From: Octopus vulgaris
Taxonomy: Eukaryota
DNA: 64,000 nt
Assembly (NCBI GenBank): GCA_951406725.2
Contig: OX597823.1
Span: 66,836,001-66,900,000, forward strand
Reading direction: 5' to 3'
In this document: piece after piece, positions 1 through 64,000 of the stretch
How positions within the stretch are numbered: position 1 is the first letter of the stretch
How the letters are laid out: each line of letters begins with the position of its first letter
Position numbers and translations under genes: made by a program
The notes under the pieces: generated by a model
The model's database searches: none
What the model was told of the DNA's origin: nothing
The model's input: only the letters and a program-made list of their open reading frames with translations

Positions 1-869
1 ATAACAGTTAACGCGTTTTAAAAGCGATATTACGAATACACCTAATTGTTGACAATCTTGAGATGCAAAACATCTCCCGAAAAATCTGATAAAAATTGAT
101 GTGTTAAATACGTAAGCCTCCTGGATTGGATGGAAAATCAGATATAATTAGATTAGATCAGAATTTCAATTTTATACATTACTAGGTTACTTATTCGCTA
201 AAAAAGGAAAAAAGAAAATGTTAATACCACTGAATTTCGCTTTCCGTTGCATATTCAGCAAAGGCCAATAACAGTAATTCGGTTTTGATACAAAGAAAAC
301 ATAAGGTATTATAAATAATGACACGGAAGTACACATATTTATGAATAAAACAATAAAATAAGTGACACGCTGACGTATACACACACACATACACACGCAC
401 ACGCACACATACCATATATACTGTAAGCTAAATAAAATAATAAAACAAGTGGCATACGTACATACACACAAACACACACCATATATATATGATTGTAAAT
501 AACGAAAGAAATATAAGATGACAGGGTTTCGTATTGCAAAATAAATTTTATCATAGTATATTTGTCACGTTATTTATAATTTGATACACTCCTTATGCTT
601 TTCGTTTATCGTACTATGTATTCTATATGCTTTCTAGAATGCTATATTAAGGAACATTTTCTATGAGTAACCCCAGATTAGATGAATCCATATATGATTT
701 GTTTATAGTGATCAATGTATGTGCTGTACATTAGCTCACTCTATTCATCAAATCATACAGTTGCACAAGTGTGCTATACATCAGATGAGGAAATGATCGC
801 AGAGCGACGTGAAATGAAGTGTTTTGCCTCACAACCACAATGCACCTTCACATTATATATATATATATA

Positions 870-1751
870 TCGAACCATCCACCAGTTATCCTTAGCAACT
901 TAGTCAGCAATGTAGGTAGAAGAATATCTTCAATTTCTTCGGACGAGGCAGCATTCCATAATGCTGCACCTTATTACGATAGCGCATTAAAGAATAGTGG
1001 ATTCTCGGAGAAGATCCAGTTCAACCAGCTTAATGCTAATAATAATGCTGCACGAAGAACTAGGACCAGGAAAGTTTTGTGGTTCAACCCGGCTTTCAAT
1101 TTGGCCGTAAAGACTAATATAGGTAAGGAATTTTTGAGATTAGTCTCTAAGCATTTTAAGCAGGGTCATAAATTCTACAGAATATTTAATAGAAAAACCC
1201 TGAAGGTTAGCTATTCTTGTTGCAGAAATTTCGCCTCTTACATTAGCCAACATAATAGGAAGCTAATTGAGATTAGACATGGTGCCGAGCCCATTAAGAA
1301 ATGTAATTTCAAAACGAAAGCTCCTGTCCGTTAGAAGGAAATGTCTAGTGAAAGGAGTAGTTTATAGAGCCAAGGTGCAAGTGGAAGGCATCATCGGAAT
1401 ACAAGACATACACAGGGGCTTCAGAAAATTCATTTAAAACAAGATTTTATTCTCATAAGAATTCTTTTAAATACCCAGAGAATAGGAAGAAAACCAGCCT
1501 AGCAAAATATGTCTGGGAACTAAAAGAAAGAAGCCCCACCTTTCAACGTGACATGGAGCATTCTGGACAGGGCGGCACCATACAGGCATGGAGCTTACAA
1601 ATATAATTTCAAGTGCAGACTTTGCCTATTAGAAACAATGCACATCTTATTCAAAGACAATAATTCTTTGAATCAAAGAAGTGAGTTAATGAACTTATGT
1701 AGGCACGCGGCTAAATTTAAAATGTCGAATATAAATATACCATATGGATAG
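870..1751 (+). pseudogene. PLE ORF remnant: RT thumb/linker + GIY-YIG endonuclease, about 4 frameshifts
   Basis: SNHPP..RRIS..SSDE..F...APYY..AL..SG, WFNP.FN..VKTNIGK.FL.LV.KHF, KVSYSC. Across frameshifts: C-N-F-x5-CPLEG-CLVKGVVY ... YTGASENSFKTRFYSH..SF ... TSLAKYVWELK ... WSIL ... CRLCLLE ... LNQRSELMNLCRH. Confidence 0.9.
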
Positions 1752-2752
1752 AGTATATATTTTATATTTTTGATTTTTGATTTTGATTTTGACTCTTGAG
1801 CGCTACGACGGATTTATAGCAAAGTCTTATGTTTCTACATATATATTAGGAAAAACCTACAAACTTTGTTTTCATGTTATTGTATTGCATAGGATTACCT
1901 GATTATTTATATTACCTTGATTATTTATAAATGACCCAAAATAGGATGTTATATTATATTTTATATGTCATTCGTATATATTTTTATTAATGCACCCATT
2001 TTTTAAAAGCAATGTTTTTTAAAAAGAAGCAATGTTGTCAAAATTAGAATGTTTATATAAGTATGTGTATAGCAAAGCATATGTATTTGTAAGCATGCGT
2101 ATCTGTGTATGTGTAAGTGAAAGTATGCTTGTGCTTAAGCACACATATACACGACGGTATGTATATGTATCAATTCAAACTTGTGTATGTATACTGGTCT
2201 CTATAGATGCCAATAACATCGTTACAAGTTTTTTCCCCACCCCTCCTTCGTTCCTTTTTCTCTCTTTCCCTTTCTTTCGTTCCCCCTCCTTGCTCAGTAT
2301 ATGAGAATTGCTACATAGATGAATTTTAGCTTGCGTGCGAGACGGTTTGCGTGAATATATGTACACATGCTTTTATGTGTATATTTAGATTCATATTCAT
2401 ACGTCTGTATATGTATGTATGGCGTTTACGCGCATCCTTTTGTGTATGTTGATATATATATGTAGATTTTAATATAAATATGTATTGCAGTATTTATAAC
2501 AGGTTTAATTTCTATGCATTAATTTGTACTGTCTTCATTAACGGGAATAGGTTTTTTCCTCGGTTTTTTCCTCGGATTTTATAATTTTTATAAGTTTTTT
2601 TATATATATATACATATATTTTTGACCTTTTTGTTTATCGCTCGAAGATTGACCGTTTTTTCTAAAGGGCCAATCAAACAAGTCCATTTCTTTTTAAAGG
2701 TGTAGCGTTTGTAAGAGTATAGATTGAATTAATATATAAGTTCCATTCTAGC

Positions 2753-2800
2753 AAAAACTGTCTGATGAACGGCAACGAGAAACTCAGAGTAACAGATTTT
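2753..2800 (+). ncRNA. Minimal type I hammerhead ribozyme motif (HHR1)
   Basis: ctgt-CTGATGA-a-cg(GCAA)cg-a-GAAA-ctc(a)gag-TA-acag. Stem I ctgt/acag extended by aaaa/tttt. Predicted cleavage after GUA at 2791. Confidence 0.85.
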
Positions 2801-2827
2801 GTTGAATTTTCTGCTGCTTAAAATAAA

Positions 2828-2871
<44 letters not shown>

Positions 2872-2901
2872 GTATGTATCTTTGTATGTATGTATATATG
2901 T

Positions 2902-3134
2902 ATATTAATAGTTATCGCCATACTTATATGGCAGTCTATAAATATAAGACTAAAGCTGTTGCTGATTAGCTCCAAGAGGCCATCGCCTCTAGCTAGCTAT
3001 ATGACACACGAACCTGCGTCCATTACAGCCTTCATATAGCTAGGTAGAGGCGATGGCCTCTTGGAACTAATCCGCGACAGCTTTAGTCTTATATTTATAG
3101 ACTGCCACATTAGTATGGAGATAACTATTAATAT
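2902..3134. repeat. Long inverted repeat (103-bp arms, 27-nt loop) between TA/TATG arrays
   Basis: 2902-3004 is the reverse complement of 3032-3134 with about 7 mismatches by eye. Confidence 0.95.
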
Positions 3135-3227
3135 CCAATAACGCTGCCGTAATCTCCTTTAGAGAGACTTAGTAATTTTAATATTTCTATTATATATATG
3201 TATCTTTGTATGTATGTATCTTTGTAT

Positions 3228-3290
<63 letters not shown>

Positions 3291-3292
3291 TG

Positions 3293-3346
<54 letters not shown>

Positions 3347-3582
3347 ATAAATCTTTTTTTTCTCACTAGACCGCTGGTAGCGGATAATTTTTTCTAGAAT
3401 TGTTTTTTTTTGCTACCCTTATATTTATTAATTAATGATTTTTTAGCTAATTTTGAAATTAAATCAGCAGTTTATTATTGCTGCTGAGAAAACCGCGCGG
3501 TGGCGGTGGATTTTGAAAATCTAGAGCATATAGGCTTGAGGCTTCCTTGCTGTCGCCTCGTGGACATATTCTCGTCCTTGGC

Positions 3583-3678
3583 TTCTCTGCTGATAAGACA
3601 CGCCATTTGTAAGCAAATTTAATTTAATTTAATTAATTTGTTTACCAAAGTTTGTCGAAACTATGCATAGTCCAGAAA
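3583..3678 (+). ncRNA. Type I hammerhead motif with G8A core substitution and long stem II (HHR2)
   Basis: ttctctg-CTGATAA-gaca...tgtc-GAAA-ctatgcatag-TC-cagaaa. Stem III is the palindrome actatgcatagt; GUC site ends at 3672. Confidence 0.75.
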
Positions 3679-3801
3679 TGAAAAGGGTAAATGATTTTAT
3701 TTCTCTTCCAATTTCATAATTACAACTGTTTAGCGGTTTGAGTTTGGCTGCTCTTTCTAGTGAGTCGAATGGCCTATGAGGGCCATTCCTTATATTGTTG
3801 A

Positions 3802-3846
<45 letters not shown>

Positions 3847-3933
3847 TATTAGAGATAAAACCACTATTTTGCAAAACAAACAAGGAAAGACTTAATCAAT
3901 ACATAAAATTTTAATAAATAGTCAAAAACACCG

Positions 3934-3976
3934 CCACTACAATCGTTTCTTGTCTTAATCGACAATCTTCAGGTGG
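3934..3976 (-). ncRNA. Minimal type I hammerhead ribozyme motif, intact core (HHR3)
   Basis: Minus strand: ccac-CTGAAGA-ttgtc(gattaa)gacaa-GAAA-cgattg-TA-gtgg. Confidence 0.9.
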
Positions 3977-4586
3977 ACTTCAATCTAAAATATCAATATT
4001 TTAAAATATACAAATAATAATTTTAAAATAATTAAAGTATGAATGAAAAAATATAAATATATAATCCATATATAACCTATATATAATCCATATATAATCA
4101 ATATATAAACAATATATAAACTAAAATAAACCTATCAACAATTAAATATAAAATATAAAATATAAAATATAAAATATAAAACAAAAAAAAAAAAAATAAT
4201 AATATAATAATAAACTATATATACACCCATACACATATACCTAATTATATATAACCATATCTAACTACATACACTAAACCACACACCTATATATATATCC
4301 CTATACATACACATAAAAACGTCTAGGCAACGATAAATAAATAAAATAGCTAAATACTTCAACACAATACTTATTCATACTCCCACACACACACACATAC
4401 AACCCACATTCACGCTCTAGAAAACGGACATCACTCAAAATTATGAACGGAGAAATGGAATAAATGGAATTAAAAATTATATTCACTTGGTAAAACGAAC
4501 ACTACTTAAAAATTATGAATGAAACAATGCAATAAAACAACAGACATCGCAAATATACACAAATTACTACGAATTCCTTAACAAAC

Positions 4587-5058
4587 CTACCATGATAAAC
4601 CAAAACTCACAAAAACATATAATGATAAAATCTCCCTTTACTAAACTCTATAACATACCTATATAGCAATCCCCCTAACCTAAACATTCACACACAAATA
4701 CACACACGTAAACCACACACCCACGACATATACAAATACCCACACCACTTACACATACCAATACATACATATAAACCTCAACATATACTCCAAAAACCCA
4801 CTCAACCCCACACAGACAAATAAACACAAAAATTATGAATGGATTCTTTTATAAAACTACCATGATAAGCTAAAACTCACAAAACAGAAATGATAAAACC
4901 TCCCTTTACTAAACACTATAACATACTTATATAGCAATCCCTTTAACCTATACATTCACACACAAAAACACACATGTAAACCACACACCAATACCAAATA
5001 CAAACACCCACCCCACTCACACACACCCACAAGTACATATAAGCCTCAACATATACAC
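4587..5058. repeat. Diverged tandem duplication, period ~270 bp
   Basis: ctaccatgataa..aaaactcacaaaa..atgataaaa..ccctttactaaac..tataacatac..tatatagcaatccc..aacct..acattcacacacaaa..cctcaacatatac occurs at ~4587-4790 and ~4857-5058. Confidence 0.9.
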
Positions 5059-5621
5059 GAACAAAATTACTTTACCAAGGAACTTAACATATGTAGTGGG
5101 GGCACCTATTTAACTATGGTAATATGAATGTGTGTCTTTGTGGTAATCTCTCCAGCTATCTCCCATGCATGTTCAGCGTTATATTTAGTTATTATAAAAA
5201 CAATTTCATATTTATGAGAGGAGTTACTGTATACTACTACTGAGTACAAGGGAAGCAAGCATGTTGTTTTTGGTGACTTGTAAGTTTGGGTCAGTTGTGC
5301 CCGCATCGGTCTGTGAAGCATTAAAGTAAATGTTTGCTATATATAGTCTCTGTTGGTTTAAAGTTCTTGTGTGTGTGGGTTTGAGTGAGTTGGCTTTATA
5401 TGGAGAGGTATTTTGGAGTAATGCCGATTGATTAAATTTTGGCTTATTCTATTATTTAGAATTTATTCATGTATCCAGTGATTTGTAAACAAGTGTGTAA
5501 TTTTAGGTGTGACCTTTTGTTTGCTAGGCACTGCATTTTTTCGTAGCTCAGTTATTTTTAGTTTCATTGAATTTTATCTTTTGTTTTGACAATTTAAAGT
5601 GCAAAATTCCAGAAAATTTCG

Positions 5622-5670
<49 letters not shown>

Positions 5671-5671
5671 A

Positions 5672-5724
<53 letters not shown>

Positions 5725-5732
5725 ATGTGTGT

Positions 5733-5770
<38 letters not shown>

Positions 5771-5836
5771 TACATATATATATATGTATATATGTATATA
5801 TATATATGTATATATATATGTATATATATATATATT

Positions 5837-5871
<35 letters not shown>
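5622..5871. repeat. Compound (TA)n/(TG)n microsatellite
   Basis: Direct reading. Confidence 0.95.
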
Positions 5872-5874
<3 letters not shown>

Positions 5875-6878
5875 TTGGGTTTAGACTGTATGTCCCGATT
5901 AAGAAATGTAACTGACAAGAGTTTAATTCGTAGTTACTTAAGCTTGACTAAACTATCTGGCATAGGTTTTATGTCTCTCTTTTGTATATCCTTCTATTGA
6001 AAAATGATGAAAAAGAATTATATTTACGGATCAGAGTATTCTTTCCAGTCACTGTTTAGAAATTACAAAATTACAAATATATGAGCATGTGTGAATAAAA
6101 GTATTGCTGACTATAAAACCTCAACGTGTCACTCGTTTTCTGCAGACACTGGTTCACAGTCTTAGATTATGTATTAGTATAGTGTAGATTGACGAAACTC
6201 CTGAATGTCTCTGTACAGGTAGGTATGAACAGTCTATAAAGTGTTTTACTAAGTTAGCATTAAGTACTAAAATACTTGCTTAAAATGTTAATACGACGAA
6301 TAGAGTACTAAGGATTTCTACCACGAGGAAGAACCCTTACGTTTCTGAGAGGGTCTTATATTGGAGAAGTACGAATTTGTTACGTGGTATGATGGTGTTT
6401 TATTATTTTCATGGTGCCCATGCTAGTTAAACGAAATTAAATATTTGGTAGAAACAACTACACAGGTCTTTGAGACAGGGATGTTTCTGGTGAATTTTTA
6501 AGTATTCTAAGTATTTCTGAAGCACTTTTTCAAGCTAAATCCAGATATGGCATTTGAGTTCACCAATCACGGCAGGAACTTTCTATACACACTACTTTGA
6601 TTTTTCACAAAAATGTAGTTTCTTTCATTATTATATCCTGACTTCATTTCGGACCACCAAGTGACTGTTCTAAAGATGCTTCGTTATTACCATTCTTTTG
6701 CATAAGGTATAGTAAATGCATGAATAATAACTGATTTTTTGCATTGTTTAAGATTTCGTCCAGTTTGTATGGCTACGACAAAGAAAATAGAAAAGGAGGT
6801 CTAGAGTTGTTCTGTTCTATTGATACAGATACTTAAACACAACTAAATCTGCAAATTATATGCATAGATTAGATTAAT

Positions 6879-7102
6879 TACTCTTTACTCTTTTACTTGT
6901 TTCAGTCATTTGACTGCGGCCATGCTGGAGCACCGCCTTTAGTCAAGGAAATCGACCCCAGGACTTATTTTTTTGGAAGCCTAGTGCTTATTCTATCGGT
7001 CTCTTTTGCCGAACCGCTAACTTACGGGGACGTAAACACACTACCATCGGTTGTCAAGCGATGCTGGGGGACAACCACAGACACGCAAACATATACACAT
7101 AC

Positions 7103-7150
<48 letters not shown>

Positions 7151-7164
7151 GTATATGTATATAT

Positions 7165-7226
<62 letters not shown>

Positions 7227-7435
7227 GTATATGTTTATATATATATATATTTATATATATATATATATACACGACGGGCTTCTTTCAGTTTCCGTCTACC
7301 AAATCCACTCACAAGGCTTTGGTCGGCCCGCGACTATAGTAGAAGACATTTGCCCAAGGTGCCACGCAATGGGAATGAACCCGGAGCCATGTGGTTGTTA
7401 AGCAAGCTACTTACCACACAGCCACTGCTGCGCCT
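6879..7435 (-). mobile_element. tRNA-derived SINE family A (CORE-like segment, internal TA/TATG microsatellite), full length
   Basis: Minus-strand head aggcgcagcagTGGCTGTGTGG (A box)...GGTTCattcc (B box)...gtggcaccttgggcaaatgtc. Tail ...actgaaacaagtaaaagagtaaagag. Possible TSD tagatta. Near-identical copies at 26.6, 31.7 and 33.0 kb. Confidence 0.9.
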
Positions 7436-7661
7436 AGATTACTTGGTATAGACACCTTGTTTATCACAAAAACGTAGTTGTGTGTCATTTCAGTTGTACC
7501 AATTACAAATAGGATGAGAGATATATCCCTCATGTAACATCAGCTTCGTAATTTTTAAGTCGGATCAATGAATTCTGTTGGTTTCCAGCTCATCTGTATA
7601 TAACTGTGTTTATGTGGTCTATATGTATGTGTATGTCTGTTCCCATATATGTATATGTATG

Positions 7662-7708
<47 letters not shown>

Positions 7709-7796
7709 TATACATATATGTATGTTTTAATATGTGCCTAGGCATGCTTATATATTATATATGCATACATAGGTATGTATACACACACACACACAC

Positions 7797-7864
<68 letters not shown>

Positions 7865-10800
7865 CTTATAATATGTAATGTGCATATGTGTAGAGGTTGC
7901 AGTTGTGCATGCTTCTATAATAAAAACGATACATGTATTAGCATGTTTAACGAAATAAACACATGAAGAGCGTAACGAGAAGATGAATAGTTCACTCAGA
8001 ATAGATTCATTACTCTAATTATATTTCATTTCTGTGGATCCAGGTTTGAAAGCCTCTTGAGTTTTCTTCATATTTTAATCATATTAAATGTGTATAAAGG
8101 AACCAATAATAAACTTGCAGAGAAACATTTAACGTCGCCTTTTCCTTTCACAATTTACGCATGTAACTATATAATAGATCTTCTTTAATGAAAAATGTGC
8201 CTCAAACGAATTATATACGAATTAATGATTTTAAAATTATTTTCTTTAAAGAGATTATAACGTAAAATAAATATTAACCAGATTTTATGAATGCGAACAG
8301 GAATTACAACTGGTTTTAAATAAGAAAACTAAGTAGAAAAAAAAACAAAATAAAACTTTTTATCGGGCATTATTTCTTTTGATTGAGTGGATAAATGAAA
8401 AATATATTATGATAATAGTAAAAGAAGGGAATGCTGCCTATAACTGATTTTCTTTTCTTTCTTTATATATATATATTTAGCGAACATCCGAAACTATAAA
8501 CGATAAATCAATAGTTGTGAGATAAAACCTGCATTAATTTCATTACAATGAAATCACAATGGGATATTGAATCACGTTTCTTACTCTGCTCGGATTGAAT
8601 AGAAAAATTACGTTAGTGGGTAGAATACGTAAAATAGCATAGATTCATCTGAGTGCAGTGTGAAAGCAATACTGCCTGAACGACAGAAATTTGTTTAAAA
8701 TCGCTGAATGCATTGCTGCTCGTGTATGCCATGTTTTATTAGGTATTTAATAATTAATACATTGTTGTTTTATGATGTATATCTTTTAATTAATCTGTTA
8801 AATTCTCGCAGGAATGTATTTCTAAAGTAAAGCCTCAATCGCTTAATGTTCGTTATCTCCAGAAGCCTAATTCAATTGCATAATCATATCCCCCGCATTG
8901 AAATGGTAGCTGAATTAAATACGGAAAAATTACATCAGCATAGGGTTGAGTAATATGACACAGCAAACATGTAAGATTGAAACATAGATAGATTAATAGA
9001 GAGAGACAGACAGACAGACAGGCAGACAGACAGACGGACGGACAGACAGACATTCATACAAATAAACAAACATACATACATATATACACATAAAAGCGTA
9101 ATCGTACGTTATTGTAATTCGTTATAGCTTTCCAATTACAATACCAAAATTGACAAGAGATATTCAAGCACTGGGCCTATGAGAAATTGTGAGAGCCTCT
9201 AGAAATCTGTCCTAAATTTTTCTTAGAATAAGGGTAACCATAAATTCAATAGTTCATTGAAAATGGTGTATTTCGCACTGATATGATGTAATTACGCTAT
9301 GTTTCGATTGTCCGTGATTTGTGTGTTGAAAACTTAACTGCTTCTGAGTTAATGTTACTAAAAGCGGTTTTTTTCCCTCTTCGTTTCTTCGCAATTTCAA
9401 ACCTATCGACTTCGCGTATGATAAGATTCTTGTTTTGGACTTCTGTGAATCAGTTAAGCAGACTTATTAAGGCTTTAGTCTAACATAGACATGTTTATTC
9501 CAGAATGTTTTGGTTTTGCTTTTTGGAATTGAACAGGTTGTTTAAGAAATAACTTTACAGATATTCGTAACCTACCGATTCCATTACTTTGCTTATGATG
9601 CCAGACAAATTAATGGATCAGATCTATACTCTCTCTCTCATTCGTCATATGTTGGGATTGTAGAAGTGATCTTCCATTAGTTAGCAAATTACCCACAAGT
9701 CAAATAACCGCCAAAGTGGTTCGGCTAATCCCACACCACATTCTATCATGACGCTAACAGTAACTTTAACATATCAACATATCTTCATGGATGATTTCGT
9801 CGAAAATCAAGCTCTAGAGGCTTTTACTAGAAACTGATCGACAAGTTATACTTGATAATAAACATTTGAAACAGATTGCTTTTTTGTAAAGTTCTGGAGA
9901 AATATTTTGCTGCTGTGTTTTGATGCATAATATTCAAAGATGTGGGCTTAACTTGTAGAGAAAGCGCATGACGATAGAACAGTGACAGAAGGAAACATTT
10001 TATTATATTCCATAGTTTGTCGCTGCTTATTTTACAGCTACTTACATCTTAGCATTATACTTTCGTGTTGCCATAGTTAGACTGGTTGTAACTATTTCTT
10101 GTTTTCTGAAATTCCATTTCATCTTTTATTGTATTGCTTATTGTTTACTTTTAATTGACAAAAGAAGTCGTCTTCTTTCTTGGAATTTCTTTCATAATAG
10201 TCATGAAATCGAGCTTTGTCACCGGGCTACTTTCCGATGTCTTTGCTCAGGTTGAAGCCGCCAAAGACTTTCCAGTCATTATACTTTGCACCAGTATTTC
10301 CTCGACATACCTTTCTTTCAAAACGGATGTCTAGCACAGTTATAAAATTATGTCGCATGTATCGCATTTTGCGCTTTTGTAGTGTCAATCATTTCCTTTA
10401 TATGGCTTTCACAAGAACAAAAGCTTTTTCTTGTTTGTTCTATCCTAGTGAAGCACTTGTAAAGTAAGCACTGGTTGTGATATGCCTATTGTTCGTTTTT
10501 GTTCTACTTCTCTTCAGCAGCGTATTTTAAACAGTGTAGTAATATCAAAAGTAATTATTGCTATTAGATAAAGAATTCAAGGCGTAAACTCGCTAAGGAT
10601 TTGTTTAATTCATATTTTCCATTATTCATTTTAATATGATGTGTATTTCGGTCTACTGATCGCATCAAATTAATGAAAAGAAAACATGAAAAAGGGACAA
10701 ATATATTTATGAAATACATTTCTAAAGCATTTTCCAGAAATGAATGAAATACAGAAAACGGGGTCGGTTATTTATTCCCTCTACACGGAGTTTAATATGC

Positions 10801-13164
10801 TTTATTTTAAATGCAGTTAATTAGATAAAGAATTGTATATGCACTTCTAGAGAGAGAAAAGGAGAGAATGTGAGAGAAAGAGAGAAAGAAAAGAGAAAGA
10901 CTAATAATTATTTCTACTATAGGCATAAGACTGAAATTTTCTAAGTCTTACAAGGTAGATACTAGCGATATATATAAATGTATGTATGTATTATATATGT
11001 ATGTATTATGTTTGTATGTATGTATATATATGTGTGTGTGTAGAGAGAGAGAGATAGAAAGAAAGAGAGAATGAGATTGATCGTAGTATGCGAAGTACAA
11101 AAGGAAGAACACGAAAAAAGAAATGTATCAGAAACACAGTGATATTAGGACTAGAAAACTTTTAAGGCAAATGTTCCTCATTCTGTAGAGTTTCGTTCCA
11201 TTGTTTTAAGTTAAGTTATAGGGAGAAAATTTTGATGGTGAAAGGCAGTAATAGCTAGAAGTCTAAATGTACATATTCAGTATATGAAAAGAAGAAGATT
11301 TACTGAATCTAATACGAGTATGAACTACATATACAGTAGCTTGGAGTTACTGAGTAGAGATTCATATCAGTGGGATAAATCTTTCAGGAAACTGACATTG
11401 ATTTAGTAAATAAGAATTAGGAATAATATTTCTTAATTGTTTTGAAACCTCCTTTTCAGGATGATACAAAAACCCAATGAAGGCTAGTAAAGACATTGAT
11501 TTAGAAAGGAAAATATCATGGAGATGAGAATAATATACGATGAATGAAGGAGAAAAAGAGACTTATGCTTTGAGCCCCATTTTCGTTCTACTCATGAAAA
11601 TGAACTTTGGTTAAAAATGATTTCAGGTATTTTGATATAGATTAAATGGTATATATGACTTGGTGAAGGCAAAACCTTAAGTGAGATGCCAATTGAAGCA
11701 GAATCACGTATCCGTAGCTGCCATTTTCTAATAACATTTTAATTCATTAAGAAACCTTCTAAATTTTTTTTTGAAATTAAGTCTCCCCAACATTCATAGA
11801 AATTGATTACCAAAGCTAGATCTAACGTCGCTGACAGAAAAAGAAAATTAAGAATAAAGTACTTAAGGTTTATAACATTCAATGCACTCCACAATCGAAG
11901 GTATCCGGAATCATTTAATTATCACATACGTGACATTTTTGCACTTTACAACCCCTCACCAGCACATACAAACTTATATATCTGTTTGTAAGTAAGAATG
12001 TTCGTATGTATGTGTGCATGTAAGTATGTATATGCCACACTTATTACAGTGTTTCTGAAATAATGTTTCTCCAAATAATTCATTTTTGTACAACAGATGT
12101 GGACACTTCTTAAGAGACATAGATAAAACAGATTTTTTGAATAAATATAAATATATTTATGCTGAGTGTTTTCCTTATATCCTTATGAGAGCAACATTAG
12201 CGTTGTTGTCAAGGATGTTTAATTCCATGTTTGCTTTGAACGAACAAGGACATGACCAAAAGAGCTCAAACTATGAGCGTTAAGGTTTTCTCGTCAAACG
12301 TGATATATATATATATATATTATGATTTGTATGAAATATTGCTGTTATTTCTAAGAGATCGAACAACCATGTAATGTATTCGATGCTGGTGTGAGTGCAA
12401 AATAATTTCAGAAATTAGAAACAAGAAAAGGAATACGGAAATATTGATTTTTAAAGAAATAGAAGCGTTTCCGCCTGTAAGTAGAAGAAATATCTTTTGA
12501 ACTATTAAATTAGAAACAATTCAATTTCTTTTCCACAGATGAAGGTGAGAAACTTGCCCCATCTCATGATATTTTGTAATTGATATTGATTTATGTCATA
12601 TAGATGGAAGGTTAGTTAGGTCTTCCATAAGACAATTTCTATCAGAGGATTCTATTATATCAAGGCAACCAGAACAGGAATTGAACTTGAGACAAAGATG
12701 ATCGAAATTACATTCTATGTTGCATTAAGAGCATAATTTTTACATCGATTCTAAATATTACATTCAGCTTGCAGTAACGATAGATAATAGCATATGCCTT
12801 AGAATATATGTTATTTCTTCCCTTTGGGAAGTAATGGAACACCAACCGATTATATAATAGACGAGGCGATGTCTTATGTAACACTCTCCTTCAACAAAAG
12901 TATTGCAACATAATGAAATGTTAGTTCTGAAGACATAAAATCTATTATTACAGACAATATAGAATAATGGATTGAATTGTGACCCGACTATGTCATTAGG
13001 ACTTATAATGCATTTATACTATATTATGAATCGATTGAAGGAGGATCACATGACCTGATTTTGCATAAATAATTGCGTACGTCAGAGATTAATGTATACA
13101 AATGCCTATACACTATTTCCCAGTAGTGAAAAATAACGATTGGTTCACCCGATTCCGGATCTAT

Positions 13165-13701
13165 TTAGGAAATTGTCTACACACACTAATGGTGCCTGTT
13201 TGGTGGCCTAGCGCTGGTGTCATCCACTACTGCTTCATGAAACCTGGTAATTCAATTACAGCGGATGTATACATCAGCCAATTAAATGATGAGTGAACTT
13301 GCAATTAAACAACCGAGTTTGGTTAATAGAGACAAACCAATTCCCTTGCAAGACATATTGTACAAAGAACGCTACTCAAATTACATGGAACTGAACTTGG
13401 AGATAGTCTGTCATCCACCATATTCACTAAACCTTGCATCAACTGACTATCACGTTTTCCGGGCATTAGACAACGTTTTACAAGGAAAAAACCTGAAATC
13501 TGAAGATGCACAAATAGCTTTTCGTAATTTCATCACCTTTTGCTCTCCAGAATTCTTCGCTGCTGGCATAACTAAGCTGCCAATAAAATGGCAAAATTGT
13601 TTTGATAATTTAGGGGTATACTTTGATTAACTGCATTGCTTTTTGTTGAGATAAAATTAAACTTTCGGTCCAAAATTGGACATTTCATTCTTAATGACCT
13701 G

Positions 13702-13704
<3 letters not shown>
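13165..13704 (+). mobile_element. Decayed mariner transposon, 3' half with right TIR
   Basis: LMV.VWW..AGVIHY.FMKPG.SITADVY..QL, then HPPYSLNLASTDYHVFRALDN.LQGK..., [25 protein letters not shown]. Ends ...ttcttaatgacctgaTA. Confidence 0.9.
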
Positions 13705-13734
<30 letters not shown>

Positions 13735-13827
13735 TGTATGTATGTATGTATGTATGTATGTATGAATATGTATGTATTATGTATGTATATATACATATAT
13801 GCATATATATATATATATGCATGTATT

Positions 13828-13872
<45 letters not shown>

Positions 13873-16159
13873 ACATACATATACGCATGTATGTATATAT
13901 GTATACATGTATATGTAAGTTATCATTATCAGGGACTTTATTAAGCCGAGAAGACGATTTACATTATTACTCTACTGGGGGTAATTAATTTAATTATAGT
14001 GACACGCTAAACAGCGTGTATATTTGGTATAAACTGTAGATTTCTTTTTTAACTGGTAAACTGGTAAATGCGAATATAAATCTATACAACCTTTCCGTTT
14101 ATAGAGAAAGATGGAACATAGGAGTGAATTTAGTAGTTAATTATCTCAGAAATTATATAATAGATAGAACGTAAATGAGTTTCAACGTGCCCGGAAACGA
14201 AGTTGAGAGAAAAGGAAATAAAAATATGAATTCAGCTTGACGACGATTGCGTCGCCTTCTTTATTATAGCAAATATTGAGAGTTTTATGTCATGCTTGTT
14301 ATCACTCTTCCATTAAAATGGTAAGTGAAAATTCAATTCAGTCAGTCATCAACTATAAATCTTCTGTATTTCAAACAAATCATTTCGTAGAAGTATTTGA
14401 GAACTTCTGTGAAGATTCACAAATCTTTCTCTCATTTTATTTGTTATAACCCCCTTTAGTTTGTTCTAGACTTTGTTTTATTGAATTTTGTTTTTAATTT
14501 AGGCATTGTATCAGCTTGGCAAGGAAAATATAGATTGTCGACGTTCGCTGCATATATTGGCAATCAATCATTCTAAATTATTCTTCTAATATTTATCTTA
14601 AGGATTGACAGCGTGGAAATATCTTTTACAACTGATCCTTGCCAATCCGTGTTAGGTTGCGTACATTTTCATCTCGTATAAAAATCTAAATTTATAGCAT
14701 TAGTCCTATTAAAAAGTATTATTTATTGCCTAAATTCATAGATGATTAGGCATGAGCTAGCAGCACCTGCTATGAATATAAAATACGCACAAGAATATTA
14801 GAAGTATAGTTGTGAAAATATTGCATATCGTATAGTTATATATAGTAGTTTCTCAGCTTCTAGTAAATTGCTGCAGTAACGTAGGTTCAAATTATTAAAT
14901 ACAACAAATTTACTTGGTCTCTTTTCGGAAATGCACCAACGTTTAATCTCTAATTTTCTCTTTCTAAAATATATTAAATTTATACCGAGCTAAAACAAAA
15001 CCATACCAGACTTAATTTAATTTATTGAAAAGAAAATGAATAGAAACTTATCAAGTATAGTTCTTTACTGAGATTATTTCCTTCACAGGTATCACGTTTC
15101 AAATATTTTCATCAAGTTATCTTTTTATTTTTTCATTCGTACACATTATGTAGTTACATTTACCAAAGATGTCAGCGCCGGAACGTCTTTATGCTCATCT
15201 GGTGTGGTAAAAATAACAGAAATTTTCCTCAAATAAGCCCTTAGTTCTTCAAAAAGAAAAGCATAGAAGTACTGCTACAGTACAGTACCTGCGATAGTAT
15301 GTTGACTGAATCATAGACAGAATGTGATCACACATTAAAAACAAAAGCCAAAATTATATATTTCGAATAATAGAGGCAACTCTTCTGCTTCAAAACAATA
15401 CGTACTGTTTACTGTAAAACTTTAATAAGTAGTCTGAAATCACAACGGTATGTACCTCTCCTTGGTAACTTCAACAGCATCTGTCAGGACATGTAAGTAT
15501 TATTGCATTTTTCCACAATAAGTATACATGATAGTTGGGTGGTTAAAAGGTTTACATTGTAATTATACAGTTTCATTTTCTTGCTCATTAATTCGGATAG
15601 TGGACAAAATGTTGTCCTAAATCAGCTTCAGTTTTGCTAATGGTTTGCAAGTGAAGTCTAGTGGAGATACACGTCGTACATGTATGTATATATGAAAGTA
15701 CGTATGTAAATATGTTTGTCTGTGTGTATGCAGGATATTGTTTAAGGATATAGGTGTTGTGTCTTATCGTGTACTTTTGTATCATAATTGTTTGGTTAGC
15801 CTTTCAATAGACAATACTTGAGAAAAAAAGTAGCGCGCTAAATTAACTGTATAGATCAACGTTACCAGTTTAAAAATCCCGCAGATGGTGTACAAGCATG
15901 ACCTCGGTCAAGCCGCTAAAAGTAGCAAATGAAAATACTAGAGAACACTTAGTTTACAAGTCGGATGAACAGAATTCTCTAAACTATGAAGATACACTTA
16001 ATCTTCTCGTAAACTACTACATACTTTATTTAGAGAATATTTTCAACAAAAATATATTTAGTTTTATATAAAGAGAAACCATACGTACGCACCTAGGCTC
16101 ACACACACACACACACATACACAGAGGCACACAGGCACAAATACATATACACGTATTCG

Positions 16160-16219
<60 letters not shown>
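16160..16219. repeat. (GATA)n microsatellite
   Basis: Direct reading. Confidence 0.95.
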
Positions 16220-16220
<1 letters not shown>

Positions 16221-16250
16221 TCAAGTTTGTATGTACGTTTGTCCATGAAC

Positions 16251-16455
16251 TAGGGGATTCTGAAAGCTTCCAGGTTTTGGGTAAAAGAAAATACAGGAGG
16301 ATCGATTAATTATGATTTTATTCAACATATTTCCTTCTGAGATTCACACACTTATTGAGAGTGGCCTTTCAGTTTTTCTAAGCCGTGTAAAAAACACGGA
16401 ATGTTGGACCTCCAGCTACGCCTTTTGCGATATCCTCAAAGCTATGAACTCTTCA
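16251..16455 (-). mobile_element. Mariner 3'-terminal fragment
   Basis: Minus strand encodes FLHGLEKLK/..NKCVNLRRKYVE* (compare GI.KL..RW.KCV...G.YVE), followed by a TIR-like end. Confidence 0.65.
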
Positions 16456-16560
16456 AAACCTCCTCGTATATGAGTATATATACATACGTATATATCCACT
16501 GATACCTATATGAATATATACATACATGCGTGTTCCCGTGTATATATATATATATATTAT

Positions 16561-16623
<63 letters not shown>

Positions 16624-18555
16624 TGTTTCTTTATTAGCCACACAGGGCTGCACACAGATAGAACAAATTACAAGGTAGAGCTTTTCTTTTGAAGGTTTAA
16701 AAGAATAAAAAAATAATAATAATAATAATAAAATAAAAAATAAAATAAAATAAAAAAGGGGGGTCGATCAAAAGGGATCGTAAAAGGAGAGAAAGAGGAC
16801 AAAAAAAGGGGGGTTAAAAAAAAAGGGGGGAGGAAAAAAAATTGATCAATAGGGATCGTTATCACAGAAATGTCAATATGAAGTGTAAAGGGGAGGACAG
16901 GTGAGGTTTACCCGTGGAAAGAAAAGCCTACGGAAAAGACCACGGTAACCTCGGTCAATGAAGTCACATGTTATATTTCTTTTTTTTTTTTTTTGCAAAT
17001 AAGCAACTCTCTGTATTAATTTTTACGTTTCATACAATCATAGTCAAGGTGGCTTCGTCATTCATACGTGCCATCCTTGCTACATTCACCCATCTTTTTG
17101 TAAAACATTCACTAGACAAAACTTGCCTCTCTACTCTCACTTTTTCTTCAAGTGATACTTGAAGAAGTTGATGAGAGATTGACCAGAGAGGAAAGTGTTT
17201 GTCTCTAATCCTTTCAGACGCGTCCACCAGATACATTCTTTCGCCATAGCCACAAGTATGATAAAAATAGCTCTTCCTTCCCGTTTGAAGGAAGGAGGCG
17301 TGACGATATTAACGATAGACTCGGCGGATAAACCGACACGTCCCACACGTGACAGCAGTCGTTCGACATAAGCCCACAGGTGGGAAATTGCTGGACACTG
17401 CACGATTGCGTGCAGAGCGGTTTCGTCGCTCTGCCCGCATCTCGGGCAGGTCGGCCCCGTGTTTCTCGAGCCATGCCTATAGAGCTTATCCCGAACGGGT
17501 AGCGCTTCTCGGTAGCACCGCCAGGCCAGGGATCTCTGGAAGTTGTCCATAGGTCCCGGGCCGAAAGTCGTTTGAAACAGGCGGGTCAGGTATTCCTCGT
17601 CGACGCCCAGGTTTGCCCCGAGCTCGTCGTCGTACCTCCCCTCCACTAATCCCCTATAGAATGCTTTGGTTGTGTTGAAGTCACTCAAGGTCGACCCGGG
17701 ACGGCAGAGTTGCTTGAGAGCAACGCGACACTCGCGGTGCCATTCGCCCTTCTTCGGCCTCTTTTTGATCCACGACTGTAGTTCGGTCATGGAGACGAGT
17801 TGCGGGAATGCGTGCCTCACAAACGGCGACCACACCTGTTCACCGTCGTCTACATAGAGCCAGAGATGTCGCAGTCTCAGCGCGTGTCTGCGCATCATCA
17901 ACCACGGCATGCCCAGCCCTCCTTTTAACGGGTGTTGACAGCAAATGGATCGCCTGACCATCGGGACGCATCCTTTCCACAAGAAGCGAAAGAGGATGCG
18001 TTGTAGTTTGGTGATGGTAGGGTCGGGACAAGGTACGACGGTCAGGCGGTAGTAGATGACGGACGCGATGTACGTATTCGCCACCTCCGCTCGACCTTTT
18101 AGGGACAGTTTCCTCTCGGCCCATTGCCGGGCGAGAGTGACCACCCTACTCGTTATCTCGTTCCAGTTCTTCTCCACTTGGAGGTCCGGACCAAACCAGA
18201 ACCCGAGCAACTCAACCGGGCCGTCGGTCCAGCGTCCCACGACGGAGGCGCTGGTGGACGGCATGGGCTTGCTTCTCCAGGTGCCTAGTCGCAAGCCCAC
18301 TGACTTTTCCCGGTTGATTTTCGCTCCTGTCACCGCTTCGTAGTTTTTCAGTGTCTCGCCGACCAGCTCGATGTGCTCGTGGCTAGACACTATGACGGTG
18401 ACGTCGTCCGCGTATGCAGACACGCTCGTCCCGCATCCCAATTCTCGCGGGATGCCCCTTAGAGTCGCCAGCTTCCGCAGTAGTGGCTCAAGAGTCAATA
18501 CGTATAGAAGCGCCGAGAGGGGGCATCCCTGACGGACCGAACGTGCAATGTCGAA
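16624..18555 (-). mobile_element. 5'-truncated L1/Tx1-clade non-LTR retrotransposon inserted in a (GATA)n array
   Basis: (GATA)n on both sides (16561-16623, 18556-18606). 3' end reads ...ggctAATAAAgaaaca directly into (tatc)n. Coding part is far more GC-rich than the flanks. Confidence 0.92.
17030..18555 (-). pseudogene. ORF2 fragment: reverse transcriptase C-terminal half + zf-RVT-like Cys/His domain, one frameshift near 17140
   Basis: VRQGCPLSALLY, AYADDV (18403-18414), GAKINREKS, LSLKGRA, GGLG, CPRC...ETALHAIVQC. The reading frame continues as KVRVER...FTKRW in ORF 17030..17236 after a slip in an A-run. Confidence 0.9.
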
Positions 18556-19137
18556 AGATAGATAGATAGATAGATAGACAGACAGATAGATAGATAGATA
18601 GATAGCAGGGATGGAGAAAGTACAATTCAACCATTATCGTTTGTGTTCCTTTTTTGTTTTGTTTTGTTTTTCCTCTTTAATTCTAAGTTTAGTTCTCTGA
18701 CTATGCACTCGTAATAAGTTGTTATTTATTTATTCAGTCGTGAAGCGAGGAAATGAGATATAAATTTATGGTTTTTTTTTATTTTCTTTTGTCGTTCTGA
18801 AACTGCTGAAACGAAATAATGTTTAGATTTATAATTCATAAATTGGGGTGTAATTTATTTATATTAGACAGCCAGAGATATTCCGGTTGGTTTGATATCG
18901 AATGTCTTGATCGAAAATTAAGGGTCTCACAAAGTTGTGAAGTGACGTGTTAAAGTTAAAATATCCAGTCTTGCATTATTTTTAGCGAAATGATAATGTT
19001 ATGTTAAAGTGTGAAACCTTATACAATTAACAACTAAGTCAATACCACCGTTTTAATGACATGTAGTAACTTGCATTAAAGTTATTAATTGAATACAATA
19101 CATTATCATTTTTGAAGTAATAACACGTCATACATAC

Positions 19138-19371
<234 letters not shown>

Positions 19372-19445
19372 ATGAGAGAGAAAAATGCGTGTAGTGGCTA
19401 ACGATTTATCATATATATATATGTGTGTTACTATACACAATTTGA

Positions 19446-19710
19446 GGAGTGAGGACGTATGGCCTAGTAGCTAGGGAGTTGCACTCACGATCGCGAGATC
19501 GTGGTTTCAGCTCCTAGCCCGGTTGGTGCATTATGAACATAATACTAACTTTGATGTTGCTCTTCGATCACTCTCACGCGATTTGATGGATGGGGTAAGC
19601 TAATGTACAGCCCATATATTTCATCGCTATAAATAAACCCTTTGTACAGGTCATTCGACAAAAGCTGAAGACTCATGCGTCATCTTCGACGGGAAAGTCC
19701 GTCATACAAT
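19446..19710 (+). mobile_element. Diverged tRNA-derived SINE
   Basis: TGGCCTAGTAG (A-box-like)...GGTTTCAGCTCC (B-box-like). Head resembles the family C copies at 25975 and 56240; 3' hairpin gacgg..ccgtc. Confidence 0.6.
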
Positions 19711-21049
19711 TTATAAAGGGACAATTAAGCTTATGTTTATCTATGCAGTATTCAGCCAACTTAACAGCTAGTCAGTGTTTATTTTCTATTTAAATACAGA
19801 GATAATGCAGATATAATAGCAAATTGATGCATTTAATGTATTTGTCACGGGGGTTAGACAATAAGTGCGTAGCAGATGATGACGCACTACCGACTATATT
19901 AGCAGAATATGTGTGCATGTGTGTATGTGCGTGTGTGGTTGTGTGCACGTAGGACAGAGTGAAATCCTATTGTAATACACATTGCTAGGAAAATAGTTTT
20001 TCACTAAAACTTGCATTGTTTGTAATCCAATACGAGGATAAAATATTCACTGACGGTACAAGGTTCATGGTGTTTATTTGACCATGATTAAATAGAAGGA
20101 GTTTTACATTATGCTGAATTTGCGAAATATTAATAATAGTCGTCTCAACTCTGATGACATTCTCTTAAATATATCGGAGTTTTTGGACAAATGTGTATAA
20201 ATATTCATAAAGCGTTATTGCTTTTCTTACTGAAGCAAAAAAAAAAAATATATATATATATTTGTTTTTAGATACATGTATGTATAGATATATTAGGAGA
20301 ATACTACATCAAATTCTGAGTCATATTCCTCAAGTAATCTTCTCAGACTTCAATTTGGAACCAAATTTAGAAAGGCATTGGCCTCAATTTCACAAAGACA
20401 GACACTTTCCATTCTTTAATGTTTACGCTCCATCTAAAGATAATTTAGCCAAGATAAACTGTAATATATAGCAATCATTAGTTGTATTTATTTTCCATTT
20501 AGTTGCAAATACATTTCAGAAGTCCATAGAAACTATGCACAAATCAACTTCTAAAGGTTAACTCATTTCTATAGTAGATAGTAACTCGCTTTTAAAATTT
20601 GGATTCTAGTGATAAGAAAAACATAATAAAACGTAATAATGATCACGATATGTAGGTTGTTGGGGAACATCGCTTCAAAACTTTGCTAATAAAACCTAAC
20701 CACTTATTCTTCTTAATACGCTTCATAGTATTCCATGCCCTATTATATCTCATCCCAGAATTGTTGCAGTGCTTTAACTTGATTATATAACTTTGTTATA
20801 TTTTTATGTCATTTTGAATGTATTACGAGTGAATCAGCCTCCTCAACATTATATTCAAGTTTTTGGCCGCTCGCCATAGAAAGGCAAAAAACGATATTCC
20901 TTTATCGAATACACAATTTTGCTCTCCGCAAATTAGCAAATATTTCTTTCAAATTACAGCGGCGTATACATCATACATACGTACATTATCTACGCACACA
21001 TAACACACGCACTCTCATACAAATACGTATACATATGTGTGTATATGTT

Positions 21050-21520
<471 letters not shown>

Positions 21521-21879
21521 TTATACACGTATATTTAAACATATATATCTACGTATATACGTATATGTTATGTGCGTGTGTATATGAAGGTATGCATATA
21601 TGTATATCCTGTTATCAATCTAATATTGAATGTATTGTGTTAGCGTGTTTCAGCAGTCAATTTCCGGCTTTACCATGACACATAATAACGGTATTAAACT
21701 GTCTAGTTCTGTAGTTACAACATCCACTTGATGGAAGATATATTAAAACTGCGAACATATCTAACAAAATAAAATTATGATGTTGTTCTCCAAAGCATTA
21801 CCATGAATATTTTTAAGCGGAACAGCATCAGCGACAAAAATTAAACCTGTTTGTTTTTACGTATCACATACGTGTTATA

Positions 21880-22040
21880 GAATGGCTCATTGGTTAATCG
21901 TTTCGCTTCGCATTTTTAGAGTATAATGTTTATTCTCACTGCACGATATTTTTAGGCAAATATTTACGGCCATCTGCTCGTTCTTACCAGTAAATTGTGA
22001 AATTTTGTATATGGAAACTGCATGGAAACTTATCGCCATG
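21880..22040 (+). mobile_element. Highly diverged SINE family A head
   Basis: atggctcattggttaa...cactgcacg..taggcaaat...ggaaactgcatggaaac resembles the family A head. Confidence 0.45.
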
Positions 22041-23603
22041 ACAGTTCCTAATCTTTAGTGAGAGACTCATGTGTTGCTCAGTTTAGCACCACCATCTGGT
22101 TTAGGAGTGCATGCAATGGGCGCTACTATGTTTCCAGCTTTTCAAGCATATATACTATTTTTCAAAAATTCATTTACTATTTTTCTGTGTATGCAGTAGC
22201 ATCCTTAGACTAAACTACACATTGTTTAACTAAAATAATTGAGTCCGTATACTCTTACACACGCTCTTGCTTATGAAAAAAACACTTGAATGTAATCTGA
22301 CTACTTTTTGAGCATTTCGCTCAAAAAGAACATTCTTTTTTCATTATTATAAGAATATATAATAAAAAGTTTTCGGAGTTTCTAACAACAGGGCGAAGGG
22401 AAAGTCCGCATAGAACGTCGCTGTTGCGTACCAATACATGCACTCGAGCACAAAATTACGTTCGTATAAGACTTAGACAAGTAATTCATTATGGCTGCAC
22501 ATGAACTCACAAACAACATAAATGCGAATGTAGATACGAGAAGACATGCACAGATATTCTATTATGTACACGCAGGTTTGAGATAAAAAAGAAAACGATA
22601 TTTGTAATAATAACACTCATGCACATGAACACATACTCACAAATGCACTGGCATATACACACTTTCAGTCCTATGGTTACATACACATATCTAGACAACA
22701 AAACGTACTCGCACAGGCACACTCACGCTCATACTTACATACTTTGGTTTCTGAAAAAAATGAACAAATTCATTCATTGGCGTTTCTTCACAGATTCATG
22801 TAACGTTAACTATTACAAAACAAATCGTTCTCATTATCTTTCATGCTTTCTCATACATCACTTTATCTCTCTCTTGAGCCTCTTTGTGTCTACCTCCCTA
22901 ACTCACTTACCCATGCTCTTTCATATACAAAGTGAGATACATAGACCATTAGATACATGCATACATACCATACATACATACATACAAAAATAAAACGTGA
23001 GTATGTTATATGAAAAGAAAGTGAACTAAGAAAATTGGCCCATGGCATGTATTTCAACAGTGAAAGCTAGTAACGATATATTAATTACATTCAAGATAGA
23101 TTCTTGATTTTTTTTTCCTAATTCTTTTCGTTTCCAGAGGGGGTAGATCAATAGTTTGGTGCTACTTGGTACGATGTCGAAGTAGGAAATGGAATTTTCT
23201 AAAGATCAAAAGTTCTCCAAAACTAACCGACCATAAAGTAAAAGACAGACTCATTGTCTTGAGATAAGGGAACAACTGTGGACACCTGTTTCTGGTTAAT
23301 ACGCGTGATTAGTATAGAAATTATCCAAGCATATTTGAATTGATAACAAGTTGGTTTTTATATACATCACTGCTTAGAGCTTCTAGGCCGTAATTCATTT
23401 TTAAGGCTTAAAAAGATACGAGTACTGGGAGTCAATACGTTCGACTAAATTCTTCAAGGCAATACCTCAGCATTGCCGCTGACTGGAAGAAGTGAAAGAT
23501 AAAACACACACACATACACACAAATACACACACACACACAAACACATATACATGTATATATTAAAAAATCTTACAGAAGCATAACAAACGGAAATATTAG
23601 AAA

Positions 23604-23653
23604 AACATAACAGACAGAAAATTTCGAAGCTTATTCCTCATCAGCCGATGTCC
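23604..23653 (-). ncRNA. Degenerate hammerhead-like motif (HHR4)
   Basis: Minus strand: gacatcgg-CTGATGA-g-gaa(taagc)ttc-GAAA-ttttct-GTC-tgttatgtt. Core and stem II are good; stems I and III are weak. Confidence 0.45.
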
Positions 23654-23689
23654 AAAAGACCATTACCATCTCGGCGCCTTTGTCTGTGG

Positions 23690-23724
<35 letters not shown>

Positions 23725-24190
23725 TGTGTGTGTGTGTGTGTGTCCTTGGGAAATATTCGAACCTTTAAGAAAGTGATTCACTCCATTTTATCATAGAGAA
23801 AATTTGTGTGTGTATAAAAATAGGCGTAAAATCAGCAACTCAGTTCGAAGCGCTCTCTAGCCAGACTGATTTATGCATGCATTTTGGAGTGGTTATCTTC
23901 TCTGCAGCATCAAATATCGGAAAACGGAACGCTACGTACTGACAAGAGATGAATATCTTTTATTGCACGATTCTTGTGATAGTAGTTGCGCTATTTGGTG
24001 GTTCTCCATGCATGAAATACAGCGTAGAATTGCTAAGCAGTGATATGTACAAATATAAACTTGATATGAGTTCAATTCTACTTGGGACATAATTGTACCT
24101 GTAAGAAAACAATAGGAATTTACTATATTTTCTCCTGGAGAAAATTCCTTGCAGTAGAAAAAGAGGTGTAAACATACCAAGAGGGTTCGT

Positions 24191-24264
24191 TCGTCTCTAT
24201 GATACGAGTTCGTCTCTATGATCCGAGTTCGTCTCTATGATCCGAGCTCGTCTCTATGATCCGC
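24191..24264 (+). repeat. 19-bp minisatellite, ~4 copies (tcgtctctatgatccgagt) within a SINE B copy
   Basis: Direct reading. Continues into SINE B body gaggatgactttgcccttcatc. Confidence 0.9.
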
Positions 24265-25384
24265 TGAGGATGACTTTGCCCTTCATCATTTCGGTGTCAA
24301 TAAAATAAGTACCAGTTTCGCATGGGATCAATGTAATCGACTAACCCTCTTCCCCAAAACTGCTGACCTTCTGCGAAAATTTTAAATCGTTGTCATTATT
24401 ATTGATGTTGTTGTTGTTGTTGTTGTTGTTATTGTTATTATTAATTTAAGGGGACGAGCTGGCAGATTCGTTAGCACGCTGGTTGAAATGCTTAGCGGTA
24501 TTTCGCCCGTCGCTACGTTCTGAGTTCAAATTCCGCCGAGGTCGACTTTACCTTTCATTCATTCGGGGTCAAGAAAATAAGTACTAGTTGAACATTGGGC
24601 TCGATGTAATTGACTTATCCCTCCCCGCAGATTGCAACCCCCGAGGAAAAATTTGAAACCATTACTATTATCATTATTGGTGGTGGTGGTGGTGGTAGTA
24701 GTAGTAGTAGGTCATTGTAGCTTTGTCACATGTGAGTTCTTCCATGTTTCACCCAGAGACTTCTAGTAATAACAAGTTGAGCGTTTTACTATGGGTTGTA
24801 CTTATTATTACCAATGATATAGTGTATATGAAAGAGGCCAGGATCTCAGAACCAAGCTGCTGTTAAATTTGTAATATTTCAATTTCGATATAACTTTAAG
24901 AGAATCCAATAATTTCTAGTTGACAATATTTTAATTAGAATTCGGGCAGTACTCACAGTCCTAATGTGTTGCAATTTCCTGGTATTTGTCCATTGTCTTA
25001 AAGAGCGCCTTTTGGTATTGTCTCCAACACTCCGACAATTATTATTATTGTTATTGTCATTATTATTATAATTAAGGCGGCGAGCTGGCAGAAACGCTAG
25101 CACGACGAGCGAAAGGCGTAGCCGTATTTCGTCCGGCGTTACGTTCTGAGTACAAATTCCGCCGAGGTCGACTTTACCTTTCATCCATTCGGGGTCGATA
25201 AATTAAGTACCAGTTACGCACTGGGGTCGATATAATCGACTTAATCCGTTTGTCTATCCTTGTTTGTCCCCTCTGTGTGGAGCCACTTGTGGGCATTAAA
25301 GAAATAGATATTTCGTCTGGCTGCACGTTCTGAGTTCAAATTCCGCCGAGGCTGACCTTGCCTTTCATCCTTCGTGATCGATAA

Positions 25385-25385
<1 letters not shown>

Positions 25386-25471
<86 letters not shown>

Positions 25472-25603
25472 GGTGGTGGTGGTGGTGGTGGTGGTGGTGG
25501 TGGTGGTGGTGGTGGTGGTGGTGGTGGTGGTGGTGGTGGTGGTGGTGGTGGTGATGGTGGTGGTGGTGGTGGTGGTGGTGGTGGTGGCGGCGGCGGCGGC
25601 GGC
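25386..25603. repeat. Compound trinucleotide array (ATT)n(GTT)n(GGT)n(GGC)n
   Basis: Direct reading. Confidence 0.95.
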
Positions 25604-25973
25604 ATCGTTGTGAGCTGACTCAAACGTTAGCATGCTGGACAAAATATTCAATCGCATTCCTTTTGGCTTTATGTTCTGAGGTCAAACTCCGCCCAGGTTG
25701 ATTTTGCCTTTCATATTTTCGGGGTCAACAAAATAAGCACAAGTGGACACTTGCACTTAGATCAATGTAATGGTGTATCTCTCACCAAAAATAATTAGCA
25801 AAGGTGATTAATGTTATTATTCATGAGAGCAGGTGTATCGAGACGAACGAAAATATCATTAAAAGTTGATGAACATGTCGCCGAGATAGAATTCTAATTC
25901 TGAAATGATATATAGATCATATTTCCTTGAACTCAAACAGCTAATTGATTAATAAAGTCTACTATTTTAATGA

Positions 25974-26283
25974 AGTGGAGGAACATTGCCTGTGGTTAGA
26001 GCAGCGGATTCGCGGTCGAGAGAACGCGGGTTCGAATCTCAGACGGGGTGATGTATGTGTTTTTGAGCGAAACACCTAAGCTCCACGCGGCTCCGGCAGA
26101 AAGTAATGGCGAACTTCTGGTGACTCTTTCGCCATCACTTTCTCTCACTCTTTCCTCCTGCGTCTTGCAGCTCACCTGCGACGGACCGGCGTCTCGTCCA
26201 GGTGGGGAAGCTATACGCCAAGTAAACCGGGAAACTGGCCCTATGCTCCACAAGGGGAAAAAGAAAGAAGAAGAAGAAGAAGA
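25974..26283 (+). mobile_element. tRNA-derived SINE family C (Meta-domain-like), (GAA)n tail
   Basis: B box GGTTCGAATCT; central cctgcgacggaccggcgtctcgtccagg...aaaccgggaaactggccc; (gaa)n tail. Confidence 0.8.
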
Positions 26284-26628
26284 CTATTTTAATGAGAGTA
26301 TATGTGTGCATGTACATGTGTAGATCATCAAAAGACTCTGAAATGCCCACCCTTGGGAAAACGGATTTGATTTTCGAAATCTTCGTCCCAAATAAATGGT
26401 TGCCGGTAAATAGTAATAAAAAGAGATAATTTGATAGACAAATAACTCAACTTTCAGATCGCTAAATCTCCTTCTCTGTATCTGCCTCTCTCACTCTCCC
26501 CCTTCCTATCTCTCTATCTCCCTGTCTTTTACGCTTTTCTCCTCTCTAGATATATTTACTATAATTTCTATCACTCTTTCTCTGTATATGTATATCTCTC
26601 GCGCCTCTCTCTCTTGAAGTGGCATATA

Positions 26629-27059
26629 ATTACTCTTACTCTCTCTTTGACTTGTTTCAGTCGTCTGACTGCGACCTTGCTGGAGCACCGCTTTTAGTCG
26701 AGCAAATCGACCATATGACTTATTCTTTGGAAACCTAGTACTTATTCTATCGGTCTCTCTTGCCGAACCTCTAAGTTATGGGTACGTAAACGCACCACCA
26801 TCTGTCGTAAAGCGATAGTGGGGAGGGGGACAAACACAGACGTACAAACATATACAAACATACATATATATGTGTATATACAAATATACATATATACGAC
26901 GGGCCTCTTTCAGTTTCCGTCTACCAAATCCACTGACAAGGCTTTGGTCGGCCCGAGGCTATAGTAGAAGACACTTGCCCAAGAAGCCACGCAGTGGGAC
27001 TGAACCCAGAACCATGTGGTTGATAAGCAAGCACTTACCTCTCAGCCACTCCTGTGCCT
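26629..27059 (-). mobile_element. SINE family A, full length
   Basis: Colinear with 6879-7435; possible TSD taatt. Confidence 0.9.
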
Positions 27060-27584
27060 AATTGTTTACATTTTGTTTGAAACTTCATCGTTGTAATTTT
27101 TTTTATTTACATTTTGTGATAGAGTATCACGCAGAAAACAACAGTATTCAATCTTATTTTCTGATTAAGTAAAAATTATCAAACTTTAAATCTTTGTAAC
27201 CTTTTTCGAAAGATTTCTGAGATAAATGAATCCCAAAATCCGACGCAGCGTAAAAGATTACATCAATATACCAAATTTGAAAATTTTCACTACATTTTAA
27301 AATTTCTCTAACTGTAACAGTTACGGAAAGGATTACCTCTCCCCCAACTCTCTCTCTATCTATTCGTCTCTCCCTCTCTCTATCTATCTAGCTAACTGGC
27401 TATCTGTATATCTCTCTCTCTATTTCTCTCTCTCTCTCTCTCTCTTTTCTCTTTTCTCGTTGTAAATTTGCCCCTTTCTATATATATATATATATATATA
27501 TATTTACCACACTCCCTCTTGCTTTTTCTCTGTATGTATATCACTCAGATTGATTGTATATATTTCTATTTCTATGCGTGTGTG

Positions 27585-27650
<66 letters not shown>

Positions 27651-30600
27651 TACATATATGTATATGTGTGTGCGAGTATGTGTGTGAGTGTATGTGTGTG
27701 AGTGTTTATGTGTGTGTCTGTGCGCGTGTGTCACTACGTGTGCATGCGTATGCGTAAAGAATTTCATTAGGGCGACAGAGTCAAAAGACCCTTACAAAAC
27801 ATTAACGGTGAATTCAGAAGACAGCCGAACAGCAGAGGCGATATCCCACTCACAGGAGACGATATCCCATTTTAATTCAAATGACTTTTCAATTCCCAGT
27901 GAGAATTTTATTTTGCCGTGCCCAATAGTAAATCACAAGAGCAAACATTTTCGGTAGCCGATTTACACCTTGAAGAGACCTGTTTCGACTATGGTTAGCC
28001 TTATGTTGGATATTCAACAGTAGGTATTAAGACAAATATTTATATCCATACATCAAATGGTAAAACGAAAAGATAATCTATCCTGATCAAGAGACGTATC
28101 CATCTAGGAAGACACAGTGTGGCACTGAGTAAAATATAATTTTAAATAAGGGCATTATACTCTGATTTAATGCCAGAAAGGACGAGCTACTAAGTATACA
28201 AAAAAGTATGGCTTTATCTTGATATTGAAATTTTAGCACCATCTGAGAATAATACGGTAACACACATATAAAAACGCACCTGTCTATAAGTATATATTTG
28301 TTATCTGCATGAGTGTAATTTGTGTGTATATATATGTGTGTGTGTAAATGTGTATTTATATACGTATGTGATGTGGATGTATGTACGTATACACACACAC
28401 ACACATATATATAAATATATATATATATATACACGCGCGCAGAGACATACACTCATATATCCATATGTGTGGATGCTATGTATGTGCGTGTTCGTTTGTG
28501 TGTATATGTAGTCGAGAATATGTACATTATAGAAAGAGTAAGTAGGTAAAGGAGTGGACAGAAAGACAGAGAGTTGCGTGTCGACAATTAACTTTTCACA
28601 TTATATCTATAATATTAATCTATTGAAAACAGCTGCAGCTAACTTAACCGATAGCTCTATTATCATCTTCAACAAACCAAACACCACATTGACAAAGCAC
28701 ATTTAAATAAACAGCAAGTATCGAGAACAGGAATCACAATTACAATGGCAACACTACAGAAAAAAAAATCATAGGTTCACTAACGCACCACTATGCTCTA
28801 ATAGCATTGTTTTGCTGAGAAACGTATTGCGCCAAAACAGTATTGCTCTAATTTATTGACAAGTGTGTTGATAGTTCGCATCTTCTCGTCTGCACTTTTA
28901 TGTACAGAAGAGATAGTTACACTGATGTAATAAAAGCAGTGAGTGTTGAAATTATAATTAGAGATACGTTTGCAGCCGAAAAAGAGACAAGAATATTTCA
29001 ATATATAAAACTAGTACAATTATTTAAGCATGGTGGCTGGGGAGGAATTTAGGGCATGTTTTGATATAATTAATCATTTCAGTGAAGTATACACCGATTG
29101 TTATTATCAAGATAAATGTAAGAGAATTCCTAATACATACACGATATTTTACACCTGCACATAAAATTTAGCATAGTGTATTGAACAGAAATAAAATTCA
29201 AAGACGCCATGAACATGAAAAACAATTGTGAAGTTAGTAATCAATAGCTAATTCTACTTAGTTGTTCACTTTATCATCCATCTTAGTCTGGGTTTTTTTT
29301 TCTACGCTCACGGTTCTTATGAAGTTCAAAGATGAAGGGGATGTAAACAACCTATAAATGAAAGCCGAATTCAAAATCTCGTATAAATTAAAAACCTCAT
29401 CAGTCTAACATCTTAGCTGAAGGTGATATGATATTCGATTACTTATTTAAAAGGTATCAAGCTAAAGTTGTTTTTATTCACTCCTCTGTTTTATGTCGTC
29501 ACGGACGAAAGATAACAACAAAACAAAACTATAGTTTCTGGAGTTTTATATATATATATATATAACTGTGTACATGGGAAGGATATTGTATTGTTGGCTT
29601 CGCAGAAGGTAATTGAATATAAAGATTGGTGACTATTGAAGATGATCTGGGCTGTACGATGACTGGAGTGAAAGAAGAGGGGAGAAAAACAGTTGGTGTT
29701 AAATGGCAGCAGGAGGCAAGGAATAAGAGGGTAAATGAGTGTAGAACTATAAACAGGAATTGGATGGCAAAAAGAATTTAGTTCGAATATTCTAAAATTC
29801 AGTCTGAGCAATGTCAAATGGAAGGGGGATGTGAGAAATGAAGAATCTAGTAATAAAATATAAATTTGAGCACAGGACAAAAACAAAGTTCCAGATTTAG
29901 TGTAAAAAAATAAGATTGAAGTTGAATTACATAGGATTTTCTCTATTTTTATGGAACATAGTGCAAATCAAAAGAAGATAGAGAAGGCTGCCTGTTTTAT
30001 ATATTGGTCTTTTCATGTTACAATCTAAATCAAACACGAAAAGTATATTCTTAAATCTTGCGAGACATTAAAAATCACTTCACTACAGTATGTACGTTAA
30101 ATATTCTGCTTTTAGAATGCAACCTCAAGTTCCAGTCCGTGTTTCCGAAAAGGTCAATCGTATGCACGCGTGTGTGTATTTGCATGTGGGTTTAATTTAA
30201 AACCTGATAATCCTGATATTCTAATCTTGACCGGGTCACCCAATATATGCTGACCACATATAATTACCGTGTTTCATTCGAGGAAATCAAATATGCAATA
30301 GGCAAATTATGGAACCATACAGCATCCCAGTGATACAGAGACAGTATCAACCTCACTGATGTCAATAAACAACTAAAAGTTGTCTCTCTCTTTACTGATA
30401 AACCTTAAAAGAGTGCATGCGTCTTCATGCTATGAGAGGTTGCCTGTGGTATTGAAATCAATAAGTTGTGGTAAAAGACTACCTGAATTAAATCTGAATT
30501 CATGAAGAGCGAAATATTCATAGCTCTGGTTAAAATCAAACAAAGCAATTCTGTATTTATATTGAGCACTCACACACACAAACAAAGTCTAGAAAGTAAC

Positions 30601-31657
30601 TATCAAATAGATACGTTAAATCATTATGTGTGTTTGTGAATGTATGTGTGTGAGTGTTTGTGAGTGAGTGAGTGAGTGTGTGAGTACATAGATTTTGCGA
30701 ATGTTACTTTCTAACCGACTATATAGATGTTTGTGCATATTTTGGCATTTTTCATCATATGCATAATATTTAGAGAAATATAATCAAACTACATAATTCC
30801 ATTCACGCTCTAACGAAAGCTTAAAATGAAAAAGAATACACAGATAATGTATTTGAAATACCAGCAGATGCGGTCTGTATTTGATATCGCGCAAACGTTT
30901 TCGTAACCACCTCGAGCTGTTTCGTTGTAATTCTAATGACAAAGAAAAAAATATATTTTATAGATTTTGATCCAACTAGCAACTAGCATTAACTATTAAA
31001 ACTTGTAATAAACTTAACTAATCTACATCATTTTCTCTAAGGATTCATATTTCTTTCATCCGCTTAATGCTTACGTAACGACGTTGAGTAACAAGATTTA
31101 TGAAATGAAATGATTAACACTATGAAATATTACGAAAAGAACGTAATCCGCAAGTCTCTCTGAATTCGCAAATATTTTCAAGCACATATTAGATTCTAAA
31201 TACATGAAAGTGATAATTTACAAGTAACCATTATTGTAATCTGGCAAGGAAAACGATGAATCTCCTTTGGGGTTTATAGAACCAACAGTATACATTAAAA
31301 GATTGATAAGAAAGTGGAAGGGATTAGTAATATGTGATTTGTTTTAATAGCAAAACACAGATTTCGATGCGTTGCCACTTTGTCACAGATTTGCAAGGGA
31401 GTTTGCTGCTATACTTTTGTAAAGAAATATGTTGAAATACAGCCGACAGAGATTGAATATGAAATATGCATATAGACTGCGTCAACGTAATATAATAGGC
31501 ATTGTGATTGATGCATTAACATTTCGGTTAATGTCACATAAAAAGAAGGATGTACTATGTCATAGGGATAGGTTGTTCAGGCAAAATTTGAAGCGTGTGT
31601 GTTATGAAACTTTAATACTTTTAATGGTGATGGTCATATTGTTGGTAATTTCTTATA

Positions 31658-32245
31658 TTTCTTTTACTTGTTTCAGTCATTTCACTGCGGCCATGCTGGA
31701 GACCACCTTTAGTCGAACAAATCGATCCAGGTTTTATTCTTTGTAAACTTAGTACTTATCATATTGGGCTCTTGTGTCAAACCACTAAGTTGCAGGGACG
31801 TAAACATGCCAACATCGGTTGTCAAGCGATGATGGAGGACAAACACAGACCCACAAATACATTCCATTCAAAGGTGGTGCTCCAGCATGGCCGCAGTCAA
31901 ATGACAGAAACAAATAAAAGAGGAAAAGTGTATGCATACATACACACACACACACACATATATATAAATATATACGGTGGAGGCGCAATGGCCAAGTGGT
32001 AACGGCAGCGGATTCGTGGTCGTAGGATCGCGGTTTTGATTCACAGACCGGGCGTTGTGAGTGTTTAATGAGCGAAAACACAATAAACTCCGCGAGGCTT
32101 CTTTCAGTATCTGTCTACAAAATCCACGCACAAAGCTTTGATCGGCCAGAGGCTTTAATAGAAGAGATTTGCCCAAAGTTCCACACAACAGGACTGAACC
32201 CAGAACCATGTGGTTGGGAAGCAAGCTTTTTACCACACAGCTACT
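31658..32245. mobile_element. SINE patchwork: family A tail (-), family A tail (+), family C head (+), family A head (-)
   Basis: Segments 31658-31860, 31866-31925, 31976-32095 and 32096-32245 match the respective family sequences. Confidence 0.8.
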
Positions 32246-32289
32246 GCAGTAAGACTATAAAAAAACTGAAGATATCGGGATACACGGCA

Positions 32290-32397
32290 TACGAGGTGCA
32301 TTTAAAAAATATCCGACTTTATTTTTTCCCACCAAAACTAATGCCTCGTGGGCAAAATCCATTGGCAAAGAAGTGACACCTTGTTTCCTGAGTGTAA
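32290..32397 (+). mobile_element. Possible mariner terminal fragment
   Basis: TA-cgaggtgcatttaaaaaatatccgac resembles mariner TIR starts; no coding sequence seen. Confidence 0.4.
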
Positions 32398-32412
32398 TAT
32401 ATATATATATAT

Positions 32413-32445
32413 AACGTTTCGGATTCATTCCTTCTTCAGGGAGCA
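32413..32445 (-). ncRNA. Hammerhead motif truncated in stem III by (TA)n (HHR5)
   Basis: Minus strand: ctcc-CTGAAGA-a-gga(atgaa)tcc-GAAA-cgt-(ta)n. Confidence 0.55.
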
Positions 32446-32483
32446 AGTTTCGTCAGGGCACACACACACACACACACACACAC

Positions 32484-32539
<56 letters not shown>

Positions 32540-32916
32540 TGTACTGTTCCGTGATGGTGACATCAACAAAAAAAGTATTTAATCTGGTGAGAGATAGAGA
32601 TTATTTAATGAACAGAATATAAGTTTTTATGTCTTTCTATTAGTCTCATGCGAGGCAATTACTTTTTTTATCTTGTTATGCTATGTGGGCAGTGCTTCAA
32701 GATTGGTCTGAGATACCATACGTGTTAAAACTTACCGTCTGGCATGCTTTCCTCTCATGAAACTAATAATAACACATAAAAACATATTGTATTCTATTAA
32801 ATAATACAAAATGCATGTTTGTTTGTATGTGTGCGTGTGTGTGTAAGTGCCTGTGTACATATATATGTGTGTGCGTGTGTGTATACGTATATATATATGT
32901 GTGTGTATGTGTGTAT

Positions 32917-32964
<48 letters not shown>

Positions 32965-32968
<4 letters not shown>

Positions 32969-33272
32969 TTTTATTCTTTCACTTGTTTCAGTCATAAGAC
33001 TGCGGCCATGCTGGAGCACCGCTTTTAGTCGATCACATCGACCCCAGAATTTATTCTTTGTAGGTCTAGTAATTATTCTATCGGAACCGCTAAGTTACGG
33101 TGAAGTAAACACACCACCATCTGTCGTCAAGAGATGGTGGGGCGGGGGGCAAACACAGACGCACAAACACACACACACGCACATATCTATACATATATAT
33201 ATGCGACGGGCTTCTTTCAGTTTCCGTCTACCAGATCCAATCACAAGCTACTTACCATACAGACACAGTCAC
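32965..33272 (-). mobile_element. SINE family A with internal deletions
   Basis: Colinear with 6879-7435 but lacks part of the head. Confidence 0.85.
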
Positions 33273-33278
33273 GTCCTC

Positions 33279-33353
<75 letters not shown>

Positions 33354-33687
33354 GATCTGACAAGATGAAGGTATTTAAATACCAAAGATATGTAGGTGAA
33401 GTCGGGGATACCGCATTTGTGCACTAACAATTTGTGTTGATGCTCACGTACTTACTAAAGTAAATACGGATTTGTCCCTCTATTCCCGCATACATTCACA
33501 TGTTTTGACCAAATACATAACGTATACGTAAAGTCACATATACATATAGTCCTTCAGGTTAGTGTCTGAAGTGTTTTTGTGATCCTAAAATCGTGAGTTC
33601 CTTGTGAAATTCCTAGAGCAAGGTGTTTAATTCCGAATTACTTCAAAGTACTCAGATGAAAAGAAGTACAGACTGATTGTTAAAGCA

Positions 33688-33777
33688 GCTCTCTCTCTCT
33701 TTCTCGTTTCCCCTTTCTCTGTCGTCCTTTCTCTCTCTGTCTCTCTCTCTCTCTCTCGTTTCCCCTTTCTCTGCCAT

Positions 33778-33837
<60 letters not shown>

Positions 33838-33843
33838 CCTCTC
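33688..33843. repeat. (CT)n polypyrimidine tract
   Basis: Direct reading. Confidence 0.9.
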
Positions 33844-36144
33844 AATATCCATCTTTCCTGCTCTACAACTTTGATGTTCCACTAAATCAGGGGCCGAGAA
33901 GTTACCTGCATCTGCTTTAAGACACCTACACTTACAGCGAATACGTGATGCAAGCTACCAGCTCATACTCAAATGCAAGTGATGGCTAAGTATACCCTAA
34001 CTTGCAGACATATTCTATGCGCTGACTACTATAAAAATTATTACTTTTCCGAGTTGATTGCCTCGTTATATGTATAGTAGATGATTTTTTTTTCAAGATG
34101 TTTTAGCTGTAATCCATTATATCTAGAAAATGGCTGCTGATTTTAATGCTATGTTGGAACCAGCTTCACATTCTGAAGTCAAATGTAATTATTGCAAAGT
34201 TGTATTCATGGAAGCTACATTCGTCCCCATCAAATGACACTGGTTACACAACATTCATCTAATGTGTCGCTTGCCGTCAATCCATCGTCTTTTTAATTTC
34301 TTAATATTGATCTTTAATTACATTGGAAAGGCATACAATACACGAAATATTCTAGAGGATAATATCGATTATAAAGAGATCAATATTTACTTGGTCTTTA
34401 CATTTTTTTTCGTCTCCGAAACGATCTAAGGCAAAGTCGACCACAGACAAATTTGAACGCAAACAGAATTTTATACAACTGAATACCACAGTTAATTTTC
34501 TCTTTTACTCCACCGATCTCTCATTCTCCAGTATTAACCATTATACATTTCTTTCCCAAGCATTTCATCAACGTCGAAGTGGCTTATAATTTTTCTACCA
34601 GGGATATTAGGTTTCTTTATCTACAAGCCCAAATATTTTACAGGGGTAAGGAAATCAATATCACATTTGAGACTGATATTTCATAAATTAGAAAGGCAAT
34701 ATTTTTTTGCTAGATAAACTTTAATAATATTTGAAACGTTTATATTACTTTTTTTTCATAATTAACTTTCCTCCATATTTTTTTCTATTTCGCTTTAGAT
34801 CCTTAGAGGTAATGGCGTTGCTACATAAATTAAATAAGTTGAAAGTAAGTTTTCCTTTTATCGTAAAAAAAAGATAACTGAAACTTTTAATTAACATTCT
34901 AAAACACTAGTGCGAATTATGATATGAACGTAGATTAAATGTGAGTTCAAATATGATTAACTATATGTTATTGAATGATAGTGGACATATAGGATATACA
35001 CAAAATCATATGAACACGTATATGTGTGTTCGCATGTATGTGTATGTATAGTGTTATTTGTGCATATATAAAGCGTTGTGGATGTGTGTGCGTGTAAATA
35101 TGTGTACACTTATTCTTTGAATATGTTTATGATGTACGCGAGTAGAAGTAATTCTAGATATGGACAAGAATAAAAAGCGAAAAAAAAAAAACACACATTT
35201 CCTTCCTAATTTACCTTATACAAATCTGCGTATTAGATATCTAAATTAAGTTATTTTTTACTTCAATTAATTAGCATAGTTAATTAATATTGTTATCACC
35301 ATCAAATATACATAGAGACATTGTGGCTAATATCGTGATTAAATTCTACCCTCTTAACTTTTTGAATACTGCCTATTCATTTTGTAATTTATGTATTATT
35401 TTTAATGCTTCAAAACAGAATTAATTAAAATATGTTTATCTGCAAAAAAAGTTTCTCAGTCAAACTTCATAAGACTGAACTTCATCAAAAAAGTTTAATA
35501 TTAGTTGATTAAAGAAGTATATTTGTTCTTTATTATGTGTTTTCCAATATGTATGAAAAACCACATTTTCTTTTATTAGCTTGTACATTTTTAATATTTA
35601 TTCATCCAGGATTTTGGTGCAAGTAAATGTATACATCAGGCAATGTGTTGACAGTACCGTACAGGAAAAGATGCATTCCAGTATTTAGTCCCTCCTCTTT
35701 ACGCTTAGATTTCAAATCCTGATGTGATGAACATCACATTTCTGTCTTTCTTTGCACGGCTCGATAAAGTACTCTCAAAATCAGAAGCTCAATTTAATCG
35801 ACTAAAACTAGTGTCTCCCAGACATATTGCGAACATGCAAGATGACTGAGAATCCGGAATAAATCTTATCGCCCGAACGGCCAACATGTTCGTATCGGAA
35901 GCAATGACTCCTGGGAATACTAGCTCTGATAGGCAACCACTGTAATTAATGATGCATCTGTTATCGTGCACTGGGAATGATCATCAAGATACGGATAAAG
36001 TGAAATAAAACTCATTTAGAAATGCACACCTTAATTAGATCTGATAGTGACAATTACATCTTTTAGACATAAATGTTTGAGTATGGCATAATTAAAAGTT
36101 AATATCGTACTGTATCTTTGTTGCAATTACTGTTGCTATAACTG

Positions 36145-37990
36145 CAGAGAGCTGGCTTAATCGTTAGCGCGCCGGACAAAACGCTTAGCAGCATTTCGCC
36201 CGTCTATACGTTTTGAGTTCAAATTTCGTCGAGGTAGACTTTGCCGCCTATCCCTTCGGATTCCGATAAAAAAAAAGAGCCCGTTGCGCACTGAAGTCAA
36301 TGTAACTAACTTAAACTCTCTACTACAATTTTAGGCCTCATGCCTTTAGTGCATGTTATGAAATGACAACTAGAACCGTGTGGCCGACGGAACAATTATG
36401 CGATATATATTTCGATTATCATACCTCTGTGTTAAAATTACAGCAAGGCTAATTTTGTCTTCCACCCCTGCAGTAACAATGAAATAAAGTACCATTCATT
36501 CAGGGCTATCAAATTCTCAAAATTACTGAACTCTGTGCCCCCATTAGAACCTATTATACCTGATGTTATACTATTACCAGTTATTACTTTCGCTACTAGT
36601 GCGCTAGTTTGACAGAATAGAGAGTCAAATTAAATGACTTACAGAGTGTTTCTTTACGGTTTTTCTTCCCGCTCGACATTGTGCGTTCAAATTCCGCCGA
36701 GGTCGACTTTGTCGCTCAGCCTTTCCGGGTCGATAAAATAAATACTAGTTGAGCACTCTGGTGTATGTAATCGACTACCACCACCAAAATTTCAAACTCT
36801 GTGACTATAATTGAATGTATTATTCTGAGTTCAACTTTCCAAAACTCGACTTGCCTTTCATTTTTCCAGGATTCATGTAATAAGATACAAATCAATTATT
36901 TCAGTCACTTTAATCGAGGAACCCTCTCTCAGATGTTTCGATTTGTGCCTATGTTCCAAACAATTATTATTTATGATATTGAAAAGAGGGAATCATTGAG
37001 GTATTTATTCTGATTTTGTATGATCTGAGCTTAAATACCACCGAGGCTTACTGACATCCCTTCGGTGCTGAAACAATAAGTATCAGGGAAGCACTGCGTT
37101 CGATACAACCCCGAAATTTAGGGCCTCTCACCTATTGTAGGTAGGATTGTTGCTATTGGAAAGGGAGTTGAATAACAAAATCGTTAATGCGTTAGATAAA
37201 AATTCATTCTGGTATATATTTATGATCTAAGTTCAAATCCTACAGAGGATTATGATGTCTCCCCTAAAATGTCTGGTGTTGTACCTTTAAGAAATACTTC
37301 ATAATATTATTACTAGCATTAATGCAAAATCGGATAAAATGACTTGTGCTATTTCAATTGCCTTCTAGTTACATTTTATTCCAATGACATTCCGTTTGGT
37401 CTTGCATTTCTTTCATTTTGGTTCTATAAAATGAATTCCAGTATTCATTTACTGACAATGTGTCGTCTTATCCATTTATTACAAACCATTAGTGTTCAAA
37501 GAAAAAGCATTTGTAGATAGTTCAGTGAGTCATCTCACTGTTCATTTATTTCTTTTTTCCTATATGGTTCTACATATAAGCTAAATATCCAGTAATTAGA
37601 AATTATTTCTTATGTCGCTTTGAGCATTATATTTAGCTTCGTACTCACACTGTCAATGTTCCAAGCACCTTCAATAATTTTAATTGATTATTGGTGCCTG
37701 TAACTCCGATTTAAACTGCTATCATACGACATCTCGTATATATTATTACTATTTTAGGCAAAGGTAGAGCGACAAGCTAACGGAATCGTTAGCATCGCAG
37801 ACAAAATGCATCGTGGCATTTCTTCCAAATGTACGTTCAGTGTTCAAATTCCACCAAGGTCGATTCTGCCTTTTGTCTTTCGGGGTCGATATAATGAGTA
37901 TCAATTGGTGACTGGTGTTGATGTAATCGACTTCCTCGCACCAAAAATAAAATTTAGATTTTTGTGCCTGTAGTTGAAAGTATTACTTCT
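36145..37990 (+). mobile_element. Cluster of old SINE family B copies in the same orientation
   Basis: Recurring gttcaaattccgccgaggtcgactttg..cctttc..ggtcgataaaa..agtac at ~36215, 36685, 36825, 37030, 37230 and 37840. Confidence 0.8.
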
Positions 37991-40900
37991 ATGCCAAACT
38001 CACGAATTGAAAAGCAACACGTATGATGTTTGTTAGTCCTCTGGTTCTGATAAATTCTGCCAATTCGTGATGTTAAAATATACAGTGGATTCTCTTGGAT
38101 ATCCAAGAACGGGTGGACCATGCAGTGCTTCGGAGAGGTCTCACACAGTTTCTGTCACTCTAATTTCATTCACATTGTTGGATAGGATCAAACCTATAGT
38201 AAAAAGAGTTCTAAAAATTAAAACGAATCTGTCGAGTTATCGAAAGTAGACTTTAGAGAATGCAAAATGAAAATATTAAGAACATAGCCCCATAGTTTCT
38301 CATATTTCCCAGAACAAAATGCAGGTTGTAAAATTCATAAATACTACCATACTTCTTAATTATATAATGCAATCCGAGAGTATTCGGTAAGTTTTACCTG
38401 TACAGTATCTATTTTCTACACGACCTTATCTCTCATCAAAATCTTAGTTGTGGAAATGAGCTACTAGCCATCAAAGTTTTTGTCTACCATCCTATTGATG
38501 AAGCAGCAATTTTCAAGTCTCTTATCTAACCAATTTTATTTCAGCTAAATAATAATTTTTTATGGCTCATGTTGTAGCTTTAACAATTTATGTTTCTTTC
38601 CCTTTCAATTATTCTGAAAACTCTATAGAACAGACAAAATGTCTAAAATATTAAGGAATACTGAAAGAAAAATATGGAATAGAGTATTCCCTTAAATACA
38701 ATTGGCAAAATATGTTTCATCGATATGCTCACATCAATAAAATATATCGTATAATCATATTTCTCATTCAAATATGGAAATTAATAATATAACCACAGAA
38801 CAACAAAAATGAAAAGAGAAACTTGAAATATATATATATATGTCTGTATGTTTACATGTGTGTGAGTGTATGCCTCTGGGGTCCAGATAAGAAATGAAGA
38901 AACCATACAATTAAGCTGAAACTAAAACAAAAATATATACTAAAGCTGCAGTTGCCAGGAATATGGATAGTTCATTTATGAAGCAAAATATGAAGTTCAA
39001 AGTGATATAAAGAATATTTTATGTAGCCATCTCTTGATACAATATAAGTAGCCATGTAAGGGAGAAAAAAAAATGAAATATAATTCTGAATTACATCCAA
39101 AGAAATGGATGTTAGTAAGTTTTATTACATATATAAAATTCTTATTTTGATAATGGTTGATAGGTTGAAACAGACGTCATGTCTCATTTACCGTTTCTTC
39201 TTTATACTCTCACAAAAGGACGTCTGTTTTAACGTTATGAAGCGTAACTGTTCTGGAACGTGAGTGAAATGCAAATTAAAAATTATTATTTACAGGAATA
39301 TGGTATCTAAGTATTGAAAAACCTAGACTTTGTTAACCTTGCAACAAAAAATAATATTTGGTTATGATAATGGTGTTATGAAGTGTAAGACGAAATGCTG
39401 TTGTTAATGTCATTGATATTGTTGTTGTTCTGCTGCACTGGTAGAAGTGTATATACATGTGTATGTGTGTGTGTGTGTGTTTGTTTCATATACATGGTGG
39501 GTTGAACGATAAGTATTGCTTTCTTCTTCCTTCTTGAATTAGTGCTGATTTATATTTTGGCTTGATTTTTTTATTCTAAAATTATATATTTTATTAGATC
39601 ATTTAAATTTTTAAAAAACGGAAAGAGGGATGAGAAAGGAAAATAAAGAAAAGGATACACAGGTGGGAGTAGAGCAGTGGAAGATGGGGATAGGGGGATG
39701 GGCCACATATCCCAGAACAAACTGAGTGCTCAGCCGCGCCCCGCAATAATGACCACGGTGGCGTTGCCGCAATGTTTGCAGTGGAATTTTTGATTGGCGA
39801 CCTCATGATACTAATATTCTTCCAGCTACACACACACACACATACATATTGGCCCCACATCTTATCGTCATTTGCCAATGACTCCTCTCTCCCACTTTTT
39901 GTATTTCTGTTAGTCGCCTACTTTCTATACCTTTGTTATTTTATCACGTGACTTTCTGTCGCTCAAACTGCTGGTTTCCACTTTCAGCCTCCTTATCTAC
40001 TTTTATGTTACGTACCTCCCCTTTCTTTATCTCTCTCTCTCTCGCCTTTTCTGTCCCTCTACCTCATTCTTTCTCTCTCTTTCCTACTCTCTCTTTCACT
40101 TCTCTTGCTAATTCCCAATGATCAAGTTGTTTGGTGATATTGAGCTACAGAACACAGTTGTGGAAATGTTTCACTTTATGTAATATAAAATTCTTATTGA
40201 TATCCGAAAGATATCCCCCTGAAATTTACTAGTCGGTCACAGACGTTCTGCTTTAGGTCTGTAAAAGTTCTACTCTATATAGAAATAATATGTAATTTCC
40301 TATCGAAATTCCGTAAATTAAAGACAATCTTCAGAAACATAATTACAGTACAAAACCCCCGGTACACCTCCTAACGAACTTTCCGACACTGGTGTGTAGA
40401 ATAAAATATGCCACAGTTAAGCTATTTCTGAAAGTACTAATATTTCAAATGATATTACCATAGACGCCAACATTTACTTGACGTTCTATTTGATAAATTC
40501 ACTAAATTTAAATAAGAAATAACAGTCTTATATATCAAGTGGTTTCAGCTATTATCATTTGACATTCTCTCAACACGTGTATTTAAAAGCGAAATCACTT
40601 CGCAGAGTAAAATTCTGTTCTACAATTCAATGAAAAGAGCTTTATAAAGCAGTTTTGTATGAATGGCGTGAAACGCAACGGTACTTGCTAAATGTGCAGT
40701 GGTATATAGATTTCTACATTCAAGTTCAAGTTGCATTGAATCTGTTGGTAAAATAATTAGAAATGAAGAATTCATATATAATAAACACCCACAATTTATC
40801 AATCAATTTCCATTTGTGTGGAGATTATTTGATTTTATAAGTTAATATAAAACAGAATGAAAGATTTAATAATTTTACTTCTATGATCGGAATGGTGAAA

Positions 40901-43084
40901 ATAATATGACAATTATAGGAATAGAATGAACGTTACAAAAACACTTTTTAGAAACTAAGTGCAATAAAGTGTTTTCTTAAATACTCAAAAGAATGAAAAA
41001 ATGTGTGTAAGTAAAAACGATACGCAGTTAACTGAATATATTCACAGTATCAAAATATTTTGCTATAATATATATAAAAAAAAAGCATTACGCCATCGAT
41101 AAAATTAAATTTAGTTGATACATGAAAGAAACCCATCAATTTTAACATGTATGCAATAATAAGGTTTTCAAAGACTGCTTCATTATAAAGGTAGATATGA
41201 TAGGATCTGTAGACTAACAAAAGTTGCTTTAAATTGAAAAGAAACTTAGAAATATATTGAAGGTCTACTGAATTCTTCAGATTTTAGAATAACTACACGA
41301 ATACTAAATATGTAAACGTTGTCGGTTTATAAGTTTATTTTGACTTATATGTCGTTATAAAAAGGATTGTTGCACGCTGGAAAAAATATCAGGCTCGATT
41401 ATTGTATAGCACACACACACACATACATACTCACTCCTACACAGCTATACTCACGCACCCCGTATATGTATGTAAGTATATATGACTATATGTGTGTGAG
41501 TGTGTGCGTATGTATATATGTATGTATGTGTATATATGTGTGTATGTGTGTGTGTGCATACAGAAAGAAAGAGATAGAGAGACAGATAGATATATACATA
41601 CATAGATCATGAAAATTAATGTGTTTGCATGCATAAATTGTAAATAAATTTACACGATTATTTTTAATTAAAAATACATTTATTCTCGCTATTCTCCTTG
41701 TATTACGACCCAGAATACAACTTATTGCGTTGACGGCAATAGCCTGTGTGTAGATAAATACTAGATAAGGTTATTTGTTTCATATACTGTCTAAAAGTGC
41801 CTTATGACCGCATGATGAGAAGATCCTTGTTAGTATTGATCCTACTGCACGGCACCGTAGCCAAGTCTCATTTCTACTAGTCCTTGTTCAATGTATACAT
41901 TTTAAGAGAAACTGTGAAGACTGGAATTCTATACATGTCGATTGCACCTATTATTCCTAAGGTACAAACTTGTAACACTATTTCACTGATTGCGCTTAAG
42001 GAAAAGGCGTACCGGCCAATCGAATCCTCAGCTACTTACATGTTAAATCGAATCAGCGATAAATTACTTTAATAGAGTAACAGAATCCTCATAATCCAGC
42101 GACGGAGATCCCATATCACAAGACTATGAAGTTAAGCTATATGACTTTCGCGGCAAAAGAAACAAATATGGCAGTTAAGATGAACCAGAATAACGAAGCG
42201 AACATTTTTAAGATGTTTAACGTGTCTTTCTTCAGAGGTGTTCCTGTAGTTAATTCACTAGTAAGTAGACATAATTTGGGATAATTATTTATTTAGCGCT
42301 TTCATCTCATTCCAGAGATTTATCGTGAATGATTTCATGACAGAAAAATTTATGCTTTTTTTATAGATATGAGAGCTAGTTGAAAAAAATCTGCAGATGA
42401 CTTGGGGAGAGAATGTTCTTTGTTAATTTGAATCTATATGTGTGTGTGTGTATGTATGTGCATGTATGTGTGTGTATGCATGTGTGTGATGAATTTTCGA
42501 AGGCTTTATTAGAGGGAGAAAAAGGAAAACGAAAGTAAGAGTGAGTGAAAGGATGAAATATATATATGTACGTGTGCGTGAGTGCCTACATCTGAAGAAA
42601 ACATCATGCAACACGTTCCTTGTCTTCCAAGTACGCCGAGATATAGTTTTCCAAGTACGCCGAAATATGTGACACATAATATTATTTTTCACTTTGTGAA
42701 AGTCCTTCACATTCGAATGGTTGAACAATTGTTTTAATATTCAATCTCAAAGTAGCTTCTATCCAGAGGAAAATTAGCTTAGTATCAGCTGGTGAGATAT
42801 TTTCTCTAAGATGGTCAGTTTCCTTCCGTAATTCGTCCCACAACTTTACTGAGATGAGAATTCAGATAAATCTGCCTGTTATTGTTAGTCTCTATCCTAC
42901 TTTCTCATTTGACGTAATATGCCTTATTCTAACTTTTGGCGGAGACTATGAAAACTTACTTTCACAGACCTTACGGTAAAATAAGCATTAAGTTTTAGAT
43001 GTTTATGTCTGCTTCTTTCTTTCCAGATTACTTTATTACATAATGATTAAATTTGTATCACTTTTTACCCTCTTACACTGAGTT

Positions 43085-44120
43085 TAGATCAGACCTATAT
43101 CAGACATTACAAGTTTTGTAAATTTAAAAGCAGAACTTCAAGAAAGGAAGTAGAAGAAAATATTCATTCTGTCTATGGATAATATGCTACAAGTAAATCG
43201 GCATATCAAGGATGATCTGGCTAGTTTCGCTCTGGAAATTTCGCTCTCGCAAATTCCCTTAATCTGTCAATATTTGGACAAGCAACGTCTATCAACATTG
43301 TGCTTCTGAAAACTGTATTTTTAGAAAAAATCAAAAACCACGCGAGAAACAGCTAAGCATTTCAAGCGGCACATCCATCATAAAATGCTTCGTGAACTAG
43401 AAGTGTCCAATCTTGGCCATGTGTTCCTTACTATTTGACTGCTTCTCATCTTAATGAAAGACTTGCATTTTGCTCGTCAATGAAGAGTAGACATGTCATC
43501 GAGCTTCTCCAGGGAGCATTCATCACAAGTGGTGAAAAGTGGGTTTTCTAACATTATATCCAATGAAATGTTAATGCTTCGCACCTATTCCCATATCAGA
43601 AGTACACCTCTAAAAGGTGATGACTTGTATTTGGTAGATATGAAGCATGTCGTCTATCGTGAGATGTTAAAGCAAAATGGAACAGTTAATGTGAATTGGA
43701 AACGCTATACAAAAGTTCTTGGAAAATCACCCGTCATAAGTCAAACGTAGAATGATGTTGCTTTTACGCGATAAAGCAAGATAAAATATTGCCCATTTCG
43801 CTAGGAAAAGGTTATGACACTAACTATGAAAGTTTTGTTTCATCCTTACTCTTATAACTCTGCACCATATCATTATCATCTTTTCAGACCATTGTACCAT
43901 TATTATGAAAGAAAACAGTGTATTAATTGTAAAGGTGAGGAAAATGGCATCGTATTCTTATTTGCTTCGAAACCTGAAGAATATTATACCAGAGAGATCG
44001 ACAATTTAGCAGATAGATTTATGCTATCATTAATGAGAAGAATATTACTTTGATTAAATACATTGAGAACAAAGAAGCATGTGTTTCTTTCCTGTTCCCA
44101 AATGCGACAGAAATTTCCAA
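43085..44120 (+). mobile_element. Heavily decayed near-full-length mariner
   Basis: Remnants FRSGNF, V.Y.EMLKQNGTVN, HPYSYNSAPYHYHLFRPL, FASKPEEYY..EIDNLADR in transposase order. Confidence 0.75.
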
Positions 44121-47100
44121 CGTAATACGTTTCCTAACTTTGCTAGAGCTTTTTAACTTACTCTCACGGGGAACCCATTATGATCGTGATCTAAGTTCTG
44201 GTTCATTTTATATATAAATGTTATTACATTTGCTTCATCCTTATTAAGGCTTAAACGATTGCTATCCCTATTCCGTATAAATTTATAGCATTGAAGAACT
44301 GAAATATTATATTTCATGCGTTCCCAATGGAGTTATGAAAAACCTTTCGATTGTACATTTAGTATTTCACTTATTCTTTTATGGCATGCAGTCAGTGAAC
44401 TATTTCCATAGAACCATTGTTATAGTTTGTAATTTACCAAAGCTGGTATTTTAGCAAATTTTTTGGAAGCTTTTGAGTTTTTTTACAGCTCTAGTTTTCC
44501 CTTGTGCTTCAATCCTATTCAAGAAAATTTAATATATTACTTCCGATTTCTATGAACATTCTTTTATGTGGAATTTTTTTTACTTTCCATGATTTTTAAC
44601 AGTTTAAGATCTTTGATCTTTTTATCACAAGAATTTCCTGTCTCTCTGCTTGGGAATAATAATTTTTATGAAAGTTGGACTTCTCATTCCGGGACAAATT
44701 TTATGCATATGACTTGCATTATTATCATAAATTGTTTTAGTTTCATATCCTTATCTTGCATAAAGATACTTTTGAGTCAGATCAGTTTTAAGATCTCTTT
44801 TATAATGAATTTTCTGTGAGCTTTGTGTAAATTTCATACTTAATAGTGACCCAGTGCTCATAATAAAGTGTATGTCCATAGCTTCCATTGAATATTGTGT
44901 TTTGTTATGGGCTGAGACAATTAGTTCTGTGTTTATTGTGTGGAAGAGATCTAAGCTGTTGTTGACTCTAACCGGTTAAAATATTACTTCCTGTATGAAT
45001 ATGGGAAATTTTGCCTGTTTTATTTAATGATATTAAAATTAGTTTGTCGTTTGAGTTAAAGAGACTGGAGTCACTCGAATAAAATAGAATGTGAATCAAC
45101 AGTCTTCTATTTCTGAGGACTTCTGAAGTTTTCTATTGTGATTTGAGATATTGGTCGGATATGTTTGATGCAAATGTAATAAATCGAGTTACTCTATATT
45201 ATATTAGAGTCTTATAAATCAAGTTTAAGATACTTCACACATCTACATGACACTTCTTCTATACCTTCGTTCTGTTCTGTCAGTTGAAGGATGACATACT
45301 TTGGTATTACACATTTCTGGATACCTTGTAGTTGTTGTTATATGCATTTCAGTATGTGTCATGCATATTGTATTTTGATAGTGTATAGCAAATCTCTCTC
45401 TGATGAAAAATTTATTTCCGTTACTATAGTATAAGGGAGTTCTGATATTCAGCAGACTGAACGATGTTGTATGAGGGTTGGTGCCTTTCGTAATCATCTC
45501 TGGCTTATTGCGATGGCCTTATACGCTTTCAGTTTGCTGCAGCCATGTCGACTACTGCAATATTTTCTACGTCACGTATCGAAAAGATTGATGTAACATG
45601 TAATTCTTCTGCATATTATCTCATAATGGAAATGAGGGATGTATGCTATGTCTCATTCAGATCAAAATACGTCCAACTACCATTAAGGTCGTTCGCTCTT
45701 TACTTAAAAACACTGTAGAGTGTGGCGTTTGGTTTCGCATACATACTTTTCTGCAGCTTGACCATTTCCTGTATCCTAATTTAATTTGTGACGTATGTCT
45801 ACCGCCATACAATGTTACCGTTATATGGTTTGTCATGACCGAAGTGACAGCTTCGTTGGTGCGTTTATGTATGCTTAAATTTGTAAATATGTAGTACATT
45901 TATGTGACAGTGGGAAAATCGTGTTGTATTCTTACAAAGATTACAACTGAATCAATAGTTAACTGTAGATAATTTCTTCACACTACAAAGCTGGTGCGCG
46001 CTTCAATAGTATCAAATAGTGCAAAATTTACTATTTCAGGAAAATGTTGGAGATACAACCCTAAACTCTCTGTAAAGCATTAGATTATTATACGTTACGT
46101 CTATCCATAAAATTTCCTTTGCTCTAATATAACAGAAACTGAATATATACACAAACCACTTGGGAGATATATTAATTTTGAAGTCTCTGTTTTGAACTAC
46201 CGCCTGTATTGGATTTATCAACTGTCAAAATTAAGCCTGATTTATCAAGGTGTCAGAACTTACATAGATATTTTCTAGCGTATGTAGTTGCAGCAATCAT
46301 TTCAATATTATTTTGCCCTGAAGGAACGTTTTTGAATCATAATCTAGATACTACATGACGTTATCCTTAAGAAAATTTTGTGAATCGAGAATGAAATAGA
46401 ATGTAATGTAGTAGCAACTGGCTTTTAACATTGTGCCTTCAACTGTCACTTAAAAGAAAATATTTCTCTTGAATAAATGCACTTCATGTTAGAGTAGAGT
46501 GTTTAAATAACTTCCATTGACGCGGGTTTAATGCAATTAGAAATGAATTTAATCAATATTGATTTTTACCACTCCCTCTTCTAACGTTAGCAGGTTGTTT
46601 TTGTTTTTTTGTTTTTTCATACTTGCGTTAATTCATCATCGATTTCATATTTTGAAAATCATCATAACAAAACTACATGGTGTCTTAACTTTAGCTGATA
46701 TTTTACAATGATATAACGAATACACTATTTATTCGAAAATATATTTAGTCATTTTATTGCGAAAATTTGATACATCCACTCAAAGTTCCATTACCCTTAT
46801 TGTGGAAGGAAGTTTTATATACTAATATCATTTTTGTTGAGGAATGTCACGTTCGAACATATTTTTTGATCGATGTATGTCAAGTTTATTGAAAACAACG
46901 TGACTTGCAGAAAATACCACTTCTGGTTTTCATAGATGTATAATATGATTATTAGAATAAACATGCAATTTAATTTCGCAGTGAAATGGATACACTTATT
47001 ATTCAAAGTTTCTGGTAAGAGTTTAAAATGAACGCAGATAAAAAAGCTACAGAAAAACATGTTTCGATTTTTATATTACATGATGATATTCATTCAGTTA

Positions 47101-47787
47101 TCCATTCATTTCTTATGTCATAACTACTCGAATACTTAACCCCAATCTTCTCTAAGCATCATGGTCTTCGGTTTATCTTCGTGTAAGTGATTGGGTAGCA
47201 TAAAGACTTTTAAATTGGTGTCGTTTCAATTCAAGTATTACTATAGATGGGGTAAACTCGAGTGCTGCCTTTATTTCTCTACGATATAGAGACCGCTGCT
47301 GATCTTCAGATTAATATCTTTCTAGAAAATACAAAAGCATCCATGTGTGTGTGAGTGTGTATGTTTGTGTTTCTGTATGTGTGAGCTAGTGTGTTTGTGT
47401 GCATTCTTTTGTGCGTGTATGTATGCATTATGTATGTATGTATGCATGTGTGTGGATGTATGTGGTTTTCAAACACGTATAGCAAGAACCCACCGAACAT
47501 CAAAGACATCGAAAGATTTGAAGAGGGTCTAAAATCGAATCAAGTTCTTTAAAGGGCAAAACAGAATAGTTAGATTGCGTAATACTGCTAACTGCTTCAC
47601 ATAACTCGATTTACTGAAGCACAAGTACATTTTCAAATGCATAAAAGTTAGGTTTTATGTTTTCGTATCTGTTTTCATGTTTTTCTATATGAGTATATAT
47701 ACTTGTGTGTATATGTGAGAGTGTGTTGTATATATATATATATATATATACCTGTGTATATAATACCTGTACATCATCTCCAAACCT

Positions 47788-47828
<41 letters not shown>

Positions 47829-48183
47829 TGAGGGAGACAGAGGAGTGAACGATTGAAAAAAACAACAACTTATGTTATCATTTATCACTGATTTACGTTA
47901 CGTACAGACTTCCTTGTAAGAAAACTGATGATAAATTAGAAACTTAACACTAAGCAGATGTTTTTAAACAGAATAAGCTATGAAAAATTAATGGCAATAT
48001 CCTCCAGTAGTTTTGTTCGTGCATATATGTGTGTGTGTGTGTACACTTATGTTTGTGTTTGTGTATATACACACACACACAAATATATATACATATATAT
48101 ATATGTAAGTATGTATGCATATATATATGCATATATATGTGTGTATGTATATACATACATATATATGTATATATATATATATA

Positions 48184-48367
48184 TATATTATATTAAATTA
48201 GAGACAAAACCACTATTATGCAAATCAAACAAAGAAAGACTTAAGCCAATACATAAAATAATTTATATAATTAAATTTAATTATATAAATTATTTTATGT
48301 ATTGGCTTAAGTCTTTCTTTGTTTGATTTGCATAATAGTGGTTTTGTCTCTAATTTAATATAATATA
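48184..48367. repeat. Perfect 184-bp spacerless palindrome between (TA)n tracts
   Basis: 48184-48275 is the exact reverse complement of 48276-48367. The arm is similar to 3841-3915. Confidence 0.97.
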
Positions 48368-48446
48368 ATATTTTACAATAAAATTGGATTCAATCCTAAA
48401 TCTGATTTTCCCTGTAAATTTGGATTTATTCCCTAATATTTATTAT

Positions 48447-48485
<39 letters not shown>

Positions 48486-48689
48486 CACTGACATTACGTT
48501 GAAAGACGTTAGATCAGTTATACAATCTACAGTAGTAGCCAAGGGTAAAGAACGAAAATAAAAATAAAGATATTTATACTTCTACTCCACTTTTTCCGAA
48601 TGGGATTTTTACTGTATATTCTTTAAAGTATGTTCAATGCTTGCAATAAATTTTGCCAGAAAGTTTTAGAATCAGCAGCAGTATATTAA

Positions 48690-48975
48690 CAAGATGTGCA
48701 GATTCCTGTATTTTTAATGACTTTAGCACATTTCCATCCCCAGGATTTGACCAATTTCTCAAATTGTTCTGGGGTAATTTTATTACATTCTACCTGAGGT
48801 TCTTCCATAATATTCGTAAAATTTTCAGGCTAGTGCTCTCTGATGTTATAACCAAGTATCTTCCATAAGTTTTCAATGGGATTAAGGTCAATGGGAGTTT
48901 ATCACAGTGATGTTTCCAATTTCAAACACCGCCTTAACTATTTTAGCACTGTGACATGGTGCATTATCCTGCATA
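48690..48975 (-). mobile_element. Tc1-like transposase remnant
   Basis: Minus strand MQDNAPCHSAKIVK ... DLNPIENLWKILG. Confidence 0.85.
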
Positions 48976-50261
48976 ACTCTTAGCTGACGAGTTGGAGAGG
49001 ATCTCATAGCTGGCACAACAGGCAGCAGTGAAGCCGCCTCGGTCTATAGGCACTATCCTATTCTAGCGATTCTTCTACAATCCTTAAGGTGCCGGAGATA
49101 GAATCCAACTGTTTTACCGATAAGGATGCGTTCGTGACCGTAGTGCCACACTTACAAATGGTTTTTTCACGAGAGGTATCAATGACATTTTAGAACACTG
49201 TTTGAATCAAAATGTAATAACGTAGTAATATTTTCATGGATCATAAACAAAAAGACACTCTGGTGAAATACAATTAATCCATTCGTGAATATGCACATTT
49301 TACCCTGTCGACAGCATGGGAGACTAGCGTGAAATCAGAGAAATTCCAAGAAGCTCAGACCACATAGACTTTAAATAGAGAAACTCCGTAGGAACAACCT
49401 GCCTCTCTTTCGAAGTCGAATTAATTGTGTTTCTTTTAGCCTCCAGTGCTGAGTCCTAAATCTTTCAAAATGTGAGACCAAAGTGCATTTAAATACAGTT
49501 GTTACGGGTTAGAAACAATTGTACGTGCTTTTCTGTTTAGATGTATTCTTTTGCACAAATACCAAATACTTCATTTAATCGTTTGTTCAATGGATTTAAA
49601 GAATAACTAGGGCTACGTGTTTGTACTGAGAGTGTATTATATAATGTTTGCGATAACTACTAAAAAAATAATGTATTTTGAAGTTTCCACTTATAATCGA
49701 CGTTTTGCTGCGAAGCCGAGAAACAAAACAAAATAGATCAAACGCGTAGATAATTGTGCAAATAGAAAAAAAATCTATTACATATATGTGTGTGTGTGTG
49801 TGTATTTGTATATATGTATACATACACACGCACGTACACACACGCACACCACACACACGGACATACACACACACATATATATATATATACATGTAATGAA
49901 AGCATAACAATACACTCTGAAGCAGCTATTATTTTTTACGGCATAGGTACTCCGGTGTTATAGTGTTAGACAAATAATTCAGATGTAAAAGCTATTTTCT
50001 AAACCAAAGCCAATTGTCGCCGCGATAGGCGAATTAGAAAGCAGCGATATGGAAGTTAGTAAAATATTATACTATTAAACTGCCTGTAATGCGTCCTGAT
50101 AAGCTTTTTTTTGATGTTGATCGAAAGAAATTCAATATTGAAGATATGCAGCTTTTAGTGCTTCACTAACCGTATGAGACATACGCACACATACATATAA
50201 ACACACAGGCATAGGCAAACACACACGCTTATATAATTATACACACACACACACACAAACA

Positions 50262-50349
50262 TATACATATATATATGTATGTGTATATATATATATATGT
50301 ATGTATATATATATATATATGTATGTATGTATATGTATGTATGTATATA

Positions 50350-50388
<39 letters not shown>

Positions 50389-50455
50389 GTATGTATATAT
50401 ATATATATATATAATTATGTATATGTATATATATATATATATTTATGTATGTGTG

Positions 50456-50541
<86 letters not shown>
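50262..50541. repeat. (TA)n/(TATG)n microsatellite
   Basis: Direct reading. Confidence 0.95.
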
Positions 50542-50543
<2 letters not shown>

Positions 50544-50599
50544 AGCATATGTGCGTGTACCCCTGCATATGTATGTTTAACGATAAATTCGTTTCTTTT

Positions 50600-51545
50600 C
50601 TACTTTGCAGAATTATTAGACCTTTGCCAAATTATCTTGAGTTATTACTTTCGGCTCTTCACTTTCTGAATTCAAATTTCACCCAAGCTTGAATTAACTA
50701 TTCACCTTTCGATATCAAGAAACCTAAGCACATGGGTAGATATTTTCGACTAAACTTTTCAGCTCAAAATTGTATACTTGCGCCTATATCAAAGAGCGCT
50801 ATCAAGGCAACAACCTAGCAGAGTTGTTTAGGCAACAGAAAAAATATGCTTTGCAATACGTTCCTTAAACATTGCTGGTCATATACCTAAAGGAGATTTC
50901 ATAATTATTATTTGAGGCAATGTGGCCACCTGGCAGAATCGTTAGCACGCAGGGCAAAATGCTTAACGGTATTCCCCCGTCTTTATGTTCTGAGTTCAAA
51001 TTCCGCCGAAGTCGAGTTTGCCTTGCATCTTTTCGTGGTTGATAAATTAAGTACCAGATGAGTACTGGGGTCGATGTTATGGACTTGACCCTCCCCATAA
51101 AGTTCAGGACTTGTGCCTATATTAGAAAGGATTATTGGTGTTAGGGTCAAGGCGGCGGGCTGGCAGAATCCATAGCACGCTGGACGGAATGCTTAACGGT
51201 ATTTCGCCTGCCGCTACGTTCTGAGTTCAAATTCCACTGAGGTCGACTTTGCCCTTCATCCTTGATGGAGTTGATAAAATAAGTACCAGTGGAATACTGG
51301 ATTCTATGTAACCGACTCATCCCCTCCCCAAAATTCCTCCCTTCGTCGCAAAATTTGAAACCATTATTATTGTAAGGGGCGTTGAACTGGCAGAACTATT
51401 TCAGCGTTGGAAAATGTATCTTGTGGCATTTGTGCGACTCATCCACTCTGTGTTCAAATCTCATCGAGGACAACATTGCCTTACATATAACCTGGGTCGA
51501 TAAAGTACAGCCGCTAAAAATTACTGGCTTTGTTCCTGATTCAGA
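50600..51545 (+). mobile_element. Head-to-tail cluster of SINE family B (~50600-50790, 50915-51130, 51148-51365, 51373-51545)
   Basis: Same head and body motifs as 24448 and 25073. Confidence 0.88.
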
Positions 51546-53882
51546 AAAGAGACCTATATCATACGCAAATTTCTACTATAATACCAGATATACATCCGTG
51601 ATATTGAGAAGTCTGGAGTATTGTCTTTTGCTGAAAAAGTATTGTTTTTGCAAACTAAATAAGTGTTGCCCATTTGTTTTAACTTTTATATTAGTTATTT
51701 TGTTGTGTCTGATTATATTTTCGTGTCTCGTATGTTGTACAGAATATGTTCAGTGTGAGATATCTTGTCGATTTGAGTCTATGGTTCGTACGTGCTATGT
51801 GATTAATGTTTTGTATATTCATGTTACACGTCTTAGGAAGGCGTGAATTTTGTTTTTCTTCTTTTTTATATTTTAAATTCATGTTTGTAATTGGTATTCT
51901 GTATTCTTTGAAAGAGACAAAATCTTTGCTGGAAATATTCTGTAGACGGTTTTCTCCTTTCTTCATAAAAAAATATGATGAAATTAATTTTATAAGGAAA
52001 ATAATTTTATTTGCTGTATTTGCCATTTTTATTTTAATTTAGAATTATTCTTTCTAGAATCACAGACAATCTGTTTCGGAGATTTCACTCCTCTACAATC
52101 TGATAAGCTGTAGAAAACCAAACAAAAAAAATACAAAATTTTCTTGAAATATGTTTGGAAAAAAAACCTTTTATTCAGTTTTATTCTTTGGGTAAAAAAA
52201 GGTAATAATAAAATCATTTGGAATCGTTTACAAATTTAAACACTTAAAAAAAAATTGGTAAAATTCTTTCTAAAAATTTTGTATTTATCCATACTATCAT
52301 CAATGTTTGTAATAATACAGACGATAAATATTGAATTGAGATAAAACTTTTTCAAATTCATATTTATTTGATAACAAAACTGATACAGGATGCAAAAATA
52401 TAGTTTTGGTTTGTTTTTAAAATTTTGATGACAAAAATTTGGAAGCGTGTATACCCTATTCTCGAACATGCTGTTTTTCTCCTTTGCAAAGAAAAAGATC
52501 ACCATAGGAAACTGACTGTACAAAGAAATTTATAAAAACAAATAATTGTGTCTATTACAAATAATTCGCCAATCCATAGAAATGATCATTCTTGTGGAAA
52601 ATGTAGTCTTCATCCATGTCATACCCTATATAAGCACTATCCGTTCGAATGTTTCGCATAGCTTTTTTAACCATATATACGAATCGTCTTCATTGAAATC
52701 TTCACAAACGTTAGATGTACACTGAGGATAACCGAGCTAGGTGTCTAACTAGCAGCTTTTAGGTTGAAGAACATGTTTATAACACAAAGACTAATTATCA
52801 AACCAACAAAATTCCTCAGAAGACTGTGAAAGTCTTAAAGATGTTTCACCTATTATCTTCTAGCAGTGTTCTGACATAGAGCCACACATTATAAAACCTG
52901 ACATACCTACAAAAAATGCAAATTTGTTTCCTCATAACTTTCAGAAAAACGGGTATTCCTTAAAGACATTTTCTACAAATACCATTCAGACGGTGCAGAT
53001 TCTGATTATACTGGGATTTGCTACGAAACCTTTTTCGCAGGGGAGAGAGAGAAAAGTGTCGGGTAATTCACAGGAATCGATTTTTTTCCTCTTAACTTTC
53101 AAAAAGTAATGGCTATTTTAAAGAGATTTTCTACAAATACTATTTAAATAGAACTTGAAATTTCGAAATAATTATGTCATATGTGTCAGCATGCGCACCC
53201 ATCAAATTGATTCTTCAATTAAATTCCGATATAGTCGTAATATTCACCAGCTGAAAGACATTTCTAAAAAATGTGGCCAACAATATGTCCAGTTTTTCTG
53301 AAAGTTACTAGGAAACAACTTGTTTAGGTATGCCCAAAACATTAATACTTTCCTAAAAATTTGTGAAACAAGTTATCTTCCACAGGAAAATCAATATGGG
53401 CAAACAGACTTTAAAACTATTTTGTTGTCGTACAGTTTCTTAAATATGGTGCAACGAATATGTAAGCCCTACAGTATTATCGTCCTGAGTGTTGTATTCT
53501 CACGTATGACCATGTCTCTGTACAACCTCAATAGAAGCAGATTTATTTCATATCAGTTTTAAATTATCCCATACCAAATGTTGCTTCTCATTGAAAAATG
53601 AAGTGGAAAAATACGTTATCCCGTCACGCTATATCCAGAAAACATCCGAGTATATTTTGGCAAGTACAAATGATGGATGTATAAATAATCAATGTTCATC
53701 GGATACCCTGAATGTAAATACTCTTTTCGGGTAATACCGGTTACCTCAAATTTCCATTCCGTAGGCTCTCGTGTACACTGGATATTTTGTGTCCCAACAT
53801 TTTTAAATATCTTTCAGACTTTCATTTCTTACATTATGTAAATGTTAGCTGTTTGGTCATACGATATCTATCTATCTATCTA

Positions 53883-53937
<55 letters not shown>

Positions 53938-54265
53938 TATCGATCAATCTATCAGCATATATATATATATATATATATATATGAATGAACATATATGTAT
54001 GTATGCATGTATGTAATACTTCACCTCTAACAATTTAGAAGATAAACATACAACCCAAATCTTAATCTTATTACGACCCAGTATCTAGAGCCCTACCTAC
54101 CACAACATGTCATGTTCTACTTTCACCATCGGTATAAATATTGATTTTGCTTCATTGAAATCATCACCTGTCTTTAATGGGTTGATATACTGTGATTCTG
54201 TATCAATCTGATGTCTCTTATGTTTAATATTTACATTATAAACACAGACATGATTCTATGCAAAA

Positions 54266-54610
54266 GTGCAGGGATGGCTGTGTGGTAAGAGGTTTGCTTC
54301 GAAGCTACATGTTTTCAGGTTCAGTTCTACTATGTGCCACCTGTTGCGAGTGTCTACTGCCATAGTCTCAGGCCGAACAAAACTTGCAGGCAGATTTCGT
54401 AGATGAAAACTGAAAAAAAGTCTCGTCATATATGTGTGTGTATGTGTATATCTATGCGTGTGTGCCTTAGTTTGTGCACGTCGCCATATATTGAGCAGCT
54501 CGGTAAAAAGGGGCTGATAGATTAAGTACCAGATTTTTTTTTTAAATGGGGGATAGATTTCCTCGATTATTCACTTCATCACGTTGTATCAACACGGCCA
54601 CGAGTAAAAT
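54266..54610 (+). mobile_element. Diverged SINE family A
   Basis: gcagggatggctgtgtggtaag...ggttcagttc...gtagatgaaaactgaaa...ttaagtaccag. Confidence 0.75.
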
Positions 54611-55302
54611 GCAATGCAAAAAATATCTGTTAATTTATAATTCGTTAATTTCTATTGTGAATACGCATTTGCGTTGAGCATGAATTAACATGTAAACAAC
54701 GTTGAGTACCACTTGATAGCACAGACTAATTCAGTTGTAATGAGAAAGATCTTTATATAAGAAAACATTGAATTGCCCAAAGGATCCACCCATCGAAGAC
54801 AAAATCTTTGAAGGTTATAGAAAATTACATTCTGTAACTCATTCAAGGTTTGCAAACTTTGACTGTCCAACGTACATAACTACCACCATTCGAAGTCTTT
54901 ACCAAAAATAAAATAAAATAAATGGATACTGAGATCTAATTGCATTTATAAATAACTACATAGAAATAGTAAAAGATACATAAATACTAAATATACGTAA
55001 ATATCTATAAGGTAGGTAATATTTCAAAATTTACTTCAAAGCGGAAAGTGAGAATAGATAAAAGTAGAGTAATTGTATTACAGTGTGCTATATTCTTTCA
55101 AGTATTTCATTTTCTTATTATTCATCTAATATTAACCGAAAAATAAATTTATTGACGACAACACAACGAGCAAAGATATTTCAATTTTCACACCGGAATT
55201 ATCTTTTAGCACGAATTAGTGAAAATTTTAGTAAAAAGTCAGTGAAGCTTAAACACTTATCTACATTTCTGTATGAACATATGTATGGACATACCTATGT
55301 GC

Positions 55303-55335
<33 letters not shown>

Positions 55336-55338
<3 letters not shown>

Positions 55339-55570
55339 CAATTAGATGGTTGTCATAAAAAAACTCGGAGTTTCGGATAGATGTGTGTGCGTGCATGTAT
55401 GTATGTGTTTATATTTGTGCTACTTTCACCATGACTACTGAAATAATTTCCCTTTATTTAATGGTTTTGTCTTAGAGTATTGTCTTAATAACTGATGAGA
55501 TACCGGAGCAGCTTTCAGCCCTGAGATCCGAAACTCTGAGTTTTATTATGACAACCAACTAATTGTCGCA
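55336..55570. repeat. Inverted partial copy of the hammerhead 3' half (55336-55378 vs 55526-55568)
   Basis: gacaattagatggttgtcataaaaaaactcggagtttcgga vs tccgaaactctgagttttattatgacaaccaactaattgtc. Confidence 0.9.
55480..55554 (+). ncRNA. Type I hammerhead motif, intact core (HHR6)
   Basis: ttgtcttaataa-CTGATGA-(31 nt)-GAAA-ctc(t)gag-TT-ttattatgacaa. Stem I has 11 of 12 pairs; stem III matches that of HHR1. Confidence 0.8.
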
Positions 55571-55914
55571 TACTATATATATATAGATAACTTCCTCTAT
55601 TTTACATAATATCGAGGTCTCATTAATTCTTTTGTTGTCATACTATTATTATTATTAATATATATACATATATATGTATGTGTGTGCGTGTGTGTGTGTG
55701 TATGTAATGTGTGTGTATGTGTGTATTTGTGTGTGCGTGTGTGCATGTGTGTGTGTGTTCACACACAAACAGAGAAAGCGAAGTAGATACACATTATGTG
55801 TATGGATACGTTTGCGTTACATACAAGTTATCGTTCAAGAGAGAAACAAGGTCGCAGTAAAACAAAGTGTCTATGTTGTGGAAATGTACAAATAGAAAAT
55901 TGAAATATTATCTG

Positions 55915-56103
55915 CTTAAGCTGGTGTGTGGTAAAAACTTTGTTTCCAATAACATGGTTTTGGACTTACATTTCGAGCAAGTGTCTCTTGCTATAGCCTC
56001 GGCCGACCAAACCATGAAGAATTGATTTAGTATACATGTACATACATACACACATACATATGTGCATGTGTATGTGTGTATGGATGTAAAGATGTATATT
56101 TAC

Positions 56104-56171
<68 letters not shown>

Positions 56172-56770
56172 TTATGTAAGTATATGTATGTATATATGTA
56201 AATATATACATGTATGTATATATGTAAATATATACATTAAAGCCTAGCCAGGCTCATGGCCCCGGTTTCCCGGTTTCAATGGCGTATGTGTTCCCCAACT
56301 GGACGGGACGTCAGTCCATCGCAGCGTTACTCATTTTTGCCAGATGAGTGGACTGGAGCAACGTGAAATGAAGTGTTTTGCTCAAGAACCCAACGCATCG
56401 CCCGGTCCAGGAATCGAAACCACAATCTTACGACCATGGTGCTAACACCCTAACCACTAAGCCACACCCCTCCACATTATATATATATATATATGTGTGT
56501 GTGTGTTTGTGTGTGTGTGTGTGCGTGTGTGTGTGTGTGTATTATGTAAATGTATGTATCTAATGTGCGTAGGGTGGTCTTTGTGCATGTCTTAGTCTCC
56601 CGCCACCGCTGCTTTGCTTACGATCCGTCAAATAGCAGCTGAACCGACATATCAAGTACCAAACGTTAGTAAATAAGTGTTTGGATTTTTGTTGGGCTGT
56701 ACGCTTCAAGGCGATGCCCCAACATGGCTGCATTCCAATGACTGAAACAAGTAAAATCAAAAAATAAAGA
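55915..56770 (+). mobile_element. Diverged SINE family A split by a nested family C SINE
   Basis: Head 55915-56030, internal microsatellite, tail 56560-56770 (ccaacatggctgcattccaatgactgaaacaagtaaaa). Confidence 0.7.
56238..56476 (-). mobile_element. SINE family C (Meta-domain-like)
   Basis: Minus strand gtggaggggtgTGGCTTAGTGG...GGTTTCGATTCC...gctgcgatggactgacgtcccgtccag...gaaaccgggaaaccgggcc. Confidence 0.85.
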
Positions 56771-57717
56771 AACATATTTTTACATGCCTACAATAGGCCG
56801 TAGTTCTATTATGAATCAGTGGAATACAAGCGATTAATTTGTTGATGCAGACCACGCGGACTGCATAAATACGATTATAGTGCGACGCATTGTTTGGTAA
56901 TAAACAAACTTGCCCCTACCGAGGAAGGTATGACGAGTTTGAAATGTATTTGTGAGTCTGGCAGTGGGCGCTACTAAACTGATAAGTGTACATTTACATG
57001 TTTTCCATAAGTCAGAAGGTTTTCTCCAAGGTAAACTGCAGAGAAATTGCCCTTAGAAGTTAAAATGTGTCACAAACCTATTTCAGTTAAGCTAAAGTTT
57101 ATTTTCCAACACTGTTTCGTGATCCTACTTACGTATTTATTCATACCAGACGGTATACGAGCTCAGGCCAGTCACTACTATTGACTGGTTCATTATCATA
57201 CTACGGCTTACTGTCAGCTCAGAGCTGCCACTTTTTGATATCCCCTATTGAGGGAGGCACAGCAAGCCAGAAACGAATCTGAGGGTTCAATATTGGGCGC
57301 CATTGAGTTGATGATAGTGTAGCTACACCTTTTACAATAAGCGAGAATTATTCAAATGTCAGTGAAACTGACTTTAGAATTCAAGACATGTTAAAAACAT
57401 ATTTGAAGTAAACTTAAGTTTGTGTATTTAAATTAAGGATGCACATAAAATATTGACCAAAATGAAATAATATTCTGAAGATATAAAATTTATACATTAG
57501 CAGACGTCCAAATTGTCAATTTTGGAGTTATTTTTCTTCAGAGAGTATTTCCATTACTGTGAGGTACATTGATATATATCTTGTGACTGTTCTTTGATAT
57601 TGTCATATTTAAATTGTTAGTTTGCCTAAGTTGTAAAATAGCACATGAATATATAAGAATCTAATATCAGTATATAGATATATATATGGGGAAATTCTTT
57701 TGAATCAAAAGGCCTTT

Positions 57718-57755
<38 letters not shown>

Positions 57756-57764
57756 GTATGTATG

Positions 57765-57865
<101 letters not shown>

Positions 57866-58899
57866 GTGTGTTCTTTCTAAAGCTGAAAGAACGGAAATAA
57901 TTCTAGTCAATCACAATTCATACGTCGTTTACATTGGTGTTTGAACCTGATCTTTGAAAATTATTTTCTTAGATCTCTTTGCCAGTGCGAGTTTGCAGAC
58001 TGATACTGAGACATCTAATGACTGAAATATATAGGTTTTCAGTATGAAATCATTTCATTTTTAAGGCAATTCAGTGCAGTAACGTCTACATGAGAAACAT
58101 GAAATATGTTTGTCTGCTGTCAACTATATATTTTATGGAGAGGAAACCGATGCAAAATGTTGTATTGTCTTATTTTACATTTCATATTTCGTGAAATCTT
58201 TTCAAACCGAACATCTGCCAGTTCTTATGAGACCTTAGTTGATGTGTGTAACCTATGCATCACTGATATATCCGAAACCGCTTCAGAATTTTCGCTATTC
58301 CAGCTAAAGTTTTGGTGAATTAAAATTAGGATGTTGTTAGCAGAAATACCTGCTTCTGCGAATACATTTTATGCTTTTGTCAGAATCCATTCAAAGAAGT
58401 TAAACATCTGCAGAAATAGCTGTCATATCTTTCCAAAACCATATCAACCTGCGAAAAGAAGATATCGCAAGTCAATATATTCTTAAAATATAAAACGAAC
58501 GAGACAAATACGAGTGTAATTCCATTGATCGCTGGTCAACTCGATTATTGTCGACCTGGTGCTGGTTAAGACTAGAGTGGCACGTATACTGCAATATGTA
58601 TCTTAAATACTTCTTAGAATTAGCCATAATTAAAAAAAGGAATATGTCAACCTTAGTATGTCTATCTTGACATGCTAACCTTTCCTGGGAAAATTTCAAG
58701 ATTAAATTATTTTCCTGCTTTCCTCAATTGTTTCTCTCCGTTTTTCAAATAGTTCCCATCATGAATCACACGAGACAGCTGTTCCTTATTTAGAAAGCGC
58801 TTGCAATAAAACTGTCAAATGTATTACATTAATGTGCATTAATGTGCTTTAGTAGCCATAACCTCAGCCAATCATAGTGATTCTCTTCTTAAGTATCTG

Positions 58900-60450
58900 T
58901 CATCTGGTGGAGATTACCTCCGACAATATTATAATATTTACAATAGCTTCTGCTCTGCTGAAATTAAAGGTTAAGGTCAATGCTTCCATATGGAGTAATG
59001 TAATATATCACAATTGCATGAATTCTGTTAGATCTAACCATTAGGAGGTGTTGAAAATGATCAATTGAAATTATATCTTCATTAAATATTTATGATATTG
59101 ATTCTCTTTGAATTTAGCATGAGAGAGCAGACAATTAAATTTAGTTCTATATATGTGTAGTTCGCTCTTGGTCTGTTCACCCTGGAGTGGTGGAGCATCA
59201 GTGATGATACCGGGTAAAGTTACTGTTAATGAACGAAACTAAATTCATGTTAAAGAATTTAGTCTAACACTTTACTGTATCTTAAATTGTTTTAACATTA
59301 AAAAATAGCATTGTTGCATCGGTTGCCATTTAAAATATGGCAATATGATTTGTTGTCAACTGAACTGGGAGCAGTATATTGCCGCTCTATAAGTTATGGA
59401 ACTTTGATACGAAGAACTATTTCAGCCCAAGTGGTATTAAACCCGAGAACATAATCTTTCTGATCATAATAACTTAGTTAAATATCATGAAACTGTTCTG
59501 TAAATTGCTAAGTTAATCATGAGAAACTAACGAAGGTAGAAATTACTTATAGACAATGAATCTCAGCTTAACGTCATGGTACATTTTGTTATAGGATTGA
59601 AGCAAAGCCAAACTTAAATTAACTTACAGATTTAGAAGTTCACATTTGGACAGGTAGGCAAAGTTTCATTTCTACAACTTCAAATATTATTGCAAAGGCA
59701 ACGACTTTGTTGATAAACTCTTCCCTGCCCTTAATTCCTTATTCATCGCCGTCACGTATCCTTAACGAAACATATTGGTATTTCTACTACAATTTAGCCT
59801 TGATTTCTTTCGTAATTTAGGAAATACACAAGCAAAAGATTACGACACATCAACACGCATAGTTAATAGGGCGATTGTAGTGAGTGAGCTCTGTGAATTT
59901 GTTAATGATCTGGTTTTATTAAAATTCTCTGAACTAACTATTGCGTGTTGGTTAAAGATCAACGGGTTGGCAAATTATCATTTCTTATTAGAATCACCTT
60001 CGGATCAATGGATCTACATGTAACTTGGGAGATGAGTGATAGCTTGTCCACCTTGCGATACGAAAGCAACAATTAATCTTCTAATGGACTTCTTCAATGT
60101 GGTATTGTTCTAGTTAATTTCTCCCAGATCAATTGGGACTGATTAGTTCTTACATGGGAAGCATTACAACCATGACTACCTCTTGTTTATGATCGATCAT
60201 ACTGTTTCAAGGATTATATTATCCATGCGATCGTATTTCTTAAGATATTAGGATGAAAATTCAATTGTAATTAACTGATATTTCAAAGTTTATTTGCAAT
60301 CACTTAGCGGTTCCCTGAACTTGTTATTGTGACTGATAAATTTCTACCAATTAAGTTGTTTTACTCTTTTTGGTCTTTCGTAGATAACATGCCTTGGATG
60401 CTGGAAGTGCTGCAATAATTTTACATCAAACATGTGACAGAGAGTAAATA
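58900..60450 (-). mobile_element. Very decayed Ty3/Gypsy pol remnant (RT connection, RNase H, integrase)
   Basis: Ordered weak motifs on minus: IAALPASK..LR, KFI..EPLS, CNASH (cf. CDAS), IVAFVSQ (cf. PIAFASR), LPGIITD, NG.I..RIH. Confidence 0.45.
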
Positions 60451-61124
60451 CACCAAAGTGGGCAACGTTAATACAATAAGTGGACGAAAATTGGGTATTG
60501 CTTATAGTAGTTTAAAGAAGTGGAAATCTATTACGAGGGATACAGCGTGTTACCGCTTGTTCATTTGTGATTAATAAATAGAGCAGGGAATTAATAAATA
60601 GGGCAGGTATGTATGTATATATGTATACATATAGAGTTTAGATTTGTATTGCAACAATAATAAAGGTGATGATAATGGTGATAATGATAATTGAAATGCA
60701 AAAGTCCCTGGGAAATTTTGTTTACAAAATTTCTAAATGTAGCCAAGCAATTACTGCATTAGCTAGTGTCAAAATACAGGTTTCTTGACATGTTCAACAA
60801 ACCGTGACGCCTAAACCAAAGACCATTCAACTTAAATAATTTAGTGAAGCCACGCACTGATAGATCAGAATACTGTTTGCAAAACTTAACATTCTAGAAC
60901 CTATAAAATGTATTAAGGCGCACATTTTAGCTATCTCATAACAGTTATAAGTGCCACCACTACTATATGAAGCTAAAGATTGCATAGTGTAGTGCATGAA
61001 AGTACCAGTTCAATCGGAATAACGTTTAATATTCATTATTTCATCATTTCATTATATTACCCTATATTATGTTAGTATAAAATTGAAAATAAAACGTAAA
61101 TCAAAGTTGGAACTCCTTCGATTA

Positions 61125-61171
<47 letters not shown>

Positions 61172-61179
<8 letters not shown>

Positions 61180-62040
61180 CAATAATTGAGGGTAAAATTA
61201 ATTAGTTATTAATCAATTTCACCAAGTAGTGTTCAGTATGTAAAAGGACCATTTAAGGCGTATTCAAAATATTACATTATATAATTAGGGCTTAGTAAAA
61301 TAAATTACTTTGCCACATACTGAAATTTTAGAAATAGCAGCCAACAGGTTTTTTAGCTGTTTCCACTACTTTAAGAAAAATTCTCCCAGATAATATTTAA
61401 TCAAAAATAACTCACGAAGATATGGAGGTAAAAAAACAAAATATCACAAGAAATGTCACGTTTCTAGATTAGCCGTAATAAAACTCAACGCCTTAAATGG
61501 TCCTTTTACATACTGAACACTACTTGGTGAAATTGATTAATAACTAATTAATTTTACCCTCAATTATTGATATTATAATTTCTTTCTCCCTGTTCTGTTA
61601 CTACGGTTCTCACCGTTATGGTATGTTTGCTAGATGGCTCACGAAGGTGGAAGGAGAAAGAACATGAATCTTCGCTTGTACAATTTGAATTTGCTAGTAC
61701 TGGCAGTTTGAAGGTATTTGTCTGAGGTGATACATTGTCGGACGAGTATGTTCATTTTTTAGTGCTTTCAAATCCAAAATTAAGAAATGTTGAGCTGGCG
61801 AAGGAAATGCTGAGTTTTATTTCGGCTAATCTAGAAACGTGACGTTCTCAAATGATCTTTGTACTTGTGATATTTTGCTGTTTTACCTCCATATCTTCGT
61901 GAGTTATTTTTGAGTAAACATTATCTGGGAGAATTTTTCTTAAAGTAGTGGAAATAGCTAAAAAACCTGTTGGCTGCTATTTCTAAAATTTCAGTATGTG
62001 GCAAAGTAATTTATTTTACTAAGCCCTAATTATATAATGT

Positions 62041-62042
<2 letters not shown>
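61172..62042 (+). mobile_element. TA-flanked hammerhead-bearing non-coding element with interleaved inverted repeats (A-B-A'-X-B')
   Basis: A 61172-61261 = rc of A' 61488-61577 (identical by eye). B 61272-61487 ~ rc of B' 61811-62042. (TA)n on both sides. Confidence 0.9.
61790..61851 (+). ncRNA. Type I hammerhead motif with A6G substitution (HHR7)
   Basis: ttgag-CTGGCGA-..gctgag(ttttat)ttcggc..-GAAA-cgt(g)acg-TT-ctcaa. Confidence 0.7.
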
Positions 62043-62076
<34 letters not shown>

Positions 62077-62891
62077 GACAGGGAAAACCATCTTGTTAAT
62101 GTCCTGCTGTTTGTATTTGTGTACCATTTCTCCGTTTTTTTTTCTGTCCTTGCTTTCGTATACATTAGTGCATTGAAATATTATATTTCGAAAAATTATA
62201 TATGTATTGGAAAACCTTGGGTGTGCAATTCGTGCGATTTGTGGTTGCTATTCATAACACCTCGAATAACCACATACTTCTTAAATCATTTGTGTATGCG
62301 ACTTTGTGTCACACATATTGTCAGCGGGAAGATCTTGAATAAGTGAATCTACCGAGAGGTACATATTTGTATATTCATCTCTTATTATTTTTCAACGACA
62401 AAATCGAAACTGGCGAATCTAGTTTTTTCATTTTTTTTTTCTTTTTTTGGAAGAGACTCAAGCAAACATTTGAGAAATTATATTTGGAAAATAGGTCTTT
62501 GCTTTCCCTATTCACTTTTATTTCGTACAGACCTGGCAATGAACCATTTGATTTCCTCGATATTCTCACAATATCTGATATTCCTTCACTTTCTCAGGTT
62601 CCTTATTTTTCTTACAACAATGATTGATAAATTACTTGTCAAATAAATTTTTGCCAAAGGCGTCTATATAGGTATTATGTATTATCAGGAGGGCAGTGTA
62701 ATACTTCACAATAAAGAAGATATACCTATACATACATGAACACACACACAAATATGTACATATGCATGTATATATATATATATACAAACACATACATATA
62801 TGCGCGTATGTTATCAAACGTCAGTATATGTATAAAGGTTTATCTTACTATACGTATTTATTCATATATACACATACACAAAGATATAAAT

Positions 62892-62945
<54 letters not shown>

Positions 62946-63031
62946 GTATGTATTTTTTATTTATTTAAATATATATAGATATATATACACACACGTACAC
63001 ACATATTTATACATACCTACATGTAAATAAA

Positions 63032-63081
<50 letters not shown>

Positions 63082-63742
63082 CACATGCATACACCCATTC
63101 TCCCATTTTCATATAATGCATAAACAAATATTGTTATGATGTAGGAAAAGTTAAAATGTTTCAAAAGAGGATAAAATACAAATTTTATTTGTTGACAGGT
63201 GTCATAAATGTTAAAAATTAATACAATGATATTTTCGATGCTGACTTCAGGGATGAGTGAAATATCAATTTCTGAACTATGCAAATGCTTTTAAGACTGC
63301 TTTTCTTTTTATTTCTTGTGAATTTAAAGCAGGCACGCAGAAGAATATCTGATTATTTATTCATTTTGCAGAACATATTGTATAGCTTCCCAAGCTCTGC
63401 AGATATGTTTATATATCACTTTACAGTTACTATTTCAATTTCCTAAACTTTTGTAATTTTATTTTTCTGACTCGCATAACGAAATAATTAATATCATTTA
63501 TGAACAATAATATCTAATGAAAGAAAATCCGTTTATACACATATTGTGTTCCAACATACATTGATGTGTGGGATGGCGGTGTTTAGTACCATGATGTACA
63601 AAAAAAGAAATATATTCCTGGCCAACAGGTATACATTTATTTGATATAGTTATTGTCTGATGTTGTATGTTTGTGAGTGTGCGCATGCGCGTGTGTAAAT
63701 GTGTATGAGCGTGTACATTTATATTCATAAATATGCATATTC

Positions 63743-64000
63743 AGGGGTTGGACAAAATAATGGAAACACCTAAAATTTCAGACAAATTTATTTTAATACG
63801 GAGTAGGACCGCCTTTCGCACTAATTGCAGCTTGAATTCTACAAGGCATGGACTCGTACAAATTTTGAGTTGTTTCCAAAGGAATTGTTGTCCATTCTTC
63901 TGCTAAAACAGTTTCCAGCTCTTGTAGTGATGATGGTGGAGGATATCGACTCCTTATTTGTTTTTCTAAAATGCACTATAAATGTTCAATAATATTGGGA
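63743..64000 (-). mobile_element. Tc1-like transposon 3' end with TIR; continues beyond the window
   Basis: Minus strand PNIIEHL*CILEKQIRSRYPPPSSLQELETVLAEEWTTIP...LYESMPCRIQAAISAKGGPTPY* (stop 63793-63795). TIR-like caggggttggacaaaataatggaaacacc. Confidence 0.9.

Follow-up and report, generated by a model that had tools for sequence, protein, structure and literature searches.

The window, by which we mean the whole 64,000-nt stretch of Octopus vulgaris DNA analyzed, carries an insertion composed of two arms in opposite orientation, both of whose outer termini run into (TA)n (Table 1). Position 1 of the repeat unit, or monomer, is set at window position 61488 throughout. A BLAST comparison of the locus with itself recovered the anatomy proposed in the initial annotation, namely a direct unit preceded by an inverted segment in which the end of the unit (B′) is joined to its start (A′) through 10 nt; on the reverse complement of 61172-61487, unit 324-555 is followed by the 10 nt and these by unit 1-90. 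The direct arm lacks the 10-nt stretch simply through 5′ truncation. The outer terminus of the inverted arm (61172) is T2, the second of two fixed 3′ ends of the hammerhead family, and at the predicted hammerhead cut this arm has lost 16 nt, a deletion found in no other of 44 aligned segments. The window copy retains one mutated and one partial hammerhead motif, tandem arrays being present elsewhere in the family. A spacer of 10 to 11 nt joins position 555 to position 1 in most of the 30 best copies, and the two arms of the window copy differ at 8 of 246 sites. These observations make the B′-to-A′ adjacency a feature of the family rather than a chance event, and the alternative of an assembly artefact fails on the same two grounds. 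The window insert is one decayed copy of a large hammerhead repeat family.

The element was inserted into the TA run that terminates an older PLE insertion at 60650-61127, so the left half of its target is also the 3′ terminus of that PLE remnant. This left flank (60650-61127, plus strand) matches the 3′ noncoding end of the 775-aa PLE family described below (L158) at 71% identity across 531 nt, and a decayed hammerhead-like motif lies inside it near 60965-61010. Elsewhere in the window, a 498-codon LINE-type RT fragment (RVT_1 and zf-RVT) occupies 17137-18633 on the minus strand.

Table 1. Features of the insertion and its target in the window, with the basis of each assignment
Feature	Position	Strand	Basis
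Left half of the (TA)n target	61125..61171	.	Sequence
Inverted arm, unit 1-90 ("tail")	61172..61261	-	90/90 identical to 61488-61577
Conserved structured 3′ module (10-bp helix around T1, hairpin immediately preceding T2), where the RT is predicted to bind and prime	61188..61342	-	Consensus fold
10-nt stretch completing the 565-nt monomer	61262..61271	-	Spacer shared by most of the 30 best copies
Unit 324-555 of the inverted arm, including the hammerhead's 3′ half	61272..61487	-	211/236 identical to 61811-62046
Direct arm, unit 1-555, 5′-truncated, terminating at T1 (the first fixed 3′ end)	61488..62042	+	
Type I hammerhead motif	61790..61851	+	Sequence, family alignment, pair counts
Right half of the (TA)n target	62046..62072	.	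Sequence

The repeat family and its hammerhead motif

A search of the 2.8-Gb genome (227 contigs) with the direct arm as the query returned 2,916 candidates, 40 of which were scored, and the intact hammerhead pattern matched at 2,149 places, its reversed control at 0. In the 30 best loci, monomers of 565 nt lie head to tail. Subfamily monomers measure 545 to 569 nt in the C1 sample, which comprises the first 100 pattern matches, all on contig C1, resolved into 52 position-ordered loci; because an intact hammerhead was required, this sample is biased toward arms that cross the cut. Across the family, its sister included, monomers span 545 to 585 nt and carry one type I hammerhead each. Copies in (TA)n take the form of partial tandems, of arrays that reach 16 units within one (TA)n site and mostly have proper ends, and of tail-out inverted pairs, in which a partial tandem is accompanied by an inverted 5′-truncated copy.

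The monomer is low in GC (33%), and one natural monomer folds far better than its shuffles (z −5.5). No long ORF was found in monomers or across their junctions, the longest stop-free stretches in three natural tandems being 54 to 101 codons. The family copies therefore bear out the noncoding tandem monomer of ~565 nt with one hammerhead that had been predicted from the window. The competing possibility that A′ and B′ are the ends of a longer coding PLE found no counterpart, as no copy examined ran into a coding PLE. A sister family ("family B"), found via the 3′ end, has a monomer of 585 nt with its own hammerhead and is ~70% identical to the main family over the alignable part. It was considered as a coding parent and rejected, being another noncoding hammerhead monomer. 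Many of its copies (L091-L110 and L231-L260, a query-biased sample) are fold-backs of ~340 bp that turn near one short hairpin. More hammerhead families, with a long stem II and a short, mostly palindromic stem III, were seen in flanks (L092:2011-2089, L095:3123-3216, L097:2165-2268, L119:123-216 and 447-540, L182:290-382, and L206:1198-1290), and the genome seems to hold many retrozyme-like lineages.

In the window motif, stem I is formed by 61790-61794 and 61847-61851, the core lies at 61795-61801, GAAA lies at 61834-61837, and the predicted cut falls at 61846/61847, next to a short, near-palindromic stem III. The core reads CTGGCGA, with an A-to-G change at 61798; CTGACGA is found in 34 of the 44 aligned segments and CTGGCGA in 3, with 7 unscored. 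A6 of the hammerhead core matters for catalysis. Rfam at its gathering score gave no match in the window, and the lone window motif folds no better than shuffles (z −0.07). All fetched loci together yielded 78 distinct motif variants, a few of which belong to unrelated families, with CTGACGA (35), CTGATGA (30), CTGAAGA (10), or CTGGCGA (3) as the first box. When 24 hand-picked variants were compared, 96% of cells paired, against 28 to 44% in slid controls, and 14 changes affected both sides of a pair, a number reached by 0 of 500 shuffles; relatedness among the sequences inflates such pairing statistics. Stem I shows covariation when the main and sister families are compared; lineages ~70% identical still have the core, and their stems covary. 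The self-complementary stem III is far more stable as a duplex (−11 to −15 kcal/mol) than as a hairpin (0 to −0.5), which fits the dimeric hammerheads described in PMC4209133. The G10.1-C11.1 pair, highly conserved according to the same source, is replaced in most variants, by A·A in 38 and U·U in 20 of the 78. Judged from its sequence, a family lacking this pair may cleave poorly.

Fixed 3′ ends, the (TA)n target, and coding PLE families

The 3′ ends of copies cluster ~192 to 205 nt (T1) and 295 to 300 nt (T2) past the cut, ~100 nt apart, and the 5′ ends are spread. Tail-out structures make up 40 of the 52 loci of the C1 sample: 35 combine T1 with T2, 2 combine T2 with a shortened T1, 1 has T2 on both arms, and 2 are complex (one scored as T1+T1). 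Among 57 window-like loci, a set selected by similarity and hence biased to long arms, 33 are tail-out (27 T1+T2 and 6 T2 with another end), and 19 further loci selected for array length include 16 tail-out structures, 14 of them T1+T2 (ends as printed). Overall, T1 is paired with T2 in 76 of 89 tail-out loci and like with like in only 2, where independent choice would give about half. The sister family follows the same rule in 5 of 6 pairs, as scored by a rough regex, and single-orientation copies terminate at either T1 or T2. These counts argue for a separate RT start site at each of the two DNA ends of an insertion. In the consensus fold of 10 natural copies, T1 lies within the 10-bp helix and T2 just after the hairpin, and 3 of the 35 pairs changed on both sides.

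The targeting of (TA)n suggested by the window copy holds for the family, since 150 of 168 outer 3′ ends lie within (TA)≥4; a target duplication is unreadable within such a repeat. It had also been anticipated that other copies would be circular permutations or tandem arrays in (TA)n. The arrays exist, as described above; free circular permutation was rejected because 3′ ends are confined to T1 and T2.

Three coding PLE families obey the one-end-per-arm rule with tails of their own (12/12 pairs). They are a 727-aa family (6/6 pairs, tail of ~72 nt), which is Hydra-like; a 781-aa family (L142-L151; 2/2 pairs, tail of ~40 nt), which is Neptune-like; and a very young, also Neptune-like 775-aa family (L261-L279, on many contigs; 4/4 pairs, tail of ~27 nt). 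These affiliations come from motifs only. The corresponding tail of the monomer family is ~100 nt. The 727-aa family was reached by a search from a fragment of its ORF at window positions 813-1334 (plus strand); it comprises 13,305 candidates, many with open frames, and has a minimal hammerhead of its own and a tandem unit of 3.4 kb, and its protein has no match in Pfam. The other two were found through a GIY-YIG search. The 781-aa family has a long open frame upstream, along with a hammerhead-like motif that has TTGATAA as its first box, and in the hammerhead-like motif of the 775-aa family CCCGAAGA replaces the usual box. Dozens of copies of the 775-aa family are at 100% (rounded) protein identity, which suggests that it is likely active now.

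T1+T2 pairing is the known "tail" signature of PLEs and is the same in the three coding families, and we conclude with high confidence that the element is a non-autonomous PLE or non-LTR retrozyme. Between the monomer and the three coding families, which are three out of thousands of candidate loci, only short weak matches were found. Since they have no sequence in common with the monomer, the PLE that drives it would be either unsampled or one that recognizes structure. An origin of the copies as solo pseudo-LTRs or 5′-truncated ends of an unseen coding PLE, or as a MITE or satellite that spread at the DNA level, bypassing RNA, is extremely improbable. The small number of coding families examined closely leaves some room for the former, and the short fold-back copies of the sister family do resemble MITEs; nevertheless, neither origin accounts for head-to-tail units that lack an intervening ORF and accumulate in arrays, and variable 5′ truncation with asymmetric ends is a misfit for a cut-and-paste MITE.

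Priming of the two arms and the nature of the template

The initial annotation attributed the inverted arm to a strand switch by the RT; as a switch on nascent cDNA, the idea was mostly not borne out. A fold-back or self-priming model of this kind is given in PMC3846280: having made cDNA, the RT folds back and takes that strand (or an antisense RNA) as its template. Among 55 simple T1+T2 loci, however, 18, the window copy included, have arms of which neither is contained in the other, so that each holds sequence absent from its partner. Moreover, 45 of the 55 junctions connect positions more than 25 nt apart, and fold-back leaves the presence of T1 on one arm and T2 on the other unexplained. 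It is favored by the 5 of 55 junctions that are near-exact palindromes, a frequency above chance (p 0.005) which indicates that some fold-back occurs, and by the palindromic junctions of rotifer PLEs (PMC3846280). Non-nested arms thus refute fold-back as the general route, and we consider it very unlikely to be the source of the inverted arm, although it survives for a minority of copies. By BLAST ends, 25 of 56 junctions overlap by at least 2 bases. We also identified 79 locus-private variants common to all copies of their locus, in 28 of 52 scored loci (the count omits 6 complex loci and clusters under 4). A single haplotype per insertion is what two primings would leave if both used one RNA or used sister RNAs, and its presence in both arms, together with non-nested arms, favors two primings on RNA over fold-back. 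Dual priming is therefore the probable origin of the paired arms. An A-to-I editing footprint in the templates was considered and rejected, as shared private changes are balanced between A>G (20) and T>C (18).

The template had been proposed to be a circle or head-to-tail multimer. The tandem monomer of ~565 nt stands, but the tandem junction alone is not diagnostic of a circle because coding PLEs in this genome form tandems too. T1 and T2 lie only ~200 and ~300 nt past the cut, yet arms cross the cut freely; 47 of 98 arms in the C1 sample are longer than one monomer, and 10 are longer than two. A cleaved linear monomer was rejected as the template because 5′ ends do not accumulate at the cut, which arms routinely cross. 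Most apparent 5′ ends at the cut extend a few bases past it, and two (L201 and L048) stop there. Four runs presumed to be RNA yielded contigs that cover the monomer; contigs cannot reveal ends or circles, and no monomer-bearing dataset is recorded as RNA. Where a site has three copies, it was the unpaired unit that differed in 15 of 44 cases (21 loci, after removal of 18 complex ones), as identical units at the time of insertion would predict. Overall, we lean slightly toward a circular template.

A linear alternative would use the same PLE machinery and dual priming on an uncleaved read-through transcript of a tandem donor, with long arrays arising through copying of the donor array and unequal crossing-over and with a hammerhead that is weak or merely trims transcripts. 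In the Anolis Poseidon system, hammerhead cleavage is reported to be dispensable and unprocessed RNA is the main substrate in vitro, with no reads ending at the cut (PMC11167929), as this alternative would have it. The noncanonical closure of stem II and the multi-unit tandems made by the 3.4-kb coding PLEs point the same way. The arrays themselves provide evidence on both sides. Linear copying predicts haplotypes shared between arrays, and one such pair (L284 and L285+286, with the same majority haplotype) was found, but 24 of 26 arrays carry fixed changes that set them apart from their closest match among the other sampled arrays, which a linear donor could produce only through a one-unit bottleneck; some donors may lie outside the sample. 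Arrays L289 and L191, with 6 and 5 full units, show zero difference from their own majority. The haplotype of L192 has no relative above 98% among 40 scored of 1,560 candidates, which also speaks against a linear donor; relatives at 99% are present for L201 (40 candidates scored). Variants of unit rank common across arms, which linear copying should leave, are not in excess, and the retention of the hammerhead core across lineages ~30% diverged speaks against this alternative as well. Of 182 within-array variants, 143 are singletons and 39 occur in at least two units, some at homopolymer edges and others periodic (units 2, 4, and 6 in L283; 1 and 3, and 2 and 4, in L290; 4, 7, and 10 in L281). 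Periodicity of this kind counts in favor of linear copying; it could also stem from block duplication after insertion, from conversion, from a multimeric template, or from errors of assembly. Taken together, we regard the linear alternative as unlikely. Recurrence at every second or third unit was seen in L283, L290, L281, and L287 and may reflect block duplications or dimer and trimer templates; long arrays show signs of duplication after insertion.

On balance, we think it likely that this retrozyme family was pasted into (TA)n by a PLE RT-endonuclease priming twice on RNA, which was probably a circular monomer. A tandem copy would be transcribed, and neighboring hammerheads would pair through stem III and excise a monomer, which would be ligated into a circle where the lone hammerhead is largely inactive. 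A PLE protein dimer would then bind the structured T1-T2 module and cut both (TA)n strands, and the two DNA 3′ ends would be extended from T1 and T2, respectively, each RT traveling a variable distance and sometimes several turns. Joining of the two cDNA ends, often through a few shared bases, would give the tail-out structure, and long arrays may afterwards have been partly enlarged or homogenized by local duplication or conversion. More tentatively, the insertions could be the footprint of a hypothetical last step of retrozyme mobilization, in which a PLE dimer, acting in trans and guided by RNA structure, primes both DNA ends on one hammerhead-made circle, at two sites 100 nt apart, and travels round it for many turns in a single event.

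Comparison with retrozymes and Penelope-like insertions

The retrozyme-like identity proposed at the outset is well founded, as the family consists of noncoding tandem monomers with a type I hammerhead in each. Like the non-LTR retrozymes of metazoans, it combines low GC content and co-occurrence with PLEs with thousands of copies as monomers, dimers, and multimers (PMC7229834). Its monomers (545 to 585 nt) exceed the 170 to 400 nt given in that paper and fall within the 51 to 972 nt of a recent preprint (10.64898/2026.07.22.740005). In the latter, 24 of 57 Xenopus families have a TE homologue, whereas no homologous PLE pseudo-LTR was found here among three coding families. Retrozymes elsewhere are known as circRNA, and the present family is known from genomic copies. 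Their mobilization by PLEs was proposed in both sources, in PMC7229834 via circRNA; the insertion anatomy resolved here, with its (TA)n target, two 3′ ends, and tail-out inversion, is not described for retrozymes in the parts of these two sources consulted. Plant LTR retrozymes, which have type III hammerheads in LTRs and a 4-bp duplication, were rejected as a match because the motif is type I and the units run head to tail.

An autonomous PLE was likewise rejected, as an ORF for RT and GIY-YIG is absent. The novelty suggested for a TA-targeted, fold-back family does not extend to its layout: the tandem-plus-inverted, one-tailed, (TA)n-targeted arrangement has already been described for PLEs. 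According to the sections of PMC3846280 and PMC8557442 considered here, insertions of EN+ PLEs comprise partial tandems and an inverted copy, carry the tail on one end only, and are biased to (TA)n. They differ from the present family, which has no ORF, a tail of ~100 nt rather than 30 to 40 nt, and arrays of up to 16 units; the one-tail rule, counted here in 76 of 89 loci, is worded as "optional" or "often" in those sections. The Poseidon protein of Anolis, a predicted dimer, cleaves both strands in vitro and extends them from two internal start sites of the RT, which bound the tail (PMC11167929), a close parallel to T1 and T2. A hammerhead near the ends is a further feature that the octopus family has in common with EN+ PLEs. 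Chlamys MRC1 is also a non-autonomous PLE with multicopy head-to-tail insertions. Non-autonomous PLEs of Chlamys, as a rule, have 3′ sequence in common with an autonomous family, and they come from a clade without canonical hammerheads (PMC8557442), whereas in the octopus family a hammerhead is present and sequence comparison gave no partner. The type I motif, with its short palindromic helix III, long helix II, and extra nucleotide after the CUGANGA box, resembles the PLE-type dimeric hammerheads of PMC4209133.

Our literature search found no description of this family, which may be listed in the supplements of PMC7229834, PMC4209133, or 10.64898/2026.07.22.740005 or in Repbase or Dfam, and the word "ribozyme" is absent from the main text of a recent octopus repeat annotation. 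Retrozyme circRNAs are known, and their insertion by PLE machinery has so far only been proposed (PMC7229834; 10.64898/2026.07.22.740005). The octopus family is young, numerous, and stereotyped and resides beside three coding PLE families, one of which has dozens of near-identical 775-aa ORFs. With it, experiments could address both the copying of a circle by a PLE enzyme and the use of the two RT start sites, one for each DNA end of a single insertion. The class to which it belongs is already known, and the record it preserves of insertion by PLE machinery is unusually clean.
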